Sequence record: MT150133.1
DNA from: Enterobacteria phage vB_EcoM_IME540
Length of the DNA: 64,000 nucleotides
Reading direction: 5' to 3' (one strand)
Shown here: one piece after another, positions 1 to 64,000 of the stretch
Layout: each line of letters starts with the position of its first letter
Numbering within the stretch: position 1 is the stretch's first letter
Translations under genes and position numbers: made by a program
Notes under the pieces: generated by a model
What the model saw: only the letters and a program-made list of their open reading frames with translations
What the model was told of the DNA's origin: nothing
Databases searched by the model: none

Positions 1-364
1 CACGTTTAGCTTTAATTAGTTGCCATTCCTTTTCTTCTTTACGTAAATCATACCAGGACCATAAATTCATTAGGCCATACATTAAACCAACGGCTACCGC
101 TAGAATAAGAGCCAGTGTAACCAGTCCTAAAATAAAACCTAAACTTAAACCAACAGGAGTACTCAATACAAAGAACTGCTCCAATATACCGGCACCTGCA
201 ACAGTTAAGCCGAAAATAGTACTACCTGCAAGCACAGAACATATAAAGCACACCCAAACCATTTTCCAGAAGTAAGCACACAAAGAGTGTGGTCGAGAAT
301 GACGGTCATAAAAACGGTCATGAAGTTTAGCGTGCCAAGAGTTTGCATTGATAATCATAATCAT
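1..364 (-). CDS. hypothetical multi-pass membrane protein (N-terminal part; C-terminus lies beyond window start)
   Basis: Hand translation of reverse strand from ATG at 364 is open to position 1 (MIMIINANSWHAKLHDRFYDRHS... followed by long hydrophobic stretches); not in ORF track because truncated. Confidence 0.4.
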   Translation of the reverse strand, partial: MIMIINANSWHAKLHDRFYDRHSRPHSLCAYFWKMVWVCFICSVLAGSTIFGLTVAGAGILEQFFVLSTPVGLSLGFILGLVTLALILAVAVGLMYGLMNLWSWYDLRKEEKEWQLIKAKR

Positions 365-374
365 AATATTTTCC

Positions 375-935
375 TTAAGAGTTCATAGTTGGGATAACAG
401 AGTTCAGATAAGAGACTAAAACTTTTAGTTCGTCTTTAGTAAATACCACTTCACTTTCACCATCGTGTCTTTGGGTCAAGGATAGCAAATCACGACCCTG
501 ATATTGATACACGGTTAATTCAGTATCATAATCCAGTTCTTCTTCGTCGCCTTCAAATGTTTCACTAGAGCGAATTACAGCATCTTGGCCAGGGACTTTC
601 CATTCGACTTCTGGCTTGCATTCTTCCTGGAACAGTTTGAAAATACAATCAAAGAATTTATCAGAATCGCTGATGCTCAGACATTCAATACCATTTTCCA
701 GATTAAACCCAGTTTCATTTTTATAGATATAGGCAAACACATCATCATTGATATCGATAGGAGCCCTATGTCGACCGTTAAGATAATCATGTCTATCTAA
801 AACCATTAAATCATAAAGCGGTTTAATATCAGCGATAGTCAGTACGATTTTATCGTCTTCTTGTGAAAGCTCAATTGCGTTATTAACTACTTCAGCGGAC
901 AGTTCGCCAAACAATTCAGTTGTTTCAATAATCAT
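375..935 (-). CDS. hypothetical acidic protein (186 aa)
   Basis: ORF track; tightly packed in minus-strand early gene array; no recognisable motif. Confidence 0.45.
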   Translation of the reverse strand: MIIETTELFGELSAEVVNNAIELSQEDDKIVLTIADIKPLYDLMVLDRHDYLNGRHRAPIDINDDVFAYIYKNETGFNLENGIECLSISDSDKFFDCIFKLFQEECKPEVEWKVPGQDAVIRSSETFEGDEEELDYDTELTVYQYQGRDLLSLTQRHDGESEVVFTKDELKVLVSYLNSVIPTMNS

Positions 936-945
936 TTTCTATTCC

Positions 946-1212
946 TCAACGGTTATGTTTTAAAATACTATAAAGCTCTTCGACTTGGTCTGCATTCAGA
1001 CAAATCATATCATTTTCTTGTTGGAGCGTAATTCCACCTTTTTCTTCCCAATCTTTAACAAAGACGTCATCGTCAGATTCTTCAACATCTGCTAAAAGGA
1101 CAATCACACCATCTTCAGAACAACCATTTGGGTCATATAACATTACAGTTTCCTCGCTAACCATGAAAAGAATAAACCAATTAAAACAGGCCCTACAGCC
1201 ATTGTTAACCAA
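946..1212 (-). CDS. hypothetical small protein (true start may be an internal ATG)
   Basis: ORF track; same strand and packing as neighbours. Confidence 0.35.
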   Translation of the reverse strand: MVNNGCRACFNWFILFMVSEETVMLYDPNGCSEDGVIVLLADVEESDDDVFVKDWEEKGGITLQQENDMICLNADQVEELYSILKHNR

Positions 1213-1262
1213 GCCCAGGGTTCTAAGTAATAAATCATCTCATACTCCTGTGCCAATAGCCA

Positions 1263-1445
1263 TTATGCTTTCAACTCATTAAGATACTCAACCAATGCCG
1301 CTTTAGAGTTATCCAAATCTCGTTTACACTGCTCTATTGCGGAATATGAATAGCCTTCACAATGTTCTACTGCACTATCATAAGAATCACGTTCAATAGC
1401 AGTAGCCAGCTTAAGGATTTGTTCAATCTGTTCAGTAGTTAACAT
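1263..1445 (-). CDS. hypothetical small protein (60 aa)
   Basis: ORF track; 4-nt gap to upstream gene. Confidence 0.35.
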   Translation of the reverse strand: MLTTEQIEQILKLATAIERDSYDSAVEHCEGYSYSAIEQCKRDLDNSKAALVEYLNELKA

Positions 1446-1449
1446 ATTA

Positions 1450-1686
1450 TCACCAGTATTTGTTGATGGTAGAAATCAATTCTTGGGCTTGAGTAGTCTT
1501 CAGCTTACACCCACAACCCTTTAATGTATCTTTAAGGAGCCATGGTTCCTTGAGCTCGTCCTTTTCTAGGCGAATTCTGTATCCTCGATAATCGACAAAG
1601 ATGCTTCGGTCGTCGAATATCTTAACCTCAAGAAGGCGGTTATTAATTTCATATTCTAATGAAACCGTAGTACTTGTAAGTTTCAT
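1450..1686 (-). CDS. hypothetical small protein (78 aa)
   Basis: ORF track; ATG at 1684-1686 preceded on minus strand by AGGAG and the conserved early-promoter cassette (core 1704-1743). Confidence 0.55.
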   Translation of the reverse strand: MKLTSTTVSLEYEINNRLLEVKIFDDRSIFVDYRGYRIRLEKDELKEPWLLKDTLKGCGCKLKTTQAQELISTINKYW

Positions 1687-1703
1687 TTTGTTCTCCTCAT
1701 TAG

Positions 1704-1743
1704 TTGATAGGTCTATAGTATCACGTTCCTAGAGGATGTAAAC
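1704..1743 (-). promoter_or_regulatory. early promoter cassette (PeSL-like) copy 1
   Basis: Minus strand reads GTTTACA-N16-TACTATAGACCTATCAA; shared ~40-nt core with 7 other copies. Confidence 0.6.
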
Positions 1744-1752
1744 ACCTAAACG

Positions 1753-1779
1753 AAAAAAGGTCCCACCGAAGTGAGACCT
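1753..1779 (-). terminator. intrinsic terminator (hairpin + U-run)
   Basis: Minus strand GGTCTCAC-TTCG-GTGGGACC followed by TTTTTT. Confidence 0.6.
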
Positions 1780-1783
1780 TTGA

Positions 1784-2167
1784 TTATTCTAACGTTAGCA
1801 AATACTTAGTCTGGTAAAAGACCCCAGTGATATCGTCCAAAGTCGACTGGATGGCCTTAGGAAGGGTATCATAGATTTTATCAGATGCTTTAAGAAGCTC
1901 GTCAAGAAAATCTACCGGGTCCTTAGGCAAGTCTGAAGCAGACGGTAATGATGCTTTATATTCTTTGCCACTGAACCCGAGATATTGCTCGCTAAATTGG
2001 TCCAGCGGTCCTTGAACTTCTACATAATAGAAGTCATATGCTTTGTGTCTTGCATAGCTTTTGGTTTCTAAATGGGCTGACTTAAAATAGGCTAAAGAAA
2101 CCAGTAGCCAACCAATATAAGAATCCACTTCAGACCCTCGACCGGGTACGAAATCATTGAACTTCAT
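1784..2167 (-). CDS. hypothetical protein (127 aa)
   Basis: ORF track; followed downstream by hairpin+T-run terminator at 1753-1779. Confidence 0.5.
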   Translation of the reverse strand: MKFNDFVPGRGSEVDSYIGWLLVSLAYFKSAHLETKSYARHKAYDFYYVEVQGPLDQFSEQYLGFSGKEYKASLPSASDLPKDPVDFLDELLKASDKIYDTLPKAIQSTLDDITGVFYQTKYLLTLE

Positions 2168-2447
2168 CTTCCACCTTCATTAGTTTTGCATAACGCTCTC
2201 CGATGGCGCGACCTTCAATTGAGCACGCTTCTATAGTCCGACAACTTGAAATCTTCCAAGAAGCCGTAACATAGGCCCAATAGTCTTCGGAGGCTTTTAC
2301 GCTGGGTCTACTCATTTGCGCATAAACAGGCATCGCACTACTAGCAAATGCATCCATCAATTTATCGTTGGTACCATTTGCTAGTGAAACTGTAGGGCTT
2401 AAACATCCCGCCATAAGGATACAAGCCGCTGTACGGAAAATATCCAT
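2154..2447 (-). CDS. putative secreted protein/lipoprotein (97 aa)
   Basis: N-terminal hydrophobic segment ending ...ILMAGC (lipobox-like), then hydrophilic body. Confidence 0.4.
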   Translation of the reverse strand: MDIFRTAACILMAGCLSPTVSLANGTNDKLMDAFASSAMPVYAQMSRPSVKASEDYWAYVTASWKISSCRTIEACSIEGRAIGERYAKLMKVEDEVQ

Positions 2448-2693
2448 ACAAAAGTCCTTTGTTGTTTTATACTATTTGCCTTTCGGCCTTAACCGATAGC
2501 GATTACCAAAAGCTAAAGCTCTACGGTTAGTATTATTATTTATAGCTTTTTAAGCTTACGACAATAAGAATAGAACACGTCGTTAAAATTATGCTCAACC
2601 CAATTCCTCTGTATAGGCGAGGTAATGGAAAGCATATAATGCGCTTTAATTAAATCCATCCCATTTTTATTAGGACACTCTTTATTATTAGCA

Positions 2694-2819
2694 TTATACG
2701 TCGCTGCTACAACCTTCTATCTCTCTTTTGTAAGCCACATCATCCATGATAGGCGAAAGAACAATATAAGAAATAGCCACAGCGAACGCTAGAATTAAAA
2801 TCTTTGAATTTAGGTCCAT
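2694..2819 (-). CDS. small hydrophobic peptide (~41 aa), speculative
   Basis: Hand translation: ATG 2817-2819 preceded by GAGGG; MDLNSKILILAFAVAISYIVLSPIMDD...; below ORF-track size cutoff. Confidence 0.25.
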   Translation of the reverse strand: MDLNSKILILAFAVAISYIVLSPIMDDVAYKREIEGCSSDV

Positions 2820-2826
2820 AGTACCC

Positions 2827-3399
2827 TCAACTCGTTATTTCTATCCAGTGCTTCCTGCACAATGACACGTAAGAATCGTTGCCACCTATAGAAACTTGGG
2901 CTCCGTCCTTAATTGCGATACCATCTTGGATACGAGCCGTCATAGTAGCTTTACGGCCGCAATGGCACACACCTTTGTACTCAACGAGTTTATCTGCCGT
3001 AGCGAGTAATTCAGCAGAGCCAGGAAACAGTTTACCCTGAAAATCAGTTCTTAGCCCATAACACATAACTGGAACATTATAATTGTCTACTATCTTCGCC
3101 AGTTGTTTTATCTGTGCAGGTTCTAAGAACTGTGCTTCATCCACAAATACACAGTGGATATCTTTTTGAGATTCAGCCCAACGATAGAACTCGTATAGGT
3201 CCATATCCGGAGTCACGGCATTAGCCTCTTGACTAATCCCTATACGAGACGAAATGCTATGGCTTGATTCTCTATTGTCTACCGCGGGCTTTAAAAGGAG
3301 TACGCCCATACCACGTTCTTTGTAGTTATGAGCTGCCGTTAGCAATGAAGCGGTTTTCCCGGAATTCATCGCCGCATAGTGAAACATCAAGCTTGCCAT
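2827..3399 (-). CDS. tk: thymidine kinase
   Basis: 190 aa; P-loop AAMNSGKTASLL, C-terminal CHCG...SLCRKHW zinc motif; close match to T4 Tk as recalled. Confidence 0.92.
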   Translation of the reverse strand: MASLMFHYAAMNSGKTASLLTAAHNYKERGMGVLLLKPAVDNRESSHSISSRIGISQEANAVTPDMDLYEFYRWAESQKDIHCVFVDEAQFLEPAQIKQLAKIVDNYNVPVMCYGLRTDFQGKLFPGSAELLATADKLVEYKGVCHCGRKATMTARIQDGIAIKDGAQVSIGGNDSYVSLCRKHWIEITS

Positions 3400-4124
3400 T
3401 TAAATACAACTCCTCTATAAGAGCAATTAGGATAACCTTTGCTTATAGCTATCTTTTTAAACATATATGCTGAAGGCTTATTGGATTCTTCCCATAAGAG
3501 TTTTAATTCATCGTAAAATTTCCAAGATTCGTTTCTTATAGGAGAAGGTTTTCCTGCCATAGCGCCCTTTTTACCGTACATGGGATTCTTTTTGCCCTTT
3601 TTGGCGTTACTCATATTTTCTATGGTTTCAGCGCTATGTTTAAATCCTTTTAATTTTTTAGAGGCTAATCCTATTTTAGCTTTATGCTCATCACTAAATC
3701 CTATTCTATTGGAATAATGGTTTAAACCTTTATTAGAAGTGGTGAATTTAGAAGCTTCTATTCTGGCTTTGCTCCATTTAACTCCTTTTCTAGACCTAGA
3801 CATTTTCTGTTTAGTTAAATTAGATAATTTGGTTCCTTTCTTTTTACCTCTTCCGCCATCAGCAAAATTTAAAGAATGCTTACCATATTTTAATTTAGCC
3901 TTTTCAACTAAAGGAATTTCGGCGGCATACGCCTCTTCTTCAGATTCGAAGAATTCTAATATACGAGTTTTATAAGGATGCTTTTTACAAATATTTTTAA
4001 CTACCGTACCACTTCCATAATACCCGTCTGAAAGATTATCAGTGGAGTGTTTACCTACATAGTAATAATTTGCCTTATGGGTTTTTATTACAGTCAAGTA
4101 ATTATAATGGAATTCCTTTGCCAT
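3387..4124 (-). CDS. GIY-YIG-family homing endonuclease-like protein (seg-like)
   Basis: N-terminal YLTVIK...YYYVGKHST...GYYGSG (GIY-YIG variant); basic region with repeated K/G-rich NPMYGKKG (NUMOD3-like) motifs. Confidence 0.65.
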   Translation of the reverse strand: MAKEFHYNYLTVIKTHKANYYYVGKHSTDNLSDGYYGSGTVVKNICKKHPYKTRILEFFESEEEAYAAEIPLVEKAKLKYGKHSLNFADGGRGKKKGTKLSNLTKQKMSRSRKGVKWSKARIEASKFTTSNKGLNHYSNRIGFSDEHKAKIGLASKKLKGFKHSAETIENMSNAKKGKKNPMYGKKGAMAGKPSPIRNESWKFYDELKLLWEESNKPSAYMFKKIAISKGYPNCSYRGVVFKWQA

Positions 4125-4133
4125 ATTACCTTC

Positions 4134-4340
4134 TTAAAGCGTATTCACATAAGCTATTAATTCGTTTTCTTTCTCATCAAATCGATTGACAAATTCTTCC
4201 TGATGTTCGGGAGATAGCGGGCCATATTCATCATAAAAAGAATTTGCTTCTGCATGCTCATCTAGAAGTTCATGGATAAGCTCAAACAATTTATCTTTCT
4301 GTTCTTTACTCAGACTCATAACCATTGTACCTTTAAGCAA
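4134..4340 (-). CDS. hypothetical small protein (68 aa)
   Basis: ORF track. Confidence 0.4.
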   Translation of the reverse strand: MLKGTMVMSLSKEQKDKLFELIHELLDEHAEANSFYDEYGPLSPEHQEEFVNRFDEKENELIAYVNTL

Positions 4341-4528
4341 TATTCTTCTACATGCTGCTTACGTTTATTTTTATCTATAAAAGTATATTCAACATATTCA
4401 CCGATATACCATTTATCGGTGTTGTGTTGACTTTTTATAGGGCATTTAGTTACTCGGGTTTCGGACCAGTGTCGAATAATTTCCGCTTTATTTTTAGGGT
4501 CAAACGGATGCGGGTAATGGGCTTTCAT
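4316..4528 (-). CDS. hypothetical small protein (70 aa)
   Basis: ORF track; overlaps neighbours, start uncertain. Confidence 0.3.
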   Translation of the reverse strand: MKAHYPHPFDPKNKAEIIRHWSETRVTKCPIKSQHNTDKWYIGEYVEYTFIDKNKRKQHVEEYCLKVQWL

Positions 4529-4967
4529 AATCTACCACCACTAAATTAATATCAGGAGTAAACAAATTAATCAATTGGTAAACCTTGTCCCAATCACCAC
4601 CAGCAATACCACAACCGATGCGAGGAATATAAATTCTTGGTTTAAACAAAAGACCTTTTGCTTGTTGATTTAATTCTATCATACAGTTTACTAAAGCACC
4701 GTAATCAAGATTAGGGCCTGGTTCGTATTGGGTGTATAAATTATAGCAAATTTGGCCCTTATTACCTGTGGCTTGAGTAAACGTGCCAAGTTTTTCCAAA
4801 TGGCCTAAATAAGTGGTTTTATCGATAGCGAGAATAGGCGGATAAGCCTTAGCCAATTGCCCAGCTACACCTGAACCCATTGTGTGGAAACAGTTACACC
4901 CGTGTGCAACATTATTACCTTGAAGAAATAGGGCGACAATATCGCCCTTAATATAATCAATAATCAT
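4500..4967 (-). CDS. macro-domain-like protein (putative ADP-ribose binding/hydrolase)
   Basis: 155 aa; motifs GDIVALF...N...GSGVAGQ and C-terminal IPRIGCGIAGGDW resemble macro-domain glycine-rich loops; assignment from motif recognition only. Confidence 0.45.
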   Translation of the reverse strand: MIIDYIKGDIVALFLQGNNVAHGCNCFHTMGSGVAGQLAKAYPPILAIDKTTYLGHLEKLGTFTQATGNKGQICYNLYTQYEPGPNLDYGALVNCMIELNQQAKGLLFKPRIYIPRIGCGIAGGDWDKVYQLINLFTPDINLVVVDYESPLPASV

Positions 4968-5320
4968 TTAGAGTTTAATCCTCGATTGTATGAATCAACG
5001 AGTCTGTCTACCATAGACGCGCACATTTCTTTGTACTTTTTATCAGATGGAATACATTCAGTAACGTTTAGACGTTGCTCGTATCTTTTAGAAAGAGTTT
5101 TCTCTTTCATTCGACGATGCTCTACGTCGTTCTGCCCATCTTTAAAAGCAGCCGTGATTTTTGAACTGAATTCGATAATGCATTCAGTATTACTCGGATG
5201 ACAATAATCTTTTGCTGTACGGGTAGCATACTCGACAATTGAATTATTACTATCATAAACTTGTGACGCTAATACTCCCGGAGCAATCAACATAAGCGCT
5301 ATAGTCATCTGCTTAATCAT
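4964..5320 (-). CDS. putative secreted/periplasmic Cys-containing protein (118 aa)
   Basis: N-terminal signal-peptide-like MIKQMTIALMLIAPGVLASQ; four Cys in mature part. Confidence 0.45.
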   Translation of the reverse strand: MIKQMTIALMLIAPGVLASQVYDSNNSIVEYATRTAKDYCHPSNTECIIEFSSKITAAFKDGQNDVEHRRMKEKTLSKRYEQRLNVTECIPSDKKYKEMCASMVDRLVDSYNRGLNSK

Positions 5321-5884
5321 TTAATATACCGCCTCAAACATCTTTTTAGATTTTAGATAATTGGCCTTTTCTAGAACTTCAGAAGCATATTTACTGCCTG
5401 CTTCGACGTTCCAGCCCGCATTATAAGAAGCAATCGCTTTTCTCAGGTCACCTTTGTGAACATCAATCCAATAAGACAGTTCAATGTAGGCCCAAGAGGC
5501 ACTGTTCTGTCGTTTTTGGACCATACGAATTATTTCTTTGTCTGACATCTTCCAACCTACCTGTTGAACACGACTTCTTAACGTAGGCAAGTAATTTTGG
5601 AACATGCCATAAGCATGGTGCTTATCTTTATTTAAACCCTGATTAATTCCGGCAGATGATTCCTGCCATAGTAATCCGGCCATAATATATCCTAATCCTT
5701 TTTGATTAGGGGTTTCTTTGAACTTTCCCGACTTTTGGTATTGTTCACCGAAAGCATACGCATAATGTAAATTATCGAGCTGGGTTTCTGTAAATACGGG
5801 TTCTGCTGCACTTACAGAAAACGAACCACACATAATAGCCGCTATTAAAGAATATTTAAGTTTTTTTAGAAAAATCATAATCAA
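5321..5884 (-). CDS. putative secreted lytic transglycosylase (SLT-domain-like)
   Basis: Signal-peptide-like N-terminus; motifs LLWQESS ... AYGMFQ ... ASYNAGW match the E-S / GLMQ / AYNxG pattern of SLT domains. Confidence 0.5.
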   Translation of the reverse strand: MIMIFLKKLKYSLIAAIMCGSFSVSAAEPVFTETQLDNLHYAYAFGEQYQKSGKFKETPNQKGLGYIMAGLLWQESSAGINQGLNKDKHHAYGMFQNYLPTLRSRVQQVGWKMSDKEIIRMVQKRQNSASWAYIELSYWIDVHKGDLRKAIASYNAGWNVEAGSKYASEVLEKANYLKSKKMFEAVY

Positions 5885-6590
5885 TAAGTCCTCGGTAATC
5901 TACATTAGGGAAGCCGTTCTTAATTGCGATTTTACTAAATCTTCCACACTTGAGCTTATTATTATCTACCCATAATTTATATAATTGTGAATACATCGGT
6001 TCATGCCATATAGGGGATTTACGCAAAGAGGCTTTTTTCCTTTCTATAGTTTCTTTAGAATTTTGTATGGCTTTAAATTTTTGTCTATTTTCAGGATTTT
6101 CAAAATACTTAACCCGTTTTTCAGACATTTTAGCTTTTACTTTTGGCGAATTTAAAATTTCTTTGAGCCGTTCTTTAGAGCCTTCCTTTTCAAAATACTT
6201 TATTAAAGCCATTGAATGAGCAGCCCTATTTTCCTTTTTAGAGAAAAATAAAATTTTATTAATAGATTGCAATTTTGAAAATGATTCTTTAGCCAACTTA
6301 TAATTTTCAGAATCTACAAAATAAGACCTTTGTTTTGAATTTGAAGTAGAGCTCATATTTAACCAGGCAAAATTCAACCCATAGTGGTTTGGATTAGCTT
6401 TGGCTAGATACATATGGGCCAAATAATGTTCATCAGCATAAAGCTCAACTAAATTGTCTTGAGTGTCAGGACCACCAACACAACTCGGAATTATATGATG
6501 CTTTTCTGTATAGGCGTCATTAGGTGTATCCCTAGATAAGGCCGCATTTATTATTTTATAGTAGTCATATGGATATTTTATAGTTTCCAT
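5856..6590 (-). CDS. HNH-family homing endonuclease-like protein (mob-like)
   Basis: N-terminal EKHHIIPSCVGGPDTQDNLVELYADEH (HNH motif); basic C-terminal region; C-terminal KIAIKNGFPNVDYRG module shared with the ORF at 3387-4124. Confidence 0.65.
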   Translation of the reverse strand: METIKYPYDYYKIINAALSRDTPNDAYTEKHHIIPSCVGGPDTQDNLVELYADEHYLAHMYLAKANPNHYGLNFAWLNMSSTSNSKQRSYFVDSENYKLAKESFSKLQSINKILFFSKKENRAAHSMALIKYFEKEGSKERLKEILNSPKVKAKMSEKRVKYFENPENRQKFKAIQNSKETIERKKASLRKSPIWHEPMYSQLYKLWVDNNKLKCGRFSKIAIKNGFPNVDYRGLIDYDFSKKT

Positions 6591-6597
6591 ACTGTCC

Positions 6598-7056
6598 TCA
6601 CAAGTAAATTACTTTCGTGCTGGTTTTACCTTCTAAACGTTTAGAGTTAACAAATGCCATACGACATTTAAGGGAATATCCTTTATCAGGATGTTTACGG
6701 TCTACTGTCATACCTAGCCATAAGGTTTTATCGGTAATTTCGAGACGCAATGGCCGATACACTTTACCAGGGACAATTTCGGATTCTACATCAGGCAGAG
6801 GTTCCTGGATTAAGAATTCATGGATTTCTTTAACATGGTTATGGAGTTGCTTGAATAAAGCAAAAACGTATTTTTCGTCGATTTCACGTTGGATAGCACG
6901 GTCCAACAAGTGGTTAGAGTACTTAATAAAGAAGGCTGGGACTCCGCTCTTAATGGCGGCTTTTTTGATGGACGTATTCAGTTCACGGAATTCGGTTTCG
7001 AACTGACGACGTAATTTATTGCGGCGGATGAATACTTCTGAATTAATTTCTGACAT
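6598..7056 (-). CDS. regB: RegB-like endoribonuclease
   Basis: 152 aa; EVFIRRNKLRR...HLLDRAIQREIDE...LEITD..LWLG resemble T4 RegB as recalled; position between tk and denV as in T4. Confidence 0.6.
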   Translation of the reverse strand: MSEINSEVFIRRNKLRRQFETEFRELNTSIKKAAIKSGVPAFFIKYSNHLLDRAIQREIDEKYVFALFKQLHNHVKEIHEFLIQEPLPDVESEIVPGKVYRPLRLEITDKTLWLGMTVDRKHPDKGYSLKCRMAFVNSKRLEGKTSTKVIYL

Positions 7057-7073
7057 TTTGTAATCTCCTGTAG

Positions 7074-7113
7074 TTGATAGGTCTATAGTACCACGTCTAC
7101 AGGAGATGTAAAC
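7074..7113 (-). promoter_or_regulatory. early promoter cassette (PeSL-like) copy 2, upstream of regB
   Basis: Same core; flanked by inverted repeat CTCCTGTAG / CTACAGGAG. Confidence 0.6.
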
Positions 7114-7117
7114 TGCT

Positions 7118-7327
7118 TTATTCTTGGAATGGGGTAAGTTTTCCAGCAGCTGAACAAATTTCTACCAGTACAGGGTAAAACTCTTTCACTTGTTCAAGGC
7201 GTTGGGCTGCATACTGTACTTCACCTTCTTCGAGACAAGCCATTTGGTCGTCAAGCAAGTATTTGTGGTAGCCAGTACAGGCTTCACCGATGATACGCTG
7301 GAAATCTTGTAAACTTTCAATTTTCAT
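7118..7327 (-). CDS. hypothetical small protein (start taken at ATG overlapping upstream stop, ATGA)
   Basis: ORF track 7118-7369; internal ATG at 7327 gives translational coupling with upstream ORF. Confidence 0.4.
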   Translation of the reverse strand: MKIESLQDFQRIIGEACTGYHKYLLDDQMACLEEGEVQYAAQRLEQVKEFYPVLVEICSAAGKLTPFQE

Positions 7328-7605
7328 CAGTATTTTTCCTCGGGTTGGAAAACGGAACGACACGCCCACATACTTGCTTCTTTCAGACGGTCAATTGCAT
7401 TACGAATCTGGGTGATGCGTTCATGAGCCTGGTCTAGTTCTTGTTCAGAAACCTCTTCGGTATCTAAGTTCATATAATGAGTAACATGTTCTTCTTCCAG
7501 AGCTTTAAACATTAACCCAAGACGAACTTCAGCATCTTTGATAGCGTTTACTTTACCGATTTTATCGTCGGTATGCGGCTTATAACCCTTGATATCTTCA
7601 ATCAT
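7327..7605 (-). CDS. hypothetical small protein (92 aa)
   Basis: ORF track; position in regB-denV interval. Confidence 0.45.
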   Translation of the reverse strand: MIEDIKGYKPHTDDKIGKVNAIKDAEVRLGLMFKALEEEHVTHYMNLDTEEVSEQELDQAHERITQIRNAIDRLKEASMWACRSVFQPEEKY

Positions 7606-7820
7606 TTCACTTCCTCGCCAGTTGCGATATCATATTCTACCAAACGAAGGCCTTCAGTCCAACCTTGCACGGAGATATAGGTAGTCGGGTAAATCATTTC
7701 TTTACCATTCCACCGACCGCCATCCCAGACTTCCAGAAAGTCTTGTTCACCTGGTCCATTAAGCCATTCAACAAATCTTTTCAGAGCTTCTTCAGAACCT
7801 TCAATTGTCAATTTAGACAT
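7602..7820 (-). CDS. hypothetical small protein (72 aa)
   Basis: ORF track; 4-nt overlap with neighbour. Confidence 0.45.
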   Translation of the reverse strand: MSKLTIEGSEEALKRFVEWLNGPGEQDFLEVWDGGRWNGKEMIYPTTYISVQGWTEGLRLVEYDIATGEEVK

Positions 7821-8109
7821 ATTTTTTCCAATCAGAAATCATATGAATCTCTTGGTCATAAGTCAAGAGACTACGAGCAATAATACCCTTACAAGGCCCT
7901 GAGATGAACTCGAGAGTGAAGTAAGGAACCTGTTTCATTAATCGGATACTAGGAGCATGACATCTAAAACGAGAGCCCTTAAAGGGCCCTGTCATGAATA
8001 CATATTCCAATGGGTAGAAATAAGCATATTCGAAATTTGCAGTAAGGTCCTCTCTTCGAACCTTACGTGAGAAATAACAGAACTCAAAAAGTTCTTCATC
8101 AGTCATCAT
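7813..8109 (-). CDS. hypothetical protein (start at internal ATG overlapping upstream stop)
   Basis: ORF track 7813-8157; ATG ATG at 8109/8106 coupled to stop of 8106-8633. Confidence 0.4.
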   Translation of the reverse strand: MMTDEELFEFCYFSRKVRREDLTANFEYAYFYPLEYVFMTGPFKGSRFRCHAPSIRLMKQVPYFTLEFISGPCKGIIARSLLTYDQEIHMISDWKKYV

Positions 8110-8633
8110 TGCATTCCTATCACAAAGAACAGAGGCAAAGGCTTGTCGCCTTGGCACATAAATTTATTAATCATTACCTGGTAAGCTTCATAGAACTTAT
8201 CCATCGCTGGAAGGCGCATTGGCTCTTCGATAATAATCAATAATCGAGTAACAGATAGTCCACGATACTTATGGAAATTGTCTTCATCAAGGAAACTGCG
8301 CACAGTATCATAGACAACAAAACCAGGACCTTCGACTTGGAGATGTGGGTGTGCCTTAGAAACCTGTTTTATTACATTACAAATTTCTCGCGAGCGATGC
8401 GAAGAACTCGACATAACAATCACATCATTACCCTTGGAAACCCAATCAGCGGCGAACTGAGCAAGGGCACTTGTTTTACCTGTTTGGCGTCCGCCATCAA
8501 GTCGAAGAGTACCAAACTCTTGCATTCTTGAAGCAGGTTCATACCATGTGTATTGGTCTGAGTCTAAACGTTCAATGGCGCGTTCAGCGAAGGCGTGCAT
8601 TAAGGTTAGATAAATGGGAGTTAAAAATTTCAT
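8106..8633 (-). CDS. P-loop NTPase-like protein
   Basis: 175 aa; Walker A GGRQTGKTS and Walker-B-like LLIIIEEP. Confidence 0.5.
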   Translation of the reverse strand: MKFLTPIYLTLMHAFAERAIERLDSDQYTWYEPASRMQEFGTLRLDGGRQTGKTSALAQFAADWVSKGNDVIVMSSSSHRSREICNVIKQVSKAHPHLQVEGPGFVVYDTVRSFLDEDNFHKYRGLSVTRLLIIIEEPMRLPAMDKFYEAYQVMINKFMCQGDKPLPLFFVIGMQ

Positions 8634-8793
8634 AGTAGTCTCTTAGTGGTGGGGCCATTCCTTGGCACATAATTCGTCCATGTATCCGTATGTAAACCCT
8701 TTACCGCACTTGGGCTCGACCTTATTACAGGTAGGGAAAGGTCCATCACTCAGAGGACGCGACGTTCATGAGGAGAGGGCCGGCTTGCCTTTA

Positions 8794-9093
8794 TTAGAAA
8801 GAACCAGAACCTCTAATTGTGTTCTGGCGACCTTTATTTTCTAATTCGGAGTGGTCGATTTCATATGCTTGTGCTACGCCAAAGGCCTTTTTAACTTTAG
8901 CTAAAGAACCTTTAGATGTAACAATATTAAAAGTATTACCTTTGGTAAAATCAACAAAATCGACTTGTACGCCCTGTTTACCGAGGCTTGCTACAATAGC
9001 ATCAACATATTCTTGGTCTAAATTGCCTTGAACTCCAATTTGAAATGCTTTAGGAGCTTTGGCTTCTGTGATAAATTCTTGATAAGTTTTCAT
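8794..9093 (-). CDS. internal-protein-like (capsid-targeted) protein, ipII position
   Basis: N-terminus MKTYQEFITEAK matches the T4 IP capsid-targeting sequence MKTYQEFIAE; adjacent to denV as ipII is in T4. Confidence 0.6.
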   Translation of the reverse strand: MKTYQEFITEAKAPKAFQIGVQGNLDQEYVDAIVASLGKQGVQVDFVDFTKGNTFNIVTSKGSLAKVKKAFGVAQAYEIDHSELENKGRQNTIRGSGSF

Positions 9094-9136
9094 TGTTATT
9101 CCTTAAGTTGATAGAAGTATTCTATCACGGATTTAA

Positions 9137-9553
9137 TTAAGCGTAAATAGCCTTGCCATAATGTTTGTACCAGGTAGGACGCTGTGCAATTTTTTCATCC
9201 AAACGGGTCTGAGATATAGCAATAGAAGCTTCGTGTGGAGTATAGTCACCACGGAATTCCTGAGGAATGCCACTAATGTCCTGGACAGTAGTATCCTTGA
9301 TATTAAAACCACGTTTTAAACATTCGGCTATAAGCTCAATTTGTCGCTTACGTAAAAATTCAAGCTTATCGTAAAAGAATGTAACATGGCCTGTGCCAAG
9401 GATAAAAGTAGGACTGATTTTGAAATCACGGACACGTTTACCATTAGCAACATGCTTACGAACTGCACCGAAAACACGTGGTAATTCACGATATTCAGCC
9501 ATTAAGTGTTGGTCGGCCAATTCAGATACTAAGGTAAGGTTGATACGAGTCAT
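9137..9553 (-). CDS. denV: endonuclease V (pyrimidine dimer DNA glycosylase)
   Basis: 138 aa, near-identical to T4 DenV as recalled ([34 protein letters not shown]...). Confidence 0.93.
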
Positions 9554-9570
9554 TTTTTAATCTCCTGTAG

Positions 9571-9610
9571 TTGATAGGTCTATAGTATCATGCCTACAGG
9601 AGATGTAAAC
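9571..9610 (-). promoter_or_regulatory. early promoter cassette (PeSL-like) copy 3, upstream of denV
   Basis: Same core; flanked by inverted repeat CTCCTGTAG / CTACAGGAG. Confidence 0.6.
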
Positions 9611-10009
9611 TTATTTATAGGTTTTCATCCAATTCTTGAACAAAGCTGCGACGTCTTTCTCTTTAACGTTCAGTTTAACGTCCAACATTTTACCACCGGC
9701 AGCACGTGTCTGACGAATCTTAGCAGTACCGGTTTCGCCATTCCACTCAACATAATACTGTCCGGTGTTCATTGCAATACCGTCGCCGTAGTCTTCATTT
9801 TTAGAAGTGGTGAATGCCAGCTTCATAGTCTTAGATACACGAGCCTGCATGCCTGTCTGAAGGGCATTACGAACGCGAATAACCTGAGGAGTGGCCTGGG
9901 TCAGGTTTTCATTCAGTTCTTCAGTGAACTCTTCAGATTCAAACATCGCCAAAAGTTCTTTAGATGCAGGAATTACATTCTCTGCGATAAATTCATTATA
10001 AGTTTTCAT
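9611..10009 (-). CDS. internal-protein-like (capsid-targeted) protein, ipIII position
   Basis: N-terminus [11 protein letters not shown] (capsid-targeting-like); between denV and e. Confidence 0.6.
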
Positions 10010-10490
10010 ATGCTTTCCAAGTACCTGTTTTAAATGTGGAAATCACGCGCTTAGCACGATTAGGAGTTTGTTTATACCAACGGGATTGAGCCAGGTTAAC
10101 TGCTGCATCATCCCAACGTTTTTGCTGAAGCATACGCAGAGAGTTAGTGAACCCTGCTACGCCTGCTTCACCCATTTGGAAGACCATGTTAATTAAAGCA
10201 CAACGACGAACTTCGTCCAGTACATCATAAACAGGTTTCAATTTAGGATTACGCAGAATAGCTCTACGAGCATTTTCAACCGACCGGTTAAAGAGTTGTT
10301 CGGCTTCAGCCATAGTAATACGACCATTGCAAACTCGACCCATAAGCTTATCAAGTTCAGCCCGAGCAACATCTTTAGAAGGATTCTTAGTAATCAATTG
10401 GCCAATACCAATAGTATAGTATCCCTCAGTATCCTTATATAAGTCTAATTTACAGCCTTCATCAAGGCGTAACATATCAAAAATATCCAT
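9996..10490 (-). CDS. e: lysozyme (endolysin, T4 e)
   Basis: 164 aa; [12 protein letters not shown]...[15 protein letters not shown]... closely matches T4 lysozyme incl. catalytic Glu/Asp/Thr context. Confidence 0.95.
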
Positions 10491-10494
10491 AATA

Positions 10495-10520
10495 CCTCCT
10501 GAGTATAGGAGGTATTTATA
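10495..10520 (-). promoter_or_regulatory. lysozyme e late promoter plus SD-sequestering hairpin
   Basis: Minus strand TATAAATA (10513-10520) followed by CCTCC-TATACTC-AGGAGG hairpin (10495-10512) that pairs the e SD. Confidence 0.6.
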
Positions 10521-10970
10521 TCAAAAGAGCGAGTCTAAAACCTTAAACATCGACGGGCCCATGACATATTCCCATTGAGGTCGTTTAATCAAGGCGAACG
10601 CATCGAATTCAGGAATAGTACGACCCTCAGGGAATGTATGGTAAGCCGTACATTTGCAATCCTTGAACTGCTCGTGTTCCACAGGCACCGTATATAAGAA
10701 CAGATGTAGATTCTTATTGCTTGAATATTTGAACTCACCTAGGTCTTTCAGGAATGCAGGATCGTATGCTGTGAATCCAATCTCTTCTTCGGTTTCGCGC
10801 ATTGCCGCTTGAATAGGCTCTTCGCCTGGTTCGACATGACCTTTAGGAATGTCCCATTTATGACGCATATTCTCTGGATTACGAGAGCCTGTTACACGAC
10901 CCATGACCAGTTCTTTATCAACGGTCATGAATAAAATACCTGCCGATAATTCCTTAGCTTTCTTACTCAT
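10521..10970 (-). CDS. nudE: Nudix hydrolase (NudE / e.1)
   Basis: Nudix box GHVEPGEEPIQAAMRETEEEIG; start placed at ATG 10968-10970 (MSKKAKEL...) rather than track start 11075. Confidence 0.8.
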   Translation of the reverse strand: MSKKAKELSAGILFMTVDKELVMGRVTGSRNPENMRHKWDIPKGHVEPGEEPIQAAMRETEEEIGFTAYDPAFLKDLGEFKYSSNKNLHLFLYTVPVEHEQFKDCKCTAYHTFPEGRTIPEFDAFALIKRPQWEYVMGPSMFKVLDSLF

Positions 10971-11199
10971 CGTCTCGTTCCCATGATTGTTTAAAAATAT
11001 CTTGCATAATAATTTGAAGTCTATTTTCTGTTGATGGACTTTCACTATCAGACACTTGAAGCATATAGTCACCAATAGGACAGAACATATCCAAGTCGCT
11101 TTCTAAATCTTCTTTGATTTTCTCTTCTGACGTTCCGGTATCATAGGAATACAGATAAGAATCACATGACTCGGATTTAATATAAATCGCAATACTCAT
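10963..11199 (-). CDS. hypothetical small acidic protein
   Basis: ORF track. Confidence 0.35.
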   Translation of the reverse strand: MSIAIYIKSESCDSYLYSYDTGTSEEKIKEDLESDLDMFCPIGDYMLQVSDSESPSTENRLQIIMQDIFKQSWERDDE

Positions 11200-11789
11200 T
11201 TACGGCATTCCTCAATAAACTCATTTAAATTCCGTTTGATTTTACCTTCGTCGTAAAGACGTTGTTGACGACGTAAACGCCATGGCATTTCAATAGCCAA
11301 GCACCAAATACTTAAAGCAGCGCCAGCTGTGAAAAGGTTCATTAATCCAGCACCAATAATAGTTCGTTCTAGCGCATCATTCCAGTTAGCATCGATTAAA
11401 AATGAACTCAACACTAACATTGGAAGTAAAGTAATAAAATATGCTACAACATATCGTCTGAACGTAAGCCATTCAGTATCGATGAGCTTAGCCTTTCCAT
11501 CTTGGAGACAAATATACTTATCGTCAGTGCGGGTGATTTTCTTTACTGGTTGCCAGCCGTTTACGATATAGCCCATTTTATATTCCTCAATTAAAAGCTG
11601 TTTCATTTCGGCAGTACAACCTGACCAATCTATTGTACTGGCTGAAATTCCTTCATCACCGTCATCGATATTTCGCCAGGACTTTTTAATAATCATATGT
11701 TCACCACTTGGGATAATAATTCCAGCATTTTCCGACCGACGGATGAAGTTTGTATCAATACCCATACAACCGGGTTCATAAAGGGCCAT
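11196..11789 (-). CDS. hypothetical membrane protein with C-terminal NEFIEECRK motif
   Basis: 197 aa; two hydrophobic segments near C-terminus, then basic tail. Confidence 0.5.
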   Translation of the reverse strand: MALYEPGCMGIDTNFIRRSENAGIIIPSGEHMIIKKSWRNIDDGDEGISASTIDWSGCTAEMKQLLIEEYKMGYIVNGWQPVKKITRTDDKYICLQDGKAKLIDTEWLTFRRYVVAYFITLLPMLVLSSFLIDANWNDALERTIIGAGLMNLFTAGAALSIWCLAIEMPWRLRRQQRLYDEGKIKRNLNEFIEECRK

Positions 11790-12478
11790 TACCAGCCCTC
11801 CATAGGGAATTCCAGATATACTTGAGCATTAACGCGGATTTCATTAGTAATCTTTTTAACTCGGTCGGTATTACGAGACACACGACCAAACCAGCGCCAA
11901 CCGTTACTTACTGCACGAGAACCTGTATGCCATGTCTGCCAATCAAACTGGAGCAACGTGCGGTCGGGGGCATCCCACTTGGTTAATTCATTAGACTCAA
12001 TTTTTTCCAGAACTTCTTTATGCCACTGGCGATAGATAAGTTCGCCTTCAGGAATCTGACTGAATTGTGCAGTTCCGGTTGCAAAATGAGTAGGACACAC
12101 ATCAGCGTTAACAAGACCAAGAATATGTTCAGAATGGTATCGAGGATTATCATAATCAGGTTGCCCTGCGGTAATAAAGTGTTGACCCACCGGAATATCC
12201 GGGCGTGGTACATCATCATGGTGGAAGCCTGGAATTGCAGGGTACCAGCCAGGCATTAACATGTGTACACGGGAATCAAATACAATATCAGGGCCACATT
12301 GCCAATCTTCAGGCAGGTTTTCAATAAAGCTACGAGTAATAGGACCGCCATGTTTATGAGCAAAATAAGCATCGCAATTAAAGAACATAGGCTCATTTTT
12401 AATCATATCATTACTGATATCTTGAGCAAAACCACCTACTGCACGAGCTTTAGAATTAAAAATTTTTGGACCGTTCAT
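11789..12478 (-). CDS. hypothetical protein (229 aa)
   Basis: ORF track; long ORF on gene strand. Confidence 0.5.
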   Translation of the reverse strand: MNGPKIFNSKARAVGGFAQDISNDMIKNEPMFFNCDAYFAHKHGGPITRSFIENLPEDWQCGPDIVFDSRVHMLMPGWYPAIPGFHHDDVPRPDIPVGQHFITAGQPDYDNPRYHSEHILGLVNADVCPTHFATGTAQFSQIPEGELIYRQWHKEVLEKIESNELTKWDAPDRTLLQFDWQTWHTGSRAVSNGWRWFGRVSRNTDRVKKITNEIRVNAQVYLEFPMEGW

Positions 12479-12492
12479 AATATTTTCCTCAC

Positions 12493-12705
12493 TTACTTTT
12501 TGTTGAAAAAGTACATTTTACCTTTAGGGGATAAGGATACACGAAGTGCGTTACCAATACCAACTGAACATTTAACCAGGTCAGCAGATTTCAATTCACC
12601 AAATGCTTGACGAAGGTCACCGTCACGAGTGTTAACCATCAGGCATTTAGCACCAGCTGCACGAACTTCGTTTAACATGTTGATTGCTTGGTTAGAAAGT
12701 TTCAT
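12493..12705 (-). CDS. hypothetical small protein (start at ATG 12705)
   Basis: Track ORF begins with TTG at 12783 inside the promoter cassette; ATG at 12703-12705 is preceded by GGAG and the leader AGTGAAATGGAGAATAAAATG. Confidence 0.45.
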   Translation of the reverse strand: MKLSNQAINMLNEVRAAGAKCLMVNTRDGDLRQAFGELKSADLVKCSVGIGNALRVSLSPKGKMYFFNKK

Positions 12706-12731
12706 TTTATTCTCCATTTCACTCTGTTGTT

Positions 12732-12771
12732 TTGATAGGTCTATAGTATCACACCTATAGACCTTGTACAC
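12732..12771 (-). promoter_or_regulatory. early promoter cassette (PeSL-like) copy 4
   Basis: Same core with GTGTACA -35 variant; inverted repeat AGGTCTATAG / CTATAGACCT. Confidence 0.55.
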
Positions 12772-12783
12772 TGTTTTGTGCAA

Positions 12784-13743
12784 TTATTTTTCGAAAGGAC
12801 GAATTAAATGTTGGTTACGCTTAAACCGTTCAATGTAGTCGTTTTCACCTAAAGTCTTGTACATATTAACCACAGCTTGGTAGTTTTCCCATGCATAAGT
12901 GCGGAACCAACCTGAAGTGATTGAGGTGCACACTTTCTCAAGGGCCATATAGAAACTTAATGATGGTGAAATATTGAAGTCATTAGGAACCTGTGAACGT
13001 TCTAGTGCCAGGACACAAGTTTCTTCATACACACCAGCCAGTTTAATAGCTTCAGGCAAAGCCTCGAACTTCTCACGAGAGGTCATGACTTCAGAACCTT
13101 CCTTCATATAAAAGGTATATGCAGGGCGCCCTGCCAATGCCACTGCTTCATGGATAGAGTCGTGGTCCAGAGTATAAATGGGATCATTAAAGAACGATGA
13201 TTTGTTTACATCCAATTTAGGGTGGGAATAGCTCAACGTTTCTTTTTGACGTTGCAACATAATTTCCTGGAGTTCTTCGTTAAGGGTGATACCTTTATTA
13301 CGAAGGTATTTGATGTGGGACATGGTTTTCAAGAAGAACGGATTATTCTTCAAGAAACGATGGGAGGTTTTGATAGCCAGACAGATATCAGGGGTTGCCC
13401 AATAGAAACCTGTAAGACGGTCCTTTTTAATATGATTTTCGGCATATTTCAGGAGACGATAACTTGAGGTGAAATCTTCGTCTTGAAGCTCACCGGTAAT
13501 TTCTCGTACGTTAGTCAGGGCACGAACGATATAAGCTTCAAAATAGGTTTCTTTACCATTGTACATGCATTTAAAAGCCTGGACATCAGGGTTATCCACA
13601 GGAACATGGGCACCAAACATCCGAGCTTTAAAGTGATTCCATGAGCCTTGGTCGGCAATGAAATCCCAATCAGAATTTTCGATATGCTTACTTTCAATCA
13701 GACCAGCGTGGTGCAGTGCACGAGAACCAATAACTAACATCAT
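12784..13743 (-). CDS. hypothetical protein (319 aa) with nucleotidyltransferase-like GS...DxD signature
   Basis: Start set at MM (13743/13740) with GAGGA SD; N-terminal LVIGSRALHHAG...SDWDF resembles pol-beta-type NTase motif; weak. Confidence 0.45.
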   Translation of the reverse strand: MMLVIGSRALHHAGLIESKHIENSDWDFIADQGSWNHFKARMFGAHVPVDNPDVQAFKCMYNGKETYFEAYIVRALTNVREITGELQDEDFTSSYRLLKYAENHIKKDRLTGFYWATPDICLAIKTSHRFLKNNPFFLKTMSHIKYLRNKGITLNEELQEIMLQRQKETLSYSHPKLDVNKSSFFNDPIYTLDHDSIHEAVALAGRPAYTFYMKEGSEVMTSREKFEALPEAIKLAGVYEETCVLALERSQVPNDFNISPSLSFYMALEKVCTSITSGWFRTYAWENYQAVVNMYKTLGENDYIERFKRNQHLIRPFEK

Positions 13744-13762
13744 AATATTTTCCTCAGTAAAC

Positions 13763-14002
13763 TTAAATTTCAGCGACGTAATCGTTATGCAATTCCCACA
13801 TATCATCAGAATTATTCTTAATGATAGGAATTATCTCATTAGAGATTTCTTCAGCATAAGGGTCATTGATACAGTGGGCATCTTCAAAACGAACACCGTA
13901 ATCAGACTTCTTATAAGAGAAGCCATAAATCTTTTTAAACTTGGCGCGAGTAATGCGTACCGGTTCATTAGACTTATCGGACATCGGAGCGTAATACCAC
14001 AT
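13763..14002 (-). CDS. hypothetical small protein (79 aa)
   Basis: ORF track. Confidence 0.4.
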   Translation of the reverse strand: MWYYAPMSDKSNEPVRITRAKFKKIYGFSYKKSDYGVRFEDAHCINDPYAEEISNEIIPIIKNNSDDMWELHNDYVAEI

Positions 14003-14045
14003 ATGTTCTCCTCATGTTTGTGTAGGGTAATAGTAACATGATTTT

Positions 14046-14396
14046 CTAGAGTTGTACATCACTTCTGCAATATTCTAAAAATAATTTATCATTGTCTACT
14101 GTATCCCAACGACGCCAAGACGGGTTCCAGACCAAAGCGTTGTCACCACAATCATTGAGCTTAAAATGGTCGTAGTACATAGCTATGTGTCTAGTCTCGT
14201 CACCAGAGAACCCCAGTATAGGCTCACCGTGGGTGTGATACATATGATGGTGCATTGAGAGGTCGCATTTGTAAAACATCTCACGTTTACCACGAACGAA
14301 CAAGAAGGCCTGTCCATTCATATAGAATTCTTTATTTGTTTTCAAAAGATATTTGAATACTGAATCTTTATGCATAAGTCCTCCTACCACATCCAT
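14046..14396 (-). CDS. hypothetical protein (116 aa), His/Cys-rich
   Basis: ORF track. Confidence 0.45.
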   Translation of the reverse strand: MDVVGGLMHKDSVFKYLLKTNKEFYMNGQAFLFVRGKREMFYKCDLSMHHHMYHTHGEPILGFSGDETRHIAMYYDHFKLNDCGDNALVWNPSWRRWDTVDNDKLFLEYCRSDVQL

Positions 14397-14405
14397 GTGG
14401 TTAAA

Positions 14406-14633
14406 TTATTTTCCTAACGAAATACGAGTAGGTTTTTTACCGAAATAGTCTTCATAAGAACCATCTAAACGACCTGCTTTAGACCGACAATATGAATCGT
14501 ACTTTTTGTAATAAGTCATCTCAGTATTATAACGCGGGTGTCTATCAGCCATAATAATACTTAACGGCCAACCTTTGGCATAATCGCGAAGACCATTTAT
14601 TTTACGAATGTATCTTTTCTTTAATTTTAGCAT
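14406..14633 (-). CDS. hypothetical small basic protein (75 aa)
   Basis: ORF track. Confidence 0.4.
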   Translation of the reverse strand: MLKLKKRYIRKINGLRDYAKGWPLSIIMADRHPRYNTEMTYYKKYDSYCRSKAGRLDGSYEDYFGKKPTRISLGK

Positions 14634-14851
14634 GAGCTCGGATACCAGATTTTACCATCGGCCTGAGCAACGAAGGTGCGTCCAGCTTCTTCACCATAAC
14701 AAGAGCTATTCAGCCAATCTTCGAGACGAACTTCACCGTCATAATCGTCGAGCTCAACACCAAAACTTTGAGCAGAAGCCATATCTTTTACTTTCTTATA
14801 CAGTGCAGCCAGTTCAAGTGCGGCTTTTTCTAATTCATTAATATCAGTCAT
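14627..14851 (-). CDS. small acidic protein, member D of C-terminal-Cys paralog family
   Basis: Start at ATG 14849-14851 (MTDINELEK...), ends ...GKIWYPSSC; junction TAAGG-N-ATG to upstream paralog. Confidence 0.5.
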   Translation of the reverse strand: MTDINELEKAALELAALYKKVKDMASAQSFGVELDDYDGEVRLEDWLNSSCYGEEAGRTFVAQADGKIWYPSSC

Positions 14852-14861
14852 TTTTATCACC

Positions 14862-15074
14862 TTAGCAAGACATAGAGGATGTAAACCAGAAACCTTCACC
14901 ATCTGGGATACCGTAATCATCACGGGCCCATTCATAATCATCATATTCCGGATTCTTTGGAGAAATGTATTGTCCACGACCAGAAACATGGAACTCTTCA
15001 CCCGTTTCGTCAGCCACGGCCTGGCCTTTACGTACTAATTCGCGGATTTGTTTTTCAATTTCATCAATAGTCAT
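14862..15074 (-). CDS. small acidic protein, member C of C-terminal-Cys paralog family
   Basis: MTIDEIEKQ... ends ...GFWFTSSMSC. Confidence 0.55.
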   Translation of the reverse strand: MTIDEIEKQIRELVRKGQAVADETGEEFHVSGRGQYISPKNPEYDDYEWARDDYGIPDGEGFWFTSSMSC

Positions 15075-15083
15075 TTTATTTCC

Positions 15084-15365
15084 TTAACATTCAGAAGAAG
15101 AGGACACCCAACCGCCATTTTCTAGGCTGGTGGTGTAATCATGCTGGTTTACAATAGCATACTGGGCTTCACCGTATTCTTCCCAGTGGGCAAGGTCGGC
15201 TTTCAAGGCGCCAGGAGAATAATAGTCACCGCCCATACCGCGAGCAGGGTATATATTAAAATGAGTCTCATATTTGTTAGCAATTTCCTCGGCACGACGA
15301 ATAGCTTTATGGATATCATTTACTGCGTCAGCCAGCTCTTTATTTTTACGGTAATCATTCATCAT
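15084..15365 (-). CDS. small acidic protein, member B of C-terminal-Cys paralog family
   Basis: ends ...ENGGWVSSSSEC; Gly/Tyr-rich middle. Confidence 0.55.
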   Translation of the reverse strand: MMNDYRKNKELADAVNDIHKAIRRAEEIANKYETHFNIYPARGMGGDYYSPGALKADLAHWEEYGEAQYAIVNQHDYTTSLENGGWVSSSSEC

Positions 15366-15374
15366 AGCGTTTCC

Positions 15375-15665
15375 TTAGCACATTGCCGAAGAGGAGACCC
15401 AAGCACCAACTGTAACGACACCGTTTTCAACTTCACCGCCATTGTTTTCAATTTCATCTTTAAACCATTGGGAGCATTCATAACCGACAGGATAATATGT
15501 ACGGCCTGAACCATAACCACCGGTACTGAATTCAATACCATATTCATCTGCGATTTCTTCACATTTGGATTCGATGGTGCCTACTTTACCCAGCAGGTCA
15601 TAGATAGCCTTTTCTGCGGACAGCGCGCTGTTGTATTCAGGGATTTCAATTTCAATTTTATTCAT
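15375..15665 (-). CDS. small acidic protein, member A of C-terminal-Cys paralog family
   Basis: ends ...VGAWVSSSAMC; Gly/Tyr-rich middle GGYGSGRTYYPVGYE. Confidence 0.55.
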   Translation of the reverse strand: MNKIEIEIPEYNSALSAEKAIYDLLGKVGTIESKCEEIADEYGIEFSTGGYGSGRTYYPVGYECSQWFKDEIENNGGEVENGVVTVGAWVSSSAMC

Positions 15666-16015
15666 GATTTACATTCCTTAATAAAGGTTTCAAGGTCATT
15701 ACGTTTAGTTTGTTTTACATACTCATTATAATTAACCATAGCTAAAGCATATCTCTTTTTACGCGGCTTGTTTATTTTATTAGTTTGGGCAATATCAAAG
15801 ACCCATGGGATAAAAAATCCTATTAAAGCCGGAACCCAAATCCATGCAAGGCTCATATCTTCAAACGGATGGCGAGGCATACCATTAATAATCCCACCGA
15901 CAAGAAATCCAATTATCCCTGCAGTCATACTAGTAGCAATGCCGAGGAATAAGGAAATAGCTATATCATAATCTGCTAATGCGTAACCAGGGTCGGTTTT
16001 ACTAGGCTTATGCAT
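15662..16015 (-). CDS. hypothetical 3-TM membrane protein with C-terminal LETFIKECKS motif
   Basis: Start at ATG 16013-16015 (MHKPSK...); three hydrophobic segments; stop overlaps start of downstream paralog A. Confidence 0.5.
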   Translation of the reverse strand: MHKPSKTDPGYALADYDIAISLFLGIATSMTAGIIGFLVGGIINGMPRHPFEDMSLAWIWVPALIGFFIPWVFDIAQTNKINKPRKKRYALAMVNYNEYVKQTKRNDLETFIKECKS

Positions 16016-16544
16016 TTTGAACCTCTTTAGCGTATTCGCGACATTCAGTAATAAAACGATTAAGTTTACGTTGTTGTTTACGAATCTCTGATGTATACTC
16101 ATTGGCTAAAATAATAAGCTCATCTTTATCGTAATTTTTAATATCCGAATAACTCGGGCGGCGGTCGACCATACCAAAGTGGTCACCATTTTCTAACATC
16201 AAATAGCATACTAAATGGTAATCATCGTCGGCATCAACAAGCTGTTTATAATCGCTTGGTTCATTTAAAGAGTATACTGAATAGCGTAGCCCAGCGAATT
16301 CCACTCGTTGAATAGCCAGATTTACGTCAATAATTTCTAAAGCATCTGCAAAAGAAAGGTCCTCAGCTAAAGCAAAGATAAAGGGTAATTTGGTAGTATG
16401 CCCACGGCTAGATGTTCTGCTTAAGAAATCGTTTGAATAACCTAGGTCTTGGCGAATTCTATAAAGAACTGCATTAGTTTCATGTGAAAGACCACTATGT
16501 TTAAACCAATCAATATTTGATATCAGGTCGTCGTATAAACTCAT
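16008..16544 (-). CDS. hypothetical protein (178 aa) with C-terminal NRFITECREY motif
   Basis: ORF track. Confidence 0.5.
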   Translation of the reverse strand: MSLYDDLISNIDWFKHSGLSHETNAVLYRIRQDLGYSNDFLSRTSSRGHTTKLPFIFALAEDLSFADALEIIDVNLAIQRVEFAGLRYSVYSLNEPSDYKQLVDADDDYHLVCYLMLENGDHFGMVDRRPSYSDIKNYDKDELIILANEYTSEIRKQQRKLNRFITECREYAKEVQNA

Positions 16545-16592
16545 AATATTCTCCTCTCCTCCAAATAGGGAGACCGAAGTCTCCCGGTAACA

Positions 16593-17186
16593 TTACTTAA
16601 GTGAATTAATGTAGTCTTCGATATCAGCAGAAGTCGTATCCATTCCAACTTGCGGGCCTTTAAACGTTTCTACGCGCATCAGGGTGTCTTCGATATCAAT
16701 CTTGGTCAGTGCAGCAATTTCAACAACATCGTCGGCAGTAGCAATACCAAGGGCAGCCATATTACGAGTTTCACGGATGTACTCGAGCTTAACAGCCAGT
16801 TCCTGACGAGAGTCATCAAGTTCCTTAACCTTCAGTTTAATTTCATTACGCATTTCGATATAATCATCGGCTTTCTTACGAAGCTGAGTAGCTGTACGAC
16901 GATAAAGGAGACCGAGTTTAGCATGTACCTGGACATCAGAGCCTTCGGCAATCAGTTTACGAATTTCACGTTCTTTAGAAGCAGCGAGCTGGTCTTTTTC
17001 ATTAGCCAAAGCACGAATACGTTTTTCTTCATTCACAGACTTAACATGAGCAGTCTGGAGTTCAGTGATTTTATCAATCAGAGTAGAAGCAGCTTTGGTG
17101 TATTGGTCTTCGATTGACAGGTTCTGAGCCATTGCGGTGCCCAGTTTAGAACGAATGAATTCAACGATTTTCTTTAAAGTGTTCAT
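16593..17186 (-). CDS. coiled-coil protein, possibly PspA/IM30-like
   Basis: Start at ATG 17184-17186 with GAAGGA SD; predicted long helical/coiled-coil protein with N-terminal amphipathic FxxIVxxI pattern; assignment tentative. Confidence 0.35.
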
Positions 17187-17262
17187 AGTATTTCCTTCAG
17201 TTGGTTGATATTTTGTAATCCATGAGGACATTATACCCTGTCCTCTGAGGTTTGTAAACATT

Positions 17263-17661
17263 TTATTTCATTTTTGCGAGGCAGATTTCATTGGCTTCCC
17301 ATTGAGCTTGCTTAATAATAGCTTTGGATACAGGAGCCCTTTGCCCATAAGTTTTTGACGTTGAGAGAACAATACATTTGTTTGCTTCATTATGCCAGCC
17401 CCATGATTTTTCGCCATGAGTACCTTTAACTACAGCTGACACCTCAACAGAGCAACCGCCATCAGAAATCTTGGTTTCGACAACCCATTCATTTCTCTCA
17501 GCAGCTTCAATTTCTAATCTAGTTTTTTCTTCATACATCGCGGCCCAATCAGTTTTTGCCAAGTTGAAAGTAAGAGCTTTCTCTAATTCTTTGGCATATT
17601 TTTGTTGTTCAGGTGTTAATGAATTATACAACTCTTGCATTTCTTTATCTTCGATATTCAT
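17263..17661 (-). CDS. hypothetical protein (132 aa)
   Basis: ORF track. Confidence 0.5.
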
Positions 17662-17719
17662 TATGTTCTCCTCAAATTATGGGCTCATAATATCTTAATC
17701 ATGAGCCCATGTAAACGTT

Positions 17720-17983
17720 TTATTTCATATTATTGAAATAATTTTCTGCATCAAAATCATTACCATGGTAAACTTTGGTAGACGATTTGGCGTAACCTTC
17801 AGCTGAGAACATATTAATCACAACTTTAATTGTATACCACTGTCCATCTTCATTACCCATTACTGCATAGGTTTCATACACCGGGTGTTCAGGACCGATA
17901 ACCTTAATATCGTTAACTGTGGCACCAAATTCTTCCGGAACGCATTTCATAAAGAAATTAAACACTTCACCATAATTATCCAT
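17720..17983 (-). CDS. hypothetical small protein (start at ATG 17983)
   Basis: Track start is GTG at 17998; ATG 17981-17983 preceded by GAAGGAG; promoter cassette immediately upstream. Confidence 0.5.
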   Translation of the reverse strand: MDNYGEVFNFFMKCVPEEFGATVNDIKVIGPEHPVYETYAVMGNEDGQWYTIKVVINMFSAEGYAKSSTKVYHGNDFDAENYFNNMK

Positions 17984-18007
17984 TTTACTCTCCTTCACTC
18001 TGTTGTT

Positions 18008-18047
18008 TTGATAGGTCTATAGTATCATGTTTAAAGGAGGTGTAAAC
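18008..18047 (-). promoter_or_regulatory. early promoter cassette (PeSL-like) copy 5
   Basis: Same core; lies between terminator 18069-18099 and gene start 17983. Confidence 0.6.
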
Positions 18048-18068
18048 ATCTTTTTTAAACTTTTAGAA

Positions 18069-18099
18069 ACAAAAAAGGCCCAACCTTTCGGAAGGGCCG
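18069..18099 (-). terminator. intrinsic terminator
   Basis: Minus strand GGCCCTTCCGAAAGGTTGGGCC followed by TTTTTT; downstream of ORF 18104-18658. Confidence 0.6.
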
Positions 18100-18103
18100 T
18101 GAA

Positions 18104-18658
18104 TCAGTTCTTGTAGAACCGGAACGGGTTTATGTGGAAGGCTAACATAGCCTTAGGGATTTTACGAGACAAAAGACTCTTAAGTTTCCAACCACAGTAC
18201 ACGCGAAGGTAAAAGGTAATTCCACCTACTTTAAGATACGGAACCGAAGCAAAGACTCCCCATGCTTCATCATTCCACATCCATAACCAACCATGGTGAG
18301 CTTTATCAGGAGAACCAGATTCTACATCAGGATTACCGCGATAATGGAATTCTGAACTACAATCACGTCCTAGTTTATGATAAGCAAAGTTATAAGCTTT
18401 ATTTCGCCATAGCCAAGCTACTCTCTGGAGGTAAACACCACCAGGCATTTTCCTGATTTTAGCCCAACGTTTAATATGACCTTTGTCGCCATCAATTGGA
18501 TTATCGTATGTCATCATCCAATCAAAGCCATAAGGCAATTTACCGGTCTTTTTATTGTAGAAAGGAACTACAAAAGGCGCAAGGATAACGGCTAGAACCA
18601 TAGAGATAAAATCCAGCGGGACCAACAGAATCCAACTCAAATATTTTAAAAGTTTCAT
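18104..18658 (-). CDS. hypothetical membrane-anchored protein (184 aa), Trp-rich
   Basis: N-terminal hydrophobic segment; followed downstream by terminator 18069-18099. Confidence 0.5.
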   Translation of the reverse strand: MKLLKYLSWILLVPLDFISMVLAVILAPFVVPFYNKKTGKLPYGFDWMMTYDNPIDGDKGHIKRWAKIRKMPGGVYLQRVAWLWRNKAYNFAYHKLGRDCSSEFHYRGNPDVESGSPDKAHHGWLWMWNDEAWGVFASVPYLKVGGITFYLRVYCGWKLKSLLSRKIPKAMLAFHINPFRFYKN

Positions 18659-18691
18659 ATTATTTCCTAAGTTAGTTTACTACATATTTAT

Positions 18692-18722
18692 ACAAAAAAG
18701 GCCCAACCTTTCGGAAGGGCCT
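18692..18722 (-). terminator. intrinsic terminator (same hairpin as 18069-18099)
   Basis: Identical 22-nt hairpin followed by TTTTTT on minus strand; downstream of tRNA/small-RNA region. Confidence 0.6.
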
Positions 18723-18952
18723 TTAACCTAGGGTAACCTTGTCGGGGTTCCACCTGCTAGGCAAGTGTTCGGTGCGCCGTTTCAGCTGTGATAGTAAAGA
18801 GCCAGAACACAGTAAAACTGTGGGAGGAACTATACTCCAGGGAACATCAGTCCGACGACTTACCGGTAGCGACCCGGTTTCTTGTTTGGTGCGCCGGTGA
18901 ATGCTGGTAATCAGTCTTCATACGACGGCTTGACTATATAATAGTCTTCATT

Positions 18953-19027
18953 TGGTATCCCGCCCTGGGATCGAACCAGGACCGCAAACTTAGAAGGATC
19001 GTATGCTATCCATTACACCAGCGGGAC
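18953..19027 (-). tRNA. tRNA-Arg (anticodon UCU), CCA encoded
   Basis: Reverse complement GTCCCGC...GATCCTTCTAAGTTTG...CCTGGTTCGATCCCAGG GCGGGAT ACCA folds as cloverleaf: 7-bp acceptor, T-arm with TTCGATC loop, anticodon loop CTTCTAA; one T-T mismatch in anticodon stem. Confidence 0.7.
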
Positions 19028-19032
19028 GTAAT

Positions 19033-19698
19033 TCAAAATTTTATTTTACGGCCTTTATTCCAACCTTCAGGAATAATATCCGTTTTGTTAATACGTTTAG
19101 AAACTTTTTCTTCTAAAGAATGAATCCACATTTTTCCATATCCGGAATTATTTTCACCTTGTTGGTGTTTATTTCTGGCGTGAGATTCTTTCATTTTATT
19201 TTTGGTTTCATCTGAATGGGTCTTACCCAAGAAAGATTTAGTATTTGAAAATTTCTCTCTATACTTAGGATTATCCCAAAGTTGTTTAAACCTTTCCGAA
19301 CCCATTTTACGATATTTTTCTTTAAGGTCTGGGTCGTTCTCAAATCTGGTTTTAAAAGCGGCAACTCCTTTTAAGGAAGCTTCTTTCTTTTTATCTAAAT
19401 ATTCTTCAGTGTTTAAATGGTCCCAACCACCTTCACCACCTAATTTCAAATTATAAACATCAGGGCGCTTTAAAAACTCTTCAGTCACAATATTCTTTTC
19501 TGACTCAAACATAGAGGTTTTATCGTCAAAGAACTCTAATATTTCTTTAGAGAAATTTTCTATACCGTATTTGACCTGGGCCCTTTTTAAGAGTTTACCA
19601 GAACCAAAATATGCATCATTCAAATTTTCGGTTGAATGGGCGCCTATATAGATTTTATTATTAATTTTGTTTGTTATTTTATAAGTGTAATGGAACAT
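19033..19698 (-). CDS. GIY-YIG homing endonuclease-like protein (segB-like, within tRNA cluster)
   Basis: N-terminus YTYKITNKINNKIYIGAHST...YFGSG; sits between two tRNA genes as segB does in T4. Confidence 0.7.
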   Translation of the reverse strand: MFHYTYKITNKINNKIYIGAHSTENLNDAYFGSGKLLKRAQVKYGIENFSKEILEFFDDKTSMFESEKNIVTEEFLKRPDVYNLKLGGEGGWDHLNTEEYLDKKKEASLKGVAAFKTRFENDPDLKEKYRKMGSERFKQLWDNPKYREKFSNTKSFLGKTHSDETKNKMKESHARNKHQQGENNSGYGKMWIHSLEEKVSKRINKTDIIPEGWNKGRKIKF

Positions 19699-19739
19699 AA
19701 ATATCTCCTATTTCTAAGAGTATTTATGTTCTCAAAATA

Positions 19740-19810
19740 TGGCCCTGGGTGGAATCGAACCACCATCCAGCGATTATGAGTCGCTCGCTTGACCGTCCAG
19801 CTACAGGGCC
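19740..19810 (-). tRNA. tRNA with anticodon CAU (Ile2-type or Met); CCA not encoded
   Basis: Reverse complement GGCCCTG TA GCTGGACGGTCAAGC G AGCGA CTCATAA TCGCT GGATG GGTGG TTCGATT CCACC CAGGGCC A; perfect anticodon and T stems. Confidence 0.75.
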
Positions 19811-19815
19811 TTAAA

Positions 19816-20088
19816 TCAAACTACAAATCCAGCAGGAGCATTATCATCTTTAGCCATGTGCTGAATTGTATGATAAGTCATTTCTTCAGGAGCAACCAGA
19901 TAAGCCGCAGCGTTAACTAGTGGAATTATTTTTGGTTTAGCGAATGTGCTATCGGCAATTGCCATAAAGGGCTCGCCATCAGTCTCAACTTCGCCAAATT
20001 GACATTCATATGAAATAGAACAACGTTTGGTAGTTGTTGTCTTGGTTTCTGGGTCGTAAAAAGCTAATTTTAATACTAACATAAACAC
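19816..20088 (-). CDS. hypothetical small protein (90 aa)
   Basis: ORF track. Confidence 0.4.
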   Translation of the reverse strand: MFMLVLKLAFYDPETKTTTTKRCSISYECQFGEVETDGEPFMAIADSTFAKPKIIPLVNAAAYLVAPEEMTYHTIQHMAKDDNAPAGFVV

Positions 20089-20256
20089 CTCAAATAAAAT
20101 TAAGTAAAGTAAGTTTGATTAATAGACCTTGTCTATTATGAAAGGTTCTTTGAGGGAAGAACCTTTGGTAATAGAGGGTATTAATGATAGAGTAATAATA
20201 ACACATTACTCTTAAAGCATATTACTATTTTTAGGAATAGTCTGGTCAAATTTGAT

Positions 20257-20547
20257 TCATTGTGGCCACATATTAATGTAATCAAGTTTAATAGAAGCAA
20301 TCTTCAAAGGATTTTTAAAGATGTCGTATTCGATCAATCCGTTTTCAGTTGCGGTGTAGAAAGTAAAGTTAACAGAATTATAACGGCGACCATTAACTTT
20401 TAGTTTAACGTCGCTTGAACTACGACCAATATTAACCTGTTGGACATCAAGCACAGCACCTTTGCCAAAGTTGCGAATCAGTAGCTCTGCTGCAACCTGG
20501 TCTGAATTATAGCCATTCTCTGGATTAGTAACCTTAACGTATAGCAT
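20257..20547 (-). CDS. hypothetical protein (96 aa)
   Basis: ORF track. Confidence 0.45.
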   Translation of the reverse strand: MLYVKVTNPENGYNSDQVAAELLIRNFGKGAVLDVQQVNIGRSSSDVKLKVNGRRYNSVNFTFYTATENGLIEYDIFKNPLKIASIKLDYINMWPQ

Positions 20548-20955
20548 TTAACCCTCGTCTACAATAGTATGGGTATTAGCATTAACAATCTGCCACCAGT
20601 CACAGTCAAAACGATTAGAACCGTAACGAGGCTTTTTCTCATTTTCGTTAATAATATCACGTAGTTCGTCTTCAGAAAATGCTTTAGCGATTAAATCGGT
20701 ATAGCCGCCACGTGGATAATAGTTATCACCTGCGAACAGAAGGAAATTTACTTTACCAGAAGGAACATATGCTTCCTTAGGATACTTGTTTCCTGCTTGG
20801 TCTACCACTTCAATATAACGGTAAGGAATATCGGTACTTTCAACCCATTGCCAAGCTGCAGCAGGGGATTCAAAAGCATCTACACCTAAACGGTTATCTT
20901 CATCTTTAGACGGATTATTTTCATAATCCGCATATACATAATATTCAATGTTCAT
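20548..20955 (-). CDS. hypothetical protein (135 aa)
   Basis: ORF track; adjacent stop/start with neighbours. Confidence 0.5.
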   Translation of the reverse strand: MNIEYYVYADYENNPSKDEDNRLGVDAFESPAAAWQWVESTDIPYRYIEVVDQAGNKYPKEAYVPSGKVNFLLFAGDNYYPRGGYTDLIAKAFSEDELRDIINENEKKPRYGSNRFDCDWWQIVNANTHTIVDEG

Positions 20956-21140
20956 TATTCACCTTTAGAGATTTTATCCATAACGAAAGAAATTGAACCA
21001 ATTAAGAATGCCACTACTAAAGAGATTATATTCTCGGAAGTTGAAAGCATATCGAGCATGAATCCTGCAAACATACTAAAGCCAAAAGCAGTAACAGCGG
21101 CCAGTGCAGTAACATTTCTAATTAATTCACAAGGTTTCAT
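20955..21140 (-). CDS. small membrane protein (~61 aa)
   Basis: Start at ATG 21138-21140 with leader GGAGAATAAAATG identical to that at 12705; two hydrophobic helices. Confidence 0.45.
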   Translation of the reverse strand: MKPCELIRNVTALAAVTAFGFSMFAGFMLDMLSTSENIISLVVAFLIGSISFVMDKISKGE

Positions 21141-21165
21141 TTTATTCTCCAATCACTCATTTGTT

Positions 21166-21206
21166 TTGATAGGGCTATAGTACCATCACTAAAGCCCGTT
21201 GTAAAC
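21166..21206 (-). promoter_or_regulatory. early promoter cassette (PeSL-like) copy 6
   Basis: Variant core TTGATAGGGCTATAGTACCA with inverted repeat GGGCT / AGCCC. Confidence 0.55.
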
Positions 21207-21208
21207 AA

Positions 21209-21481
21209 TTATTTTAAATAAATTGCATATTTTTTATAACCAGCCGTCTCGTGGCGCAGCCCTTTTTCATTAGCAAAACGTTCAATATTGTTAATTTGAT
21301 TCTGGTCGAGTTCTGAAGTATCAAATACAAAAAAGTTTCGCTTATTGCCTAAAGTTACGTGATTAGTCAAATCGATGTTATAGAGATGATTTATATTATC
21401 AATCATGGTCTTAACAGATTTGTTAATTTTTACTTCTTCATTAAGAATAGATTCAGCGATAAATTCTTGGTATGATTTCAT
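21209..21481 (-). CDS. internal-protein-like (capsid-targeted) protein
   Basis: N-terminus MKSYQEFIAES (capsid-targeting-like). Confidence 0.55.
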   Translation of the reverse strand: MKSYQEFIAESILNEEVKINKSVKTMIDNINHLYNIDLTNHVTLGNKRNFFVFDTSELDQNQINNIERFANEKGLRHETAGYKKYAIYLK

Positions 21482-21482
21482 T

Positions 21483-21707
21483 TTATTCAGCGCCAGCAGC
21501 TTTCAAAAGTTTTTTAAGATTGGCTATGCCGCCAGCAGAAAACGTGACCTTGCCACCTTTTTCATTGATAGAGCCAGTCAATTTAGCAAGCTTATCACTA
21601 GGGACTTTTTTAAAATCAGCCAGTGTGCCATCAAAGGTTTTTGTAACAATTGGCAGTTCATCTTCATGTCTTTTAGCTTCGGTGATAAATTCTTGATAAG
21701 TTTTCAT
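21483..21707 (-). CDS. internal-protein-like (capsid-targeted) protein, ipI position
   Basis: N-terminus MKTYQEFITEAK; located next to 57B as ipI in T4; promoter cassette upstream. Confidence 0.6.
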   Translation of the reverse strand: MKTYQEFITEAKRHEDELPIVTKTFDGTLADFKKVPSDKLAKLTGSINEKGGKVTFSAGGIANLKKLLKAAGAE

Positions 21708-21733
21708 TTTGATTTCCGTTTGGTTAGTTTGTT

Positions 21734-21773
21734 TTGATAGGTCTATAGTATCATGCCTATAGACCTTGTAAAC
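21734..21773 (-). promoter_or_regulatory. early promoter cassette (PeSL-like) copy 7, upstream of ipI-like gene
   Basis: Same core; inverted repeat AGGTCTATAG / CTATAGACCT. Confidence 0.6.
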
Positions 21774-21784
21774 AACTTTTTAAA

Positions 21785-22477
<693 letters not shown>

Positions 22478-22485
<8 letters not shown>

Positions 22486-23239
22486 TTTTATTTCCTAATA
22501 ATTTATCAATAGTGGTGTATAGTTCAGAAAGAGTGCCGTTATTTTCAACAACAACGTCACCAGGTAAAATTGGTAGACCCGCTTCAGTGATGTGCGAGTC
22601 TTGTACTTGACCGGTTTCAGCGCGAACTACATGAATAATCGTAGCACCCATCGCTCTGAGCGAATCAATTTCGTGTGTTTGACGAACATCAGGTACGACA
22701 TAGTATTTCGCATCAGAGTATATTTTATCAAAATAGTCTAAAGCGAACAACTTAACCCAATACATCTTATCAAATTGGTTAACAATAATATCAGTCCCAA
22801 GGGTCTGCATGAGACGACGTACTGACCAATTGTTATTTTTATTTATTACTTCAAACAGTTGGTCTTTTGTTTCTTCAGACAGATACTGGACTGCGGTAAG
22901 ACCATAATGATATGCGGTACGAACATCCATTCCTGGAATAGGAAGGATATTATTCAGTTTGACAATAGCATTTTCAAAGATATCAATCACATCATATGGT
23001 TTTAAAGGAATGATTTCTTCACGGTCGTAACCGATACCTTCAAAACAGTTAAAATCTAGTTTAGGCATGTAACTACGGTCGAATACAGGGTCATCAGAGA
23101 TGTATTCATAGGCTTCAGCCAGATACTTTTTAATAGGACCTGCGAGCTGAAATTTTACCGAATCCATATTTTCGATTACATAGTTAGCAACGGTATCCTT
23201 ACCGCTACGTTTGATTCCTACAATTGATATTAGTTTCAT
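22478..23239 (-). CDS. 1: deoxynucleoside monophosphate kinase (gp1)
   Basis: 253 aa; P-loop GIKRSGKDT; synteny. Confidence 0.85.
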
Positions 23240-23829
23240 TATTTTCTCATAGATGGATGCATAGACATACGAGCCACTCGTTGTTCGGCATACGAATCAA
23301 TTTGTGGACGACCTGTAACTATTGTACCATCTATTTCTACAGCAAACGATTTGAAGTTGAATGTTGCTGTAGCGATTATCGCTGGGTCAGAATCCTCTTT
23401 ATAAGAGTACTGGATTTCCGAGAGGTCAGATGGCCAACCACCGTAGTAATGAATGCTCATTACGATTTTTTGTTTGTTGTTATCAAGGATGTGGAGGGTG
23501 ATAGCTTCCGGTTGTCCTTTAGGGTGCCAGGCTTCTGAATCATGGGTTACATAGTTGTTTAATGACAACATCCACTTATAAACACCAAGCCATGATTTCA
23601 ATTCACGGTCTACAAGAAAGTTCACAATCAATGGATCGAATTCTACCGTAGAACCTGGCAGCTTAGCACGATGTATGCCCTGGGTCGATCCCGGGACGTC
23701 TGAGACCGGAATATGGATACCCGGTAGTGTTACATCTTGTACGTTCAATTTGAATGCCTGCGTCATTCCTGCGTCACTAACCTCTAAGATAAAGTTAGTA
23801 GTGTTAGTTTGGTTAAATAAACCGTTCAT
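23239..23829 (-). CDS. 3: gp3 tail completion/tube terminator protein
   Basis: Synteny between genes 1 and 2; start set at ATG 23827-23829 to avoid overlap with gene 2 (track start 23964). Confidence 0.65.
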   Translation of the reverse strand: MNGLFNQTNTTNFILEVSDAGMTQAFKLNVQDVTLPGIHIPVSDVPGSTQGIHRAKLPGSTVEFDPLIVNFLVDRELKSWLGVYKWMLSLNNYVTHDSEAWHPKGQPEAITLHILDNNKQKIVMSIHYYGGWPSDLSEIQYSYKEDSDPAIIATATFNFKSFAVEIDGTIVTGRPQIDSYAEQRVARMSMHPSMRK

Positions 23830-23911
23830 AGGGTTCCTATATTGCTTAAGTCCCAGACAGTGTATAATGGTCCTAGGTCTGTTCCATTCAATAACTGGCT
23901 GGGATAATAGA

Positions 23912-24748
23912 TTAAGAATTCTTCCATACTTTCTGAGCTGAGTAACGCTTACCTTTCGATACAAATTGCTGAAGCGGTAATCCTATTACATTAGCCCAAT
24001 CAGACGGTTTTATCTCTACTAAAGGTCCCTTGATATTTCCAGGGATATAAGCTTTAATCATCACGTCGGCGCCAGCGAATCCTTTTACCTTACTCCAATC
24101 GATTTTTAATTTAGTCGAGTTCGTAATGGTAGGCGTACTCGCGTATTGCTTCAGCAATTCTTCCAGAAATTGTTGACGTGCTTTAGGTGGAATATAGTGT
24201 AAGTTCAGTCCGTACATTAAATTATGCTTACCTAACCCAAGATAAATTATTAAAGGATATTTGTCCCAGTATGGTAGGGTATCCTTATGTTTGGCATCAT
24301 AGATATAAGCATAAAGCTTACCAGGAGACGGTTTAGATACCTGGTGTCCACGAATTCCTTTCTTTAATGTTTCTGTAAACCATTTAGCTGATTTATTGTT
24401 TATGGCAGCGCCTTCGTTAGCAATCTTATCGCGAATACTCTTTCTAAAACTATTCACCAAAATTAATTGACGTTCTGCTTTGGTTAATTTATTGCCAGGT
24501 TTCTTCTGAAGTTTTTCAACCTGTACAGCAGTTTTAATTCGACTCGAGTATCGAGACATCGCAGATGTAAAGCTAGAATACTTGATGCCTTTATCTTCAG
24601 CGAATTTCTTAGCCGAAACACCTTTAGCCTTAGCGTTGGCATATTCAACGCCTAAAGTTATCCATTGTTGTTCTGAACGAGTAGGCTTGGAACCTTTTGT
24701 AGTTTCAGTAGCCTCGTTGATGTAAGAAAATATACTCATCCTTTCCAT
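23912..24748 (-). CDS. 2: gp2 DNA end-protector protein
   Basis: 278 aa; synteny between 3 and 4; size matches T4 gp2. Confidence 0.75.
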
Positions 24749-25185
24749 CCTAATTTTTTCAGTGAGTTTTCGGTAATCAATCTGAAATTAATTCCCATTT
24801 TATCTGCTGTAGCTTTAGCAGCTTTCCATTTATCTTTATTTACACTCCATGTATAATGTTCGTTGATATATCTCTTTTTAGCAGCTGTAGTCATTTTAGC
24901 AGGCGCCGCTGGAGGATGGGTCTCTTTAAAAGGTTTGACTTCGAAAAAGAATTGTTGACCATTGTCGAACTTCACCCAGAAGTCCATAAAATACCGACGT
25001 TTCTTTCCATCAGCGTTACTAAAATATGGAATCACAACCTCTTCCGAGTTCCACTGGACGACATTAGGATGGTTATCAAGCCAACGCATAAGCCATGCTT
25101 CCCAAGAGGAACGATATTGGATTTTCTTCCAATCACCTTTATATTTTTGTAAGTTTGTAGGTTTAAATTTCCCTGAGTAGGCCAT
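24736..25185 (-). CDS. 4: gp4 head completion protein
   Basis: 149 aa; size/synteny; divergent from gene 53 across palindromic late promoter region. Confidence 0.85.
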
Positions 25186-25195
25186 AGTGCCTCCT

Positions 25196-25203
25196 TATAA
25201 ATA
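25196..25203 (+). promoter_or_regulatory. late promoter (TATAAATA) for gene 53
   Basis: Exact TATAAATA 28 nt upstream of ATG. Confidence 0.6.
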
Positions 25204-25210
25204 TTAATAT

Positions 25211-25218
25211 TATTTATA
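25211..25218 (-). promoter_or_regulatory. late promoter (TATAAATA) for gene 4
   Basis: Exact TATAAATA on minus strand 26 nt upstream of gene 4 ATG. Confidence 0.6.
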
Positions 25219-25230
25219 CTCGGAGGCACT

Positions 25231-25833
25231 ATGCTCTTCTCATTTTTCGATCCCATCGATTACGAATCAAAAACAGTCAAGCCAGATTCCGGCTCATTAA
25301 CTGATGCCGATGTACTGAGCGTACCGATGACTGATATATTTAGAAACTATAAAGAATATTTTGATAAAGTGGCTAAAAATTATACACTTAAAACATATTA
25401 TATCAGTGGGGCCCCTCGTCCAGAAGAATTAGCCCATCAACTTTATGGTAACGTGCAATTATATTGGGTCCTTTTAATGTGTAACAATATCTATGACCCT
25501 TATTACGGCTGGATTACAGGCCAAGAATCTGCGTATCAAGCAGCTATTCAACGTTATGCTACTGCAGGCGGAAACCAAGTCCTTTATCATGTCAATGAAA
25601 AGGGTGAGAAATTCTGGAATCTAGTAAATACTCCGGAAAATCCTTATACTTGGTACGATAAAGGTGATACAGAAAAACGTTATCCTCAATATGAAGGTCC
25701 TTTGGCTGCAGTAGATATTTACGAGGACGCCATTCGTAAAAATGAATATAAGCGCGAAATAAAGATTATAGACCCTAATGACATCGAGTCCTTTGTTTCC
25801 GCTTTAATTAGAGAAATGGAGAAGTCACTCTAA
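25231..25833 (+). CDS. 53: gp53 baseplate wedge protein
   Basis: 200 aa; MLFSFFDPIDYESKTV...PMTDIFRNYKEYF...YYISGAPRPEELA... close to T4 gp53. Confidence 0.9.
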   Translation: MLFSFFDPIDYESKTVKPDSGSLTDADVLSVPMTDIFRNYKEYFDKVAKNYTLKTYYISGAPRPEELAHQLYGNVQLYWVLLMCNNIYDPYYGWITGQESAYQAAIQRYATAGGNQVLYHVNEKGEKFWNLVNTPENPYTWYDKGDTEKRYPQYEGPLAAVDIYEDAIRKNEYKREIKIIDPNDIESFVSALIREMEKSL

Positions 25834-26468
25834 TGTTTTATTACGTCTATAAAATAACCAATATAATTAATGGTAAATTTTATATCGGTGCTCATAGTAC
25901 ATCAAATATGGATGACGGTTATATGGGCTCAGGTAAATTAATTAAACGCGCTATACTAAAATATGGCATTGAAAATTTCAAAAAAGAAATATTAAAATTT
26001 GTTGATTCTAAAAAAGAAATGTATGAACTCGAAAAAGAACTTGTTGTCCTTACTGAAAATTCATACAATTTAAAACCGGGCGGTTCCGGTGGGTTTTTAA
26101 AACATGATAACTTTAAAGGCAGGTCCCATAGTCAGAAAACCAAAGATATTATGAGCGCTAATAACTCAGGCAAAAACAATCCTATGTATGGTAGAAAACG
26201 AGACCAACACGGAGAAAAAGCACCTAATTATGGTAAAAAGTGCTCTGAGGCTAAAAGAAAATTACTTTCTGAAAAATCTAAATCCTATTTTGAAAACCTT
26301 CAAACCATAACTAAAAATCTCGGCTTTGGTCCTACATCGGTTGAAACTAGATATGTATCAAGACATATTAAAAAGCTAGGATTAGATTTTTATAAATTTA
26401 ATCGTGATATAACAGAAACTAATGTTTCCATAGTTAGAAATATTTTAGAACAAAGGAAAGCGCTATGA
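25833..26468 (+). CDS. GIY-YIG homing endonuclease-like protein inserted between genes 53 and 5
   Basis: N-terminus YVYKITNIINGKFYIGAHST...YMGSG, paralogous to 19033-19698; NPMYG motif. Confidence 0.7.
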   Translation: MFYYVYKITNIINGKFYIGAHSTSNMDDGYMGSGKLIKRAILKYGIENFKKEILKFVDSKKEMYELEKELVVLTENSYNLKPGGSGGFLKHDNFKGRSHSQKTKDIMSANNSGKNNPMYGRKRDQHGEKAPNYGKKCSEAKRKLLSEKSKSYFENLQTITKNLGFGPTSVETRYVSRHIKKLGLDFYKFNRDITETNVSIVRNILEQRKAL

Positions 26469-28207
26469 TTAACATGTCTGATAATGTAAGTTGGTTCGTC
26501 GGTGTGGTTGAAGACCGTATGGACCCACTCCAACAAGGACGCGTTCGAGTTCGTGTCTGGGGCCTGCATCCTTACGAAAAGGTCCAAGGTCCTGTAAAAG
26601 GCCTTCGTACAGAGGATTTACCGTGGATGTCCGTATTAATGCCTACATCTTCTGCCTCTGTTTCTGGTATCCAAACCGCTATGACTGGTATGGTTCCAGG
26701 TACTCAGGTTTATGGGCACTTTCTTGATAAGTGGAAATTAAACGGGCTTGTCCTCGGTACATATGGTTCCGCTTCAAGACAAAAGGCTAATCCTAATGAA
26801 GGTTTTAGTGACCCGACAGGTCAATACCCACTTTATTTGGGTAATGATGCTGCAGCACTAAACCGAGGTGGTGAAGTTGGATACGATGCCACTTCTAACG
26901 TAATACAAGATGCAAACACCGATGTAGGTATTAACCCAGACGGTTTGGATTTGAGCCAAGTCAAGCCTGATGATAATCCTAATTTCACAATAGAAAACAT
27001 GCTTCATCGTGATGAAGGGCTTAGACTGAAGGTATATTGGGATACCGAAGGTTATCCTACTATAGGTATAGGCCACCTTATCACACCACAACCTATTAGA
27101 GATATGAATCGAATAAACAAAATATTATCTAATCAGGTAGGACGAGAAGTTAAAGGTAACCCTGGTGCAATATCAATGGATGAGGCTTCTAAATTATTCC
27201 AAGAAGACCTTAAAAAAGTCCAAAACGATATAGGTCGGCATAGTGTTGTAGGTCCTGTTTACAATAAAGAAAACCGTTCAAGACAAATGGCTCTTGAAAA
27301 CATGGCTTTCCAAATGGGATTAGGTGGATTGGCTAAATTCCGTGGAATGCTTAGTGCAATGCTAATAGGCGATTATAAAAAGGCATTTGAGGAAGCTCGT
27401 AATTCAGTATGGTTTAACCAAACTAAAGGTCGCGCATCAAGGGTGTCAATGATTATCCTCACAGGTAACATGGAATCATATGGTATTATGGCCCCTAAAG
27501 AAAGGTCATTTAATGGCCGTTCGTATAGAATGATTCAAACCTTTGTGGCCCCTACAAATTCAGACCCTGCCGACCCGTGGACTCCAGAAGACACAAGGAT
27601 TCTTTTTAAAGAACCTGATTCTAGTTATAAAGGCGAATATCCATATGTCCAAACCATGCAAACTGAAGGCGGGCATATCCAAGAATTCGATAATACCCCA
27701 GGGCAAGAACGATACCGTTTAATCCATCCTACCGGTAGTTATGAAGAAGTTGCTCCTGACGGACGTAAAACTTCTAAGACGGTAGCCGATGGTTATTATA
27801 TGACCCAAGGCGATTCAAATACTTATGTTGGTGGTAATAATAAGGTCAATATAGGCGGCGATGAAACCTATTATAATATGGCAAACGTTCGTCGTCAAAC
27901 TGACGGGTCTGAAAGCATCCATATTCGTGGTAATGAAACTAAAACAGTAGAAGGTGACGGAACCCTTATTGTTAAAGGAAACGTAACAATTCTTGTCGAG
28001 GGTAGTGCTGATATAACTGTTAAGGGCGATGCTAAAACATTAGTTGAAGGCAATCATGACTATACCGTAAATGGAAACGTTAAATGGTCTGTAAATGGAA
28101 ACGTTGATATGACTGTTGCAGGTAATTGGTCTGAAACTATGTCAACTATGAGTTCTATTGCATCAGGTCAATATACTATTGATGGTTCGAGGATTGACAT
28201 TGGCTAA
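26465..28207 (+). CDS. 5: gp5 baseplate hub/tail lysozyme (cell-puncturing device)
   Basis: 580 aa; internal lysozyme domain (YWDTEGYPTIGIGHLI) and C-terminal beta-helix VxGxxxxx repeats. Confidence 0.92.
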   Translation: MINMSDNVSWFVGVVEDRMDPLQQGRVRVRVWGLHPYEKVQGPVKGLRTEDLPWMSVLMPTSSASVSGIQTAMTGMVPGTQVYGHFLDKWKLNGLVLGTYGSASRQKANPNEGFSDPTGQYPLYLGNDAAALNRGGEVGYDATSNVIQDANTDVGINPDGLDLSQVKPDDNPNFTIENMLHRDEGLRLKVYWDTEGYPTIGIGHLITPQPIRDMNRINKILSNQVGREVKGNPGAISMDEASKLFQEDLKKVQNDIGRHSVVGPVYNKENRSRQMALENMAFQMGLGGLAKFRGMLSAMLIGDYKKAFEEARNSVWFNQTKGRASRVSMIILTGNMESYGIMAPKERSFNGRSYRMIQTFVAPTNSDPADPWTPEDTRILFKEPDSSYKGEYPYVQTMQTEGGHIQEFDNTPGQERYRLIHPTGSYEEVAPDGRKTSKTVADGYYMTQGDSNTYVGGNNKVNIGGDETYYNMANVRRQTDGSESIHIRGNETKTVEGDGTLIVKGNVTILVEGSADITVKGDAKTLVEGNHDYTVNGNVKWSVNGNVDMTVAGNWSETMSTMSSIASGQYTIDGSRIDIG

Positions 28208-28241
28208 TATCCTACCGATGAGCACTGATTTAGGAGATTCC

Positions 28242-28739
28242 ATGGAAGGAAGCTCTATCGATGTTACGTTTACCGCTCAACTAGAAACAAACGAAACATT
28301 AGTCGAAATAAATATAACAGAATATGAGCCAACAGAAGGCATCACAGTTGATGGAGCTCATTTATATGGAACCTACGAATCGGTATTTGGATTCTCTGAG
28401 GATGCATTAAAATACCGATTAGGTGACGAATTTAAAACTGCTGGTTCATGGAAAGATTTACCGGAGGACGAGAGCACCCAATTATACCTCTGGAAAGCCC
28501 CTAGTAATCTCCAGAAGACTTTTTCTTATACGGTCACATTAATCTATGACTTTCAGGAAGAGACGTCAGGAGGTGATACAGGGAACTCAGGAGGTAGTAA
28601 TTCCAGAGCCGGTAACGAAACCGATCCGCCTCCTGCTCCAATAAGAAAAACCCTTACTAAGGTTTATACCAAGGTTATAGTGGGTAATTGGAGTCGCTGG
28701 GGAGACCAATTAAGAGAATATGTATATGCGAGGCCATAA
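28242..28739 (+). CDS. gp5.1-like hypothetical protein
   Basis: Start at ATG 28242 preceded by AGGAG; position between 5 and 5.4. Confidence 0.5.
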
Positions 28740-29032
28740 TGTCGGGCTTAAGTTATAACCAATGCGTAACCGCAGGTCATGAAGCATGGCCTCCTACAGT
28801 AATAAACGCCACCCAAGGTAAAGTATTTACGGGTGGTATTCCTGTATTAGTAGATGGTGACCCTATTACAGAACACACCGAAATTAAAAAACCATATGAA
28901 ACCCATGGTGGGGTAACCCAACCTAGAACATCAAAGGTATATGTTACAGGCAAAAAGGCCGTCCAGATGGCAGACCCTATTTCGTGCGGAGATACAGTCG
29001 CACAAGCCTCATCTAAAGTATTCATAAAATAG
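28739..29032 (+). CDS. 5.4: gp5.4 PAAR-repeat spike tip protein
   Basis: 97 aa from ATG 28739; Cys/His/Gly-rich PAAR-like sequence; T4 gp5.4 is also 97 aa. Confidence 0.75.
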
Positions 29033-29040
29033 GAATTAAA

Positions 29041-30999
29041 ATGGCTACTCCTACGAATTACCAATTAACAAGAACCGTTAACGCTATCCCAAAAGTATTT
29101 GTGGGAGCTACGTTTGAAGAGATTAAAAAGAATATTATCGATTGGCTTTCTAGTCAGAAAGAATTCCAGGATTATGATTTCGTAGGTTCGCGAATGAATA
29201 TCCTGATTGACATGTTAGCTTACAATACCCTGTATATGCAGCAATTTGCTAACACTGCTGTATATGAATCATTTATTGGCACAGCTAACTTGCGTTCCTC
29301 TGTAGTCCAGGCTGCACAGGATAATGGCTACCTTCCTAGTTCTAAATCAGCAGCAAAAACAAGTATCATGTTGACCTGTACCCAGGCTCTTAATGAAAAG
29401 AATATTCGTATCCCACGTGGTACTAAATTCTTGGCTTATGCCCGTGATACTTCGGCCGACCCGTATGCTTTTGTTACCACGGAAAACGTTATTGCCGTAC
29501 GTGATGTTAACAACCAATATCTTCCTATTGTATCTTTAGCACAGGGTCGTATTATCCGTACCGAACTCAAGTATGACCCTAAAACTCCTATTCTTATTCG
29601 CGACCCGGATATCGACCGTCAAGAAGTTAAGCTTTATGTTGATGGTGCAGAATGGATTAACTGGACTAATAAATCAATGGTTCACGCTGGTAGCACATCT
29701 ACCATTTATTATATGCGCGAAACCGTAGATGGTAATACAGAATTCTTCTTTGGTGAGGGTGAAGCTGAGAAATCTGTTGCTGGTGGAGTATTGGAAGCTA
29801 ATTATATTGGTGGTCTAAAACCGGTTAAAGATTCTACCATTGTTATAGAATACCTTCGAACAGATGGTGAAGTTGCAAACGGTGCAGTTGACTTTAGTTA
29901 TGCTGACTCCTTAGCATATATTACGGTAGAAAAAATTACTGAAAACTACAACAACGACCCTGATTATGTGGGTGCTGATGGTGGTGGTGACCCTGAAGAT
30001 ATTGAACGTATTCGTGAATTGGCTGTAGTTAAGCGCGAAGCCCAGATGCGTGCTGTAACTGGTACAGATTATGATACATTCGTTTCGGAACGATTTGGGT
30101 CTATTGTACAAGCAGTACAAACCTTTACCGATTCAAATAAACCAGGTTATGCTTTTGTTACTATTAAGCCTAAATCCGGATTATATTTGACGGCGGTACA
30201 ACGCGAAGATATCCAAAATTATCTTTCAGAATTTAACTTGGCACCTATTACTCCTTCGGTTATTTCTCCTGACTACTTGTTCTTGAAGCATAAAATTAAG
30301 GTTTCATATGCACTGAACAAATTACAGGAATCTGAACAGTGGTTGTCAGCCCAAATCCTTTCCCAAATAGACCGTTATTATATTAACGAAGTTGAGATAT
30401 TCAACCATGGGTTCGCTAAGTCTAAAATGTTGTCTTATATTGATAATGCCGACCATAGTATCCTTGGTTCTTCTGCTACGGTGACCATGGTTCGCGAGGT
30501 ATTGAACTTTTTCAAAACACCTGAATCAGGTATTAAATACTATAATCAATACACCAACCGTTCTGTAGCTTCTAGTGAATTTGAGTTCGTCCCAACAAAC
30601 GTATCTGATGATATTAAATCTTATAACGTGCGTATTGTTGCTACAGATAAAGACGAACGGGGCGATGGTAAAATGGTTATAGGTCCTTTCCGACCTGGTG
30701 ATGTAATTGAAAACCAATACATCCAACCTTATACCGGAGATGACTTCGATAAAATGGCAGCGCCTGCAGACCAATCAGTTTACTATGTTATTGGCGAAAT
30801 TGATTATTACTCAGACTTTATTTTCTGGGATATCGCCGCAATAGGCCTTACTTCAGATCGTTTTGAAGTCCAGTCTATTGAACTTTATGCAGGGCCAGAC
30901 CAAGACAACATCTTTACCAAAGACGGTTCTTTAATCGTATTTGAAGATGACCTTCGCCCTCAGTACACAACTATAGAGTTGGAACCCATTACAATATAA
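29041..30999 (+). CDS. 6: gp6 baseplate wedge protein
   Basis: 652 aa; size and synteny. Confidence 0.88.
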   Translation: MATPTNYQLTRTVNAIPKVFVGATFEEIKKNIIDWLSSQKEFQDYDFVGSRMNILIDMLAYNTLYMQQFANTAVYESFIGTANLRSSVVQAAQDNGYLPSSKSAAKTSIMLTCTQALNEKNIRIPRGTKFLAYARDTSADPYAFVTTENVIAVRDVNNQYLPIVSLAQGRIIRTELKYDPKTPILIRDPDIDRQEVKLYVDGAEWINWTNKSMVHAGSTSTIYYMRETVDGNTEFFFGEGEAEKSVAGGVLEANYIGGLKPVKDSTIVIEYLRTDGEVANGAVDFSYADSLAYITVEKITENYNNDPDYVGADGGGDPEDIERIRELAVVKREAQMRAVTGTDYDTFVSERFGSIVQAVQTFTDSNKPGYAFVTIKPKSGLYLTAVQREDIQNYLSEFNLAPITPSVISPDYLFLKHKIKVSYALNKLQESEQWLSAQILSQIDRYYINEVEIFNHGFAKSKMLSYIDNADHSILGSSATVTMVREVLNFFKTPESGIKYYNQYTNRSVASSEFEFVPTNVSDDIKSYNVRIVATDKDERGDGKMVIGPFRPGDVIENQYIQPYTGDDFDKMAAPADQSVYYVIGEIDYYSDFIFWDIAAIGLTSDRFEVQSIELYAGPDQDNIFTKDGSLIVFEDDLRPQYTTIELEPITI

Positions 31000-31026
31000 G
31001 CCTCTTCGGAGGTTTAAGGAGATTTA

Positions 31027-34000
31027 ATGTCTGTACAAGCGCCTTATGTTACTAGTCTGAGAATTGATAAACTCTCGGCTAACCATGTGAGCATTCTTTG
31101 GGATGACGTAGGCGCCAACTTCTATTATTTTGTAGAACTGGCCCAAACGAAGGATGCGGGTGTAGAAATTCCCGACGATAGATTATTTTGGAGAAATTTA
31201 GGTTACACCCCTAACAACGAATGGTTTGAAGAGGCATTCATTTCTCCTAATTCGTTTTATAAAATGCGAGTTGCGGTGGCAGCCCAGGGGTTTGAGCAGT
31301 CTGAATGGGTTTATACTGAAGAATTTGAAACTTTCTCTACCAACGCATATACATTTGAGCATATGCGTGAATTCACTTTGTCTAATAAGTTTATTGAAGA
31401 AAAATTCACAAACAATAACCAGAATTATGTGAACTTTAATACTGACGCCATTATGGCTTCTTTGATGAGTGAAGATTTTAACTTTACCCCTGCATATTCG
31501 CATTTGTCATCTATATCGAATTATGTTTTAAAAGCCGATCGTTTCCATGAAATCCAAGGAAGCATCCAAGCTGTTTGTAAAGACCCTAAACGTTCTATTT
31601 TAATGGAACTTGGTGGTGTACTTTACCTTTTAGAAAGATTCCAAAGCACCGCTAAGGTTTCTAATGATAAAGGGCAGAACTGGCATTATATCCGTTTGTT
31701 TAATGACCGGGTAGGTAATCCTGTTTCACGTACGGTACATTACCAAACCGACACGACCACTTATGTTCTAGGTTATGACCAAATATTTTACGGGCGTAAA
31801 TCAAGTGATATTCGTTGGTCTGCTGATGATGTTAGATTTAGTTCCCAAGATGTAACATTTGCTAAAATCGGTAGTGATATTGACCTTCCATTTGAAATCG
31901 AGATATTTGGTTCTTATGCGAAACTTCCTTTGCCTATTTCCACTATTGCTGAAGCTATGTGTGCTTCGGACGATTTCATTTATGTTGCAGGTAGAGACAG
32001 GGTTTATAAAGCAAAAACATCTGAGGCCCCTATCGACACGGACCCTAGTTCTCCGACTTACGGGGAGAAGATATTTGAAAGCGGTTATTCAACCATCACA
32101 GGGAACCCTAAAGCTGTTTGTTATAAATTAGATTCGATTCAAGGAAATACCTTTGCTTTAATTACAGGTGAAGTTAAAGAAGAGAAAATGGACCCTACAG
32201 TCGAATCCAATGTTATTGATTCTGAATCTAAAGGTGTTTATTGGTTAGACACTTCAACCGATACATGGACCCGTGTATTTGGAAACACCGAAGAAGAACG
32301 TCGTCGTATAGAACACGGATATACTAGCATGTCTACCGACGGAGAGGAATTATTTTTCAGTTCAAGCAACTTTAGATATGAAGTAGAGGTTGATTCTGAA
32401 CTTCCTTTGGAATATCCTGAAATTGTTACCTCAGCCGTTAAATATGTTAAAGACGAACAATGGATTCATGATAAGCATTATTTGATGATGAGTTTTAGGT
32501 CCAACTCTAAATCAGATTTTAAAGAATTTAAACCAGGGCGTATGGCTTATTATGCCGAACCATTCTTTAGTTGGTCCCGTCGTGATGGAACCCGTTCGTG
32601 GATTACTACTAGCGACCATGCGATGGTTGTTTATAATGATGCTTTATATCAGAAAATTATCGACCTGAACAGTGGTTCTTCACCTGAACGTATTGTTCAT
32701 GAGATTTGGAATAAAGGTTTTTGTAAAGTCACATCTCCTAATATAGAGTTTAATGGCTTTAAGAAATATTCTTCAGGAATGATGATTCATAAATCGACAG
32801 GTGAATTGGTTGGATATTTTGAATTCGACTATCGTGTACGTGATGAAGTTCGCGTCATTTGGAAGCCTAAAGAAATTATGTTTACGGCCGAATTACAAAA
32901 CCAGGAACATGAAATCCCATGGAAACCTAAAGAGGAAGTTGGTGAGCAGGACCCAGACCTCCAGCCTTTACTGGTTAAAATGATTCCAGATAGTTATTTG
33001 CTTCAAGATTCTAACTTTGAAAAATTCTGCGAATACTATCTCCAATTTATTAGTGATGGTTCCGGTACACACTATAATAATTTGTTGAATCTTATTCGTA
33101 ACCAATACCCACGTGAAGAAGATTCATGGGAATATTTGTGGTCAGAAATCTATAAGCGTAATATCTATTTGTCGAAGGAAAAACGTGATGAAGTTGTTCG
33201 TTTTTTCCAGGCACGCCAAAGCGATTTTTGGTCTACTAAAGGTACCGAAGCTTCTTATAAGTTCCTGTTTAAATTGCTTTATAACGAAGATGTTGAAATT
33301 GATATCGAGTCCAAGAACTCTATTGAATACGATATCATCGTAGAATCTGATAATATCAGTGAAGATATTGTCGGCCAAACCATTTATACTCCTACAGGAC
33401 GTAGTAATGTTACTTATATTGAACGTAACTATAAACAAGGTAAACTGCAATGGCGTTTAACCATTCATAACCTTTTGGGTCGTTTTATAGTCGGCCAGGA
33501 AATTAAATCTGAACGTACTTCGTTCAAGGGTATGATTGTGCGTGGTGTACGTGGTAAAGAACTTTTAAGTAACAATATAGACTATATCAACCGTAACCGC
33601 TCTTATTACGTGATGACTATTAAATCTAATCTCCCTACCTCTCGTTATCGCAACGATGTTTTGAGATTTGTCCATCCGGTAGGTTTCGGCTTTGTAGGTA
33701 TAACTTTGCTTTCTATGTTTGTTAACGTTGGTTTAACGCTAAAACATACAGAAACTATTATTAATGTCCTTAAGAACTACAAATGGGACTCTGGTTTGCC
33801 ATCTGAATGGTATGATAGAGTTGCTGTAATAGGTTTTGATGGTAATATAGAACGAGACCCTCGTACAGGTGCTCCGATGTACAACGTCGGCCCTAAAGCA
33901 GGTGAACCGTTTGATATTCCTGCCGATTATGATGCAGAAAACGATTTCTCTGTATTCCAAGGTCAATTACCACACGAACGTATTAAAAAGCATAGTCCAT

Positions 34001-34122
34001 TGTTTGACCAAAGTGCTGTGACCTTTGCCAATTGGCGTGCACTGGTTGATAAACGTCTTAAAGACGATATTGGAAATCCTAGAGACCCTAAAGTTCCAAC
34101 TCAGGTAAAAATTAATGATTAA
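31027..34122 (+). CDS. 7: gp7 baseplate wedge initiator
   Basis: 1031 aa (T4 gp7 1032 aa); synteny. Confidence 0.88.
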   Translation: MSVQAPYVTSLRIDKLSANHVSILWDDVGANFYYFVELAQTKDAGVEIPDDRLFWRNLGYTPNNEWFEEAFISPNSFYKMRVAVAAQGFEQSEWVYTEEFETFSTNAYTFEHMREFTLSNKFIEEKFTNNNQNYVNFNTDAIMASLMSEDFNFTPAYSHLSSISNYVLKADRFHEIQGSIQAVCKDPKRSILMELGGVLYLLERFQSTAKVSNDKGQNWHYIRLFNDRVGNPVSRTVHYQTDTTTYVLGYDQIFYGRKSSDIRWSADDVRFSSQDVTFAKIGSDIDLPFEIEIFGSYAKLPLPISTIAEAMCASDDFIYVAGRDRVYKAKTSEAPIDTDPSSPTYGEKIFESGYSTITGNPKAVCYKLDSIQGNTFALITGEVKEEKMDPTVESNVIDSESKGVYWLDTSTDTWTRVFGNTEEERRRIEHGYTSMSTDGEELFFSSSNFRYEVEVDSELPLEYPEIVTSAVKYVKDEQWIHDKHYLMMSFRSNSKSDFKEFKPGRMAYYAEPFFSWSRRDGTRSWITTSDHAMVVYNDALYQKIIDLNSGSSPERIVHEIWNKGFCKVTSPNIEFNGFKKYSSGMMIHKSTGELVGYFEFDYRVRDEVRVIWKPKEIMFTAELQNQEHEIPWKPKEEVGEQDPDLQPLLVKMIPDSYLLQDSNFEKFCEYYLQFISDGSGTHYNNLLNLIRNQYPREEDSWEYLWSEIYKRNIYLSKEKRDEVVRFFQARQSDFWSTKGTEASYKFLFKLLYNEDVEIDIESKNSIEYDIIVESDNISEDIVGQTIYTPTGRSNVTYIERNYKQGKLQWRLTIHNLLGRFIVGQEIKSERTSFKGMIVRGVRGKELLSNNIDYINRNRSYYVMTIKSNLPTSRYRNDVLRFVHPVGFGFVGITLLSMFVNVGLTLKHTETIINVLKNYKWDSGLPSEWYDRVAVIGFDGNIERDPRTGAPMYNVGPKAGEPFDIPADYDAENDFSVFQGQLPHERIKKHSPLFDQSAVTFANWRALVDKRLKDDIGNPRDPKVPTQVKIND

Positions 34123-35119
34123 TTCTACAGTAGTTTACCGTTCTATTGTTACTTCAAAATTTAGAACGGAAAAAATGTACAACTTTTACAGAACAATAGG
34201 TGATGGTGAAGATCAGAACACTATGTATGTATCTTTCGGAAGGGCCCGACCATGGGCCGATAACGAAAATGACCCAGGTTTTGCACCACCATATCCTGTA
34301 GATGATTCTGAAGGCGTAGAAGACGTCTGGACCAACATGATGGGTTGTGTTAAGGTTTATAAGAGTATGCTGGATTGTGTTGTCCCTCGCAAAGACTGGG
34401 GTGACACCTCTTATCCTAACCCGTTTACTTTCCAGATTGGTGAAATTGTAGTGGCGAACAGCCAGCCGCAAAACCGTACTGATGTCGGCGCTGGATGGAT
34501 GGTTTATCGTTGTGTAGATATTCCTGAATCGGGTACATGTTCTATTTTGTCCCTTGATAATAAAACCGAGTGTATTAAACTTGGTGGTAAATGGACTTCA
34601 AATGTACAGTCGGTTAAAGCCCCTGCAGGACAAGGCGATACGGAAGGTATGGTTGATACAGGAGATGGTTATCTCTGGGAATATTTGTATGAGATTCCAC
34701 CTGATGTAAGTATCAACCGTTGCACTAATGAATATATTGTGGTTCCATGGCCAGAAGAAATTGCTGAAGACCCAGAACGTTGGGGATACGAGAATAACCT
34801 TACTTGGCAGCAAGACGATTATGGATTGATTTATCGTATTAAAGGCAATACCATTCGTTTTAAAGCATTCTTAGATTCAGTTTACTTCCCTGAATTTAGT
34901 CTTCCCGGTAACAAAGGATTTAGACAGCTTTCGATAATTTCTAATCCATTAGAAGCTAAAGCTCACCCATCCGATCCGATCATTAAAGCCGAAAAAGAGT
35001 ACTATGATGTTATAGACCTCTCCCGCCATTCAGGTGAAATGATTTATATGGAAAACCGTCCTCCGGTTATTCGTTCCATGGACCAAACAGAAGAAATTAA
35101 CATTATCTTCGAATTCTAA
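34115..35119 (+). CDS. 8: gp8 baseplate wedge protein
   Basis: 334 aa (identical length to T4 gp8); ATGA overlap with gene 7. Confidence 0.88.
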   Translation: MINSTVVYRSIVTSKFRTEKMYNFYRTIGDGEDQNTMYVSFGRARPWADNENDPGFAPPYPVDDSEGVEDVWTNMMGCVKVYKSMLDCVVPRKDWGDTSYPNPFTFQIGEIVVANSQPQNRTDVGAGWMVYRCVDIPESGTCSILSLDNKTECIKLGGKWTSNVQSVKAPAGQGDTEGMVDTGDGYLWEYLYEIPPDVSINRCTNEYIVVPWPEEIAEDPERWGYENNLTWQQDDYGLIYRIKGNTIRFKAFLDSVYFPEFSLPGNKGFRQLSIISNPLEAKAHPSDPIIKAEKEYYDVIDLSRHSGEMIYMENRPPVIRSMDQTEEINIIFEF

Positions 35120-35120
35120 T

Positions 35121-35140
35121 AAGGGCCGCAAGGCCCTTTC
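35121..35140 (+). terminator. intrinsic terminator after gene 8
   Basis: GGGCC-GCAA-GGCCC followed by TTTC. Confidence 0.55.
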
Positions 35141-35181
35141 GGGGTTTAATAAATACAGTATATCAATAATGAGGCATACCT

Positions 35182-36042
35182 ATGATTAAGCAAACTGGTA
35201 AAGAACTAATTGACGTCGGTGAAATTGGTAATGCCAGCACCGGCGACATTCTTTATGACGGCGGTGTTAAACTGAACACTGACTTAAACAACATCTATAA
35301 TACTTTTGGCGACCAACGTAAAACTGCTTTAACCGGCGAATTAACAGGTCAGAAATTACACGCTACAGGCTACTATCAAAAATTTGGTGATACCGACCAA
35401 GCAAGTTCAGTTGATTTAGGCTCCTTGGTAGATATCGATGCTTCTACCGGTTCTATCGTATTAACCACTGTAAAAGGTGCAGTCGGTGAAGGAATCGAGA
35501 TTATCAACTCTAATGGAAGTATTTCTTCCACTAATTATCTTGAAATCCGTATATTGGATACTTTTGCAAGCCATTCAACTTCGACTTTGCGCATCGTAAC
35601 ACCTTATACACGAGTTCTTTTATGGTGTGTATCGGATACAAACGGCGTTGCGGTATGGGATTATTCAATTGAAAGTATGTTTGGCGATAAACGAGTTCCA
35701 TTAAATAAGACATATAATATATCTTCTGTCGCTCGTGATATCCCGGTGGTTTATTCCGGCCAGTACTCATTGCTCAAACTTTTAGTTACGGCAGTGAATG
35801 CTAATGAAACCATTTACAAAGCTTCAGAATATCTTGTGTTTATCGACAACCAAGCTAAAAAGATTTATTCCACTGAATACGGTGTTATTAAACGTGGACA
35901 AACTTCAGATGATGACGAAATTTATTCTCTAGATTTTAAATTCGATACATCAAACTATATTATCGCGACCGCTTCTTCTGTCAACCCTATGAGGCTTGCA
36001 ATTAAGGTCGTAGAAACCCAAACTATTGGAGTTCCAGTATAA
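35182..36042 (+). CDS. 9: gp9 baseplate protein (long tail fibre socket)
   Basis: 286 aa; synteny. Confidence 0.85.
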   Translation: MIKQTGKELIDVGEIGNASTGDILYDGGVKLNTDLNNIYNTFGDQRKTALTGELTGQKLHATGYYQKFGDTDQASSVDLGSLVDIDASTGSIVLTTVKGAVGEGIEIINSNGSISSTNYLEIRILDTFASHSTSTLRIVTPYTRVLLWCVSDTNGVAVWDYSIESMFGDKRVPLNKTYNISSVARDIPVVYSGQYSLLKLLVTAVNANETIYKASEYLVFIDNQAKKIYSTEYGVIKRGQTSDDDEIYSLDFKFDTSNYIIATASSVNPMRLAIKVVETQTIGVPV

Positions 36043-37853
36043 TGAAACAAGACTTAAAAGTAGGTTCCGCTGTTGATGACGGGTCCGGTGATTACCTGCG
36101 CGCAGGTGGTCTTAAAATTAATAACAACTTCAATGAGCTTTATTACCAATTAGGCGATGGCAATAACCCGCATGCAGCAGGTGCTTGGAAACAACATTCT
36201 ACTGAAGATGGTGCTTTGTTGAACGCCGTAATGGGTCATAGCTATACCCTGAATACCCAAGGCGGACGTATTAACGTTCAGCTTCCTAAAGGCTCCCCTG
36301 AAGAATATAACTTTGTTATCCGTGTACGTGACGTGTATTCTTCATGGCAAGCTAACCCGGTGACCCTAATCCCTGCCACAGGTGATACCATTAAGGGTTC
36401 AGCTACTCAAGTAGAAATTGCTCGCAACTTCTCTGACCTTGAATTAGTTTATTGTGCCCCAGGACGTTGGGAATATGTTGAAAATAAGCAAGTAAACCGT
36501 ATTCCAAATAACGACCTTGCTACTGTAGCAACCAAGCAGTTTATTGCCACCGAAGGTCAAACAGATTTTCTAGATGTTTTCCCAGGTCTTTCTTATAACG
36601 TAGCAAGTTTAAGCGTTTCACAACGTGGTAACAATTTGTTCTACGGTATTGATGATATTTTTGATGCGGCTACTGCAGAGTTCGGTTCCCCAGGTGCTCA
36701 ACCAGGTGAATTGGTTGCCTTGAATGGTAAGGACATCCGTTTAAAATATCCTTGTGAAGCAGGTGATACTGTTATTATCAAATCGTATAATGACGGGCTT
36801 GCTCAATGGCGTAGTTCTTATAACCGTCGTGATATAACAATCCAAAGTTCAGAATTGACTAAAAATGTTTCTGTTCCTGGTTCTTCTTTCGTCGGAGATT
36901 TGAATACTTCACATGTTATATCGGCCGCAGATTTGAATATTTCTGTTAATAGTCCTATCAACCCAAATGCTTGCCAAGTTATGCTGAATAGCACATTACT
37001 TCATCAAGCTGGTACGGCAGGACTTCCTTCGTTTTATTGTGAAGGCGCTGATGGTCGTACTGCTACCGAGTGTTTTAATGCTGGTGGCCAATGGACCCGA
37101 TCTAAATCTGATTATATTTTTAATTTGACTCCTGAAGATAAGATTGAATCCATCGAATTTGGACGTAACTTCGAACATGGCGATATTCTTACAGTAATTT
37201 GGTACAATAATGATATCGGTACTACCATGGAAATTGATGAGATTTTGGATTATACCAACAACATCTATATTTCTAAAGGTCCATCTATTGATATAACAGG
37301 CCAGGTTCGTATTACTGATGTAGATAATCCTTTTGCACCTAACGTTGAGCCGGTTGCCTCGTCTAATATTACAATAGACACAGCAGCAACATTTTTTGAT
37401 TTAATTTACCCTATAGGAACTATCTACGAGAACACCGTGAATCCTAATAACCCTAAAACTTATATGGGCTTTGGGTCATGGAAGCGTTTATCTGATGTGT
37501 TCTTGGTAGGTTGGTCTCCTGACGCGGCTTCTTTGTTTAATGCAAATAATAACGATCTGGATTCTGCTGGTATTCCACAGTCAACTGCAGGTGGTACTGG
37601 TGGTGCTCATGTGGCTAATTTGAAATATGAGAATATCCCTGAACTTAATACTGATGATAAAGTCCTTATTGCTGATAACGATGGCCCTATTTTTGTAGGT
37701 GGATGTTTAGTTGACCCTGATTCACAAGGACCGGCTTATACAAAATATCGTGAAGATAAAGCCAGTATTAATAAGGCTCAAGGAACCACTCCTATCCCGG
37801 TTAATACTCTACCACCATACTTAACTGTTCATCGCTGGATGAGGATTGCATAA
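36042..37853 (+). CDS. 10: gp10 baseplate wedge protein
   Basis: 603 aa; synteny. Confidence 0.85.
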   Translation: MKQDLKVGSAVDDGSGDYLRAGGLKINNNFNELYYQLGDGNNPHAAGAWKQHSTEDGALLNAVMGHSYTLNTQGGRINVQLPKGSPEEYNFVIRVRDVYSSWQANPVTLIPATGDTIKGSATQVEIARNFSDLELVYCAPGRWEYVENKQVNRIPNNDLATVATKQFIATEGQTDFLDVFPGLSYNVASLSVSQRGNNLFYGIDDIFDAATAEFGSPGAQPGELVALNGKDIRLKYPCEAGDTVIIKSYNDGLAQWRSSYNRRDITIQSSELTKNVSVPGSSFVGDLNTSHVISAADLNISVNSPINPNACQVMLNSTLLHQAGTAGLPSFYCEGADGRTATECFNAGGQWTRSKSDYIFNLTPEDKIESIEFGRNFEHGDILTVIWYNNDIGTTMEIDEILDYTNNIYISKGPSIDITGQVRITDVDNPFAPNVEPVASSNITIDTAATFFDLIYPIGTIYENTVNPNNPKTYMGFGSWKRLSDVFLVGWSPDAASLFNANNNDLDSAGIPQSTAGGTGGAHVANLKYENIPELNTDDKVLIADNDGPIFVGGCLVDPDSQGPAYTKYREDKASINKAQGTTPIPVNTLPPYLTVHRWMRIA

Positions 37854-38518
37854 TGACTTTAACTGAAATGAAAAGCGGGTTAAAATCCCGCTTAGCTGAT
37901 TATTTGGAATTATCTTATACCAGTGACAAGCCTACTGCTGTCGCTGACCAACGACCTATTGGTGGCCCTTCTGCAAACCAAACCCAGAAGGGTGTTTATT
38001 TTCCTACGGTCCAAAGTGCAATAGATGATATTGCATTTAGAGCAGAGCTTCCTGTGAACTCTGTTATTGTTACTACGGAAAATAGAGCCCCCGGATTTAT
38101 TCAGCAATCTGATAAAATTACATTTACTGGTTCTATTTCTTCGGGTGGTGAACTTGGCGACCCGGTTATTATTAAAGTGTTTGGACTTCCTGTAGAGGTC
38201 TTAGTTGGTGATTCATCCGTATTGGTTGCATCTAAAGTAAATGATGTGTTTTTAGACGCTATTGCTAATAGCTATATTTTGGCCGAAACTGCTATTGATG
38301 CCTTAGACCAATCTACCTTGAATATTAAATACAATGACTATCAGAATCATATTTTTTCACCATATAAACAATCGGGTTGTACAATTTCCCATACCATAGT
38401 CCAACAGCCGAGGGCTGGATACGGCAAGTGGGAATACTTAGGTAACTCTACCCAATCGTTAGCAGGTGGTACAGTTAACGGCACGATTCCTTTATATTAC
38501 TATAAGAGATTATATTAA
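37853..38518 (+). CDS. 11: gp11 baseplate wedge protein (short tail fibre attachment)
   Basis: 221 aa; synteny. Confidence 0.85.
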   Translation: MTLTEMKSGLKSRLADYLELSYTSDKPTAVADQRPIGGPSANQTQKGVYFPTVQSAIDDIAFRAELPVNSVIVTTENRAPGFIQQSDKITFTGSISSGGELGDPVIIKVFGLPVEVLVGDSSVLVASKVNDVFLDAIANSYILAETAIDALDQSTLNIKYNDYQNHIFSPYKQSGCTISHTIVQQPRAGYGKWEYLGNSTQSLAGGTVNGTIPLYYYKRLY

Positions 38519-40044
38519 TGTCAACAAACACACTAAAACACATTAGTGATAAATCGGAATTCAAATCATTCGACCCTACTGGGTCGAATTTCCCACCTGA
38601 TATTACTAATGTTCAAGAAGCATTGGCAACTATTTCATTAATCGGTGTCACAGGTAATGTTCCTTCAGCCACAGAAACATCCCAAGGTATTATTCGTCTG
38701 GCCACAACACAAGAAGTAATGGATGGATTGGATGCTTATAGTGCAGTGACCCCAGCAACTTTAAAAGCCCGTTTAGATATTCCTACTCAGGCAACAGAAA
38801 CTTATGTAGGTATCACCCGTTACGCTACTAACGCTGAAGCTATAGCAGGCACAGAGCCCCAGGCTGCAATCGTAGCAACCTCTTTGAAAGCGGTAATGGA
38901 TTATACATTTGAGAACCGTTTATCAACAGAGAACGCCACAGGCGTTATCAAGATTTCAACTACACCTGCTGCATTAGCTGGTACCGATGATACCACAGCG
39001 ATGTCCCCACTTAAAGTATCGCAAGCAATTGGTGCAGCGACAGCAGCTTTACCGGTTTATTCTACGGCAACGACTACAAATGAAGGTTTAGTTCGTTTAG
39101 CGACTAATGCTGAAGTTGGTAATGGAAATCTTTCTGTAGGTATCGCTATTTCTCCAGCAGGATTAGCCACATTAACTTCCACCGAAGAACGAAGCGGTAT
39201 TATTAAACTCGCTGGTTGGGATATGGTATCTAATGGTACTGACCACACCGCCGCTGTTACACCTGCTTCTTTGTTAGCTCGTACAGGTAATACCGGACGC
39301 ATTGGATTGGTTCGATTATCTACTACCGTAGGTCAAGGCGACGGTAATACAGCACTGGCTTATAATGCTAACGTTATTTCTACTTCAGGCGGTGAAATAT
39401 GGGGTACTTTAAACGTTAATGGCGCATTACGCCGTAATGGTGTTGATGTTGTTACCCACGACCAATTATCAGATAGCGTCCCGGTAGGTACTATTTGTAT
39501 GTGGGGTGGCCATGAAGGTAATATACCTGGTAAATGGCGTGCTTGTGTAGGTGGGACTTACACCGGTGGAGCATATTTAAATGCTGTTGGTGGACGTTGG
39601 GGATGGTGGGGTGCTATTCCGGATTTCCGTGGATTATATCCTCGTGGCGCTAACATGGTTGGCGGATATTCTGAAGGCGAAGTTAACCCACATATTGCCG
39701 GTAACCGAGGAGAAGACGGTAAAGGTAAAGCCCGTTTAGGTAATGGTGTTGGTTCGTTCCCACAATCTTCCGTTCAAGCCCAAGCATTACGTTATCATAA
39801 ACATGCTGGTGGTTTTGGTGAACACGATAACTATGGCGCTTTTGGTAACACCGCTAACTCCGGATATGTTGGTACTCGTAAAGGACTTGACTGGGATAAC
39901 CGTAGTTATTTTACTAACGAAGGGTTTGAAACCACCGATCCTTGGAACCGTGATGGCCATAGCACACTGAATAGTGAAGGACTTATTGCAAATGAAACAC
40001 GTCCTTGGACAATGTCCGTTCTTTTTATTATTAAAGTAGAATAA
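38518..40044 (+). CDS. 12: gp12 short tail fibre
   Basis: 508 aa; repeated beta-rich N-terminal units; C-terminal receptor-binding region; synteny. Confidence 0.85.
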   Translation: MSTNTLKHISDKSEFKSFDPTGSNFPPDITNVQEALATISLIGVTGNVPSATETSQGIIRLATTQEVMDGLDAYSAVTPATLKARLDIPTQATETYVGITRYATNAEAIAGTEPQAAIVATSLKAVMDYTFENRLSTENATGVIKISTTPAALAGTDDTTAMSPLKVSQAIGAATAALPVYSTATTTNEGLVRLATNAEVGNGNLSVGIAISPAGLATLTSTEERSGIIKLAGWDMVSNGTDHTAAVTPASLLARTGNTGRIGLVRLSTTVGQGDGNTALAYNANVISTSGGEIWGTLNVNGALRRNGVDVVTHDQLSDSVPVGTICMWGGHEGNIPGKWRACVGGTYTGGAYLNAVGGRWGWWGAIPDFRGLYPRGANMVGGYSEGEVNPHIAGNRGEDGKGKARLGNGVGSFPQSSVQAQALRYHKHAGGFGEHDNYGAFGNTANSGYVGTRKGLDWDNRSYFTNEGFETTDPWNRDGHSTLNSEGLIANETRPWTMSVLFIIKVE

Positions 40045-40053
40045 GGGTAAAAA

Positions 40054-42216
40054 ATGATTAACAAATTGGAACTTAGTGAGTTACCATTTGTTGACGGCGT
40101 ACCTGATGCTCCTCAAAAGCGTATCCAATGGATACGCGAGGGTGATTGTATGTCTGCAGCAAAAACAAAATACGGCAATGAAGGTAATTTGAACGCTGCT
40201 GCTTTAGGAGTTCAGAAAAACGTTGAAGCTCTTGATGCGAATGATTTGAAAACAGCAGATAAAGTTAACGAACTGGTAGAAAACGTTAATAATATCAATG
40301 ATGCCTTAGAAATGGCTACTGATATTTCCGTCATCCAGCAAATTGAGAAAAACCGTGTTGATATCGTGGACCTTAAAAAGGTTACTTCAGAAACAACAGG
40401 AAAATTGGATGAGTTAACCACCAATTTTGATTACTTGCGTGAAGACGTTGGTTACCATGACCCTTTACAAGACGGCCCATATTTAACTGTACGTGAAAAT
40501 ATTGTTCTTCTTAAAACCGAAATAGGTCATTATGAAAACCAGGATATAAATGGCAATCCATTGCCTCCGGGTGAAACCAATGAAGCCACTGGTATGAAAC
40601 GTCGCATCATTGATAATACCACTCAATTGGTCGACCATCGTCTTCGCATTGATACCCTTGAAAGGAATTATGAAGATTCTGACGTCGGGCAACTAGGTAT
40701 TAAATTAAATGAAATTCGTGCTGAACTTGGCCCTCATTCTGATACTGTAGGTAAACAACCGGCTTATACCCGAATTTCTGTATTAGAAACGGCTGCAATT
40801 AATTTCAATACATCTATCGACGAAATTAAGACTAATATTGATTTCTCCGGTATGCCTATAAAGGACCGAGTAACTACTTTAGAAAGCAAAACTCTTACCC
40901 TAGAAAATTCAGTCAACGTTGATTTAAAACCTCGTGTAACATCAATTGAAACCCAAATAGGATCCGAATCAACTCCTACTTCTATTAATGGGCGTTTGAG
41001 CGGTCTTCGCACCGATGTAAATGACCTTAAAACCATAGTAGGTGTTAGTTCAAGTGATGGCTTACGTTTCCAAGTTACTGATATCAACCGCCGTTTAGGT
41101 GGTGAAGTATCTCCGGCAGCTGGGACCATTAATAAGCGTTTAAATGACGTTATTATCCAAGCAAACCAATCTACTTCATCTATCCAGGATATTCAAGTAG
41201 AAATTGGAAATAACCAATCCGGTATTAAGGGTACTTTACTTAAACTCACCAATAAGGTTGACGGGACAAACCCTAACGGTGCTACTGTAGAAGAACGTGG
41301 TCTTATTAACGCGGTTACTTCTTTAGAAACCCAGATGTTAGGTAAGTTGAATGATGCCCCTTCCGATGGTAAACTTTATGCTCGTCGTAATGCTACATGG
41401 ACCGAAGTTCCTAACGTTTCTACTGAAATAGAATCTGTTAAGGATGATTTAGTTGTTACCGATGGTAAAGTGGCAGCTTTAACTTCTAGAGTCGATGGTA
41501 ATGATACCTCAATTTCTTCTCTTGATACTCGCACCGGTGCATTAAACACTTCGGTTGGTGAGATTAAAGCAGATATCGTTACTATAAAGGCTAAAGACCT
41601 TGAACAGGACAGTCGTTTAACAGCACTTGAATCTAGTGATGTTACTGTTAATGGAAAAATAACGGCACTTGAATCTAAAACCGATACCACCGATTCTGAT
41701 GTTACCGCTTTGGCCTTAGATGTGAGTTCTATAGAATCACAATTAATTCCTATTAAAGCTGATATAACTAAGAACAAAGGCGATATAGTTACTTTAACCG
41801 GACGAGTAGCTGCTAATGAAGGTGAAATTGCCGATATTAAATTAGACACCGCTAAAATAGCTCCTTTGGCTACTCGAGTCACTACTGCTGAAGGTAAAAT
41901 TACCACCTTAGAAACAGGTTTGGCAGCAGTTAAAGTTGAATCCGATAAAGTTGCAGGAATCAATACCCGTTTAGGTACGGTAGAAGGTAAAGTTGGTACT
42001 CTTGAAACAGGTTTAGCAGCGGTTAAAGTTGAATCTGATAAAGTTGCTGATTTAGGAACCCGTTTAACTGCGGCTGAAGGTAAAATCACTGCACTAGAAA
42101 CTGAGTTGGCCAAACGCCCTCCTGTTGCTCCTGTTGCTGATGGACTTCCATATGTTCTTGTTGATAATGCGTGGGTGCTATTGTCAGATTTTGTGACTTT
42201 AAACCCAGCACCATAA
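40054..42216 (+). CDS. wac: fibritin (whisker antigen control), extended
   Basis: 720 aa coiled-coil; N-terminus ELSELPFVDGVPDA; C-terminal foldon-like ...DGLPYVLVDNAWVLLSDFV; internal 93-bp tandem repeat. Confidence 0.88.
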   Translation: MINKLELSELPFVDGVPDAPQKRIQWIREGDCMSAAKTKYGNEGNLNAAALGVQKNVEALDANDLKTADKVNELVENVNNINDALEMATDISVIQQIEKNRVDIVDLKKVTSETTGKLDELTTNFDYLREDVGYHDPLQDGPYLTVRENIVLLKTEIGHYENQDINGNPLPPGETNEATGMKRRIIDNTTQLVDHRLRIDTLERNYEDSDVGQLGIKLNEIRAELGPHSDTVGKQPAYTRISVLETAAINFNTSIDEIKTNIDFSGMPIKDRVTTLESKTLTLENSVNVDLKPRVTSIETQIGSESTPTSINGRLSGLRTDVNDLKTIVGVSSSDGLRFQVTDINRRLGGEVSPAAGTINKRLNDVIIQANQSTSSIQDIQVEIGNNQSGIKGTLLKLTNKVDGTNPNGATVEERGLINAVTSLETQMLGKLNDAPSDGKLYARRNATWTEVPNVSTEIESVKDDLVVTDGKVAALTSRVDGNDTSISSLDTRTGALNTSVGEIKADIVTIKAKDLEQDSRLTALESSDVTVNGKITALESKTDTTDSDVTALALDVSSIESQLIPIKADITKNKGDIVTLTGRVAANEGEIADIKLDTAKIAPLATRVTTAEGKITTLETGLAAVKVESDKVAGINTRLGTVEGKVGTLETGLAAVKVESDKVADLGTRLTAAEGKITALETELAKRPPVAPVADGLPYVLVDNAWVLLSDFVTLNPAP
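41890..42110 (+). repeat. in-frame 93-bp tandem repeat (~2.4 units) inside wac
   Basis: GAAGGTAAA(A/G)T... units start at 41890, 41983 and 42076; encode repeated TLETGLAAVKVESDKVA segments. Confidence 0.7.
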
Positions 42217-42239
42217 TAAAAGGGCTTCGGCCCTTTTTT
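42217..42239 (+). terminator. intrinsic terminator after wac
   Basis: GGGC-TTCG-GCCC followed by TTTTTT. Confidence 0.6.
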
Positions 42240-42241
42240 GC

Positions 42242-42249
42242 TATAAATA
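42242..42249 (+). promoter_or_regulatory. late promoter (TATAAATA) for gene 13
   Basis: Exact TATAAATA 22 nt upstream of ATG. Confidence 0.6.
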
Positions 42250-42270
42250 CGGTTATTAGAGGAATAAACC

Positions 42271-43206
42271 ATGGCAAGTGAATCATATAACCCTAAGCAA
42301 CTCAAGGACGCAATCCTGCGCCGCCTGGGTGCACCGATTACGAATATTGAAGTAACTACAGACCAAGTATACGATTGCATCCAGCGCGCCCTGGAGCTCT
42401 ACGGTGAGTATCATTATAACGGCTATAACAAAGGTTATCAGGCTTTTTATATAGGCCATGATGACGAAGAAAAATTCCGTAACGGCGTATTTGACCTTAA
42501 AGGCCGTAATATATTTGCGGTAACACAAATTTTAAGAACTAATGTAGGTTCTTTAACATCTATGGATGGCCAAGCGACTTATCCATGGTTTACTGATTTT
42601 GTATTAGGCCTAGCTGGTATTAATGGCGGTCTTGGAACTTCTTGTAACAGCTTTGGGCCTAATGCCTTTGGTGCTGACCTCGGGTATTTTACACAATTAA
42701 TGCAATATCGTTCTATGATGCAGGACCTTTTGGTTCCATTGCCTGATTATTGGTATAACGATGCCACTGAACAGTTGAAGGTAATGGGTAACTTTGTTAA
42801 AGGCGATTTTATTGTAATTGAAGTTTATACTCGCTCTTTTAATGGGGTCGATTCTATGGTAGGAAATACCGCAGGATATGGATATGCCTCTGGTGGGTGC
42901 GACGAAAATGAATGGAGCCCCGGAGCTATTTGGGATAACCCGGCTCGTCGTATTTCAGGTATGAGGGCAGGTGAAGACCTTGGTTTGCAAGATGGTTCAT
43001 ATAATAACCGTTGGGTCAAAGATTATGCGACGGCATTGGTTAAAGAAGTCAATGGTAATATTTTGGCCAAACACCAAGGCATGCAACTTGCGGGTGGAAC
43101 CACTGTAGATGGTATTCGATTGATTGAAGAAGCTCGTTTAGAAAAAGAACGCCTTCGCGAAGAATTAGATTTACTCGACCCACCAACACCTATTTTAATT
43201 GGATAA
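42271..43206 (+). CDS. 13: gp13 neck protein
   Basis: 311 aa; synteny; TATAAATA upstream. Confidence 0.85.
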
Positions 43207-43208
43207 TT

Positions 43209-43982
43209 ATGGCTACTTTCGATTCGAGTTTATTTGCCAAGCTGGAAAATAATACTGGCTATGCTAACACGAACGAAACTGAAATAATGAATCCGTTCGT
43301 CAACTTCTACAAGCATGAGAATACCCAAACATTGGCTGATGCTTTAGTTGCTGAGTCTATTCAAATGCGTGGTATTGAGCTTTATTATATACCACGTGAA
43401 TACGTTAATCCAGACCAGATATTTGGCGAAGACCTTCAGAACAAATTTACTAAAGCCTGGAAATTTGCAGGTTATTTGGATTCCTTTGAAGGTTATTCCG
43501 GTGACAATACTTATTTCAGTAAGTTCGGTATGATGGTTAATGATGAAGTAACAATCACAATTAACCCTAACCTTTTTAAACATCAATGCAATGGCACTGA
43601 ACCTGTTTCAGGTGATTTGATTTATTTCCCTATGGATAACAGCCTATTCGAAATTAACTGGGTGCAACCTTATGACCCGTTCTATCAAGTGGGTGCTAAT
43701 GTCCAGCGTCGAATCACTGCTACCAAGTTCATTTACAATGGTGAAGAACTTCGTCCTGAATTACAGAGAAATGAAGGTATTAATATTCCTGAGTTTAGTG
43801 AGCTTGATTTAATGCCTGTTAAGAATATCGACGGATTGGCTGATATCTCCGACATTCAATATGAAGAGGTCAATGAGATTAATGCTGAAGCGGCGGAATT
43901 CGTACATCCTTATGTTGTAATTAATGGACGAGGAGAAGATGCTCCTCCTACAGCATTCGATGATGCTTTTTTAGATGATTAA
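43209..43982 (+). CDS. 14: gp14 neck protein
   Basis: 257 aa; synteny. Confidence 0.85.
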
Positions 43983-43989
43983 ATAATAC

Positions 43990-44012
43990 ATGGCGCATGG
44001 TGCGCCATTTTA
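43990..44012 (+). terminator. intrinsic terminator after gene 14
   Basis: TGGCGCA-TGG-TGCGCCA followed by TTTT. Confidence 0.55.
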
Positions 44013-44018
44013 GGAGGT

Positions 44019-44884
44019 TTGATGTTTGGACATTGGTATAATAGTTCGCTACGTCGCTATATTGTTTTGATGGGTGATTTATTTTCCCATGTTCAAGTAG
44101 CACGTCAAAGAGAAGATACAGGGCTTAAATTTATTAAAGTTCCTATTACGTATGCTTCTAAAGAAAGATTTATGGCAAATTTGGGTAAATGGACGGCAGT
44201 ACAGAATATTCCAAATCCTAATATGACAGCTAAAGAACGGGCCGAACAAAAAGCTAAAGTGGAAACAGTTCTTCCGCGTATGAACCTCCAAATGGTTGAT
44301 ATGCTTTACAACTCACAATATAAAACAGCCCTTCAAAACAGAACACAAATTCAATTTGAGAATGGCGACCCACGTAAGCGTGTCAGCCAATATTCTCCTA
44401 CTCCGGTTAAAATGATTTTCGAACTGGGTATTTACACTAGAACCCAAGATGATATGTTCCAAATTGTAGAACAGATTATGCCTTATTTCCAACCTCACTT
44501 CAATACAACTATCACTGAACTCTATACAAACGAAATTAAATTTGACCGTGATATCCGTATTGTGTTCCAATCTATAGCAATGGATGAACAATTAGAAGGT
44601 GATACCACTTCTAGACGTCGCTTAGAGTGGTCTATGATGTTTGAGGTTAATGGTTGGTTATATCCTCCTGTGAAGGAAATGGAAGGCGAAATTAAAACCA
44701 TTTATCTTGATTTCTTTGCCAACTCAAAGGAACTCGCTCCTGAAGGTAATTTCGAATCGGTTGATAGCGAAGTGGTTCCTAGAGGTGTAGAAGAAAAAGA
44801 ATGGGACGGTAAGTCCATTCAAACATATTCACAAGATATTCCAGTGCCTGTCGAGCCAGCGCCTCCAGCACCAAGGAGAAACCC

Positions 44885-44888
<4 letters not shown>
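44019..44888 (+). CDS. 15: gp15 tail sheath stabiliser/terminator
   Basis: 289 aa; synteny between 14 and 16. Confidence 0.82.
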
Positions 44889-47198
<2,310 letters not shown>

Positions 47199-47227
47199 AC
47201 AATAAAGCATAACCAAGAGGATTCAAA

Positions 47228-49210
47228 ATGGCTTTATTATCACCGGGCATTGAGCTCAAAGAAACGTCCGTACAGAGTACTGTCGTTCGTAACGCAACGG
47301 GTCGTGCAGCGCTGGTTGGTAAATTCCAGTGGGGCCCTGCTTTCCAGGTAACTCAAATTACTAACGAAGTTGAACTGGTGGATTTGTTTGGAGGTCCTAA
47401 TAACGAAGTTGCTGATTACTTCATGTCGGGTATGAACTTCCTCCAGTATGGTAACGACCTTCGTACTGTTCGTGTTGTTAACCGTGAATTCGCTAAAAAC
47501 GCGTCTCCGGTAGCGGGTAACGTCCAAACCACTATTACTACTGCAGGTTCTAACTATGCGGTAGGCGATAAAATTAATATCAAATATAACCAGACTGTTG
47601 TTGAATCTGAAGGTCGTGTAACTTCGGTCGATACAGACGGTAAAATTCTATCAGTGTTTATTCCTACCGGCAAGATTATTTCTTATGCTCGTTCTGTTAA
47701 CCAGTATCCGAACCTAGGCCCTGCGTGGACTGCTGAAGTTACTTCTGCCTCTTCCGGTGTTTCTGGTACTATTACTGTCGGTAAAATTGTAACCGATTCC
47801 GGTATTCTGTTGACTGAAGCAGAGAACAGTGAAGAAGCTATTACTTCCCTGGAGTTCCAAGCATCTCTTAAACAGTTTGGTATGCCTGGTGTGGTCGCCC
47901 TTTATCCTGGTGAAATTGGTAGTACTCTAGAAGTTGAAATTGTTTCTAAAGCGGCTTATGATGCTGGTTCTACTAAAATGTTGGATATTTATCCAAACGG
48001 TGGTACTCGTGCTTCTGTAGCTAAAGCGGTATTCAACTACGGCCCTCAGTCCGATAACCAGTATGCTATTATTGTTCGTCGTGATGGTGCAATCGTAGAA
48101 TCCGTCGTACTTTCTACCAAAGAAGGCGAAAAAGACGTTTACGGTAATAACATCTATCTGGATGATTATTTCGCTAAAGGCACTTCGAACTATATCTTCG
48201 CTACCTCTCTGAACTGGCCGGCCGGTTTTAGTGGTATCATCAATCTTATGGGTGGTGTATCTGCTAACGATCAGGTTACTGCGAGTGATTTGATGCAGGG
48301 TTGGGATTTGTTTGCCGACCGTGAAGCACTCCATATTAACCTTTTGATTGCTGGTGCCGTTGCCGGTGAAGGTGATGAAGTTGCTTCTACCGTCCAGAAA
48401 CACGTTGTTAGTATTGCTGATGAACGTCAGGATTGCTTGGCATTTATTTCTCCTCCTAAAGGACTGTTGGTTAACGTTCCATTGACTCGTGCAGTAGATA
48501 ATCTTATCGACTGGCGTACCGGTGCAGGTACTTTCGATACCAACAACATGAACATTAGCACCACTTATGCTGCTATTGATGGTAACTATAAATATCAGTA
48601 TGACAAATATAATGACGTAAACCGTTGGGTGCCTCTGGCCGCTGATATGGCTGGTTTGTGTGCACGTACTGATGATGTTTCTCAGCCTTGGATGTCTCCG
48701 GCAGGTTATAACCGTGGCCAGATTCTTAACGTTCTGAAATTGGCAATTGAACCACGTCAAGCACAACGTGACCGCATGTACCAGGAAGCTATTAACCCAG
48801 TTGTTGGTTTTGCTGGCGGTGATGGTTTCGTATTGTTTGGTGATAAGACTGCAACTAAAGTTCCATCTCCGATGGACCACATTAACGTTCGCCGTCTGTT
48901 CAACATGCTTAAGAAAAATATCGGTGATGCCTCTAAATATAAACTGTTTGAATTGAACGACAACTTCACTCGTTCAAGCTTCCGTATGGAAGTTTCTCAG
49001 TACTTAGATGGTATTAAGGCACTTGGTGGGATTTATGAAGGACGCGTGGTTTGTGATACTACAGTGAACACCCCTGCGGTTATCGACCGTAATGAGTTTA
49101 TTGCTAATATCTACGTTAAACCGGCCCGTTCTATTAACTACATCACGTTGAACTTCGTTGCAACGAGCACTGGTGCTGATTTTGATGAATTGATTGGACC
49201 TTTAGTATAA
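47228..49210 (+). CDS. 18: tail sheath protein gp18
   Basis: 660 aa; MALLSPGIELKET... ; synteny. Confidence 0.92.
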   Translation: MALLSPGIELKETSVQSTVVRNATGRAALVGKFQWGPAFQVTQITNEVELVDLFGGPNNEVADYFMSGMNFLQYGNDLRTVRVVNREFAKNASPVAGNVQTTITTAGSNYAVGDKINIKYNQTVVESEGRVTSVDTDGKILSVFIPTGKIISYARSVNQYPNLGPAWTAEVTSASSGVSGTITVGKIVTDSGILLTEAENSEEAITSLEFQASLKQFGMPGVVALYPGEIGSTLEVEIVSKAAYDAGSTKMLDIYPNGGTRASVAKAVFNYGPQSDNQYAIIVRRDGAIVESVVLSTKEGEKDVYGNNIYLDDYFAKGTSNYIFATSLNWPAGFSGIINLMGGVSANDQVTASDLMQGWDLFADREALHINLLIAGAVAGEGDEVASTVQKHVVSIADERQDCLAFISPPKGLLVNVPLTRAVDNLIDWRTGAGTFDTNNMNISTTYAAIDGNYKYQYDKYNDVNRWVPLAADMAGLCARTDDVSQPWMSPAGYNRGQILNVLKLAIEPRQAQRDRMYQEAINPVVGFAGGDGFVLFGDKTATKVPSPMDHINVRRLFNMLKKNIGDASKYKLFELNDNFTRSSFRMEVSQYLDGIKALGGIYEGRVVCDTTVNTPAVIDRNEFIANIYVKPARSINYITLNFVATSTGADFDELIGPLV

Positions 49211-49347
49211 TCTATTATCCCAGGCTGTAATATAAAGAACCTAAAACCATTATACCATGTGTTTGGTTACAGCGTACATCACGTAGAATTGCGCCTGGGA
49301 TTGATTATTCTCTTGGAATATGATTTATCAACTGTATAACTAAAAAC

Positions 49348-49375
49348 GTCGCAGGCGCAATCCTGCGACTTTCTG
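49348..49375 (+). terminator. hairpin/terminator after gene 18
   Basis: GTCGCAGG-CGCAAT-CCTGCGAC followed by TTTCT. Confidence 0.45.
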
Positions 49376-49378
49376 GTA

Positions 49379-49386
49379 TATAAATA
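49379..49386 (+). promoter_or_regulatory. TATAAATA motif upstream of HNH gene (function uncertain)
   Basis: Exact TATAAATA only 5 nt upstream of ATG 49392; too close for a normal leader. Confidence 0.3.
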
Positions 49387-49391
49387 TAAGT

Positions 49392-50075
49392 ATGATTACT
49401 AATACTCTATTTGAAATACCTATAACAAATCGTAACGTTTCTGCTTTTAAAAATCTTGGGTATCAAGTTAAAAGTGGGAGCTCCCATTTAATAAAATTAG
49501 AAGACTGCCCTGGAAAAATTGCTGTTACGTGTAAATGTGATAAATGTGGCACTTATTATACTGTAACAAAAGGGCGACTTAATGAAACCAATTCTAAGTT
49601 CTGTAAAGAGCATCGTTGGGAAGTCTATTCAGAAACAAGAAAAGAATATTGGAATTCTGATGAAGGCATAAAAATCCGTAAAACCAAAGGGCCTAAAATT
49701 TCTAAGTCTAAAAAAGGTATAAAGATTGAAGCTTGTTCAGGACCTAAAAACGGAAGATGGAATCCTAACAAATCTGAACGTAATAAATATTATTATTCAG
49801 TGAGGTCTTTTACTAATAAGACTTTTAAAGAAGAAGTTGATAATCTACCAAATAGACATCTAAGCGGGATATGTGGTGTTAAAGGAGCTTATCAATTAGA
49901 CCATAGGGTATCTATCAAATATGGATTTGAAAATGGCGTCCCTCCCGAAATAATAGGACACATTTGCAATCTAGAAATGATTCCTTGGGAAAAGAATCGA
50001 AGTAAAGATTCTAAAAATAGTATAGATTTAGATATGCTATTCCATTTAATTGAAGAATATGATAGGAAACACTAA
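49392..50075 (+). CDS. HNH homing endonuclease-like protein inserted between genes 18 and 19
   Basis: 227 aa; Cys-rich N-terminal zinc-finger-like CKCDKCG...CKEH; C-terminal HNH-like LDHRVSIKYGFENG...NLEMIPWEKNRSK. Confidence 0.6.
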   Translation: MITNTLFEIPITNRNVSAFKNLGYQVKSGSSHLIKLEDCPGKIAVTCKCDKCGTYYTVTKGRLNETNSKFCKEHRWEVYSETRKEYWNSDEGIKIRKTKGPKISKSKKGIKIEACSGPKNGRWNPNKSERNKYYYSVRSFTNKTFKEEVDNLPNRHLSGICGVKGAYQLDHRVSIKYGFENGVPPEIIGHICNLEMIPWEKNRSKDSKNSIDLDMLFHLIEEYDRKH

Positions 50076-50078
50076 CTT

Positions 50079-50570
50079 ATGGAACTTACGGATATCACTA
50101 GGGCCTTCGAGTCAGGTGACTTTGCACGCCCTAACCTTTTCGAAGTGGAAATTCCATTTCTGGGTAAAAACTTTAGCTTTAAATGTAAAGCAGCACCTAT
50201 GCCGGCAGGCATTGTAGAAAAAGTACCGGTTGGCTACATGAACCGTAAAATTAACGTAGCCGGTGACCGTACGTTTGATGATTGGACCATTACCATTTAT
50301 AACGATGATGCACATGACACCCGTCAAGCAATTGTCGATTGGCAGAATCTCTGTCACGGTATGACCAATGAAATTACCGGTGCAGCACCTGCAGAATATA
50401 AGAAACAAGCAGTAGTTCGCCAGTTCCATCGTGACGGCAAGACTGTGACCAAAGAAGTTACAATTTACGGCTTATGGCCTACTAACGTTGGTGAAGTCCA
50501 GATGGACTGGGACTCGAATAACGAGGTAGAAACATTTGAAAGCACATTTGCTATTGACTGGTGGGAATAA
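50079..50570 (+). CDS. 19: tail tube protein gp19
   Basis: 163 aa (same as T4 gp19); synteny. Confidence 0.9.
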   Translation: MELTDITRAFESGDFARPNLFEVEIPFLGKNFSFKCKAAPMPAGIVEKVPVGYMNRKINVAGDRTFDDWTITIYNDDAHDTRQAIVDWQNLCHGMTNEITGAAPAEYKKQAVVRQFHRDGKTVTKEVTIYGLWPTNVGEVQMDWDSNNEVETFESTFAIDWWE

Positions 50571-50599
50571 GTTTTTACTTTTATAGCAAATTATGATAG

Positions 50600-50607
50600 T
50601 ATAAATA
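50600..50607 (+). promoter_or_regulatory. late promoter (TATAAATA) upstream of GIY-YIG-like gene
   Basis: Exact TATAAATA 30 nt upstream of ATG 50638. Confidence 0.5.
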
Positions 50608-50637
50608 CATTCAAACAATGAAGTCAAGGAGTTTAGA

Positions 50638-51219
50638 ATGTATTGTACTTACTTAACCATATACACGGGGTCTAAACTACCCCGTCGTTATATTGGCTCA
50701 ACATACGTTGAAAGGATTCTCAAAGAAGGATATAATGGTTCTGTATTATCCCAAGCATATAAAAAGATTTGGAATCTAGAACGTAAAGAAAATCCGCACC
50801 TTTTCAAAACCAGAATTTTATCTTTATTTGAAACCGATAAAGAAGCTCGTATAGCTGAGAAAGAGCTTCAAATAAAGTATAATGTAGTTAAATCTAAAAA
50901 CTATATAAATATGTCATTAGCTCAGCCTGACGGGTTCTTTGGAATGTCTCGTAAAGGGATTCCAATGAGTGAACATGCCAAACAGCTACAAAGAGATTGT
51001 AGGTTAGGTAAAAAGAGGCCTGAACATTCTAAAGCTCTAAAAGGACGTAAGCGACCAGACCAAGCCAAAGCTATGTCTGGTGAAGGTAATCCGATGTTTG
51101 GTAAAGAACATCCGGCTAAAGGCAAAAAGATTAATCAGCCAAGGATGATTTGCCCTATCTGTGGTGTTGAATCAACTCGTTCGGCTATAACACGTTATCA
51201 CAAACATGAAAATGAATGA
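50638..51219 (+). CDS. GIY-YIG-like homing endonuclease-like protein inserted between genes 19 and 20
   Basis: N-terminus YLTIYTGSKLPRRYIGST; basic C-terminus with NPMFGKEHP motif and CPICG. Confidence 0.55.
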   Translation: MYCTYLTIYTGSKLPRRYIGSTYVERILKEGYNGSVLSQAYKKIWNLERKENPHLFKTRILSLFETDKEARIAEKELQIKYNVVKSKNYINMSLAQPDGFFGMSRKGIPMSEHAKQLQRDCRLGKKRPEHSKALKGRKRPDQAKAMSGEGNPMFGKEHPAKGKKINQPRMICPICGVESTRSAITRYHKHENE

Positions 51220-51220
51220 G

Positions 51221-51228
51221 TATAAATA
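51221..51228 (+). promoter_or_regulatory. late promoter (TATAAATA) for gene 20
   Basis: Exact TATAAATA; followed by 5' hairpin AAGGAGC-TTCG-GCTCCTT (51237-51254) and GGAG SD. Confidence 0.6.
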
Positions 51229-51276
51229 GAATTATCAAGGAGCTTCGGCTCCTTATCCCATTCATCGGAGACTCTA

Positions 51277-52851
51277 ATGGCAAACTTTAATACAATATTA
51301 AGTTTTCTTAAGCCATGGGCTAATGAAGACGAAAAAGAATATAAACAACAAATTAATAACAATTTAGAGTCTGTCACCGCACCTAAGCTTGATGATGGCG
51401 CTCGCGAAATTGAGACACAAGAGCAAAATATTCCTTATAATGCTCTTATGCAACAGATGTTTGGTAGTAATGAGCCTGAAGTTAAAAATACCAGGGAACT
51501 TATTGATACCTACCGTAATTTAATGAACAACTATGAAGTCGACAATGCCGTACAGGAAATTGTGTCTGACGCTATTGTCTATGAGGATGATAAAGAAGTA
51601 GTTGCATTGAATTTAGACGGGACAGAATTTAGTCAAGCAATTAAAGATAAAATCTTGGCCGAATTCAGTGAAGTTTTAAACCTTTTAAATTTCCAACGTA
51701 AAGGTACTGACCATTTCCAACGCTGGTATGTAGACTCAAGAATTTTCTTTCATAAAATTATAAACCCTAAAAAAATGAAAGATGGCGTACAAGAGCTTCG
51801 TCGCTTAGACCCACGCCAAGTCCAATATATTCGTGAAATCGTTACACGTATGGAAGATGGCGTTAAAGTTGTAGACGGATATCGCGAGTTTTTCGTTTAT
51901 GATACAGGCCATGAAAGTTATTGCGCTGATGGACGCATTTATTCAGCCGGGACTAAAGTTAAAATTCCTCGTGCTGCAGTGGTTTATGCTCATTCTGGAT
52001 TATTAGATTGTTGTGGTAAAAACATCATTGGCTATTTGCAACGTGCTATTAAGCCTGCAAACCAGCTTAAATTGATGGAAGACGCAATGGTCATCTACCG
52101 TATTACACGTGCTCCTGACCGTCGTGTGTTTTATATCGATACAGGTAATATGCCTTCACGTAAGGCTGCAGCACAAATGCAACATATCATGAACACGATG
52201 AAAAACCGTGTGGTGTATGATGCTTCGACAGGTAAAATTAAAAACCAACAACACAATATGTCCATGACTGAAGACTATTGGTTGCAACGTCGTGATGGTA
52301 AAGCGGTAACAGAAGTTGATACAATGCCAGGTGCTACTGGTATGAGTGATATGGATGACGTTCTTTATTTCCGCACAGCACTTTACCGTGCGTTGCGTGT
52401 TCCTGAATCACGTATCCCTAGCGAGTCTAATTCTGGTGTTATGTTTGATGCCGGTACAGCAATCACTCGTGACGAATTAAAATTCTCTAAATGGATTCGT
52501 CAACTACAAAACAAATTTGAAGAAATTTTCCTAGACCCGTTAAAAACAAACCTCATTCTTAAAAAGATTATTACAGAAGATGAGTGGGAAAAGGAAATAA
52601 ATAATATTAAAGTTACGTTTAACCGTGATAGCTATTTCAGTGAAATGAAAGATGCTGAAATCATGGAACGCAGAATCAATATGCTAACGATGGCTGAACC
52701 ATTTATTGGTAAGTATATTTCACATCAAACGGCTATGAAAGATTTCCTCCAAATGACCGACGAAGAAATTAATCAAGAAGCTAAGCAAATTGAAGAAGAG
52801 TCTAAAGAGGCTCGTTTCCAAAACCCAGATGAAGAAGAAGAGGATTTCTAA
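51277..52851 (+). CDS. 20: portal protein gp20
   Basis: 524 aa (same as T4 gp20); synteny. Confidence 0.92.
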
Positions 52852-53096
52852 TGGAAGATTTAATCGAAGCTATTAAATCAAACGACCTCGTAGCAGTTCG
52901 TAAAGCAGCAGCCCCGCTTATCGAATCTCGAGTAACCGCTTTGATTGAAGCCCGTAAAGCAGAAATTGCTCGCTCCGTTATGATTGAAGGCGAAGAAGCT
53001 GACGAAGATGACGAAGACGACGAAAAATCCGATAAAGCAGATAAGAAAGACAAAAAAGAATCTGACGATGCGGATGATGACGAGGACGACGAATAA
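52851..53096 (+). CDS. 67: prohead core protein gp67
   Basis: 81 aa; highly acidic C-terminus (DEDDEDDE...). Confidence 0.85.
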
Positions 53097-53524
53097 TGTT
53101 CCTTATCCCTGATGATTACGAATTAACTCTAGAAAGCGTAGAGGCCAAAATTCCAGAAGCACAGGGACGTTTTGCTGCTCTTTCTGAAGCGCTCGAGAAA
53201 AGCGATATAAATAATCTTGTAGAGAACATGATTGCTGAAGGCGATATCGAATGTGCTATCGCTCTTGGTTCTTTAAATGAATCAATGGCTCTTAACGAAT
53301 TTATAGTTAAACACGTTTCCTCTAAAGGTGAGCTTACTCGTACTAAAGATATTAAAACCCGTCAACGTAATGCGTTCCAAACGACAGGTTTATCTAAAGC
53401 AAAACGCCGTCAGATTGCTCGTAAAGCATCTAAAACCAAACGTGCTAATCCGTCTACTCAAGTACGTGCCGAACGTAAGCGTAAGAAAGCCCGTTCTAAA
53501 CGTAAAGCTTTTGGACTCAACTAA
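53096..53524 (+). CDS. 68: prohead core protein gp68
   Basis: 142 aa; basic C-terminus; synteny. Confidence 0.85.
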
Positions 53525-54159
53525 TGAAACCTGAATTGCTCATCGAACATTGGGGACAACCAGGTGAAATTATCGATGGGGTTCCTATGTTGGAATCTCA
53601 TGATGGAAAAAATTCTGGGCTTGCTCCCGGCCTTTATATAGAAGGCATTTTCATGCAAGCAGAGGTAGTTAACCGTAATAAACGCCTTTACCCAAAACCT
53701 ATTTTGGAAAAAGCCGTTGCCGATTATATGGCAGAACAGGTTGCTACTAAACAAGCTTTAGGAGAATTAAACCACCCACCTCGTGCTAACGTTGACCCTA
53801 TGCAAGCTGCTATCATTATTGAAGATATGTGGTGGAAAGGTAATGATGTTTATGGACGTGCACGTATCATCGAAGGTGACCATGGCCCTGGTGATAAACT
53901 AGCTGCAAATATCCGAGCTGGCTGGGTTCCTGGTGTTAGTTCTCGCGGTCTTGGTTCTTTAACTGAAACCAATAAAGGATATAAGCGTGTAAACGAAGGT
54001 TATAAATTAACCGTCGGTGTTGATGCAGTATGGGGACCATCTGCTCCTGATGCTTATGTAACTCCGAAGCAAATTACAGAATCACAAACGGTAGAAACCG
54101 ATACCAGTGCCGATGACGCCTTTATGGCTCTCGCAGAGGCCATGAAAAAAGCGTTATAA
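53524..54159 (+). CDS. 21: prohead core protease gp21
   Basis: 211 aa; synteny. Confidence 0.88.
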   Translation: MKPELLIEHWGQPGEIIDGVPMLESHDGKNSGLAPGLYIEGIFMQAEVVNRNKRLYPKPILEKAVADYMAEQVATKQALGELNHPPRANVDPMQAAIIIEDMWWKGNDVYGRARIIEGDHGPGDKLAANIRAGWVPGVSSRGLGSLTETNKGYKRVNEGYKLTVGVDAVWGPSAPDAYVTPKQITESQTVETDTSADDAFMALAEAMKKAL

Positions 54160-54162
54160 ATA
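54155..54162 (+). promoter_or_regulatory. late promoter (TATAAATA) for gene 22
   Basis: Exact TATAAATA 27 nt upstream of ATG. Confidence 0.6.
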
Positions 54163-54189
54163 TTATTATCTAAACAACAGGACTACAAA

Positions 54190-55005
54190 ATGCTTAAAGA
54201 ACAACTGATCGCCGAAGCACAGAATATTGATGCTTCCGTTGCTCTTGACAGTATTTTCGAATCAGTTAATATTTCTCCGGAAGCAAAAGAAACTTTCGGC
54301 ACTGTATTCGAAGCTACCGTCAAGCAACACGCCGTGAAACTGGCTGAATCTCACATCGCTAAAATCGCTGAAAAAGCGGAAGAAGAAGTCGAGAAAAATA
54401 AAGAAGAAGCTGAAGAAAAAGCCGATAAGAAAATCCAAGAAGCTGCCGGTCGTTTCCTTGACCACGTTGCTAAAGAATGGATGGCTGAAAACCAGCTGGC
54501 TGTTGATAAAGGTATTAAAGCCGAACTGTTCGAATCCATGTTGATGGGTATGAAAGAACTGTTTGTTGAACACAATGTGGTTGTTCCAGAAGAAGCAGTA
54601 GATGTTGTTGCTGAAATGGAAGAAGAACTCCAAGAGCAGAAAGATGAAACCGCTCGTCTGTTCGAAGAAGTTGGTAAGCGCGACGCGTATATTAATTACG
54701 TACAGCGTGAAGTTGCTGTTACGGAAGCAACTAAAGACCTGACTGAATCCCAAAAAGAAAAAGTTAGTTCTCTGGTAGAAGGCATGGATTATTCCGATGC
54801 ATTCGGTAAAAAAATTGGCGCTATTGTTGAAATGGTTAAAGGTCAATCTGACGTTGAAAACCCAATCACCGAAGCCGCTATAAATAAAAATGTAGACGAT
54901 GCTGCGGCACTGAATTACATTTCAGAAGCAGTTGAAGAAAAAGGCGCTAAGCCTACCCTGTCCTTCGCGGACCTGTCTGCAATCGCAGCATCACGAATTT
55001 CTTAA
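54190..55005 (+). CDS. 22: prohead core scaffold protein gp22
   Basis: 271 aa, Glu/Lys-rich helical; TATAAATA at 54155-54162 upstream. Confidence 0.88.
   Translation: MLKEQLIAEAQNIDASVALDSIFESVNISPEAKETFGTVFEATVKQHAVKLAESHIAKIAEKAEEEVEKNKEEAEEKADKKIQEAAGRFLDHVAKEWMAENQLAVDKGIKAELFESMLMGMKELFVEHNVVVPEEAVDVVAEMEEELQEQKDETARLFEEVGKRDAYINYVQREVAVTEATKDLTESQKEKVSSLVEGMDYSDAFGKKIGAIVEMVKGQSDVENPITEAAINKNVDDAAALNYISEAVEEKGAKPTLSFADLSAIAASRIS
54889..54896 (+). promoter_or_regulatory. late promoter (TATAAATA) for gene 23, inside 3' end of gene 22
   Basis: Exact TATAAATA ~130 nt upstream of gene 23 ATG. Confidence 0.5.
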
Positions 55006-55026
55006 TTTAATAAGGTTATACAACAC

Positions 55027-56586
55027 ATGAAAAAGAATGCATTAGTTCAAAAATGGTCCGCTCTGCTGGAAAACGAAGCCCTTCCTGAAATCGTGGGTGC
55101 TTCTAAACAAGCTATCATTGCTAAAATTTTCGAAAACCAGGAACAAGATATTCTGACCGCTCCTGAATACCGTGACGAAAAAATCTCCGAAGCATTTGGT
55201 TCTTTCCTGACCGAAGCTGAAATTGGCGGTGACCACGGTTATGATGCTACCAATATCGCAGCTGGCCAGACTTCTGGTGCTGTAACTCAGATTGGGCCGG
55301 CAGTAATGGGTATGGTTCGTCGTGCTATTCCTCATCTGATTGCTTTTGATATTTGTGGTGTTCAGCCTCTGAATAACCCTACCGGCCAGGTATTTGCCCT
55401 TCGTGCAGTTTATGGTAAAGACCCTATCGCTGCTGGCGCTAAAGAAGCTTTCCATCCGATGTATTCTCCGGACGCTATGTTCTCTGGTCAGGGCGCTGCT
55501 GAAACTTTCGAAGCACTGGCTGCAAGCAAAGTTCTGGAAGTTGGTAAAATTTATTCTCACTTCTTCGAAGCTACCGGTGCTGCACACTTCCAGGCTGTTG
55601 AAGCCGTAACCGTTGATGCTGCTGCTACTGATGCCGCTAAACTGGATGCTGCTATTACCGCTTTGATTGAAGCTGGTAAGTTGGCTGAATTGGCTGAAGG
55701 TATGGCTACTTCTATCGCTGAACTTCAGGAAGGCTTTAACGGTTCCCAGGACAACCCGTGGAACGAAATGGGCTTCCGCATCGACAAACAAGTTATCGAA
55801 GCTAAATCCCGTCAGCTGAAAGCAAGCTATTCTATCGAACTGGCACAGGACCTTCGTGCAGTACACGGTATGGATGCAGATGCTGAACTGTCCGGTATCC
55901 TTGCTACCGAAATTATGCTCGAAATCAACCGTGAAGTTATCGATTGGATTAACTACTCTGCACAGGTTGGTAAATCTGGTATGACCAACACCGTTGGCGC
56001 TAAAGCTGGTGTGTTTGACTTCCAGGACCCGATTGATATCCGTGGTGCTCGTTGGGCCGGTGAGAGCTTTAAAGCCCTTCTGTTCCAGATTGATAAAGAA
56101 GCAGCCGAAATCGCTCGTCAGACCGGTCGTGGTGCTGGTAACTTCATCATCGCTTCCCGTAACGTAGTTAACGTACTGGCTGCAGTTGATACTTCTGTAA
56201 GTTATGCAGCTCAAGGTCTGGGTCAAGGTTTCAACGTTGACACAACCAAAGCAGTATTTGCCGGTGTTCTTGGTGGTAAATATCGCGTTTACATCGACCA
56301 GTATGCACGTTCCGATTACTTCACCATCGGTTATAAAGGCGCTAACGAAATGGACGCAGGTATCTACTATGCTCCGTACGTTGCACTGACCCCGCTGCGT
56401 GGTTCCGATCCGAAGAACTTCCAACCGGTAATGGGCTTCAAAACTCGTTACGGTATCGGTATCAACCCGTTCGCTGACCCGTCTGCACAGGCTCCTACCA
56501 AACGTATTCAGAGCGGTATGCCTGACATCGTTAACAGCCTTGGTCTGAATGGTTACTTCCGTCGCGTATATGTTAAAGGTATCTAA
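55027..56586 (+). CDS. 23: major capsid protein gp23
   Basis: 519 aa; synteny; late promoter within 3' end of gene 22. Confidence 0.95.
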   Translation: MKKNALVQKWSALLENEALPEIVGASKQAIIAKIFENQEQDILTAPEYRDEKISEAFGSFLTEAEIGGDHGYDATNIAAGQTSGAVTQIGPAVMGMVRRAIPHLIAFDICGVQPLNNPTGQVFALRAVYGKDPIAAGAKEAFHPMYSPDAMFSGQGAAETFEALAASKVLEVGKIYSHFFEATGAAHFQAVEAVTVDAAATDAAKLDAAITALIEAGKLAELAEGMATSIAELQEGFNGSQDNPWNEMGFRIDKQVIEAKSRQLKASYSIELAQDLRAVHGMDADAELSGILATEIMLEINREVIDWINYSAQVGKSGMTNTVGAKAGVFDFQDPIDIRGARWAGESFKALLFQIDKEAAEIARQTGRGAGNFIIASRNVVNVLAAVDTSVSYAAQGLGQGFNVDTTKAVFAGVLGGKYRVYIDQYARSDYFTIGYKGANEMDAGIYYAPYVALTPLRGSDPKNFQPVMGFKTRYGIGINPFADPSAQAPTKRIQSGMPDIVNSLGLNGYFRRVYVKGI

Positions 56587-56602
56587 GATATAACCTTATT
56601 AT

Positions 56603-56630
56603 GGGAGACTTCGGTCTCCCATTCTTGTTT
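56603..56630. terminator. bidirectional terminator hairpin between gene 23 (+) and small ORF (-)
   Basis: GGGAGAC-TTCG-GTCTCCC then ATTCTTGTTT; same 18-nt hairpin also at 16568-16585. Confidence 0.55.
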
Positions 56631-56635
56631 CTGTA

Positions 56636-56902
56636 TTATGCAATCTTAACTCGGCGGTTGATGATATCACGGAAGTCAATACGATTTTCTTGGATTTTCA
56701 GCCAGTTACCAGATTTGTCTTTGGTATGGGTAGAGTATTCACCGTTCCACCAGAAGTCGGTAGCATAAGCCATGGCTTCGTATTTCTTAACTAAGGCATT
56801 CACTGCATTACCATTAGGATTGTTACCGAATTTTTCTACCAGAGCTTTGATGTCTTTATCAAGAGCGGAAAGAGTAGTACGAATAAAGTTTAACTTGTTC
56901 AT
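56636..56902 (-). CDS. small hypothetical early protein antisense to capsid module
   Basis: Start at ATG 56900-56902 preceded by GAGGAG; early-promoter cassette (core 56921-56961) immediately upstream. Confidence 0.5.
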   Translation of the reverse strand: MNKLNFIRTTLSALDKDIKALVEKFGNNPNGNAVNALVKKYEAMAYATDFWWNGEYSTHTKDKSGNWLKIQENRIDFRDIINRRVKIA

Positions 56903-56920
56903 TTTTAATCTCCTCATGTT

Positions 56921-56961
56921 TTGATAGGTCTATAGTAACATGTGAGAATCTTGCTGTAAAC
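56921..56961 (-). promoter_or_regulatory. early promoter cassette (PeSL-like) copy 8, in late region
   Basis: Same core upstream of small ORF 56636-56902; back-to-back with gp24 late promoter. Confidence 0.55.
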
Positions 56962-56967
56962 AACTTT

Positions 56968-56975
56968 TATAAATA
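56968..56975 (+). promoter_or_regulatory. late promoter (TATAAATA) for gene 24
   Basis: Exact TATAAATA 28 nt upstream of ATG. Confidence 0.6.
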
Positions 56976-57003
56976 AACATATACCCTCAATAAGGAAAGC
57001 GCA

Positions 57004-58287
57004 ATGGCAAAGATTAACGAATTACTGCGCGAGTCAACAACTACTTCCAGCAACTCATTGGGTCGCCCTAATCTTGTTGCTTTGACCCGTGCTACAACCA
57101 AATTGATTTACCGTGATATTATCGCCGAACAACGTACTAGCCAGCCTATTGCTGCACTGTATGGTGTCAAATATCTTACCCCTGATAATGAATTTAGTTT
57201 CCAGACAGGTGCCTCTTATGGTGGTGAAGTTGGTTCTAAAGACCGTGAAACTATCCCAGAACTCACAGATAAGGCCCAGGCGATTGCTCAGGGTGAATAT
57301 TTCAAGTACCAGAATGTGGTTTATAAGGCTCTTAAAGCAAGCCCACTCGCGTCCACTAGCGCCACAGAATTGGCTGATGCTCTTCAAGAAGGTTTAGTGT
57401 CATTAACATGTCGTCTGGTTCCTGATGCTGCCCATACCACTAAATTTGAAGCGAGTGATGTAGAAATCTCTGATGCTGTATTCCAGGTTAATAAATGGAA
57501 TGCTCCGGTTAAGACCCGTAAATTGAAGACGGCTTTGACTGTAGAATTAGCGCAGGATATGGAATCAAATGGCTTTGACGCGCCGGCGTTCTTAGAAGAC
57601 CTCTTGGCTACAGTAATGGCAGATGAAATTAATAAAGACGTTCTGCAATCTCTAATAACCGTATCCAAACGTTATAAAGTTACTGGTGTATCTGATAACG
57701 GCATCATCGATTTGTCTTATGACAGTGCTCCTGAATCTGCACGTAAACTTTATGAACTCGTTTGTGAGATGAATTCTGAAATCCAGAAAACTACTTCTTA
57801 TTCTGGCACGTTTGTTGTGGCTTCAAGTCGTGTGGCTGCAATGCTTGCAGGTTCTGGCTGGTTAAAACATAAACCCGAAGATAATAATTGGCTTCCGGAA
57901 ACTGCATACGGATATTTGTTGAATGGTCTGCCTCTGTTTTGTGACGTTAACAGTCCATTAGATTATGTTACCGTTGGTGTTAAAGAGAATTACGGCGGTA
58001 ATGAAGTTGTCGGTTCTATTTTCTACGCTCCCTATACCGAAGGCTTAGATTTAGATGACCAAGAACACGTCGGTGCTTATAAGGTTATTGTTGACCCGGA
58101 TTCATTACAACCTTCTATTTCTCTGATGGTTCGTTATGCACTATCAGCTAACCCGTACACCGTGGCTAAAGACGATAAAGAAGCTCGTGTTATCGATGCA
58201 ACCAATATGGATTTAATGGCTGGACAGAGCAATATGTCTTATCTGGTTGGCGTTAAACTTCCGGCAATTATTTACGAGGCTGATTAA
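57004..58287 (+). CDS. 24: capsid vertex protein gp24
   Basis: 427 aa (same length as T4 gp24); TATAAATA at 56968-56975. Confidence 0.88.
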   Translation: MAKINELLRESTTTSSNSLGRPNLVALTRATTKLIYRDIIAEQRTSQPIAALYGVKYLTPDNEFSFQTGASYGGEVGSKDRETIPELTDKAQAIAQGEYFKYQNVVYKALKASPLASTSATELADALQEGLVSLTCRLVPDAAHTTKFEASDVEISDAVFQVNKWNAPVKTRKLKTALTVELAQDMESNGFDAPAFLEDLLATVMADEINKDVLQSLITVSKRYKVTGVSDNGIIDLSYDSAPESARKLYELVCEMNSEIQKTTSYSGTFVVASSRVAAMLAGSGWLKHKPEDNNWLPETAYGYLLNGLPLFCDVNSPLDYVTVGVKENYGGNEVVGSIFYAPYTEGLDLDDQEHVGAYKVIVDPDSLQPSISLMVRYALSANPYTVAKDDKEARVIDATNMDLMAGQSNMSYLVGVKLPAIIYEAD

Positions 58288-59567
58288 TGTCTAAGATTGT
58301 AGACCTAATTAAAGAATCCACATTGACGGCTGCCAGCTCGGTTGGCCGTCCTGCTCTTCTTTCATACACCCAAGCAACTAATAAACGAATCTTTAAAGCC
58401 CTAGTTGCTGAACAAAAAACAAATCAACCGGTTGCTGCTCTGTATGGGGTACGTGTACTGAATCCTGACGACAAAATGACTTATCTTGGTGGAGCAACAT
58501 TTGCGGGCCAGATTGGTATGACGGAACGTGAAAATATTCCAGAATTTACTGATTCATCTACAGCTTATGCGGTCGGTGATATGTTCCAGTTTGAAAGCGT
58601 AGTGTTTAAAGTTCTAGAAGCATCTCCTTTCGCCGGAACCACAGAAACCAACCTCAGCGAAGTTATTTCTGAAGCAGTGGCAGCCGGCCATATCCGTATG
58701 GCGTCGGATGCTGCTATTACTTCTAAATTTGAACAAGGCCATCCTGAAATTGCTGAAACCGGATTCCGTATCGACAAATGGCAATCTGAAGTTAAATCGC
58801 GTAAACTGAAAACTTCATTGACAGTCGAATTAGCCCAAGACCTAGAATCTAACGGGTTTAATGCTCCTAATTTCGTTGAAAATCTGCTAGGCATTCAAAT
58901 GGCAGAAGAAATTAATAAGGATGTATTACAGTCATTAATTACCGTGAGCTCTCGTTTTAAAGTCCAGGGTGTTTCTGAAAAGGGTGTATTAGACCTTACC
59001 AACCCTCGCTACGATAATGCCCAGGACCGTGCTCGCACATTATATTATTATATGTGTGAGATGAACTCTGCCGTCCAACGACAGACTTCTTTTGCCGGGA
59101 CTTATGCAGTAGCTAGTTCTCGTTGTGCTGCTATTCTCGCCGCCTCTGGTTGGGTTGAGAAAAAGGAAGACCAGGACGAATTGGCTTATGGTATATTAAA
59201 GAATGGCCTACCACTTTATGCTGATATGAATAGTCCATGTGATTATGTTATTGTTGGTGTAAATGCCCAGATGGGTGAAGGACAGACGGTCGCATCTTTA
59301 TATTATGCGCCTTATACGGAAGGTTTGAATGTGGTTGACGAAGAAGGTGATACTTCAGTTGGTGAATTTAAGGTTATTGTTGACCCGGAAAGCTTACAAC
59401 CTACAGTAGCATTGCTTGCTCGTTATGCATTGACTGCAAACCCTTATACCGTCGCTAAGGACGATAAAGAAGCCCGCATTATTGATGGTTCTGATATGGA
59501 CAAAATGGCTAATCAAAGTCAATTGAGTTCTTATCTCGGCGTAAAATTACCGCCTTTAGAAAAATAA
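58287..59567 (+). CDS. capsid vertex protein gp24 paralog (second copy)
   Basis: 426 aa, alignable along full length with the upstream gp24 copy, roughly half identical by eye; ATGA-coupled. Confidence 0.8.
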   Translation: MSKIVDLIKESTLTAASSVGRPALLSYTQATNKRIFKALVAEQKTNQPVAALYGVRVLNPDDKMTYLGGATFAGQIGMTERENIPEFTDSSTAYAVGDMFQFESVVFKVLEASPFAGTTETNLSEVISEAVAAGHIRMASDAAITSKFEQGHPEIAETGFRIDKWQSEVKSRKLKTSLTVELAQDLESNGFNAPNFVENLLGIQMAEEINKDVLQSLITVSSRFKVQGVSEKGVLDLTNPRYDNAQDRARTLYYYMCEMNSAVQRQTSFAGTYAVASSRCAAILAASGWVEKKEDQDELAYGILKNGLPLYADMNSPCDYVIVGVNAQMGEGQTVASLYYAPYTEGLNVVDEEGDTSVGEFKVIVDPESLQPTVALLARYALTANPYTVAKDDKEARIIDGSDMDKMANQSQLSSYLGVKLPPLEK

Positions 59568-59590
59568 AAGGGACCTTGCGGCCCTTTATC
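59567..59590. terminator. bidirectional terminator between gp24 paralog (+) and rnlB (-)
   Basis: A-run, GGGACC-TTGC-GGCCC hairpin, T-run. Confidence 0.55.
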
Positions 59591-59592
59591 AT

Positions 59593-60600
59593 TTATTTGG
59601 ATACTAGTTCAATCCATACGGCTCGTAGGGTATCTTTTACACACTCAACGAGCTGCTTTTTAACTTCAACAGGATTTTCTGCATCAGTTAATTCTAATTC
59701 TTCACGGGCAGCTTCTTCTAAGATATCTTGGACTGCCAAGCCCATTACCTTTCCAAAATCCTTCGGCGATACTTCGCCAATCTTACTGATAACGTTGTTA
59801 ATACGGTTAACAGTCACATAATCAGTGAATTGCCACATCAAATCCATATCGTCTTGGGACAAAACTACAGCCGCCTTAATAGGCTTATCAGACTTTTTCT
59901 TCTCGCTGAATTTAGAGTTCTTACATTTAATCGCCACGCGATTTCCATTAGGAAGCCAGATAGGAATATCGGGTTTAAGTACAAAGCCTTCAGCCGTGAA
60001 TACTTTACCTTCTACCTTAGGAATAAAGTCTGTAGAGTTTGCAATAGTTAGGCCTGCGTTATCAACCGCAAAATTATAATCAGGAATAACTGAATCAAAG
60101 TCATTAGGTAATTTAATAAGGTCTTCAAAGCTACCAGTAGCCAGACATGGCGCGACCTTAAACTTATGGATAATACAGAAGGCTTCCATCAATGTATCGG
60201 TTAGAACAGATTCTGAACCATCTTCTTTAGTAACTCGGATATCGAACACATAAAAGTCTTTATCGCCGTAGTCCACATTCTTCTGGATGCCTGTCCCAGC
60301 GAATTCGCCATAAATCTGGTATGACTGATAATTAATCGATTCAATTAGATGTTGAACTGATTTAATAGAATCAGCGTAGTTCTTAAGTACAATTTCATAA
60401 CCATAGAAATCTTCAGCAGGGAGGATAGGGCCAGTGCGCTTGGCGCATGTGACTGCGTCACGTTCTATGATTAAACTAAAGTTGGTTCCATGAATCTTCT
60501 CACGTGCTACCCATTCACCACCAGTCAAACCGTTAGTACGGAGTTTTTCGATAAACTTACTGTTGTAGTGGTTTTCGAGACTGCTATATTTCTTGAACAT
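59593..60600 (-). CDS. rnlB: RNA ligase 2
   Basis: 335 aa; [20 protein letters not shown]...[16 protein letters not shown]... near-identical N-terminus to T4 Rnl2 incl. ligase motif I KxHGxN. Confidence 0.93.
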
Positions 60601-60714
60601 AAATCACCATAATAAATATAATTAAATAGAAGAGCTAGTAGTCTTCTGTCACCAAGCCAAATGGGTTAACGGAAGGACCTAGACCCATTATATCACACCT
60701 AAATTTAAAGCATA

Positions 60715-60963
60715 TTACTTTGAACTAGAACGCGCTTTGCGCCGAACCTTGTTGTTCAATCTTTTACGATAAACAACCTTTTCTTTCGCTTTAAATTTGG
60801 CCTTGGCTTGTTCTACATCAACCCATGCTTTGGCCATGTCCTTAGCGGTCCCACCCATTTTTTTAGCAATTTCTATAAAATTCAACCCAGATTCGTGTAA
60901 AAAATGTACTTTAACCTTATCCATAACAATTCTCTCGTTGAGTTGGTAAACCCATCTTAACAT
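60715..60963 (-). CDS. hypothetical small basic protein (possible HTH), start uncertain
   Basis: ORF track; basic C-terminal tail. Confidence 0.4.
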   Translation of the reverse strand: MLRWVYQLNERIVMDKVKVHFLHESGLNFIEIAKKMGGTAKDMAKAWVDVEQAKAKFKAKEKVVYRKRLNNKVRRKARSSSK

Positions 60964-61002
60964 AGAATTTTTAACTTGTAAACAGGAATTTTGTACTTTA
61001 AC

Positions 61003-61026
61003 GCAAAATGGGCCTTGCGGCCCATT
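61003..61026 (-). terminator. intrinsic terminator after hoc
   Basis: Minus strand ATGGGCC-GCAA-GGCCCAT followed by TTTTG. Confidence 0.55.
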
Positions 61027-61027
61027 A

Positions 61028-61876
61028 TTAATAAATGTAATCGTATATAATACCAGCTTCTAAAGCGGTGCGATGAATAATTCGACCATTACGAGATTCT
61101 TGTACATCAACCTCTGAATAGTCGGTAATCATTTTTTGAAGTGTATATCGGTGCAAATAATACGGGCTATCCGGGTCATCTGTTTTCCAGTCTTTGCCTT
61201 CAAGAGTCATTTTCTGGATTTCATCCATAACCCACCAACCAACCCAAATATATGCTGAATTACGAACAGGGAGTGGATGAACGTAAGGTAATTCGCCATC
61301 CGGAACCGGTGCGACTTTAGCCGTGACTGTTACATTACCGGTTTTTGTGACAGTCGCCGGGTTATAATCAGTCGCCGAAACCACAACAGAAACTTCAATA
61401 ACCTGCGAACCTTCAGTGCTTGTATCGATTGCTAGAGTATCCGTGGTGCCAACTACAGGAGAACCGTCTTTCTTCCAAGAATAGGCAAAAGTAGCACCAG
61501 CAGGAGCGCCGACCACATCCGCTTTAAAAGAAGCTGGAGTGCCTTCCGGAACATTAATCGAAGCTGGGGTTAATGTCACAGAAACACCGGAAATGGTTTT
61601 ATTCTGGATAGTTAAAGTTGTTTCAGCTTCAGCTGTTTCTGGTTCGCCGTCCGCCGGTGTAGTTGTTGCAACAACTTTAATAGTCTTGCTGCCTGCCGGG
61701 CCAACAGCAACATAATCCATTGCAGCAGTCACAGAAGATTGAGGAACGCCATCAACGGTCCAGACAAATGATTCGGTACCTTCAGCTGCAGCACCGGAAC
61801 CGGTCGCAGTGAAATTGGTTGTTGCTCCAATAACGGCCGTAGCCGCCAAAGGAGCCATATCTACGGTATAAGCCAT
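61028..61876 (-). CDS. hoc: highly immunogenic outer capsid protein Hoc (shortened)
   Basis: C-terminal ~100 aa (TVTKTGNVTVTAKVAPVPDGELPYVHPLP...WVMDEIQKMT...) match T4 Hoc; Ig-like N-terminal repeats; 282 aa vs ~376 aa in T4. Confidence 0.88.
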   Translation of the reverse strand: MAYTVDMAPLAATAVIGATTNFTATGSGAAAEGTESFVWTVDGVPQSSVTAAMDYVAVGPAGSKTIKVVATTTPADGEPETAEAETTLTIQNKTISGVSVTLTPASINVPEGTPASFKADVVGAPAGATFAYSWKKDGSPVVGTTDTLAIDTSTEGSQVIEVSVVVSATDYNPATVTKTGNVTVTAKVAPVPDGELPYVHPLPVRNSAYIWVGWWVMDEIQKMTLEGKDWKTDDPDSPYYLHRYTLQKMITDYSEVDVQESRNGRIIHRTALEAGIIYDYIY

Positions 61877-61885
61877 AATAAACCC

Positions 61886-62557
61886 TTATTTTAAAGTGAC
61901 AAAAGATGAGTTACGAGTTTCACGTACTAATACTGAACCATTACGATTAATGTAATAAATCAGACTAAATAATGTTTGGTGGGCAGAAGGATGTTGGAAA
62001 GCAGTTGGACGTTCTTTCCAATCCGGAGTCTCAGAAATCCATTGGTAAATCCACCAAGGAACGGTGCAATAACCTGGGTTCTTACCGATAAGCAAAAGAT
62101 TAGGACTGAAGTTTTCAGGTAAAGAGAATACAGGTTTTTCAGATTCAACAACCTTGGCTATAGCCCCTTTGAATTTCTCTTCGTCAAATGGAACATCCTC
62201 TTCGATAATCTCTACCTTAGGAAGTTCGGCTACCTCAACGACTTCTACTGCAGCCTCAGGGGCATCGAACAACAGGGTGGCTTCTTCTTTAGCTGGTTCA
62301 GCACCATCAACAAATTCGTTAGCACCTGTAAGTTCGTCGGCAGCATCAATCAAATCAGAAATGGACAACCCTTCGGTTTCTGGAAGTGGTTCGTCAGCCA
62401 AGGCTTTAAAGCCTTCAGAGATATCGATAATCAAATTATCAAACGAACGGGTTTTCTTAAGTTTTAAACCGAACTGTTCGCCGTATTCGATTAACTTAGC
62501 TTTAGCTTCTTTTTTATCTTCGAGTGCACGAAGCTCTTCAATATATTGAGTATCCAT
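61886..62557 (-). CDS. inh: prohead protease inhibitor Inh-like
   Basis: 223 aa; position between hoc and uvsW as in T4. Confidence 0.7.
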   Translation of the reverse strand: MDTQYIEELRALEDKKEAKAKLIEYGEQFGLKLKKTRSFDNLIIDISEGFKALADEPLPETEGLSISDLIDAADELTGANEFVDGAEPAKEEATLLFDAPEAAVEVVEVAELPKVEIIEEDVPFDEEKFKGAIAKVVESEKPVFSLPENFSPNLLLIGKNPGYCTVPWWIYQWISETPDWKERPTAFQHPSAHQTLFSLIYYINRNGSVLVRETRNSSFVTLK

Positions 62558-62576
62558 AATTAGTCTCTTGTTGGTG

Positions 62577-62584
62577 TATAAATA
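62577..62584 (+). promoter_or_regulatory. late promoter (TATAAATA) for uvsW
   Basis: Exact TATAAATA 28 nt upstream of ATG 62613. Confidence 0.55.
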
Positions 62585-62590
62585 TAACTA

Positions 62591-62598
62591 TATTTATA
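62591..62598 (-). promoter_or_regulatory. late promoter (TATAAATA) for inh
   Basis: Exact TATAAATA on minus strand 33 nt upstream of inh ATG. Confidence 0.55.
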
Positions 62599-62612
62599 AC
62601 TGAGAATTACTT

Positions 62613-64000
62613 ATGCAAATTCAAGTACATTTTGATAATTTTAGTCATGTCCGTATTGAATGCGATGAATCTACATTCTACGAACTCAGAGACTATTTTA
62701 GCTTTGAAGCTGATGGATATAAATTCAACCCTAAATTTCGTTATGGCCAATGGGACGGACGTATTCGCCTTCTGGATTACAACCGTAAACTTCCTTATGG
62801 ATTGGTCCCTCAAATTAAAAAGTTCGCTGAACAATTTGAATACTCTCTGTGGATTGACCCACGTATTCTTGAACAGGAAGATATTTCTCGTGAAGATTTT
62901 GATTCATGGGTAGCTTCTCAAGAAATTTATTCAGGGTCTACCAAGATTGAGCCTCATTGGTATCAGAATGAAGCCGTATACAACGGCCTGACAAAACGTC
63001 GTGCAATTCTGAATTTACCTACATCCGCAGGTAAATCATTAATCCAGGCGCTCCTGAGTCGATATTACGTTGAGAACTATGAAGGTAAAATCCTCATCTT
63101 AGTTCCTACTACTGCACTTGTCGACCAGATGATTAATGACTTCATCGATTATCGATTGTTCCCTAAAGCAGCAATGCTTGGTATTCGTTCAGGTACTGCT
63201 CGTGATTCCGATGCAATGATTTATGTTTCAACTTATCAAACCGCTATCAAGCAACCTAAAGAATGGTTTGCTCAGTTCGGTATGTTTATGAACGACGAAT
63301 GCCATTTGGCTACAGGTAAATCTATTTCTACTATCATCGAAGGCCTAACCAACTGTATGTTTAAATTCGGTTTGTCGGGTTCTTTAAAAGATGGTAAAGC
63401 TAATTTAATGCAATATATGGGCTTGTTTGGTGATGTGTTTAAGCCAGTATCCACCTCCCAATTAATGGAAGAAGGACAGGTTACTGACCTTAAAATCAAC
63501 AGTATTTTCCTTCGATACCCAGACGAATTCACGGTTAAAATGAAAGGTAAAGATTACCAATCAGAAATCAAGGTCATTACTAAGGCTACTCGTCGTAATA
63601 AATGGGTTGCTAATTTAGCTGTTAAACTCGCTAAGAAAGAAGAGAACGTATTCCTGATGTTTAAAAACATCGAACACGGTAAAACTCTTTTTGAAATGGT
63701 TAAAGAGCAACATAAAGAAGTTTATTACGTATCAGGTGAAGTTAATACCGAAACGCGTAATGCTCTGAAGGTAATGGCGGAAAATGGTAAGGGTATTATT
63801 GTTGTGGCAAGTTATGGTGTGTTCTCTACAGGTATTTCCGTTAAGAACCTTCACCACGTTGTATTTGCCCATCCAGTAAAATCTAAAATCATTGTACTCC
63901 AGACAATTGGTCGTGTACTCCGTAAACATGCCTCTAAATCAACAGCACAGGTGTGGGATATCATCGACGACATGGGTGTTAAGCCTAAATCAGCTACGGC
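62613..64000 (+). CDS. uvsW: UvsW DNA helicase (5' partial, continues past window end)
   Basis: Hand translation from ATG 62613: MQIQVHFDNF...; helicase motif I LPTSAGKS, motif II MNDECH; not in ORF track because no stop in window. Confidence 0.85.
   Translation, partial: MQIQVHFDNFSHVRIECDESTFYELRDYFSFEADGYKFNPKFRYGQWDGRIRLLDYNRKLPYGLVPQIKKFAEQFEYSLWIDPRILEQEDISREDFDSWVASQEIYSGSTKIEPHWYQNEAVYNGLTKRRAILNLPTSAGKSLIQALLSRYYVENYEGKILILVPTTALVDQMINDFIDYRLFPKAAMLGIRSGTARDSDAMIYVSTYQTAIKQPKEWFAQFGMFMNDECHLATGKSISTIIEGLTNCMFKFGLSGSLKDGKANLMQYMGLFGDVFKPVSTSQLMEEGQVTDLKINSIFLRYPDEFTVKMKGKDYQSEIKVITKATRRNKWVANLAVKLAKKEENVFLMFKNIEHGKTLFEMVKEQHKEVYYVSGEVNTETRNALKVMAENGKGIIVVASYGVFSTGISVKNLHHVVFAHPVKSKIIVLQTIGRVLRKHASKSTAQVWDIIDDMGVKPKSAT

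Follow-up and report, generated by a model that had tools for sequence, protein, structure and literature searches.

Several described systems pair a nucleotidyltransferase with a small protein. MdcG, a member of an ancient class of nucleotidyltransferases according to a reference cited in PMC5534430, helps attach a prosthetic group to a serine of the 10-kDa carrier MdcC (PMC5534430), and a nucleotidyltransferase has been described as co-localizing with a LanC cyclase in the vicinity of RiPP precursors (PMC11118758). Further points of comparison are the type VII toxin-antitoxin systems (MntA-HepT, MenT/MenA), the GlnD/GlnE enzymes, and the ThiS/MoaD and Pup proteins with their E1-type enzymes. 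In GlnD, the nucleotidyltransferase domain is joined to a further catalytic domain.

A locus with features of each of these systems lies in the 64,000-nt stretch of Enterobacteria phage vB_EcoM_IME540 DNA (record MT150133.1) analyzed here and hereafter referred to as the window. Like MdcG/CitX and MdcC/CitD, which provide a precedent for attachment through a Ser-O-phosphodiester, it places a putative nucleotidyltransferase in one operon beside a small acidic protein in which a single Ser is invariant. Like lanthipeptide-type RiPP clusters, it sets several tandem precursor-like genes next to one enzyme gene, with an invariant Ser and an invariant Cys in a unit that can be repeated, as in multi-ring or multi-core precursors. 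The locus resembles type VII toxin-antitoxin systems and GlnD/GlnE in combining an enzyme that bears a Pol-beta-like signature with a small protein that may be modified, and the ThiS/MoaD and Pup systems in combining a small protein with a conserved reactive C-terminal tail and a linked nucleotide-using enzyme. The window proteins are clear members of PHROG 899 (small proteins) and of PHROG 2141, or DUF7277 plus DUF7275 (enzyme), catalogue entries without an assigned function, and a literature search returned no paper naming PHROG 899, PHROG 2141, DUF7277 or DUF7275, or linking the two families. The linkage of the small-protein family with the DUF7277-DUF7275 enzyme is a new finding and, judged from sequence, points to a previously undescribed phage protein-modification cassette.

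Four ancient paralogues in one array

A preliminary description of the window had reported four co-oriented genes for small proteins with a shared tail ending in Cys; all four are present on the minus strand as described, and the tail reads W-x-x-S-S-x(0-2)-C. Paralogue A (15375-15665) encodes an acidic protein of 96 aa that ends in WVSSSAMC (15378-15401), B (15084-15365) a 93 aa protein ending in WVSSSSEC (15087-15110), and C (14862-15074) a 70 aa protein ending in WFTSSMSC (14865-14888). The 74 aa product of D (14627-14851) is of a two-unit type, with an internal WLNSSC (14699-14716) and a terminal WYPSSC (14630-14647). The window contains 603 stop-to-stop open reading frames with a length of 40 aa or more, and A to D alone end in W..S[ST].{0,2}C, against an expectation of 0.005 per window from residue shuffling. 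The three junctions also read as previously noted, with TAAGGA or TAAGGTG followed 6-7 nt on by the next ATG.

HMM and alignment searches assign all four proteins to PHROG 899, with E-values of 3e-22 (A), 7e-20 (B, which matches the family HMM at 8e-24), 3e-14 (C) and 1.7e-9 (D). Comparison with the orthologues of phage Bp7 yields dN/dS values of 0.03-0.40 (0.22 for A), revealing purifying selection on all four. Together with the PHROG 899 matches, these values establish A to D as real, selected genes. The N-terminal helix and Gly/Tyr-rich middle attributed to the proteins find confirmation in the family consensus (...EAE.IADE.G..F...YGMGGTYYP...) and in an AF2 model of paralogue A (pLDDT 93.6), which consists of a helix at residues 14-42 plus a small sheet.

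That the four genes are true paralogues of a single family is borne out by these matches, but the recent tandem duplication proposed alongside it is not. Pairwise identity is 19-33%, and each protein has its closer relatives among the copies of other phage lineages, not among its tandem neighbors, the best relative of C being encoded in a 371-kb jumbo-phage contig. The paralogue types are thus ancient and common to several phage lineages.

The family could not be named from the sequence in the first description, and the databases bear this out. PHROG 899 is labeled 'unknown function', no Pfam or NCBIfam model exists for it, and scans of A to D against Pfam, NCBIfam and PADLOC gave only sub-threshold noise. 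A solved structural relative was not found in the PDB despite the confident AF2 model, and a BFVD search returned only uncharacterized proteins of T4-like phages, such as RB69ORF139c. The family is virus-restricted and comprises at least 349 clusters at 50% identity, and its proteins are acidic (median pI 4.5). Longer members carry fused N-terminal extensions; these have no Pfam match and were set aside as a lead to function for that reason. A role as internal head protein was also dismissed, reading of the sequences having revealed no consistent protease-site pattern.

A modular and repeatable tail unit

The most conserved feature of the family is its tail. Each of 142 diverse representatives has the Trp, the Ser at W+3 and the Cys, and divergent small-protein members retain the W-x-x-S...C arrangement. 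The family-wide unit reads W-x-x-S-x(1-5)-C and lies at the C-terminus or close by. In 41 of 484 members the unit is present two to three times, where one such member would be expected, and in a few members the Cys is followed by 1-4 further residues. Two loci (L053 and L062) encode an unrelated body that carries the unit directly upstream of the enzyme gene; one family-like gene of AM101 has no Cys at its end. The functional element is a short, modular and repeatable unit, W-x-x-S-x(1-5)-C. Internal repeated units and residues past the Cys do not support a requirement for Cys as the very last residue. AviCys-type chemistry and a compulsory free C-terminal carboxylate were both dismissed on account of the internal units.

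The same features bear on the notion that the small proteins are thiol carriers or relays, in which the Cys would sit on a flexible arm and be loaded by the enzyme with sulfur, a metal or an acyl group, in the manner of DsrC/TusE or of a genetically encoded counterpart of the phosphopantetheine arm. The proteins are small and acidic, their terminal thiol is invariant and is the only Cys in 82 of the 142 representatives, and a putative adenylate-forming partner adjoins. Internal repeats and residues past the Cys, however, speak against a terminal swinging arm; the contexts examined contain no downstream pathway genes, and the proteins show no fold likeness to known carriers. Pol-beta-type enzymes, moreover, are not known to load thiols, and we regard a carrier function as highly improbable.

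Conserved linkage to a downstream enzyme gene

The gene for the putative partner enzyme (12784-13743, minus strand, 319 aa) lies 0.9 kb downstream of the array and had not been included in the preliminary description. Its product matches DUF7277 (PF23942; 258 bits, E = 7e-77) and DUF7275 (PF23940; 93 bits, E = 2e-26), the cut-off being 27 bits. The start codon is that of MMLVIGS at 13743, not the ATG upstream at 13806. Between array and enzyme lie three small genes (13763-14633, minus strand; 75, 116 and 79 aa) that are found only in close relatives and that we do not count toward the cassette.

To quantify the association, 80 viral loci were gathered via the enzyme alignment, and open reading frames ending in the motif were counted around the enzyme gene. 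Across these loci, 177 motif-ending reading frames fall within 4 kb upstream on the strand of the enzyme, as opposed to 5 elsewhere in about nine times more sequence. The usual arrangement comprises one to six small genes on the same strand, within about 1.6 kb upstream of a gene for an enzyme of about 310 aa, with a median gap of 342 nt between the last small gene and the enzyme; in 18 of 70 loci this gap does not exceed 30 nt. Approached from the small-protein side, the window and six distant contigs all (7/7) contain a DUF7277-DUF7275 gene no more than 3 kb downstream, and all remaining neighbors differ among these seven contexts, those of the window being lineage-specific. Pairing, order and orientation are constant across T4-like, rV5-like, Otagovirus-like and jumbo phages. 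A survey of 100,044 prokaryotic species genomes produced four matches, all on contigs of metagenome-assembled genomes; in three of them a small gene directly precedes the enzyme gene, whereas the fourth contig is uninformative because one of its ends lies about 0.2 kb beyond the enzyme. The cassette was absent from the bacterial isolate genomes within this collection.

The immediate surroundings of the array follow a different pattern. A membrane protein noted previously and assigned here to PHROG 2330 (15662-16015, minus strand) is encoded next to paralogue A, and its TGA overlaps the ATG of A as ATGA. The protein is confined to close Dhakavirus and Gaprivervirus relatives, and we discarded it as a functional partner because of this lineage-specific distribution, which leaves it outside the conserved cassette. 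Paralogues A to D belong to a run of co-oriented accessory genes of early type. The best consensus match upstream is a candidate sigma-70-like early promoter, TTTACA-17-TATAAT (17230-17258, minus strand; 11/12), a type of site that is not enriched over shuffled sequence. No TATAAATA late-promoter box occurs on the minus strand from 18685 to 10520, and no terminator-like site was detected on this strand. PADLOC models of known defense and anti-defense families match neither A to D nor the enzyme or the neighboring genes. In other phages, neighbors of the cassette include NADAR, ADP-ribosylglycohydrolase, NAMPT plus Nudix and an annotated ADP-ribosyltransferase, all of an NAD/ADP-ribose counter-defense type.

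Such surroundings could suit small proteins acting as stand-alone early effectors (acidic decoys, DNA or protein mimics, or anti-defense proteins) whose Cys tail hits a host target, with the enzyme nearby only through a shared accessory island. The acidity of the family, the early-type block and the counter-defense-type neighbors are in keeping with this idea. Against it, the pairing persists across phage groups while every other neighbor changes, order and orientation are fixed, and hitch-hiking on an island would not yield 177 occurrences versus 5, making this explanation very unlikely. The small-protein genes and the enzyme gene are tightly linked in genomes, and the proteins are, with high probability, functional partners. 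The linkage alone fits a substrate, a regulator or an adaptor alike.

Sequence signature of the partner enzyme

The enzyme family is present in 733 of 50,697 deposited phage genomes, many of them from phages of Escherichia coli, Klebsiella, Acinetobacter, Aeromonas and Pseudomonas. Within a set of 51 diverse homologues, DUF7275 was detected in all 51 and DUF7277 in 50. Residues G6, S7, D25 and D27 are invariant in this set and in actinophage homologues, and nearly all of the 51 have Glu or Asp at position 69. The N-terminal domain thereby displays the Pol-beta-like signature hG[GS]-x(9-13)-Dh[DE]h with a third carboxylate on a later strand, the spacing being about 12-20 residues and hence slightly above the classical range. 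DUF7275 is rich in His, Asp, Glu, Lys and Arg, with invariant His128, His194, His198, Asp195, Glu240, Glu241 and Glu248, and with Cys272 conserved in 98% of sequences. A possible correspondence between the presence of Cys272 and that of a small-protein partner was dropped, the correlation not being clean.

Searches for homology to nucleotidyltransferases gave no significant sequence or profile match to any such enzyme, and PDB sequence and profile searches with the full-length protein and with its N-terminal domain alone also returned no significant match. An hhalign comparison with E. coli Cca places the corresponding stretch on the GG...DxD motif at a non-significant E-value of 0.11, and the same comparison with RlaP yielded nothing. 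Weak Pfam matches to NTP_transf_5 and DUF6036 were obtained for one family member each (E = 0.02-0.05), and one GenBank record labels a homologue 'putative nucleotidyltransferase'. A single-sequence AF2 model of the enzyme (pLDDT 38) gave no usable fold. The near-constant linkage of the small-protein genes to this adjacent enzyme-like protein with a nucleotidyltransferase-type signature lends real, if indirect, support to the earlier conjecture of a modification signal in the tail.

The composition of DUF7275 also invites a regulatory interpretation. The small proteins might be regulators, inhibitors or specificity adaptors, with a tail that docks into the enzyme and bodies that recruit or exclude host targets (proteins, tRNA or small molecules); docking might, for example, set the Cys thiolate on an active-site metal, much as in cysteine switches or in inhibitors that act by tail insertion. 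The linkage data apply equally to this interpretation, several ancient and diverged body types share one tail, and the invariant His, Asp and Glu residues of DUF7275 together with Cys272 would suit a metal site. Homologues of the enzyme in actinophages are accompanied by a different coupled small protein, which also counts in favor of this interpretation. Pure docking, however, does not obviously explain a single invariant Ser at W+3; a chain with two or three units is easier to reconcile with several sites of modification than with one plug, and inhibitor-enzyme pairs are usually one-to-one, whereas here one to six small proteins accompany one enzyme. We consider a regulatory role unlikely.

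A putative enzyme-substrate cassette

The reading we put forward is that of an enzyme-substrate cassette, in which A to D are the substrate (or dedicated partner) half and the enzyme modifies the Ser/Cys unit; on the present evidence we judge the case for it to be evenly balanced. The narrower proposition that the small proteins are substrates of the enzyme is, on balance, slightly favored. Such a two-component cassette would consist of one to six small acidic proteins, each with between one and three W-x-x-S-x(1-5)-C units, and of a single DUF7277-DUF7275 enzyme encoded after them on a shared transcript. The N-terminal domain, as a presumed Pol-beta-type nucleotidyltransferase, would place a nucleotide-derived group on the invariant Ser hydroxyl, and DUF7275, with its conserved His, Asp, Glu and Cys residues, would bind the tail, possibly by metal-thiolate contact. 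Nucleotidylation of this Ser is a tentative proposal and somewhat less likely than not. The Ser-linked group might persist as the end product, or it might serve as a leaving group, in which case beta-elimination and attack by the neighboring Cys thiol would generate a lanthionine-like thioether. Formation of such a ring appears decidedly unlikely. With bodies that vary between the ancient paralogue types, the same modified tail would then be aimed at different targets early in infection.

Several observations count against a modification cassette: the enzyme has no significant match to any nucleotidyltransferase or solved structure, homologues of proteases, exporters, dehydratases and cyclases are absent nearby, the Ser-Cys spacing of 1 to 5 residues is awkward for a fixed ring, actinophage homologues of the enzyme are without any W..S..C partner, and the AM101 gene has no final Cys. 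Compared with lanthipeptide pathways, the spacing is variable and the host is a virulent phage, and no Pfam family for LanB, LanM, LanKC, LanL, LanC, a leader protease or an exporter occurs in the window neighborhood or in the six distant contexts. Typical RiPP precursors join a conserved leader to a variable core, whereas in the phage proteins, which are folded domains of 70-100 aa, the tail is conserved and the body varies.

The likeness to the MdcG/CitX systems does not extend to homology: hhalign assigns a probability below 1% both to the enzyme against CitX and to the family profile against CitD, and there is no Pfam match to CitX, MdcG or ACP. In the phage proteins the acceptor lies in the C-terminal W-x-x-S...C unit, the Cys of which has no counterpart in those systems, and the cassette is phage-only, multi-copy and without a CitG/MdcB-like precursor synthase. 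With respect to type VII toxin-antitoxin systems and GlnD/GlnE, homology is again lacking, Ser would take the place of Tyr as acceptor, and each enzyme has one to six partners. Paralogues A to D contain neither a HEPN Rx4-6H motif nor any Pfam domain, and the cassette, missing from bacterial isolates, shows no sign of toxicity. The tail likewise differs from the GG of ubiquitin-like and sulfur carriers, the modeled long helix and small sheet are not a beta-grasp and have no PDB neighbor, and the signature of the phage enzyme is Pol-beta-like where E1 enzymes are Rossmann proteins.

Significance

Neither component of the cassette has a known function, a fold relative or a published description, and the phages that carry the enzyme include kinds used in therapy and in defense research. 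Should the tail be merely a binding module, two widespread families would still gain a partner and a working hypothesis. An enzyme with one to six dedicated partners and a Trp/Ser/Cys unit of six to eight residues could reveal a new protein modification and a new class of phage effectors, and might provide a short, genetically encodable tag-enzyme pair. The boldest form of the proposal, which we consider rather unlikely, is that large virulent phages carry a protein-tailoring pathway of their own, in which a new enzyme of the nucleotidyltransferase family converts W-x-x-S-x-C units on small effectors, yielding either a nucleotide group bound to the Ser or, through nucleotidyl activation, a thioether ring between Ser and Cys. 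If true, this would amount to post-translational chemistry of a new kind and, for lytic phages, to the first native RiPP-like logic of precursor plus tailoring enzyme, probably directed at host processes or defenses.

Four small-protein genes of an uncharacterised family

The region of the window carrying the array is 92-97% identical to the Dhakavirus-type T4-like coliphages PSD2002, LHE83, QL01, MX01 and Bp7, in all of which every gene under study is annotated as 'hypothetical protein'. The block is flanked in Bp7 by homologues of T4 e.6 and e.2; for the genes in question, the Bp7 record mentions no counterpart in T4. The preliminary description reported four tandem open reading frames with a shared C-terminal ending, and analysis of the sequence bore this out. 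Genes A (15375-15665), B (15084-15365), C (14862-15074) and D (14627-14851) are present on the minus strand, their junctions read TAAGGA or TAAGGTG with the ATG 6-7 nt further on, and the upstream membrane-protein gene (15662-16015, minus strand) overlaps A through ATGA. The ending W..S[ST].{0,2}C is found in 4 of 603 window ORFs, A-D only, with 0.005 expected from shuffling. Comparison of A-D with their Bp7 orthologues yielded dN/dS values of 0.03-0.40. Pairwise identity among the four proteins is only 19-33%, with F46, W67, G77, W89, S92, S93 and C96 (A numbering) invariant, and D carries the terminal unit twice (WLNSSC and WYPSSC).

The proteins had been described as an unrecognised family, and Pfam, NCBIfam and PADLOC searches of A-D returned no match; the HMM search suggested at that stage assigned all four to PHROG 899, of unknown function. 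When 1.84 billion representatives were searched with a profile, at least 349 clusters emerged at E <= 1e-3, nearly all of 70-110 aa and matching the profile to the final residue. Among 142 representatives (median length 87 aa, median pI 4.5), three residues are 100% conserved, namely the Trp, the terminal Cys and, at position -4, a Ser; Ser or Thr occupies position -3, and the tail Cys is the sole Cys in 82. The family consensus reproduces the previously noted N-terminal helix and Gly/Tyr-rich middle, as an amphipathic helix (...EAE.IADE.G..F) followed by YGMGGTYYP, a Trp and an acidic stretch. A confident AF2 model built on a 147-sequence alignment (pLDDT 93.6) shows a helix at residues 14-42 and a small sheet, its tail being made up of a strand (88-91) and a short helix; no relative was found in the PDB, and matches in BFVD were limited to uncharacterised T4-like phage proteins.

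The array had been attributed to tandem duplication. Recent amplification is contradicted by the dereplicated multi-copy loci, where 83 of 103 copies have a more similar counterpart in another phage group than among their tandem neighbours: for A and B this counterpart is in phage locus L018, for C in a jumbo phage and for D in locus L040. This argues that the array is a set of old, maintained types.

A compact, modular C-terminal unit

In divergent family members the motif shrinks to W-x-x-S-x(1-5)-C, and two or three such units, separated by short acidic linkers (e.g. ...WDSSGCEWDNSGCYQEDYGWNASSAHC), stand in tandem in 41 of 484 members (1 expected by chance). The proposed terminal position of the Cys holds in the 142 representatives, but a few members have 1-4 residues beyond it. 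Two proteins missed by the family HMM, encoded directly upstream of the DUF7277+DUF7275 gene in loci L053 (9695-9970) and L062 (9870-10010), combine an unrelated N-terminal body (MTKNEA[LI]KLL...) with the same acidic W-E-S-S-E...C tail, and the tail is thus modular. Taken together, the reduced motif, tandem units, post-Cys residues and unrelated body indicate that the unit is the functional element of these small proteins and that a free carboxylate is not essential. That they are thiol carriers, as the conserved Cys might suggest, we consider very unlikely. A natural Cys-less variant, Acinetobacter phage AM101 orf066 (L098, 2700-2876), ends in ...WSNSES and lies upstream of the enzyme homologue together with two other family-like genes.

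Linkage to a nucleotidyltransferase-like gene

Six contigs with distant family members (a 378-kb jumbo phage and contigs of 205, 179, 157, 154 and 143 kb) carry a DUF7277+DUF7275 gene just downstream of the small gene on the same strand (6/6), while every other neighbour of the pair is different. The window likewise encodes this putative enzyme at 12784-13743 on the minus strand. With the enzyme as query, 80 viral loci were gathered. Family-HMM matches occur in 66, never on the opposite strand and nearly always upstream of the enzyme; counted by the terminal unit, 177 ORFs lie co-oriented with the enzyme and at most 4 kb upstream of it, versus 5 elsewhere. Among the 14 loci without an HMM match, eight show either a clearly related tail or a motif ORF adjacent to the enzyme (immediately upstream of it in seven, immediately downstream in one), two end at the enzyme's 5' side, two have a motif ORF 6 kb off on the opposite strand, and in two near-identical loci (L076 and L078) no W..S..C ORF was found. 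Paralogous ORFs lie on both sides of the enzyme in L076 (9682-9804 and 10924-11256), starting M[IY][IV]YY[VI]D[SG]EKF.T...IPW[KW].[VI]SSPDE, each with a Trp and Ser-Ser and without Cys. Small-gene copies number 1-6 per locus, and a median of 342 nt separates them from the enzyme (<=30 nt in 18 of 70 loci).

The enzyme is present in 733 of 50,697 deposited phage genome records, spanning T4-like, rV5-like, phiPsa374-like, KVP40-like and jumbo phages and a divergent actinophage branch. Among 100,044 prokaryotic species genomes it occurs in four, all on MAG contigs; the small gene lies just upstream in three, and the fourth locus, cut ~0.2 kb beyond one end of the enzyme, is uninformative. Only close relatives share the membrane protein and the three small genes separating D from the enzyme (13763-14633; PHROGs 7065, 9796 and 3723, none with an assigned function). 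Of these three, one encodes a basic 75-aa protein, its ATG overlapping the last codons of D, and another a 116-aa protein with abundant His, Cys and Trp.

This pattern of linkage establishes the small-protein and enzyme genes as a dedicated two-component cassette, very probably with a functional partnership. That the small proteins are independent effectors merely sharing an accessory island with the enzyme seems improbable given the differing neighbours of the six distant pairs. Distant phages repeatedly carry NAD/ADP-ribose genes close to the cassette, encoding Nudix and NAMPT, ADP-ribosylglycohydrolase and NADAR proteins (L005, 1619-4400 and 13609-14517; L007, 14699-15151; L008, 9132-9626); this could be a functional hint or plain accessory-island clustering.

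Genes of the array-enzyme block are co-oriented, and no terminator-like site was found on its minus strand, nor any late-promoter box (TATAAATA) on the minus strand from 18685 to 10520. The best minus-strand sigma-70-like match lies at 17258-17230, such matches not being enriched over shuffles. Array and enzyme are likely co-transcribed, early or middle. The only minus-strand late-promoter box nearby (18685-18692) precedes the gene for a DUF7338 protein (18104-18658), and read-through from it could provide extra late expression.

Conserved features of the enzyme

The longest enzyme ORF (12784-13806) starts 21 codons further upstream (MICGNC...), but the Bp7 annotation and all homologues begin at MMLVIGS (13743). 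Across 51 diverse homologues G6, S7, D25, D27, K125, H128, K139, T140, R165, Y172, H194, D195, H198, E240, E241, E248, R249, S277, G278 and R281 are invariant, C272 reaches 98% conservation and nearly all homologues have E/D69. At the N-terminus, G-S closes a strand and is followed after ~12-20 residues by D-x-D and, further on, by an E/D lying on a strand, which is the classical Pol-beta-type nucleotidyltransferase signature. In hhalign the G-S...D-x-D stretch aligned with the E. coli Cca motif GG...DxD, not significantly; single members gave weak Pfam matches to two nucleotidyltransferase families, and one homologue, AM101 orf062 (L098), is annotated in GenBank as a putative nucleotidyltransferase. 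Since searches of solved structures and Pfam returned nothing significant beyond the DUFs, we infer the fold at pattern level. A 'putative ADP-ribosyl transferase' is encoded 0.2 kb downstream of orf062.

Actinophage homologues (~30% identical) in Streptomyces phage Circinus (gp181-gp182; L096, 4004-5076) and Gordonia phage Aphelion (gp16-gp17; L097, 3809-4890) retain G-S..D-x-D, SH, YDHDSIH and ALER. No W..S..C partner was found upstream of either; a ~100-aa protein start/stop-coupled downstream, with a common '...GR.[FY]...GY..S..G', may be an alternative partner.

A putative enzyme-substrate cassette

We favour the small proteins as the enzyme's putative substrates, because the element retained by differing bodies, paralogue types and repeats is the tiny Ser/Cys unit, because partners per enzyme vary from 1 to 6, and because nucleotidyltransferases of this class characteristically target hydroxyl groups. 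The linkage would also suit a regulator or adaptor of the enzyme, to which we give a minor though appreciable chance. For the favoured substrate role, a precedent is the 10-kDa carrier MdcC, which receives its prosthetic group on a Ser through MdcG and MdcB (PMC5534430); a reference title cited there places MdcG in an ancient nucleotidyltransferase class. The window proteins have no detectable homology to CitX or CitD of the related system.

Because Ser and Cys are jointly invariant, a further step is conceivable, in which the activated Ser would be eliminated and the Cys thiol would then add, yielding a lanthionine-like link. A nucleotidyltransferase has been noted beside a LanC cyclase around RiPP precursors (PMC11118758); here, in contrast, a dehydratase or cyclase of known kind is absent, which together with the variable Ser-Cys spacing argues for caution.

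PHROG 899, PHROG 2141, DUF7277 and DUF7275 are all catalogued only as unknown, no paper in the literature library searched refers to them or to their pairing, and membership tests placed the cassette in none of the known systems. On these grounds we rate it as lying outside the described kinds, with a chemistry proposed from sequence.

Follow-up and report, generated by a model that had tools for sequence, protein, structure and literature searches.

A probable T4-type tRNA and stable-RNA operon with an rnaD ortholog and a shorter rnaD-like copy in a Dhakavirus-like coliphage

In the coliphage DNA analysed here (a stretch of 64,000 nt, hereafter the window), 230 nt separate a tRNA-Arg gene from a terminator, and the question is what this stretch encodes. 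The initial annotation proposed two related structured RNAs analogous to the T4 stable RNAs C and D, and T4 records annotate rnaC, rnaD and tRNA-Arg beneath the blast match to the stretch. T4 rnaC and rnaD were described about 50 years ago and, to our knowledge, no function has been assigned to them. Judged by sequence, positions 18693-19810 are very probably, in identity and anatomy, a tRNA and stable-RNA operon of the T4 type, from a Dhakavirus-like coliphage. Apart from a small new variant the biology is familiar, and the reduced tRNA set and the segB gene are themselves ordinary. What rnaD and a 66-nt element beside it (mini-rnaD) might do is put forward with much lower certainty than the identity of the locus, as tentative and at best plausible suggestions.

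All operon features lie on the minus strand, which had previously been left unstated. In minus-strand order they run from tRNA(CAU) through segB, tRNA-Arg(UCU), mini-rnaD, rnaD, a junction that lacks rnaC and a conserved trailer to the terminator:

19740..19810, minus strand: tRNA with anticodon CAU, 71 nt, without encoded CCA (ARAGORN; Rfam, 62.6 bits)
19033..19698, minus strand: segB ortholog, a free-standing GIY-YIG homing endonuclease of 221 aa, between tRNA(CAU) and tRNA-Arg
18953..19027, minus strand: tRNA-Arg(UCU), 75 nt, with encoded CCA (ARAGORN; Rfam, 48.8 bits)
18887..18952, minus strand: mini-rnaD, 66 nt, an unannotated tandem rnaD-like copy
18883-18886, minus strand: AACA spacer after mini-rnaD (from the sequence)
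18771..18882, minus strand: rnaD ortholog (T4 species 2 stable RNA), 112 nt (blast, covariance model and position)
18767..18774, minus strand: junction where rnaC is missing, GCACC joined to GAACAC (alignment and sequence extracts)
18724..18770, minus strand: conserved 3' trailer, with the hairpin CACUUGC-CUA-GCAGGUG at 18767..18751 and a small RCC/GGY hairpin
18693..18723, minus strand: intrinsic terminator, AAGGCCCUUCCGAAAGGUUGGGCCUU followed by a U run

Operon limits, tRNAs and segB

A sigma-70 promoter scan of the minus strand returned nothing convincing inside 18693-19030 or upstream of the CAU tRNA, and the late-promoter motif TATAAATA was not found upstream of the operon within the scanned region; a copy at 18685-18692 serves the next gene. 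At the other end, the region 18693-18770 folds at -29.5 kcal/mol (z = -2.4) into a structure containing a stem with UUUUUU downstream. A simple terminator scan missed this operon terminator at 18693..18723 because its stem contains an internal loop. The terminator is conserved and occurs in compensatory alleles (GGCCC/GGGCC vs GCCCC/GGGGC). The trailer that precedes it is close to invariant from T4 through to the window in the alignment; among 18 variants the first hairpin changes in its loop only, and the second reads either GCC/GGC or ACC/GGU. In the classical T4 literature, the species 1 and 2 RNAs are processed by RNase P and RNase E. That literature and the anatomy of the locus suggest that the whole unit would be transcribed as one precursor, to be cut by host tRNA-processing enzymes, namely RNase P and RNase E and then 3' exonucleases.

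Across the whole 64-kb window, ARAGORN detected exactly two tRNAs, Arg(tct) at 18953-19027(-) and cat at 19740-19810(-). Rfam at its gathering threshold returned the same two and nothing else, and a permissive Rfam scan of 18600-20200 added no tRNA-like match in 18693-18952. Both programs thus bear out the claim that only two tRNAs are present, compared with eight in T4, and the search for further tRNAs in the window yielded none. Five relatives (L002, L003, L008, L011 and L015) likewise carry just these two, and the reduction is typical of this lineage. The tRNA-Arg(UCU) is identical to that of T4, with all columns invariant in the alignment. The CAU tRNA is probably a lysidine-type tRNA-Ile reading AUA: its top E. 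coli matches are annotated as tRNA-Ile (79.7% over the full length), and its acceptor stem GGCCCUG/CAGGGCC includes C4-G69 and C5-G68. Together with an ileX-like anticodon arm, these two pairs would mark a tRNA-Ile2-like body and serve as TilS determinants. The CAU tRNA is of the L005/PP01 sequence type, not of the T4 tRNA-Ile type. In T4-like phages, CAU tRNAs have been found to bear Ile signatures, and a reduced tRNA set with CAU tRNAs read as Ile has already been described (PMC1524935). Codons AGA and AUA occur at 5.3 and 10.2 per 1000 in the ORFs of the window. Both are rare in E. coli by its codon tables, and the Arg-UCU and CAU tRNAs may supplement their decoding.

The initial annotation also placed a GIY-YIG gene between the two tRNAs, as segB is placed in T4, and this was confirmed: the product is a full-length ortholog with 76% amino acid identity to T4 SegB over 221/221 aa (E 2e-124). 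Residues 3-71 match Pfam GIY-YIG PF01541 at 24.3 bits against a cut-off of 22.6, and a weak NUMOD3 match of 19.4 bits lies under its 20.4-bit cut-off. The sequence that SegB recognises within tRNA genes is GGTTCRANTCC, and the enzyme causes the tRNA region to be inherited preferentially; for the T4 enzyme site-specific cleavage at tRNA T-loop DNA and homing have been shown (PMC2330249); segB is associated with tRNAs in many phages (PMC13096335). The window's own CAU tRNA, upstream of segB, carries the SegB core motif GGTTCGATTCC. Among relatives segB is polymorphic for presence and absence, and in other Dhakavirus relatives its position is empty (KIT01) or occupied by an unrelated endonuclease (IME341). 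By extension from T4, segB would be mobile here, with a product that cleaves DNA at tRNA T-loops and thereby makes the locus a mosaic.

The rnaD ortholog and the missing rnaC

Downstream of tRNA-Arg on the same strand of the tRNA operon, and upstream of the terminator, lies an rnaD ortholog. Its 5' block and its 3' block, which ends CGGCGCACC, are invariant and flank a hypervariable central hairpin ('type c'). Blast against T4 rnaD showed 45/45 nt identical in the 5' block and 21/22 nt in the 3' block, and the sequence scored 110.8 bits with a covariance model built from 20 homologs, the window's own sequence among them. RNAalifold on the 20 homologs produced helices P1-P4, with 98.2% of cells paired. 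This secondary structure is supported by covariation, with 24 double-change cells against 7.9 expected in the 20 homologs, a value that 0/500 shuffles attained. Compensatory pairs include 5/21 (AU in 16, GU in 2, GC in 2), 37/108 (UA in 10, AU in 7) and 47-49/97-99; when the 3' partners were slid, at most one pair changed on both sides, compared with five in the true register. P1/P2 pairing is present in the MFE fold of 17/20 homologs. Folded as a single sequence, the window's rnaD is no better than shuffles (z = -0.5); its terminal P3 pair (37/108) is U.U, and its MFE structure uses a shifted P2 register, with a P2 pair probability of about 0.2. Rfam, at gathering and permissive thresholds, holds no family covering these RNAs, whether the window region or T4 rnaC and rnaD was searched. 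Scanning metagenomes (IMG/VR) with a 17-mer gave mostly chance matches and about 8 true rnaD loci.

We also considered whether the stretch could code for protein, either through the 53-aa plus-strand ORF at 18739-18900 or through a small one on the minus strand. Mechanical plus-strand ORFs of 53 and 40 aa do exist, but open frames in the stretch are not conserved among relatives, and phage AnYang has no ORF of at least 35 aa on either strand. Relatives moreover vary in a 146-nt indel and have arms of unrelated sequence, and the substitutions follow the pattern of a paired RNA helix. The chance that the stretch is coding is negligible, and its description as free of ORFs was essentially right.

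T4 rnaD appears on Northern blots as a discrete stable RNA of about 120 nt in infection (PMC9697503), and in a T4-like phage undergoing host adaptation a recurrent rnaD SNP emerged (PMC12685909). By analogy with T4 and from the anatomy of the locus, the window's rnaD would accumulate as a stable RNA of about 112 nt; this stability is predicted because helix P2 ties up the 3' end and leaves only a short ACC tail, an arrangement resembling the acceptor end of a tRNA. More speculatively, the 45 invariant nt of the 5' block, comprising the P1 loop GUCGCUA and the P2/J region, could offer a sequence-specific surface to a host or phage factor, and the central arm could be a freely exchangeable spacer.

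Directly downstream of rnaD, where T4 and the relatives KIT01, LHE83 and 04086 hold about 146 nt (a spacer and the 139-nt rnaC), the window has only the junction. Its sequence, CACCGAACACTTGCC, is common to 4/5 other relatives that lack rnaC, and the closest relative retains the gene. Searching the entire 64-kb window with the 139-nt T4 rnaC, including its canonical T arm CCGGGTTCGAATCCCGG, revealed no homolog; a 23-nt match at 32134-32156 falls within an ORF of 1031 aa and was put down to chance. As read from the alignment, T4's rnaC (the species 1 RNA) has been lost here. The AU-rich spacer that follows T4 rnaD is gone with rnaC, and therefore 3'-end formation may differ in this phage.

The 66-nt rnaD-like element

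Between tRNA-Arg and rnaD the window contains a 70-nt insertion, made up of mini-rnaD and its spacer. The element reads AAUGAA, a hairpin GACUAU/AUAGUC, AA, a closing helix GCCGUCG/CGGCGC around two short helices, and an ACCA tail, replaced by AACA in most relatives. With the rnaD covariance model the element is the best non-self match (14.9 bits), aligned over its full length with P1 and P2 preserved; the E-value is modest (0.0016 for a 2.5-kb search space, about 0.04 for 64 kb), and such values are rough according to the tool. A gap-tolerant alignment of mini-rnaD with rnaD scores 39.8 against 25.7 +/- 4.0 for shuffles, 0/1000 of which reach it. Strict local alignment with rnaD recovers only a 9-mer (p about 0.03) and finds no similarity to rnaC (local score 12, p = 0.88), tRNA-Arg or the trailer. 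By alignment and predicted fold, mini-rnaD is the rnaD layout (P1, AA linker, P2) without the variable arm, and it may descend from a tandem duplicate of rnaD that then lost the arm.

This relationship accounts for the repeat that had drawn attention to the stretch. The 9-mer GGTGCGCCG does occur exactly twice in the window, compared with 0.08 copies expected and with two or more in 0/100 shuffles. One copy lies at 18771-18779 as first reported; the second is at 18888-18896, not 18889-18897, and the spacing is 117 nt, not 118, a distance set by rnaD and the AACA spacer together. Both copies are the 3' strand (CGGCGCACC) of the predicted closing helix P2, one in rnaD and one in mini-rnaD. Exact identity of the two is nearly specific to the window: in most relatives the upstream copy reads GGCGCAAC, and GGCGCACC is shared by phage 04086 only.

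The initial annotation took the repeat as a sign of a pair of RNAs, each about 110-120 nt long and corresponding to T4 RNA C and RNA D. In its favour, T4 annotates rnaC and rnaD at the homologous place and the motif recurs 117 nt apart. However, rnaC is deleted in the alignment and no rnaC-like sequence is found in the window, while the upstream element is just 66 nt long and aligns to rnaD, where it outscores 1000/1000 shuffles, and not to rnaC. At the sequence level this proposal is already refuted, and we regard it as almost certainly wrong. What stands is that two related elements, homologous to the T4 stable-RNA region, are present; they are a 112-nt rnaD and a 66-nt mini-paralog.

Might the stretch instead hold degenerate tRNA genes, left from a larger T4-like cluster? 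In both elements a helix is followed by a terminal ACC(A), as at an acceptor end; rnaD P1 (ACCGG-GUCGCUA-CCGGU) looks like a T arm, and the CAU tRNA matches the rnaD model weakly through its own T arm (5.3 bits, E 0.66). T4 rnaC, for its part, has a canonical T arm and a weak Rfam match to tRNA-Sec (E 0.7). Against this, ARAGORN and Rfam detect neither a tRNA nor a pseudo-tRNA in the stretch, even at E up to 10, the 66-nt element has no similarity to tRNA-Arg, and the T-like hairpin of rnaD precedes the closing helix on the 5' side, an order that no cloverleaf has. We consider a pseudo-tRNA origin very unlikely.

A more serious contender is that the 66-nt element is a functionless scar, either a decaying partial duplicate of rnaD or a remnant of recombination or homing repair that merely spaces tRNA-Arg from rnaD, leaving rnaD as the sole real RNA gene. 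The element is confined to 26 closely related phage records (at least 97% identity), with no feature annotated under it in any of them, and all four of the annotated records inspected are Dhakavirus. It is absent from T4 in the alignment, and T4 and other lineages manage without it. Its CCA-like tail is not conserved, and its helices are without covariation support because it shows almost no sequence variation. The locus is also a mosaic shaped by homing endonucleases (PMC2330249). On the other hand, the element retains at least 97% identity in phages among which the neighbouring rnaD arm and rnaC have been swapped or lost. Its three variable positions among relatives (A45G, a G insertion and C64A) all fall outside the helices, in predicted unpaired sites. 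Fold prediction for each half of the stretch, as initially suggested, gave an MFE of -16.4 kcal/mol for mini-rnaD, more stable than shuffles (z = -3.0), a distinction that the single-sequence fold of rnaD did not achieve. We give the scar an appreciable, though minority, probability.

If mini-rnaD is a working part of the operon, it would be set free as an RNA of about 63-66 nt or else remain a leader of rnaD. Taken further, it could be a separate functional small RNA, so far of Dhakavirus type only, whose minimal rnaD fold with an acceptor-like ACCA end is the functional core of species 2, with rnaD-family RNAs serving as tRNA-end mimics or decoys against host tRNA-processing or tRNA-targeting defence enzymes. 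That these proposals all hold together is improbable. Were the RNAs such mimics or decoys, the swappable central arm and the rnaC cassette would mirror an arms race.

Comparison with T4 and its relatives

The locus and its relatives yield a covariation-supported fold for rnaD, which like rnaC has no matching Rfam family. They also set a freely replaced central arm apart from the constant sequences, which are the 5' block of 45 nt and CGGCGCACC on the 3' side. They show that phages in nature can dispense with rnaC, and the natural minimal version of rnaD points to a core worth functional testing. An annotation gap is exposed as well, with rnaD and the mini-element unannotated in every Dhakavirus record inspected.

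Set beside reduced T4-like tRNA sets (range 0-24, Nolan et al. 2006), the window has the same minimal, CAU-keeping set, here with Arg-UCU. Its SegB resembles that of T4 in its 221-aa length, in its GIY-YIG and sub-threshold NUMOD3 matches and in its place between the CAU tRNA and tRNA-Arg, whereas the CAU tRNA upstream of it belongs to another lineage. rnaC is part of the operon both in T4 and in LHE83, 04086 and KIT01, the closest relatives, but is absent here, and mini-rnaD is unrelated to it. The rnaD gene agrees with T4 rnaD in operon position, strand, the identical 45-nt 5' block and the P1-P4 fold, and the two are of similar length (112 nt, compared with 115-119 nt in T4). It differs in the U.U pair at the end of P3 and in a central hairpin of unrelated sequence, the 'type c' common to a Tequatrovirus-like locus (L007). 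In T4, rnaD directly follows tRNA-Arg and adjoins an AU-rich spacer and rnaC, whereas in the window it follows the mini-copy and runs straight into the trailer.

Organisation of the tRNA and stable RNA locus

blastn against phage genomes placed the window among Dhakavirus-type Tevenvirinae, with phage LHE83 97.8% identical across 9 kb and LQ5, AnYang, QL01 and KIT01 at 94-98% identity. The T4 records under the match to 18660-19030 are annotated as rnaC, rnaD and tRNA-Arg, and T4 carries, in order on one strand, seven tRNAs, segB (the GIY-YIG homing endonuclease gene of the cluster), tRNA-Arg, rnaD (species 2 stable RNA, 119 nt), a 6-nt spacer and rnaC (species 1 stable RNA, 139 nt). Parsing the 230-nt stretch downstream of tRNA-Arg by alignment with T4, IME341, KIT01 and sequence extracts from 20 related loci established the following gene order and homologies, with all features on the minus strand.

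Features of the locus
19740-19810, minus: tRNA(cat) (ARAGORN, Rfam at gathering thresholds)
19033-19698, minus: segB ortholog, 221 aa (ORF between the tRNAs; protein identity to T4 SegB)
18953-19027, minus: tRNA-Arg(tct) (ARAGORN, Rfam at gathering thresholds)
18952..18887, minus: 66-nt mini-element, then an AACA spacer (alignment, MFE fold, covariance model)
18882..18771, minus: rnaD ortholog (match to T4 rnaD, covariance model)
18767-18774, minus: junction GCACC/GAACAC, rnaC missing (alignment with T4, IME341, KIT01 and locus extracts)
18724-18770, minus: 47-nt trailer, nearly invariant from T4 to the window
18723..18693, minus: intrinsic terminator (fold)

The initial annotation had counted only two tRNAs, Arg and CAU, against eight in T4 (the seven plus tRNA-Arg). 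ARAGORN finds exactly these two in the 64-kb window, Rfam at gathering thresholds returns the same pair and nothing else, and a permissive Rfam scan covering 18600-20200 brings no further credible hit within 18693-18952.

Conserved fold and exchangeable arm of rnaD

The first 45 nt of the window rnaD are identical to those of T4 and the last 22 nt contain one difference, whereas the central ~45 nt are unrelated in sequence. We gathered 20 distinct rnaD sequences from T4, Dhakavirus records, and IMG/VR and metagenome contigs, in which RNAalifold identified four helices (P1-P4). P1 (ACCGG/CCGGU) closes a 7-nt loop, GUCGCUA, P2 (GUCGUCG/CGGCG(C)AC) is the invariant closing helix, and beyond P4 lies a central hairpin of at least four unrelated sequence types, all self-complementary. 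Compensatory changes occur at pairs 5/21 (AU in 16, GU in 2, GC in 2), 37/108 (UA in 10, AU in 7, UU in 3) and 47-49/97-99, and 98.2% of alignment cells are paired. Double-change cells number 24 against 7.9 expected, a count reached by none of 500 shuffles, and when the 3' partners are shifted by 1-3 columns at most one pair is changed on both sides, compared to five in the true register. These data show that rnaD is a structured RNA and that the window copy is a member, scoring 110.8 bits against a covariance model whose 20 training sequences include that copy itself. Folded as a single sequence, the window rnaD is no better than shuffles (z = -0.5), and its P3 terminal pair is U.U. Neither rnaC nor rnaD has a matching Rfam family, and rnaD lacks annotation in every Dhakavirus record inspected.

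Two other readings of the stretch were rejected. A protein-coding one finds no conserved reading frame, and a pseudo-tRNA, to which the T-arm-like P1 and the acceptor-like ends lend some resemblance, fails in both ARAGORN and Rfam.

The central arm (window 18795-18838, minus strand; columns 46-100 of the rnaD alignment) is flanked by invariant blocks, and its types are shuffled among phages otherwise more than 95% identical. The arm type of the closest relative, LHE83, differs from that of the window, which recurs in a locus with a T4-like eleven-tRNA array (L007) and in metagenome contigs. On the plus strand, a terminator scan flags 18862-18878, the reverse complement of P1 followed by a T-rich run; this signal would halt antisense transcription into the operon and is probably incidental.

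A mini-rnaD in tandem and the absence of rnaC

The element preceding rnaD, wholly missing from T4, is confined to 26 phage records (97% identity or more) and is annotated in none; the carriers inspected, four annotated records (IME341, KIT01, AnYang, LHE83) and 04086, are all Dhakavirus. At its MFE (-16.4 kcal/mol, z = -3.0, more stable than shuffles) it folds into the rnaD layout. A 23-nt 5' part with a hairpin is followed by an AA linker and a GCCGUCG strand, whose partner CGGCGC lies close to the 3' end; the long arm gives way to two short inner helices, and the last 4 nt are an ACCA tail. The covariance model of rnaD, trained without the mini-element, aligns to its full length: P1 and P2 are retained, and 24 nt stand in for 76 central positions (14.9 bits, E 0.0016 in 2.5 kb). 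With filters off it is the best non-self match in the whole window (E about 0.04; next 10.7 bits), and a gap-tolerant pairwise alignment of the two elements beats all 1000 dinucleotide-type shuffles, demonstrating their relationship; strict local alignment recovers a 9-mer only.

This 9-mer, GGTGCGCCG, has exactly two copies in the window, at 18771-18779 and 18888-18896 (0.08 expected; two copies in none of 100 shuffles), and its coding-strand form, CGGCGCACC, makes the 3' end of both elements. The initial annotation had recognised both copies but set the second one base off; the spacing is 117 nt. Because the ACCA tail of the mini-element reads AACA in most relatives, the exact repeat is nearly specific to the window.

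The most economical origin of the mini-element is an rnaD copy that arose in tandem and then lost its variable arm. Relatives differ at three positions of the element, all of them predicted unpaired, and with almost no sequence variation its helices show no covariation. A functionless duplication or recombination relic serving as a spacer is a serious rival, though rather less likely than not, and concerns the mini-element only.

At the junction downstream of rnaD, T4, KIT01, 04086 and LHE83 carry ~146 extra nt comprising spacer and rnaC. The 64-kb window has no rnaC at all, the sole match being a chance 23 nt inside a 1031-aa ORF. The proposal of two RNAs analogous to T4 RNAs C and D holds for two related structured elements and fails at the sequence level for RNA C, the upstream element being a mini-rnaD.

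Among near-identical T4-like phages rnaC behaves as a presence/absence cassette, present in loci L001, L003, L006-L010, L014, L109 and L110 (GCACC-GAATTA-[139 nt]-CAAACACTTGCC) and absent from L002, L005, L011, L013, L015 and L108 (GCACC-GAACACTTGCC). The window shares the absent junction with four of the five other rnaC-less loci; L013 reads GCACA. As the T arm of rnaC (CCGGGTTCGAATCCCGG) includes the SegB core recognition motif GGTTCRANTCC, SegB-induced breaks might have promoted its loss; segB presence and rnaC absence show no strict correlation.

The trailer, which follows rnaD here and rnaC in T4, is better conserved than the rnaD arm. Its hairpin CACUUGC/GCAGGUG varies in the loop alone (CUA, CUU, CUUG, CUUA), and a second small hairpin (GCC/GGC or ACC/GGU) is deleted in L105. 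Since other sequence precedes the trailer in L004 and L105, it behaves as a separate module. Directly past the terminator, TATAAATA at 18685-18692 (minus) is an exact copy of the T4 late-promoter motif and precedes the ATG of a DUF7338 gene (18104-18658) by ~26 nt; with 20 matches where 7.6 are expected, the motif is over-represented in the window.

SegB, the retained tRNAs and a proposed mode of expression

The initial annotation correctly placed a GIY-YIG gene between the tRNAs, as in T4. The 221-aa product scores above the curated cut-off of Pfam GIY-YIG and has a weak NUMOD3 match just under that family's own cut-off; with 76% identity to T4 SegB across all 221 residues it is, by sequence, a true SegB ortholog. 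AnYang, LHE83 and LQ5 share segB, in KIT01 and 04086 the two tRNAs lie side by side without an intervening gene, and IME341 (locus L002, 2835-3494) carries there an unrelated 219-aa 'endonuclease' without similarity to the window SegB. Presence in some relatives and absence from others is what a homing endonuclease gene would be expected to show, and the site is apparently used by different mobile nuclease genes.

The CAU tRNA differs in sequence type from T4 tRNA-Ile and is the type adjoining segB in PP01-like Tequatroviruses and locus L005; nor does it belong to the CAU lineage seen in other Dhakaviruses (KIT01, IME341). No CCA is encoded at its 3' end, the ATATTT flanking that end is identical to the segB flank of T4, and GGTTCRANTCC matches nowhere in the window except in its T arm (19751-19761, minus). 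The tRNA lineage, the segB-like flank and the T-arm motif together suggest that segB and this tRNA arrived as a block by homing with co-conversion. In E. coli the tRNA matches best to genes annotated tRNA-Ile, and it carries C4-G69 and C5-G68 pairs. On the usual reading the two retained tRNAs cover the two codons rarest in E. coli, AGA and AUA; usage in the window's long ORFs (AGA 5.3 and AUA 10.2 per 1000 codons) fits this. Loci L002, L003, L008, L011 and L015 likewise have just these two tRNAs. CAU tRNAs of T4-like phages, whose genomes hold 0 to 24 tRNAs, are taken as lysidine-modified tRNA-Ile (PMC1524935). The 27-bp recognition site of T4 SegB centres on the T-loop motif GGTTCRANTCC, and through SegB the tRNA region is inherited preferentially (PMC2330249). 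Across many phages segB is tied to tRNAs, segments of which it can amplify, escaping tRNA-cleaving defences (PMC13096335).

Upstream of a 90-aa ORF (19816-20088), in intergenic 20120-20168, two strong inverted repeats were spotted by eye (TAATAGAC..GTCTATTA and AAAGGTTCTT..AAGAACCTTT), and a TTGACC box lies further upstream (minus strand); these elements may form a promoter or processing region of the operon. A single precursor would run from upstream of the CAU tRNA through to the terminator at 18693. T4 species 1 and 2 RNAs are processed by host RNase P and RNase E, then 3' exonucleases, and the same enzymes would free the tRNAs and rnaD here. Loss of rnaC together with the AU-rich spacer that precedes it could alter how the rnaD 3' end is formed in the window, placing it possibly as far downstream as the terminator. 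The stability of rnaD would come from holding the 3' end in P2, with the invariant 5' block as a putative specific binding surface and the central arm as an exchangeable spacer.

No function is known for T4 RNAC and RNAD (PMC3014915), which build up late in infection (PMC9697503). During adaptation of a T4-like phage to a semi-permissive host, a single rnaD SNP appeared in every line, which hints at a host-interaction role (PMC12685909). Comparison across these loci, with a core that never varies, an arm that is swapped, an rnaC that can be dispensed with and a naturally occurring minimal form, is useful in the search for the function of these old orphan RNAs. The reduced tRNA set, segB and rnaD are of known kinds and the locus itself is unsurprising; the tandem mini-rnaD and the rnaC-less arrangement make a small new variant.

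Follow-up and report, generated by a model that had tools for sequence, protein, structure and literature searches.

The question raised by this locus is how two late genes that diverge from an intergenic gap of 45 bp are each provided with a promoter and a leader, and whether the near-palindromic sequence that fills the gap has a function of its own. The genes are gene 4, on the minus strand, and gene 53, on the plus strand, in a 64,000-nt stretch of DNA from Enterobacteria phage vB_EcoM_IME540 (MT150133.1), which is called the window here. An earlier note, made from the sequence of this stretch, had described the gap as a symmetric late-promoter region that could allow a cruciform or the co-regulation of head-completion and baseplate genes.

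In T4, late promoters depend on gp55, gp33, and gp45; they consist of an 8-bp box placed roughly one helical turn ahead of the start and need an A/T-rich segment directly downstream, with no -35 element (PMC2988020); the box occupies positions -13 to -6, and either A or T is tolerated at -13 (PMC1524935). Our analysis indicates that the region is in all likelihood a compact two-way late promoter module of this T4 type, orthologous to the T4 4|53 junction, and that its palindrome is mostly a by-product for which no function is required.

Results

Two crossed late-promoter boxes between genes 4 and 53

Sequence identity placed the window in the genus Dhakavirus, a WG01/JS98-like relative of T4 in the family Straboviridae. 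Over the region, identity is 99.2% to Shigella phage PSD9 and to Escherichia phage LHE83 and 91–93% to the JS98-type phages, and T4 carries the same divergent pair of genes (77337|77385). The open reading frames, the annotation and the comparison with T4 together bear out a divergent late-promoter region between the orthologues of T4 genes 4 and 53, and every base that the earlier note had quoted was found in its place. The identical 12-nt context that it had described was also confirmed: both genes receive the same SD sequence and start codon (GGAGGCACTATG on each strand), and the two copies form a perfect 12-nt inverted repeat (Table I).

Table I. Features of the 4|53 junction and of a second crossed promoter pair in the window
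Feature	Coordinates	Strand	Basis and details
Gene 4 (head completion/head closure protein), 149 aa	24736..25185	-	ORF; annotated in 99%-identical phages; 62% identity to T4 gp4
Gene 53 (baseplate wedge subunit), 200 aa	25231..25833	+	ORF; annotation in relatives; tblastn against loci
Gene 4 initiation arm CATAGTGCCTCC (plus-strand reading)	25183..25194	-	Left repeat arm; start codon 25183-25185 (CAT), 4-nt spacer, SD GGAGG 25190-25194
Gene 53 initiation arm GGAGGCACTATG	25222..25233	+	Right repeat arm; SD GGAGG 25222-25226, 4-nt spacer, ATG 25231-25233
Late-promoter box TATAAATA for gene 53	25196..25203	+	Exact match, reads rightwards; predicted start A 25209, leader 22 nt
Late-promoter box TATAAATA for gene 4	25211..25218	-	Exact match, reads leftwards; predicted start A 25205, leader 20 nt
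7-bp gap between the boxes	25204..25210		Holds both predicted starts; apical loop of the RNA hairpin spanning the whole region
24-bp A/T-only tract (100% A/T)	25195..25218		Spans the boxes and the gap; melting region common to both promoters
Second crossed late-promoter pair, inh|uvsW junction (62557|62613)	62577..62598		Plus box 62577-62584, minus box 62591-62598, gap 6 bp, without palindromic arms

The sequence features of a T4-type late promoter are found at this junction, namely exact TATAAATA boxes, A/T-rich segments downstream of them, and late-gene orthologues with SD-bearing leaders. The box occurs 20 times in the 64-kb window, against 7.6 occurrences expected, and its orientation agrees with that of the genes. 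Gene 55 lies outside the window; a full-length homologue of T4 gp55, with 79% identity, is present in phage ABTNLsp5, a member of the WG01 clade that carries the exact 67-nt region around the junction.

The boxes had been called back-to-back, which is wrong. The plus-strand box lies on the left and reads rightwards, and the minus-strand box lies on the right and reads leftwards, so that the two are crossed and each sits in the leader, or initial transcribed region, of the other promoter. Under the -13 to -6 rule of T4, both predicted starts (25205 on the minus strand and 25209 on the plus strand) fall inside the 7-bp gap, ∼4 bp apart; these positions are predictions by the rule, which reproduces the published RB69 prediction Pl:80613. 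A dRNA-seq data set exists for T4 (GSE255091; bioRxiv 10.1101/2024.04.04.588121), in which the corresponding predicted starts would lie at about 77362 (plus) and 77358 (minus).

A crossed pair of boxes is far beyond chance. A plus-strand box followed by a minus-strand box within 25 nt was found twice in the window, compared with 0.02 expected from first-order Markov simulations. The second instance is at the inh|uvsW junction (Table I), and both divergent strand switches in the window (4|53 and inh|uvsW) are thus crossed.

Crossed boxes in T4, RB69, and other phages

The T4 junction reads CAT TGGATTCTCC T TATAAATA GATAATA TATTTATA AAC AGGAGG GCCC ATG, with crossed boxes, a gap of 7 bp, and non-complementary arms. 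For RB69, the two promoters appear among the predictions of Nolan et al. (2006), as Pl:80613(+) and Pl:80684(-) (PMC1524935, Additional file 5). The 4|53 junction of RB69 corresponds to those two predictions; its plus-strand box (80638–80645) and minus-strand box (80653–80660) are crossed with a gap of 7 bp, and the published 43-nt window of the plus strand puts +1 six nucleotides past the box. The pairs of T4 and RB69 are therefore like that of the window in having orthologous genes, crossed TATAAATA boxes on opposite strands, a 7-bp gap, and a strong SD sequence on each side, and the intergenic length across the three 4|53 junctions is 45–61 bp. They differ from it in that their SD-to-start arms are non-complementary, and the T4 hairpin reaches -13 to -15 kcal/mol versus -25 kcal/mol in the window. 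The RB69 pair had already been predicted in the literature, and the junction is real, ordinary, and known in kind. Among the papers searched, none tied “gene 53” to “late promoter.”

Among other loci, crossed boxes were seen in Mosigvirus and in phage SonariX (gap 7 in each), in Gualtarvirus, where a homing endonuclease gene is inserted upstream of gene 4 (gap 9), in Kanagawavirus (gap 10), in three IMG/VR lineages whose gp4 is 74–85% identical (gaps 6–10), and in phiN3 and syn9, where the partner is gene 48 and the box is CTAAATA-like. Schizotequatrovirus has the boxes back-to-back, and Muldoonvirus has overlapping TATTTATAAATA boxes. A gp4 profile search of viral contigs returned 80 distant environmental loci, hardly any of which have gene 53 next to gene 4. 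When viral contigs were scanned with the pattern TATAAATAN{0,20}TATTTATA, unrelated A/T-rich contigs, for example those of giant viruses, were among the matches listed.

For the census of crossed versus back-to-back pairs, we used a whole-genome analysis of T4. The complete genome holds only three close pairs of late boxes on opposite strands, and these are at the three divergent junctions where each strand bears such a box. Two of them are crossed, 4|53 with a gap of 7 bp and inh|segE with a gap of 6 bp; at the third, 26|51, the boxes overlap (TATTTATAAATA, ∼23 bp). As judged from these sequences, the crossed geometry is recurrent across T4-type phages, yet not universal. Because crossed pairs recur across lineages, in the T4 genome, and at both junctions of the window, crossing is an arrangement by which these phages repeatedly accommodate a pair of promoters, each with its leader, in 45–60 bp.

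The crossed pairs of Kanagawavirus, Mosigvirus, Gualtarvirus, SonariX, phiN3, and syn9 use lineage-specific variants of the box.

Symmetry and stability of the palindrome

The 51 nt from one start codon to the other had been described as nearly palindromic. On a single axis, 18 of 25 positions pair. The A/T core is centered 1 nt away from that axis, so that one dyad is nested in another and there is no single palindrome. In a repeat search the arms extended to 21 nt at 86% (25174–25194 and 25222–25242), and the inner dyad covered 11 nt at 91%. The resulting fold has 12 bp and 8 bp separated by a 1×3 internal loop, with a 7-nt center. In the window, this is the one perfect inverted repeat with arms of 12 nt or longer and no more than 60 nt between them; a first-order Markov model expects 0.39 per 64 kb, so that the perfect 12-nt repeat by itself is not rare.

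RNA over 25183–25233 folds at -25.5 kcal/mol when read from the plus strand and at -24.6 kcal/mol when read from the minus strand, with z scores of -8 and -9 (-9.2 for the minus strand), and the SD sequence and AUG are fully paired. The predicted late leaders alone fold weakly (-5 to -6 kcal/mol). The single strands of the DNA reach -13.5 and -13.8 kcal/mol, with z scores of -7.5 and -8.1. An Rfam search gave sub-threshold chance hairpin matches only, the better of which was mir-1684 (E = 0.16).

Two facing boxes and two facing SD sequences produce symmetry by themselves, and we therefore used a constrained null that kept the boxes, the cores of the SD sequences, and the start codons in place and shuffled the remaining 19–36 positions. 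For the window, this null gave -15.0 ± 2.4 kcal/mol, which means that ∼60% of the stability arises automatically; for the stability observed, p was about 0.001–0.004. Other Dhakavirus types gave p values of 0.004–0.05. In eight lineages outside Dhakavirus, T4 among them, no excess stability was detected (p 0.1–0.9).

Variation of the arms among relatives

The earlier note had made its claim depend on the palindrome being kept in T4-like relatives, and as far as the perfect form is concerned, the comparison largely goes against it: this form is confined to the WG01 clade, broken in the JS98 type, and absent from T4, Mosigvirus, and others. The exact 67-nt stretch 25175–25241 was found in 13 database records, all from the WG01/QL01/MX01/PSD9 clade, and ∼35 records of JS98-type Dhakavirus are 95.6% identical over the same positions. 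In the sampled JS98-type loci, the arms differ by one inserted nucleotide and by mismatches, as in CATAGTTGCCTCC versus GGAGGCCCTATG, and no compensating changes were found on the opposite arm. Across the genus the arms agree at 11 of 12 positions, and a single 1-nt deletion leads from the vB_EcoM_005 type (CATAGTCGCCTCC and GGAGGCACTATG) to the perfect WG01 type. At the same junction of the Krischvirus JSE, 13 of 14 arm positions are paired.

Hairpin stability varied accordingly among lineages, from about -19 kcal/mol in JS98-type Dhakavirus and -18 to -19 kcal/mol in JSE to -7 to -12 kcal/mol in most lineages other than these and T4. These comparisons of sequence indicate that conservation extends to the promoter pair and not to the arms. 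The excess symmetry is a peculiarity at the level of the genus, strongest in one clade, and is not conserved at the junction as such, because excess stability in the constrained null is limited to Dhakavirus. The Dhakavirus excess (p 0.001–0.05) and the 13/14 dyad of JSE nevertheless exceed a pure by-product model, and they may reflect selection or a mutational bias toward symmetry.

Discussion

The arrangement suggests how the junction would work. Two gp55-type promoters, each with TATAAATA at -13 to -6 and no -35 element, are crossed: the box for gene 53 is the one nearer to gene 4, and the box for gene 4 is the one nearer to gene 53. Transcription would start at about 25209 rightwards and about 25205 leftwards, so that two mRNAs would diverge from almost one point. 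Each leader of ∼20 nt would consist of the complement of the other box, followed by GGAGG as a strong ribosome-binding site, with a 4-nt spacer to the start codon. Crossing would allow both promoters and both leaders to fit into 45 bp, and each promoter would supply the A/T-only melting segment of the other.

Both open complexes would need the same 24 bp and would accommodate one polymerase at a time; because this melting region is shared, the promoters are expected to be mutually exclusive on one copy of the DNA. The gp45 sliding clamp, oriented by the interrupted strand, activates only the promoter that has the interruption in its non-transcribed strand (PMC2988020). Which promoter fires on a given copy of the DNA would then follow the strand that carries the clamp-loading interruption. 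The late mRNAs would start within the potential hairpin loop, and both ribosome-binding sites would probably be free, because the late mRNAs alone fold weakly.

The proposed co-regulation of the head-completion and baseplate genes can be retained in part. Because both are served by gp55-type late promoters, they would share their timing, which is trivial; co-activation is not expected, given the shared 24-bp melting region.

The junction invites comparison with the bidirectional promoters of bacteria described by Warman, Grainger and colleagues, in which sigma-70 -10 elements overlap and the divergent starts are typically 18 bp apart, or also 10 or 23 bp (PMC12825309). The two are alike in having a pseudo-symmetrical A/T-rich core, at which RNA polymerase could bind in either orientation and one binding would exclude the other. 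Membership in the class with a shared -10 element was rejected, since the 8-bp gp55 boxes between genes 4 and 53 are separate and crossed, 7 bp lie between them, and the predicted starts are ∼4 bp from each other. A better fit to that class is the 26|51 junction of T4, with its overlapping TATTTATAAATA boxes.

In the two-way late promoter module proposed here, the dyad symmetry would be mostly automatic, arising from box facing box and SD facing SD, and a small change in the WG01 lineage, such as the 1-nt deletion that separates it from the vB_EcoM_005 type, would have produced the perfect 12-mer. The same deletion, together with the match of the arms at nearly all positions genus-wide, is also what would be expected if the perfect arms resulted from mutational bias and not from selection, with template switching during replication of a quasi-palindrome copying one arm from the other. 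Template switching of this kind makes imperfect arms perfectly complementary, and the first description of such mutations came from T4. However, a single event of this sort is indistinguishable from an ordinary deletion, the polarity of the change is not inferable without a rooted tree, and other quasi-palindromic lineages have not been perfected. We regard this origin of the perfect arms as plausible, though not likely. Selection for identical ribosome-binding sites that would equalize the output of gp4 and gp53 was considered as well and rejected, since the two sides differ in relatives.

The palindrome could instead be a functional RNA device of the kind found in T4 genes e, soc, 49, and I-TevI, for which the paradigm is established (PMC3014915). 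Read-through RNA would bury the downstream SD and AUG in a 20-bp hairpin, and late transcripts that start internally, in the apical loop, would lack the 5' arm and be translated; such a gate would block the synthesis of gp4 from early leftward read-through RNA. The likeness to these genes is clear in that the SD sequence and AUG lie in a stable helix of the spanning RNA, and in that the late transcripts, predicted to start within the 7-nt loop on both strands, would lack the 5' arm and fold weakly. Unlike in these genes, the helix here faces both genes, the SD and start codon of one pairing with those of the other, any read-through transcript is hypothetical, and the extra pairing is neither conserved nor compensated.

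Early RNA running leftwards could plausibly be produced. Homologues of repEA and repEB lie antisense in gene 5, a candidate sigma-70-like promoter that matches at 11 of 12 positions is present on the minus strand at 27898–27870, and the early and middle transcripts of T4 all share the polarity of gene 4 (PMC2988020). Against this, RNA from the candidate promoter would meet a terminator-like hairpin (25296–25278, minus strand) before it reached the junction, and the plus-strand half of the device has no plausible source of read-through, no plus-strand late box being found upstream within 25 kb. The excess stability in Dhakavirus favors a gate; within the genus, however, the variation breaks pairs and never restores them by compensation, and the conservation by which such a device would be recognized fails in T4 and seven other lineages, whose hairpins show no stability beyond the automatic by-product. 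Taken together, we consider a translational gate improbable. About equally improbable is an extended version, in which one palindrome would lock read-through RNA arriving from either side, translatable mRNA would come only from the two late promoters firing within the loop, and the orientation of the gp45 clamp would choose the promoter; if it were true, the expression ratio of head-completion and baseplate genes would depend on which strand carries replication-derived interruptions.

That the DNA itself acts, by extruding a cruciform or as a dyad-symmetric operator at which a dimeric phage protein would control both promoters, is highly improbable: the DNA single strands do fold, a pure A/T center favors extrusion, and T4 DsbA has been reported to bind with low affinity to A/T-rich sites overlapping two late promoters (PMC2988020), but the dyad is interrupted by the internal loop and the 7-nt center, the arms vary among relatives and are not conserved beyond one clade, the SD sequence and start codon fully account for them, and T4-type gp49 and gp46/47, as annotated, cut junctions and palindromes and would make a stable cruciform a liability. 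Nothing was found that specifically supports the cruciform suggested by the earlier note.

The natural variants of Dhakavirus, whose hairpins range from -19 to -25 kcal/mol, could serve to test whether translation of read-through RNA is silenced here and whether crossed late promoters compete. As a discovery, the junction carries little weight; it is a clean natural example of two late promoters and their leaders packed into 45 bp by crossing.

Other features of the window

To set the junction in its surroundings, the divergent interval between gene 4 (head completion) and gene 53 (baseplate wedge subunit), we list the features recorded around it, elsewhere in the window and in the loci of other T4-like phages.

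Features of the window and of the compared gene 4 loci (L-numbers)
Feature	Sequence	Position	Strand
inh|uvsW junction, second crossed late-promoter pair	window	62555-62615	both
inh|uvsW start codon, CAT	window	62555-62557	
inh|uvsW start codon, ATG	window	62613	
inh|uvsW late-promoter boxes (gap 6 bp)	window	62577-62584; 62591-62598	plus; minus
Terminator-like hairpin, 8 pairs then ACTGTTTTTG	window	25278-25296	-
Seg-like GIY-YIG homing endonuclease ORF, 211 aa	window	25833-26468	+
Other seg-like copy	window	19698-19039	-
Other seg-like copy	window	~4106-3948	-
T4 RepEB homologue, antisense within gene 5	window	26490-26597	-
T4 RepEA homologue, antisense within gene 5	window	27627-27749	-
Sigma-70-like promoter, 11/12 match, TTGACG-17-TATAAT, directly upstream of RepEA homologue	window	27870-27898	-
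Tandem ORF, 427 aa	window	57004-58287	+
Tandem ORF, 426 aa	window	58287-59567	+
gp4 start-codon region	L124 (phage JSE)	886-901	
gp53 start-codon region	L115 (Serratia phage SP1)	788-901	
Homing endonuclease gene between junction and gene 4	L116 (Providencia phage PSTRCR_121)	784-1511	gene 4's strand

A second pair of crossed boxes, each lying in the leader of the opposing promoter, was found between inh and uvsW. Palindromic arms are absent from this pair and its ribosome-binding sites are only weak; the T4 inh|segE region has the same layout. On the strand antisense to the 5'-terminal part of gene 53, the terminator-like hairpin precedes the junction by ∼45 nt; it may be a coincidence because its core is encoded by the conserved K-P...G-S codons.

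The 211-aa seg-like ORF is placed exactly between genes 53 and 5 and overlaps the boundaries of both, and its N-terminal domain is 49–57% identical to T4 SegC/SegD/SegE. The ORF is missing from the 99% identical Shigella phage PSD9, where genes 53 and 5 abut. Within gene 5, the antisense RepEA and RepEB homologues together with the sigma-70-like promoter suggest that the window has kept the early antisense transcription unit that T4 has at oriE. The two tandem ORFs share 55% identity and occupy the location of the capsid vertex gene 24, and thus look like a duplication of that gene.

The gene 4 junction in other T4-like phages

Comparison of the loci indicated that the start codons of JSE gp4 and SP1 gp53 are probably mis-annotated in public records. 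In JSE, the ATG that is preceded by GGAGG and is in line with all the other gp4 proteins lies 15 nt downstream of the annotated start. The annotated SP1 start lies well downstream of a GTG with GGAGG before it, and the frame from this GTG encodes the conserved LFSFF N terminus of gp53.

In PSTRCR_121, the crossed boxes lie between the homing endonuclease gene and gene 53, so that the endonuclease gene has taken over the late promoter and leader position of gene 4. Among the more distant phages compared, KP27 (L122), SemperBestia (L120), phiN3 (L126), syn9 (L125), and phi-ST2 (L121), CTAAATA-type boxes replace TATAAATA at the gene 4 junction, and in phi-ST2, syn9, and phiN3 the divergent partner of gene 4 is gene 48, not gene 53. 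Gene 4 is thus a marker of a divergent head/tail junction across a very broad spectrum of T4-like phages.

What the first reader, a model, noticed from the sequence alone, without database searches (positions are those of the whole stretch)
25833..26468. Homing endonuclease inserted between baseplate genes 53 and 5
The GIY-YIG gene sits in the late operon with start/stop overlaps on both sides (stop of 53 overlaps its ATG; its stop overlaps the gene 5 ATG). In T4, genes 53 and 5 are adjacent. It is paralogous to the segB-like gene at 19033-19698.
Basis: partly seen in the sequence, partly recalled or inferred. Interest (0 to 1): 0.4.

Follow-up and report, generated by a model that had tools for sequence, protein, structure and literature searches.

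The report
Selfish endonuclease gene between baseplate genes
A small selfish DNA-cutting-enzyme gene of a well-known phage type has been slotted exactly into the junction between two essential tail-baseplate genes of a T4-like coliphage; comparison with relatives shows that it moved recently between phage genera, but it is an ordinary member of a known class.

Summary
ORF 25833-26468 (+, 211 aa) has a GIY-YIG nuclease domain and a NUMOD3 motif. It lies between gene 53 (25231-25833) and gene 5 (26465-28207), with TAATG and ATGA overlaps.

The window is a Dhakavirus (JS98/WG01-like). Only 5 GenBank phages carry this gene, all at this same site:
- two Dhakavirus (FB, KIT01);
- three Gaprivervirus (P896, P479, PSD2001).

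About 66 other close relatives lack it, and so do T4, T6 and Mosigvirus, where 53 and 5 abut directly.

The gene is 99.4-99.7% identical in DNA between KIT01 and the Gaprivervirus phages. Their gp53 genes are only 72-75% identical and gp5 about 85%, so the transfer across genera was recent. The window and FB carry a second allele (84% DNA identity), with dN/dS 0.08 between alleles.

The insert carries a recoded copy of the last gp53 codons. Its own last 9-12 nt are the resident gp53 3' end, including the ribosome-binding site for gene 5.

It has no promoter of its own and sits in the late 53-5 transcription unit. Conversion tracts are very short, which suggests cleavage at or near the junction.

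Verdict: a new, unnamed member of the Seg-like free-standing homing endonucleases. Cleavage and homing are untested.

The parts
25196..25203 (+). T4-type late promoter consensus TATAAATA upstream of gene 53. It is the only one available to drive 53, the HEG and gene 5.
   Evidence: exact TATAAATA at 25196 (+). There is none between 25219 and 42241, so none within or after the HEG. 20 matches in the window against 7.6 expected by chance.
25231..25833 (+). Gene 53 (baseplate wedge subunit), intact, 200 aa.
   Evidence: Pfam Phage_gp53, E 8e-73; 3 differences from HEG-less PSD9 over the first 588 nt.
25818..25835 (+). Left junction (GGAGAAGTCACTCTAATG). This is a recoded copy of the last gp53 codons (E-K-S-L-stop) with a TAATG overlap. 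It contains the GGAG that serves as the Shine-Dalgarno sequence of gene 5 in empty-site genomes.
   Evidence: three substitutions relative to PSD9/WG01 (GGAGAAAGCCCTCTAATG). Allele B has GGAAAAGGCACTCTAATG in all four carriers, whatever the backbone.
25833..26468 (+). Free-standing Seg-like GIY-YIG homing endonuclease gene, 211 aa, allele A.
25833..26096 (+). GIY-YIG catalytic domain (aa 1-88).
   Evidence: Pfam GIY-YIG, aa 3-79; all 25 invariant family columns are kept (Y6, Y17, G19, E67, N79 and others); pLDDT 93-97; the best PDB fold match is the I-TevI catalytic domain (1mk0, probability 1.00).
26118..26207 (+). NUMOD3 DNA-binding motif in the linker (aa 96-125).
   Evidence: NUMOD3, E 1.6e-11, above the curated cut-off.
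26247..26465 (+). C-terminal helical region (aa 139-211), the presumed target-recognition domain. It is found only in this orthologue group.
   Evidence: four predicted helices, low confidence; no Pfam family; does not align with other Seg-like proteins; highest dN between alleles (0.16, against 0.016 in the nuclease domain).
26454..26468 (+). Right junction (AGGAAAGCGCTATGA). The last codons of the HEG (K-A-L-stop) are the native 3' end of gene 53 of an ATGA-type genome. They supply the Shine-Dalgarno sequence (AGGA, 7-nt spacer) and the ATGA coupling for gene 5.
   Evidence: This stretch varies with the resident lineage while the HEG body stays 99.5% identical: P896 = SP18 (GGCTTT); PSD2001 = VR20/CJ20 (GGCTCT); KIT01, the window and FB = ABTNLsp5 (AAAGCGCT).
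26465..28207 (+). Gene 5 (baseplate hub / tail lysozyme), intact, 580 aa.
   Evidence: Gp5_OB (E 4e-61), Phage_lysozyme and Gp5_C; phrog_430, E 6e-244.
26506..26971 (+). Divergent patch in the 5' part of gene 5, about 10% different from the otherwise near-identical HEG-less relatives PSD9 and WG01. It may be a patchy co-conversion tract from the HEG donor, or unrelated mosaicism.
   Evidence: FB shares the 26572-26971 part. DNA on both sides (gp53 and 27001-27500) has 0-3 differences per 250 nt. The patch is not contiguous with the HEG, and the genome is mosaic elsewhere.
19033..19698 (-). Paralogous Seg-like GIY-YIG gene between tRNA-Arg and tRNA-Met (the segB position). It is not part of the element and is listed for context.
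   Evidence: absent from PSD9.

Best explanation
This is a free-standing homing endonuclease gene (HEG) of the T-even 'Seg-like' GIY-YIG class. It has invaded the junction between baseplate genes 53 and 5 of a Dhakavirus.

**Shown**
- The protein has an intact GIY-YIG nuclease domain, a NUMOD3 linker motif and a private C-terminal helical region.
- The gene is a promoter-less cassette inside the late 53-5 transcription unit.
- Its ATG takes over the TAATG re-initiation context and the GGAG that gene 5 uses in empty-site genomes.
- Its 3' end re-creates a Shine-Dalgarno sequence plus ATGA overlap for gene 5, so both essential genes stay intact and translationally coupled.
- It is present in a small minority of close relatives, always at this site.
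- One allele is nearly identical across two genera whose flanks are 15-28% diverged.

**Inferred mechanism (intronless homing)**
1. A carrier and a non-carrier phage co-infect the same cell.
2. Late in infection the enzyme makes a double-strand break in the HEG-less 53/5 junction.
3. The phage's recombination-dependent repair copies the cassette from the carrier genome into the break.
4. Insertion splits the target into two half-sites about 630 bp apart, which protects the carrier.

**Cleavage position (inferred).** In recipients the foreign tract ends at most about 35 nt upstream of the cassette and about 0-12 nt downstream. The cleavage site is therefore probably within a few tens of bp of the insertion point. 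That resembles intron-encoded enzymes such as I-TevI more than SegF or SegG.
For: - **Domains and fold:**
- **Presence/absence:** 5 of 89 megablast-level relatives are occupied. Empty sites were read directly in PSD9, WG01, JS98, ABTNLsp5, VR20, SP18 and CJ20. 779 records cover at least 80% of the 600-bp probe across the empty junction, and all but one of the 60 rows listed (P896, an occupied site) match it as a single piece.
- **Orthologues only at this site:** tblastn finds full-length hits at 88% identity or more in just 5 records, all between 53 and 5.
- **Cross-genus transfer:** HEG DNA is 99.4-99.7% identical between KIT01 and P896/P479/PSD2001, against 72-75% for gp53 and about 85% for gp5. 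The four proteins are identical.
- **Independent acquisitions:** dS between the two HEG alleles is 0.90. That exceeds dS between their host flanks (0.44 and 0.28).
- **Purifying selection:** dN/dS is 0.08.
- **Composition:** GC 30.4% against 37.7% and 41.3%.
- **Junction anatomy and short tracts:**. PSD2001 differs from HEG-less VR20 by 0-2 nt per 100 nt for 700 nt into gene 5, and by at most 1 per 98 nt over the last 196 nt of the colinear part of gp53.
- **Promoter:** a late promoter lies only upstream of gene 53. No RNA structure hides the ribosome-binding site (z = -0.35).
- **Background knowledge:** promoter-less seg cassettes, UAAUGA-type coupling and intronless homing are described in PMC2988022. 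HEGs next to essential genes are described in PMC10448857.
Against: - No cleavage or inheritance data exist for this protein or any close orthologue. The nearest characterised relative, T4 SegC, is only about 45% identical, and only over the N-terminal 145 aa.
- No equivalent of I-TevI Arg27 could be assigned by sequence.
- The closest carrier, FB, has a +1 frameshift in an A-run that truncates the protein to 170 aa. This could be decay or a sequencing error.
- The element is rare. There are no extra copies in IMG/VR or JGI metagenomes, and only two close clusters among 5.8 billion proteins. It is therefore not sweeping through the sampled populations.
- The short-tract argument for a nearby cleavage site assumes that later recombination has not erased longer tracts.
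- Characterised Seg enzymes usually cut hundreds of bp from their gene (PMC2988022).
Confidence: 0.82

Rival explanations
1. It is a defunct or decaying HEG. The gene arrived by homing in the past but no longer cuts any target present in the population, and it now persists only by vertical descent and occasional general recombination.
For: - FB's copy is frameshifted.
- The element is rare.
- The HEG life-cycle model predicts decay after fixation or loss of targets.
Against: - The window copy is full length and keeps every invariant family residue.
- dN/dS is 0.08 between alleles.
- Allele B is 99.4-99.7% identical across two genera, which implies very recent movement.
- Empty target junctions are abundant among co-circulating relatives from the same kind of source, poultry and duck.
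Confidence: 0.1
2. The gene was carried passively, or was mobilised in trans. It spread between Dhakavirus and Gaprivervirus by ordinary homologous recombination in the conserved 53/5 flanks, or by breaks made by another nuclease, without its own enzyme acting on this site. The enzyme may cut elsewhere, or may act in competition or marker exclusion against other phages.
For: - T-even genomes are highly mosaic; the window differs from PSD9 in patches along its length.
- Trans-homing is documented (T4 mobE / I-TevIII, PMC2790892, listed).
- P479 and PSD2001 carry a second HEG just upstream of gene 4.
Against: - The transferred tract is trimmed almost exactly to the cassette: about 35 nt or less on the left and about 0-12 nt on the right. 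The flanks are only 72-85% identical. That is unlikely for random crossovers and expected for repair of a break at the site.
- Two diverged alleles occupy exactly the same site in different backbones.
Confidence: 0.06
3. The gene is ancestral and was repeatedly deleted. It was present between 53 and 5 in the common ancestor and has been lost precisely in most lineages.
For: It occupies the same site in two genera.
Against: - It is absent from about 99% of Tevenvirinae with a contiguous 53/5 junction, including all other genera.
- Its cross-genus identity (99.5%) is far higher than that of the flanks (72-85%).
- Its GC content is lower than that of the flanks.
- Empty sites show two clean native junction types with no remnants.
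Confidence: 0.02

Closest known systems
T4 SegC (free-standing GIY-YIG homing endonuclease between genes 5.1 and 5.3)
   Same: - It is the best T4 match: about 45% identity over aa 2-145, located between 5.1 and 5.4 in T4_ev151.
- It has the same Seg-type GIY-YIG domain.
- It is also a promoter-less cassette overlapping the upstream ORF in the late baseplate gene cluster (PMC2988022).
   Different: - It occupies a different site (5.1/5.3, against 53/5 here).
- The C-terminal DNA-binding region is unrelated.
- It overlaps its upstream ORF by 20 bp, rather than the 1-nt TAATG overlap here.
- It is not an orthologue.
T4 SegF and SegG (the 'intronless homing' paradigm)
   Same: - They are free-standing GIY-YIG HEGs inserted between conserved or essential genes.
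- Their distribution among relatives is sporadic.
- They are inherited through double-strand-break repair with co-conversion of flanking markers (PMC2988022, PMC2993671).
   Different: - SegF and SegG cut hundreds of bp from their own gene and drag long co-conversion tracts.
- Here the foreign tract in recipients ends within about 35 nt of the cassette on the left and about 12 nt on the right. That implies a cleavage site at or near the insertion point (inference).
I-TevI (intron-encoded GIY-YIG endonuclease of the T4 td intron)
   Same: - Its catalytic domain is the best structural match (1mk0).
- It has the same modular layout: nuclease, flexible linker, DNA-binding module.
- It cleaves within about 25 bp of the insertion site, as inferred here.
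   Different: - There is no intron here: Rfam finds none and both flanking genes are intact.
- TIGR01453 scores below its cut-off (53.9 against 56.05).
- No zinc finger or identifiable helix-turn-helix was detected.
T4 MobE (HNH) at the nrdA/nrdB junction
   Same: The start codon overlaps the upstream stop (UAAUGA). This suggests low-level translation by termination-reinitiation inside an essential operon (PMC2988022).
   Different: [quoted passage not shown]

Membership tests
Seg-like free-standing GIY-YIG homing endonucleases of T4-like phages | GIY-YIG catalytic domain with the family's conserved residues | tested here: met
   - Pfam GIY-YIG, E 1.6e-5, 25.6 bits against a cut-off of 22.6.
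- SegE_GIY-YIG scores 23.7, just under its cut-off of 25.
- All 25 invariant columns of a 28-member alignment are retained, including Y6, Y17, G19, E67 and N79.
- The model has pLDDT above 93 for aa 1-80.
- The top fold hit is I-TevI.
- No Arg27 equivalent could be assigned.
Seg-like free-standing GIY-YIG homing endonucleases of T4-like phages | Free-standing: not inside an intron or intein, and lying between intact host genes | tested here: met
   gp53 and gp5 are full length. No Rfam intron is found in 24500-27500.
Seg-like free-standing GIY-YIG homing endonucleases of T4-like phages | Modular C-terminal DNA-binding region (NUMOD-type motifs) that differs between paralogues | tested here: met
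   NUMOD3, E 1.6e-11. The C-terminal halves of the two window paralogues do not align. The C-terminal 70 aa are found only in this orthologue group.
Seg-like free-standing GIY-YIG homing endonucleases of T4-like phages | Sporadic presence or absence among close relatives, with a clean empty site | tested here: met
   5 of 89 records are occupied. Empty junctions were read in seven genomes. PSD9 is 99% identical in gp53 yet lacks the gene.
Seg-like free-standing GIY-YIG homing endonucleases of T4-like phages | Evidence of horizontal movement independent of the flanks | tested here: met
   The HEG is 99.4-99.7% identical across genera, against 72-85% for the flanks. dS between the alleles exceeds dS of the flanks.
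Seg-like free-standing GIY-YIG homing endonucleases of T4-like phages | Site-specific double-strand cleavage of the HEG-less allele | not testable with these tools
   This needs an in-vitro cleavage assay on 53/5 junction DNA from WG01, PSD9 or VR20.
Seg-like free-standing GIY-YIG homing endonucleases of T4-like phages | Preferential (super-Mendelian) inheritance in mixed infection, with co-conversion of flanking markers | not testable with these tools
   Only indirect evidence is available: a divergent gene 5 patch at 26506-26971 next to the HEG. It is ambiguous because the genome is mosaic.
Seg-like free-standing GIY-YIG homing endonucleases of T4-like phages | Cleavage site typically hundreds of bp from the HEG insertion site | tested here: inconclusive
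   Conversion tracts in KIT01 and PSD2001 are at most about 35 nt on the left and about 12 nt on the right. This argues for a nearby site, but it is an inference from natural recombinants.
T4 SegC orthologue | Full-length similarity and a conserved genomic position (5.1/5.3) | tested here: not met
   Identity is 45% over aa 2-145 only, and the position differs.
Group I intron-encoded GIY-YIG endonuclease (TIGR01453) | Score above the curated cut-off, and location inside a group I intron | tested here: not met
   53.9 bits against a cut-off of 56.05. No intron was detected.

The most novel reading that the evidence does not exclude
This may be a free-standing HEG that behaves like an intron-encoded one without an intron. 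It would cut at its own insertion point, the 53/5 junction.

Its ends would be built to be harmless to the host:
- a recoded duplicate of the last gp53 codons on the left;
- read-through into the native gp53 3' end, including the gene 5 ribosome-binding site, on the right.

This arrangement would preserve translational coupling of two essential late genes.

The two alleles differ mostly in the DNA-binding domain (dN 0.16, against 0.016 in the nuclease domain). They may be adapted to the two native junction types, TAATG and ATGA.
Probability: 0.35. Interest if true: 0.45.

Novelty: new member of a known kind. Interest (0 to 1): 0.33.

Why it matters
- **Annotation.** It adds a previously unnamed Seg-like homing endonuclease and a new homing site, the 53/5 baseplate junction, to the T-even catalogue. 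The gene is labelled 'hypothetical protein' in all five GenBank records.
- **A natural experiment.** The same cassette sits at 99.5% identity in two genera. A second allele occupies the same site, one carrier copy is frameshifted, and many empty sites exist. Together these cover the invasion, spread and decay stages of the HEG life cycle.
- **A usable test system.** Dhakavirus and Gaprivervirus phages are being developed for phage therapy, so strains are at hand.
- **Seamless insertion.** The junction anatomy shows how a selfish gene can enter a translationally coupled junction of essential genes without cost.
- **Practical point.** Such elements promote localised exchange of baseplate-hub sequence between co-infecting therapeutic phages.

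None of this changes current understanding of homing endonucleases.

Tried and rejected
- **PDB sequence search.** It gave no hits. The fold search gave only weak E-values (0.012), although I-TevI was the specific top hit.
- **C-terminal domain.** The AlphaFold model is low-confidence beyond aa 90 and Pfam finds no family for the last 70 aa. The DNA-binding domain could not be classified.
- **Hidden ribosome-binding site.** I looked for an RNA hairpin sequestering it, as in I-TevI, segB and mobE. There is none (z = -0.35).
- **Internal late promoter for gene 5.** None found.
- **Terminator-like hairpin at 26075-26090**. It is not conserved in allele B (-9.3 against -4.6 kcal/mol), so I rejected it as functional.
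- **Fixed differences in the flanks.** I looked for positions separating all HEG+ from all HEG- genomes in the first 1500 nt of gene 5 and the colinear last 168 nt of gp53 (nt 421-588), which could mark a distant, immunised cleavage site. There are none. The only consistent differences lie in the last ~15 nt of gp53, at the junction itself.
- **Gene 5 patch 26506-26971 as a co-conversion tract.** This is plausible but not demonstrable. The patch is not contiguous with the HEG, it differs between the window and FB in its first 100 nt, and the genome is mosaic elsewhere.
- **Extra 584 bp at 41492-42076 relative to PSD9.** I suspected another HEG. It lies inside the fibritin ORF and is a length polymorphism.
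- **More copies.** Exact-word scans of IMG/VR and JGI metagenomes found nothing.
- **Literature.** Searches found no description of an HEG between genes 53 and 5.
Full report
**1. The observation**

The ORF 25833-26468 (+) is real. It encodes 211 aa and starts with ATG.

The sequence reads ...CTC TAATG TTT... at its 5' end. The TAA stop of the upstream gene (25831-25833) therefore shares one base with the ATG. At the 3' end it reads ...GCG CT ATGA TTAAC..., so the TGA stop overlaps the downstream ATG at 26465.

Pfam identifies both neighbours and the ORF itself:
- upstream gene: Phage_gp53, E 8e-73;
- downstream gene: gp5 (Gp5_OB E 4e-61, lysozyme, Gp5_C);
- the ORF: NUMOD3 (E 1.6e-11) and GIY-YIG (E 1.6e-5), both above their curated cut-offs.

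PHROGs places the ORF in phrog_314, 'homing endonuclease', E 3.5e-49.

The paralogue quoted at 19033-19698 exists but is on the minus strand. It shares 61% identity with the ORF over the first 92 aa only. It lies between tRNA-Arg and tRNA-Met, the context of T4 segB according to PMC2988022.

**2. What the window is, and who carries the gene**

Megablast of 25000-27300 against 50,697 phage records finds 89 relatives. They belong to the genera Dhakavirus (JS98, WG01, IME08...) and Gaprivervirus. The closest is Dhakavirus vB_EcoM_FB, at 98.2%.

Only five records cover the whole query:
- FB and KIT01 (Dhakavirus);
- P896, P479 and PSD2001 (Gaprivervirus).

The 35 other records listed match in two pieces that are adjacent in the record, with a span about 632 bp shorter than the query.

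In the annotated empty sites, gene 53 runs directly into gene 5 (PSD9, WG01, JS98, ABTNLsp5, VR20, SP18, CJ20).

A 600-bp probe across the empty junction gave these results:
- 779 records cover at least 80% of it.
- Of the 60 rows listed, all but P896 (an occupied site) match as a single piece, including T4, T6, RB10 and Mosigvirus.
- About 71 records are at least 80% identical. Occupancy is therefore roughly 7% within the two genera and under 1% across the subfamily.

tblastn with the protein finds full-length hits at 88% identity or more only in the same five records. The next best hits are 40-46% identical and partial.

In a collection of 5.8 billion proteins there are just two close clusters: allele B, and FB's truncated copy. 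Exact-word scans of IMG/VR and JGI metagenomes found no further copies.

**3. Evidence for recent mobility**

The four proteins of KIT01, P896, P479 and PSD2001 are identical. Their DNA is 99.4-99.7% identical. Yet gp53 of KIT01 is only 72-75% identical to gp53 of the Gaprivervirus phages, and gp5 about 85%.

A sliding-window comparison shows 100% identity beginning about 30 nt before the HEG ATG and falling away at the gene 5 ATG.

The window and FB carry a second allele (A), 84% identical in DNA and 88% in protein to allele B. Three points follow:
- dS between the alleles is 0.90. This exceeds dS between their host backbones (0.44 for gp53, 0.28 for gp5), so the two Dhakavirus lineages acquired different alleles independently.
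- dN/dS is 0.08 overall.
- By region, dN/dS is 0.03 in the nuclease domain and 0.15 in the C-terminal region. The protein has been under purifying selection.

GC content is 30.4%, against 37.7% and 41.3% in the flanks.

The 'ancestral gene, repeatedly lost' alternative can be dismissed on this evidence.

**4. Anatomy of the junctions**

Empty sites come in two native forms:

| Type | Sequence | Genomes |
|---|---|---|
| TAATG | ...GAAATGGAGAAAGCCCTCTAATGATTAAC... | PSD9, WG01, JS98 |
| ATGA | ...GAAATGGAGAAGGCTCTATGATTAAT... | VR20, SP18, CJ20 |
| ATGA | ...GGAAAAAGCGCTATGA... | ABTNLsp5 |

In carriers, the left end of the cassette is a TAATG-type copy of the last gp53 codons with a few substitutions:
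- allele B: GGAAAAGGCACTCTAATG;
- allele A: GGAGAAGTCACTCTAATG, so gp53 ends ...EKSL.

The right end is an ATGA-type gp53 3' end, read in frame as the HEG's last residues (...RKAL-stop).

That right-hand stretch of 9-12 nt varies with the resident lineage, while the body of the HEG does not:
- P896 has GGCTTT, like SP18.
- PSD2001 has GGCTCT, like VR20 and CJ20.
- KIT01, the window and FB have AAAGCGCT, like ABTNLsp5.

The cassette is therefore flanked by an imperfect direct repeat, about 15 nt long, of the gp53 terminus. This has three consequences:
- gp53 stays intact.
- The HEG uses the GGAG and TAATG re-initiation context that gene 5 uses in TAATG-type genomes.
- Gene 5 receives a fresh Shine-Dalgarno sequence (AGGA, 7-nt spacer) and an ATGA overlap.

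Relative to the native junction, the insert is 632 bp (TAATG type) or 635 bp (ATGA type).

**5. Expression**

An exact T4 late-promoter consensus, TATAAATA, lies at 25196 (+), 28 nt upstream of the gene 53 ATG. There is no other on the plus strand until 42242.

The HEG is therefore a promoter-less cassette in the late 53-5 unit. Edgell et al. describe the same for segC, segF and segG (PMC2988022).

No RNA structure hides its start. A terminator-like hairpin inside the ORF (26075-26090) is not conserved in allele B. I regard it as fortuitous.

**6. The protein**

- **Conserved residues.** The first 88 aa align without difficulty with 27 Seg-like homologues and keep all 25 invariant positions: Y6, K7, Y17, G19, H21, G32-S33-G34-K35, E67, Y78-N79, G83-G84 and others.
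- **Model and fold.** AlphaFold models this domain at pLDDT 93-97. Its best PDB match is the I-TevI catalytic domain (1mk0: probability 1.00, TM 0.58 on the target, E 0.012).
- **Alignment to I-TevI.** It leaves the Arg27 region gapped.
- **Rest of the protein.** Beyond aa 90 there is a NUMOD3 motif (aa 96-125), then a helical C-terminal region that matches no Pfam family. That region is shared only with allele B. It is presumably the target-recognition module.
- **Closest T4 relative.** This is the gene between 5.1 and 5.4, i.e. segC. Identity is about 45% over aa 2-145 only, so it is not an orthologue.
- **Intron check.** TIGR01453 (group I intron endonuclease) scores just below its cut-off, and Rfam finds no intron.

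**7. How it most likely works**

What is shown is the anatomy, the distribution and the transfer signature.

What is inferred is classic intronless homing (Belle et al. 2002 and Liu et al. 2003, as cited in PMC2993671 and PMC2988022):
1. The endonuclease is made late in infection.
2. It cleaves the HEG-less genome in a mixed infection.
3. Recombination-dependent repair copies the cassette from the carrier genome.

One feature departs from the Seg paradigm, and it is inferred rather than shown. Characterised Seg enzymes cut hundreds of bp from their gene, so long flanking tracts are co-converted. Here the tracts are very short:
- KIT01 keeps Dhakavirus sequence right up to about 35 nt upstream of the cassette and about 0-12 nt downstream of it.
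- PSD2001 differs from HEG-less VR20 by only 0-2 nt per 100 nt for 700 nt into gene 5.
- PSD2001 differs from VR20 by at most 1 nt per 98 nt over the last 196 nt of the colinear part of gp53.

No position in the flanks separates all carriers from all non-carriers, except at the junction itself.

The simplest reading is that the break is made within a few tens of bp of the 53/5 junction, and that insertion itself splits and immunises the target. Later recombination could have erased longer tracts, so this stays a hypothesis.

In the window and FB, gene 5 carries a patch about 10% divergent (26506-26971; shared with FB from 26572). It is bounded by DNA nearly identical to PSD9 and WG01. It may be a patchy co-conversion tract from an unsampled donor. 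However, it is not contiguous with the cassette, and the genome is mosaic elsewhere. I do not count it as evidence.

**8. Caveats**

- No biochemical or genetic data exist for this orthologue group.
- FB's copy has an extra A in a five-A run (window about 26312) that truncates it to 170 aa. This is either real decay or a homopolymer sequencing error.
- The element is rare in the databases searched.

**9. Comparison with the literature, and verdict**

Searches found no description of an HEG between genes 53 and 5. All five GenBank copies are annotated 'hypothetical protein'.

The general phenomenon is well established: Seg-like HEGs scattered unevenly among close T4 relatives, often beside essential genes (PMC2988022, PMC2993671, PMC10448857).

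The finding is correct and cleanly supported. It is a new, unnamed member of a known kind. The seamless junction design and the probable insertion-site-proximal target are interesting details. Interest is modest.

Noticed in passing
window 19033-19698 (-), with tRNA-Arg 18953-19027 and tRNA-Met 19740-19810: The second Seg-like GIY-YIG gene sits between two tRNA genes, the T4 segB context. It is itself a presence/absence polymorphism: PSD9 has only about 68 bp where the window has about 770 bp.
   Followed up: partly
L005 1-613 (P479) and L006 1-614 (PSD2001), minus strand, immediately upstream of gene 4: These two Gaprivervirus carriers have another annotated 'homing endonuclease' next to gene 4. 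Genes 4 and 53 are therefore bracketed by two HEGs, an arrangement like the 'HEG islands' of PMC10448857.
   Followed up: no
window 26075-26090 (+): There is a terminator-like GC hairpin followed by a T-run inside the HEG, over the conserved PGGSGGF codons. It folds at -9.3 kcal/mol in allele A but only -4.6 in allele B, so it is probably not functional.
   Followed up: yes
window 26506-26564: A short run of substitutions in gene 5 is unique to the window; even FB lacks it. It includes CC at 26563-26564, which changes WGMHPY to WGLHPY in the gp5 OB domain.
   Followed up: partly
window 41492-42076, inside ORF 40054-42216 (+): The window has about 584 bp more than PSD9 within the fibritin (wac)-like coiled-coil gene. 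It is a repeat-length polymorphism, not a mobile gene.
   Followed up: partly
L001 2467-4302 (FB), L008 (SP18), L009 (WG01), L012 (CJ20), compared with window 28158-28739: Gene 5 comes in two lengths (1743 and 1788 bp). In FB, WG01, SP18 and CJ20 it is followed by a gene of about 2 kb (RB43 ORF205w-like in SP18's annotation; only its start lies in these loci), rather than by 5.1. The region downstream of gene 5 is a second variable locus.
   Followed up: no
window 25196-25218: Two exact late-promoter consensus sequences (TATAAATA) face away from each other in the 45-bp gap between genes 4 and 53. They lie at 25196 (+) and 25211 (-).
   Followed up: no
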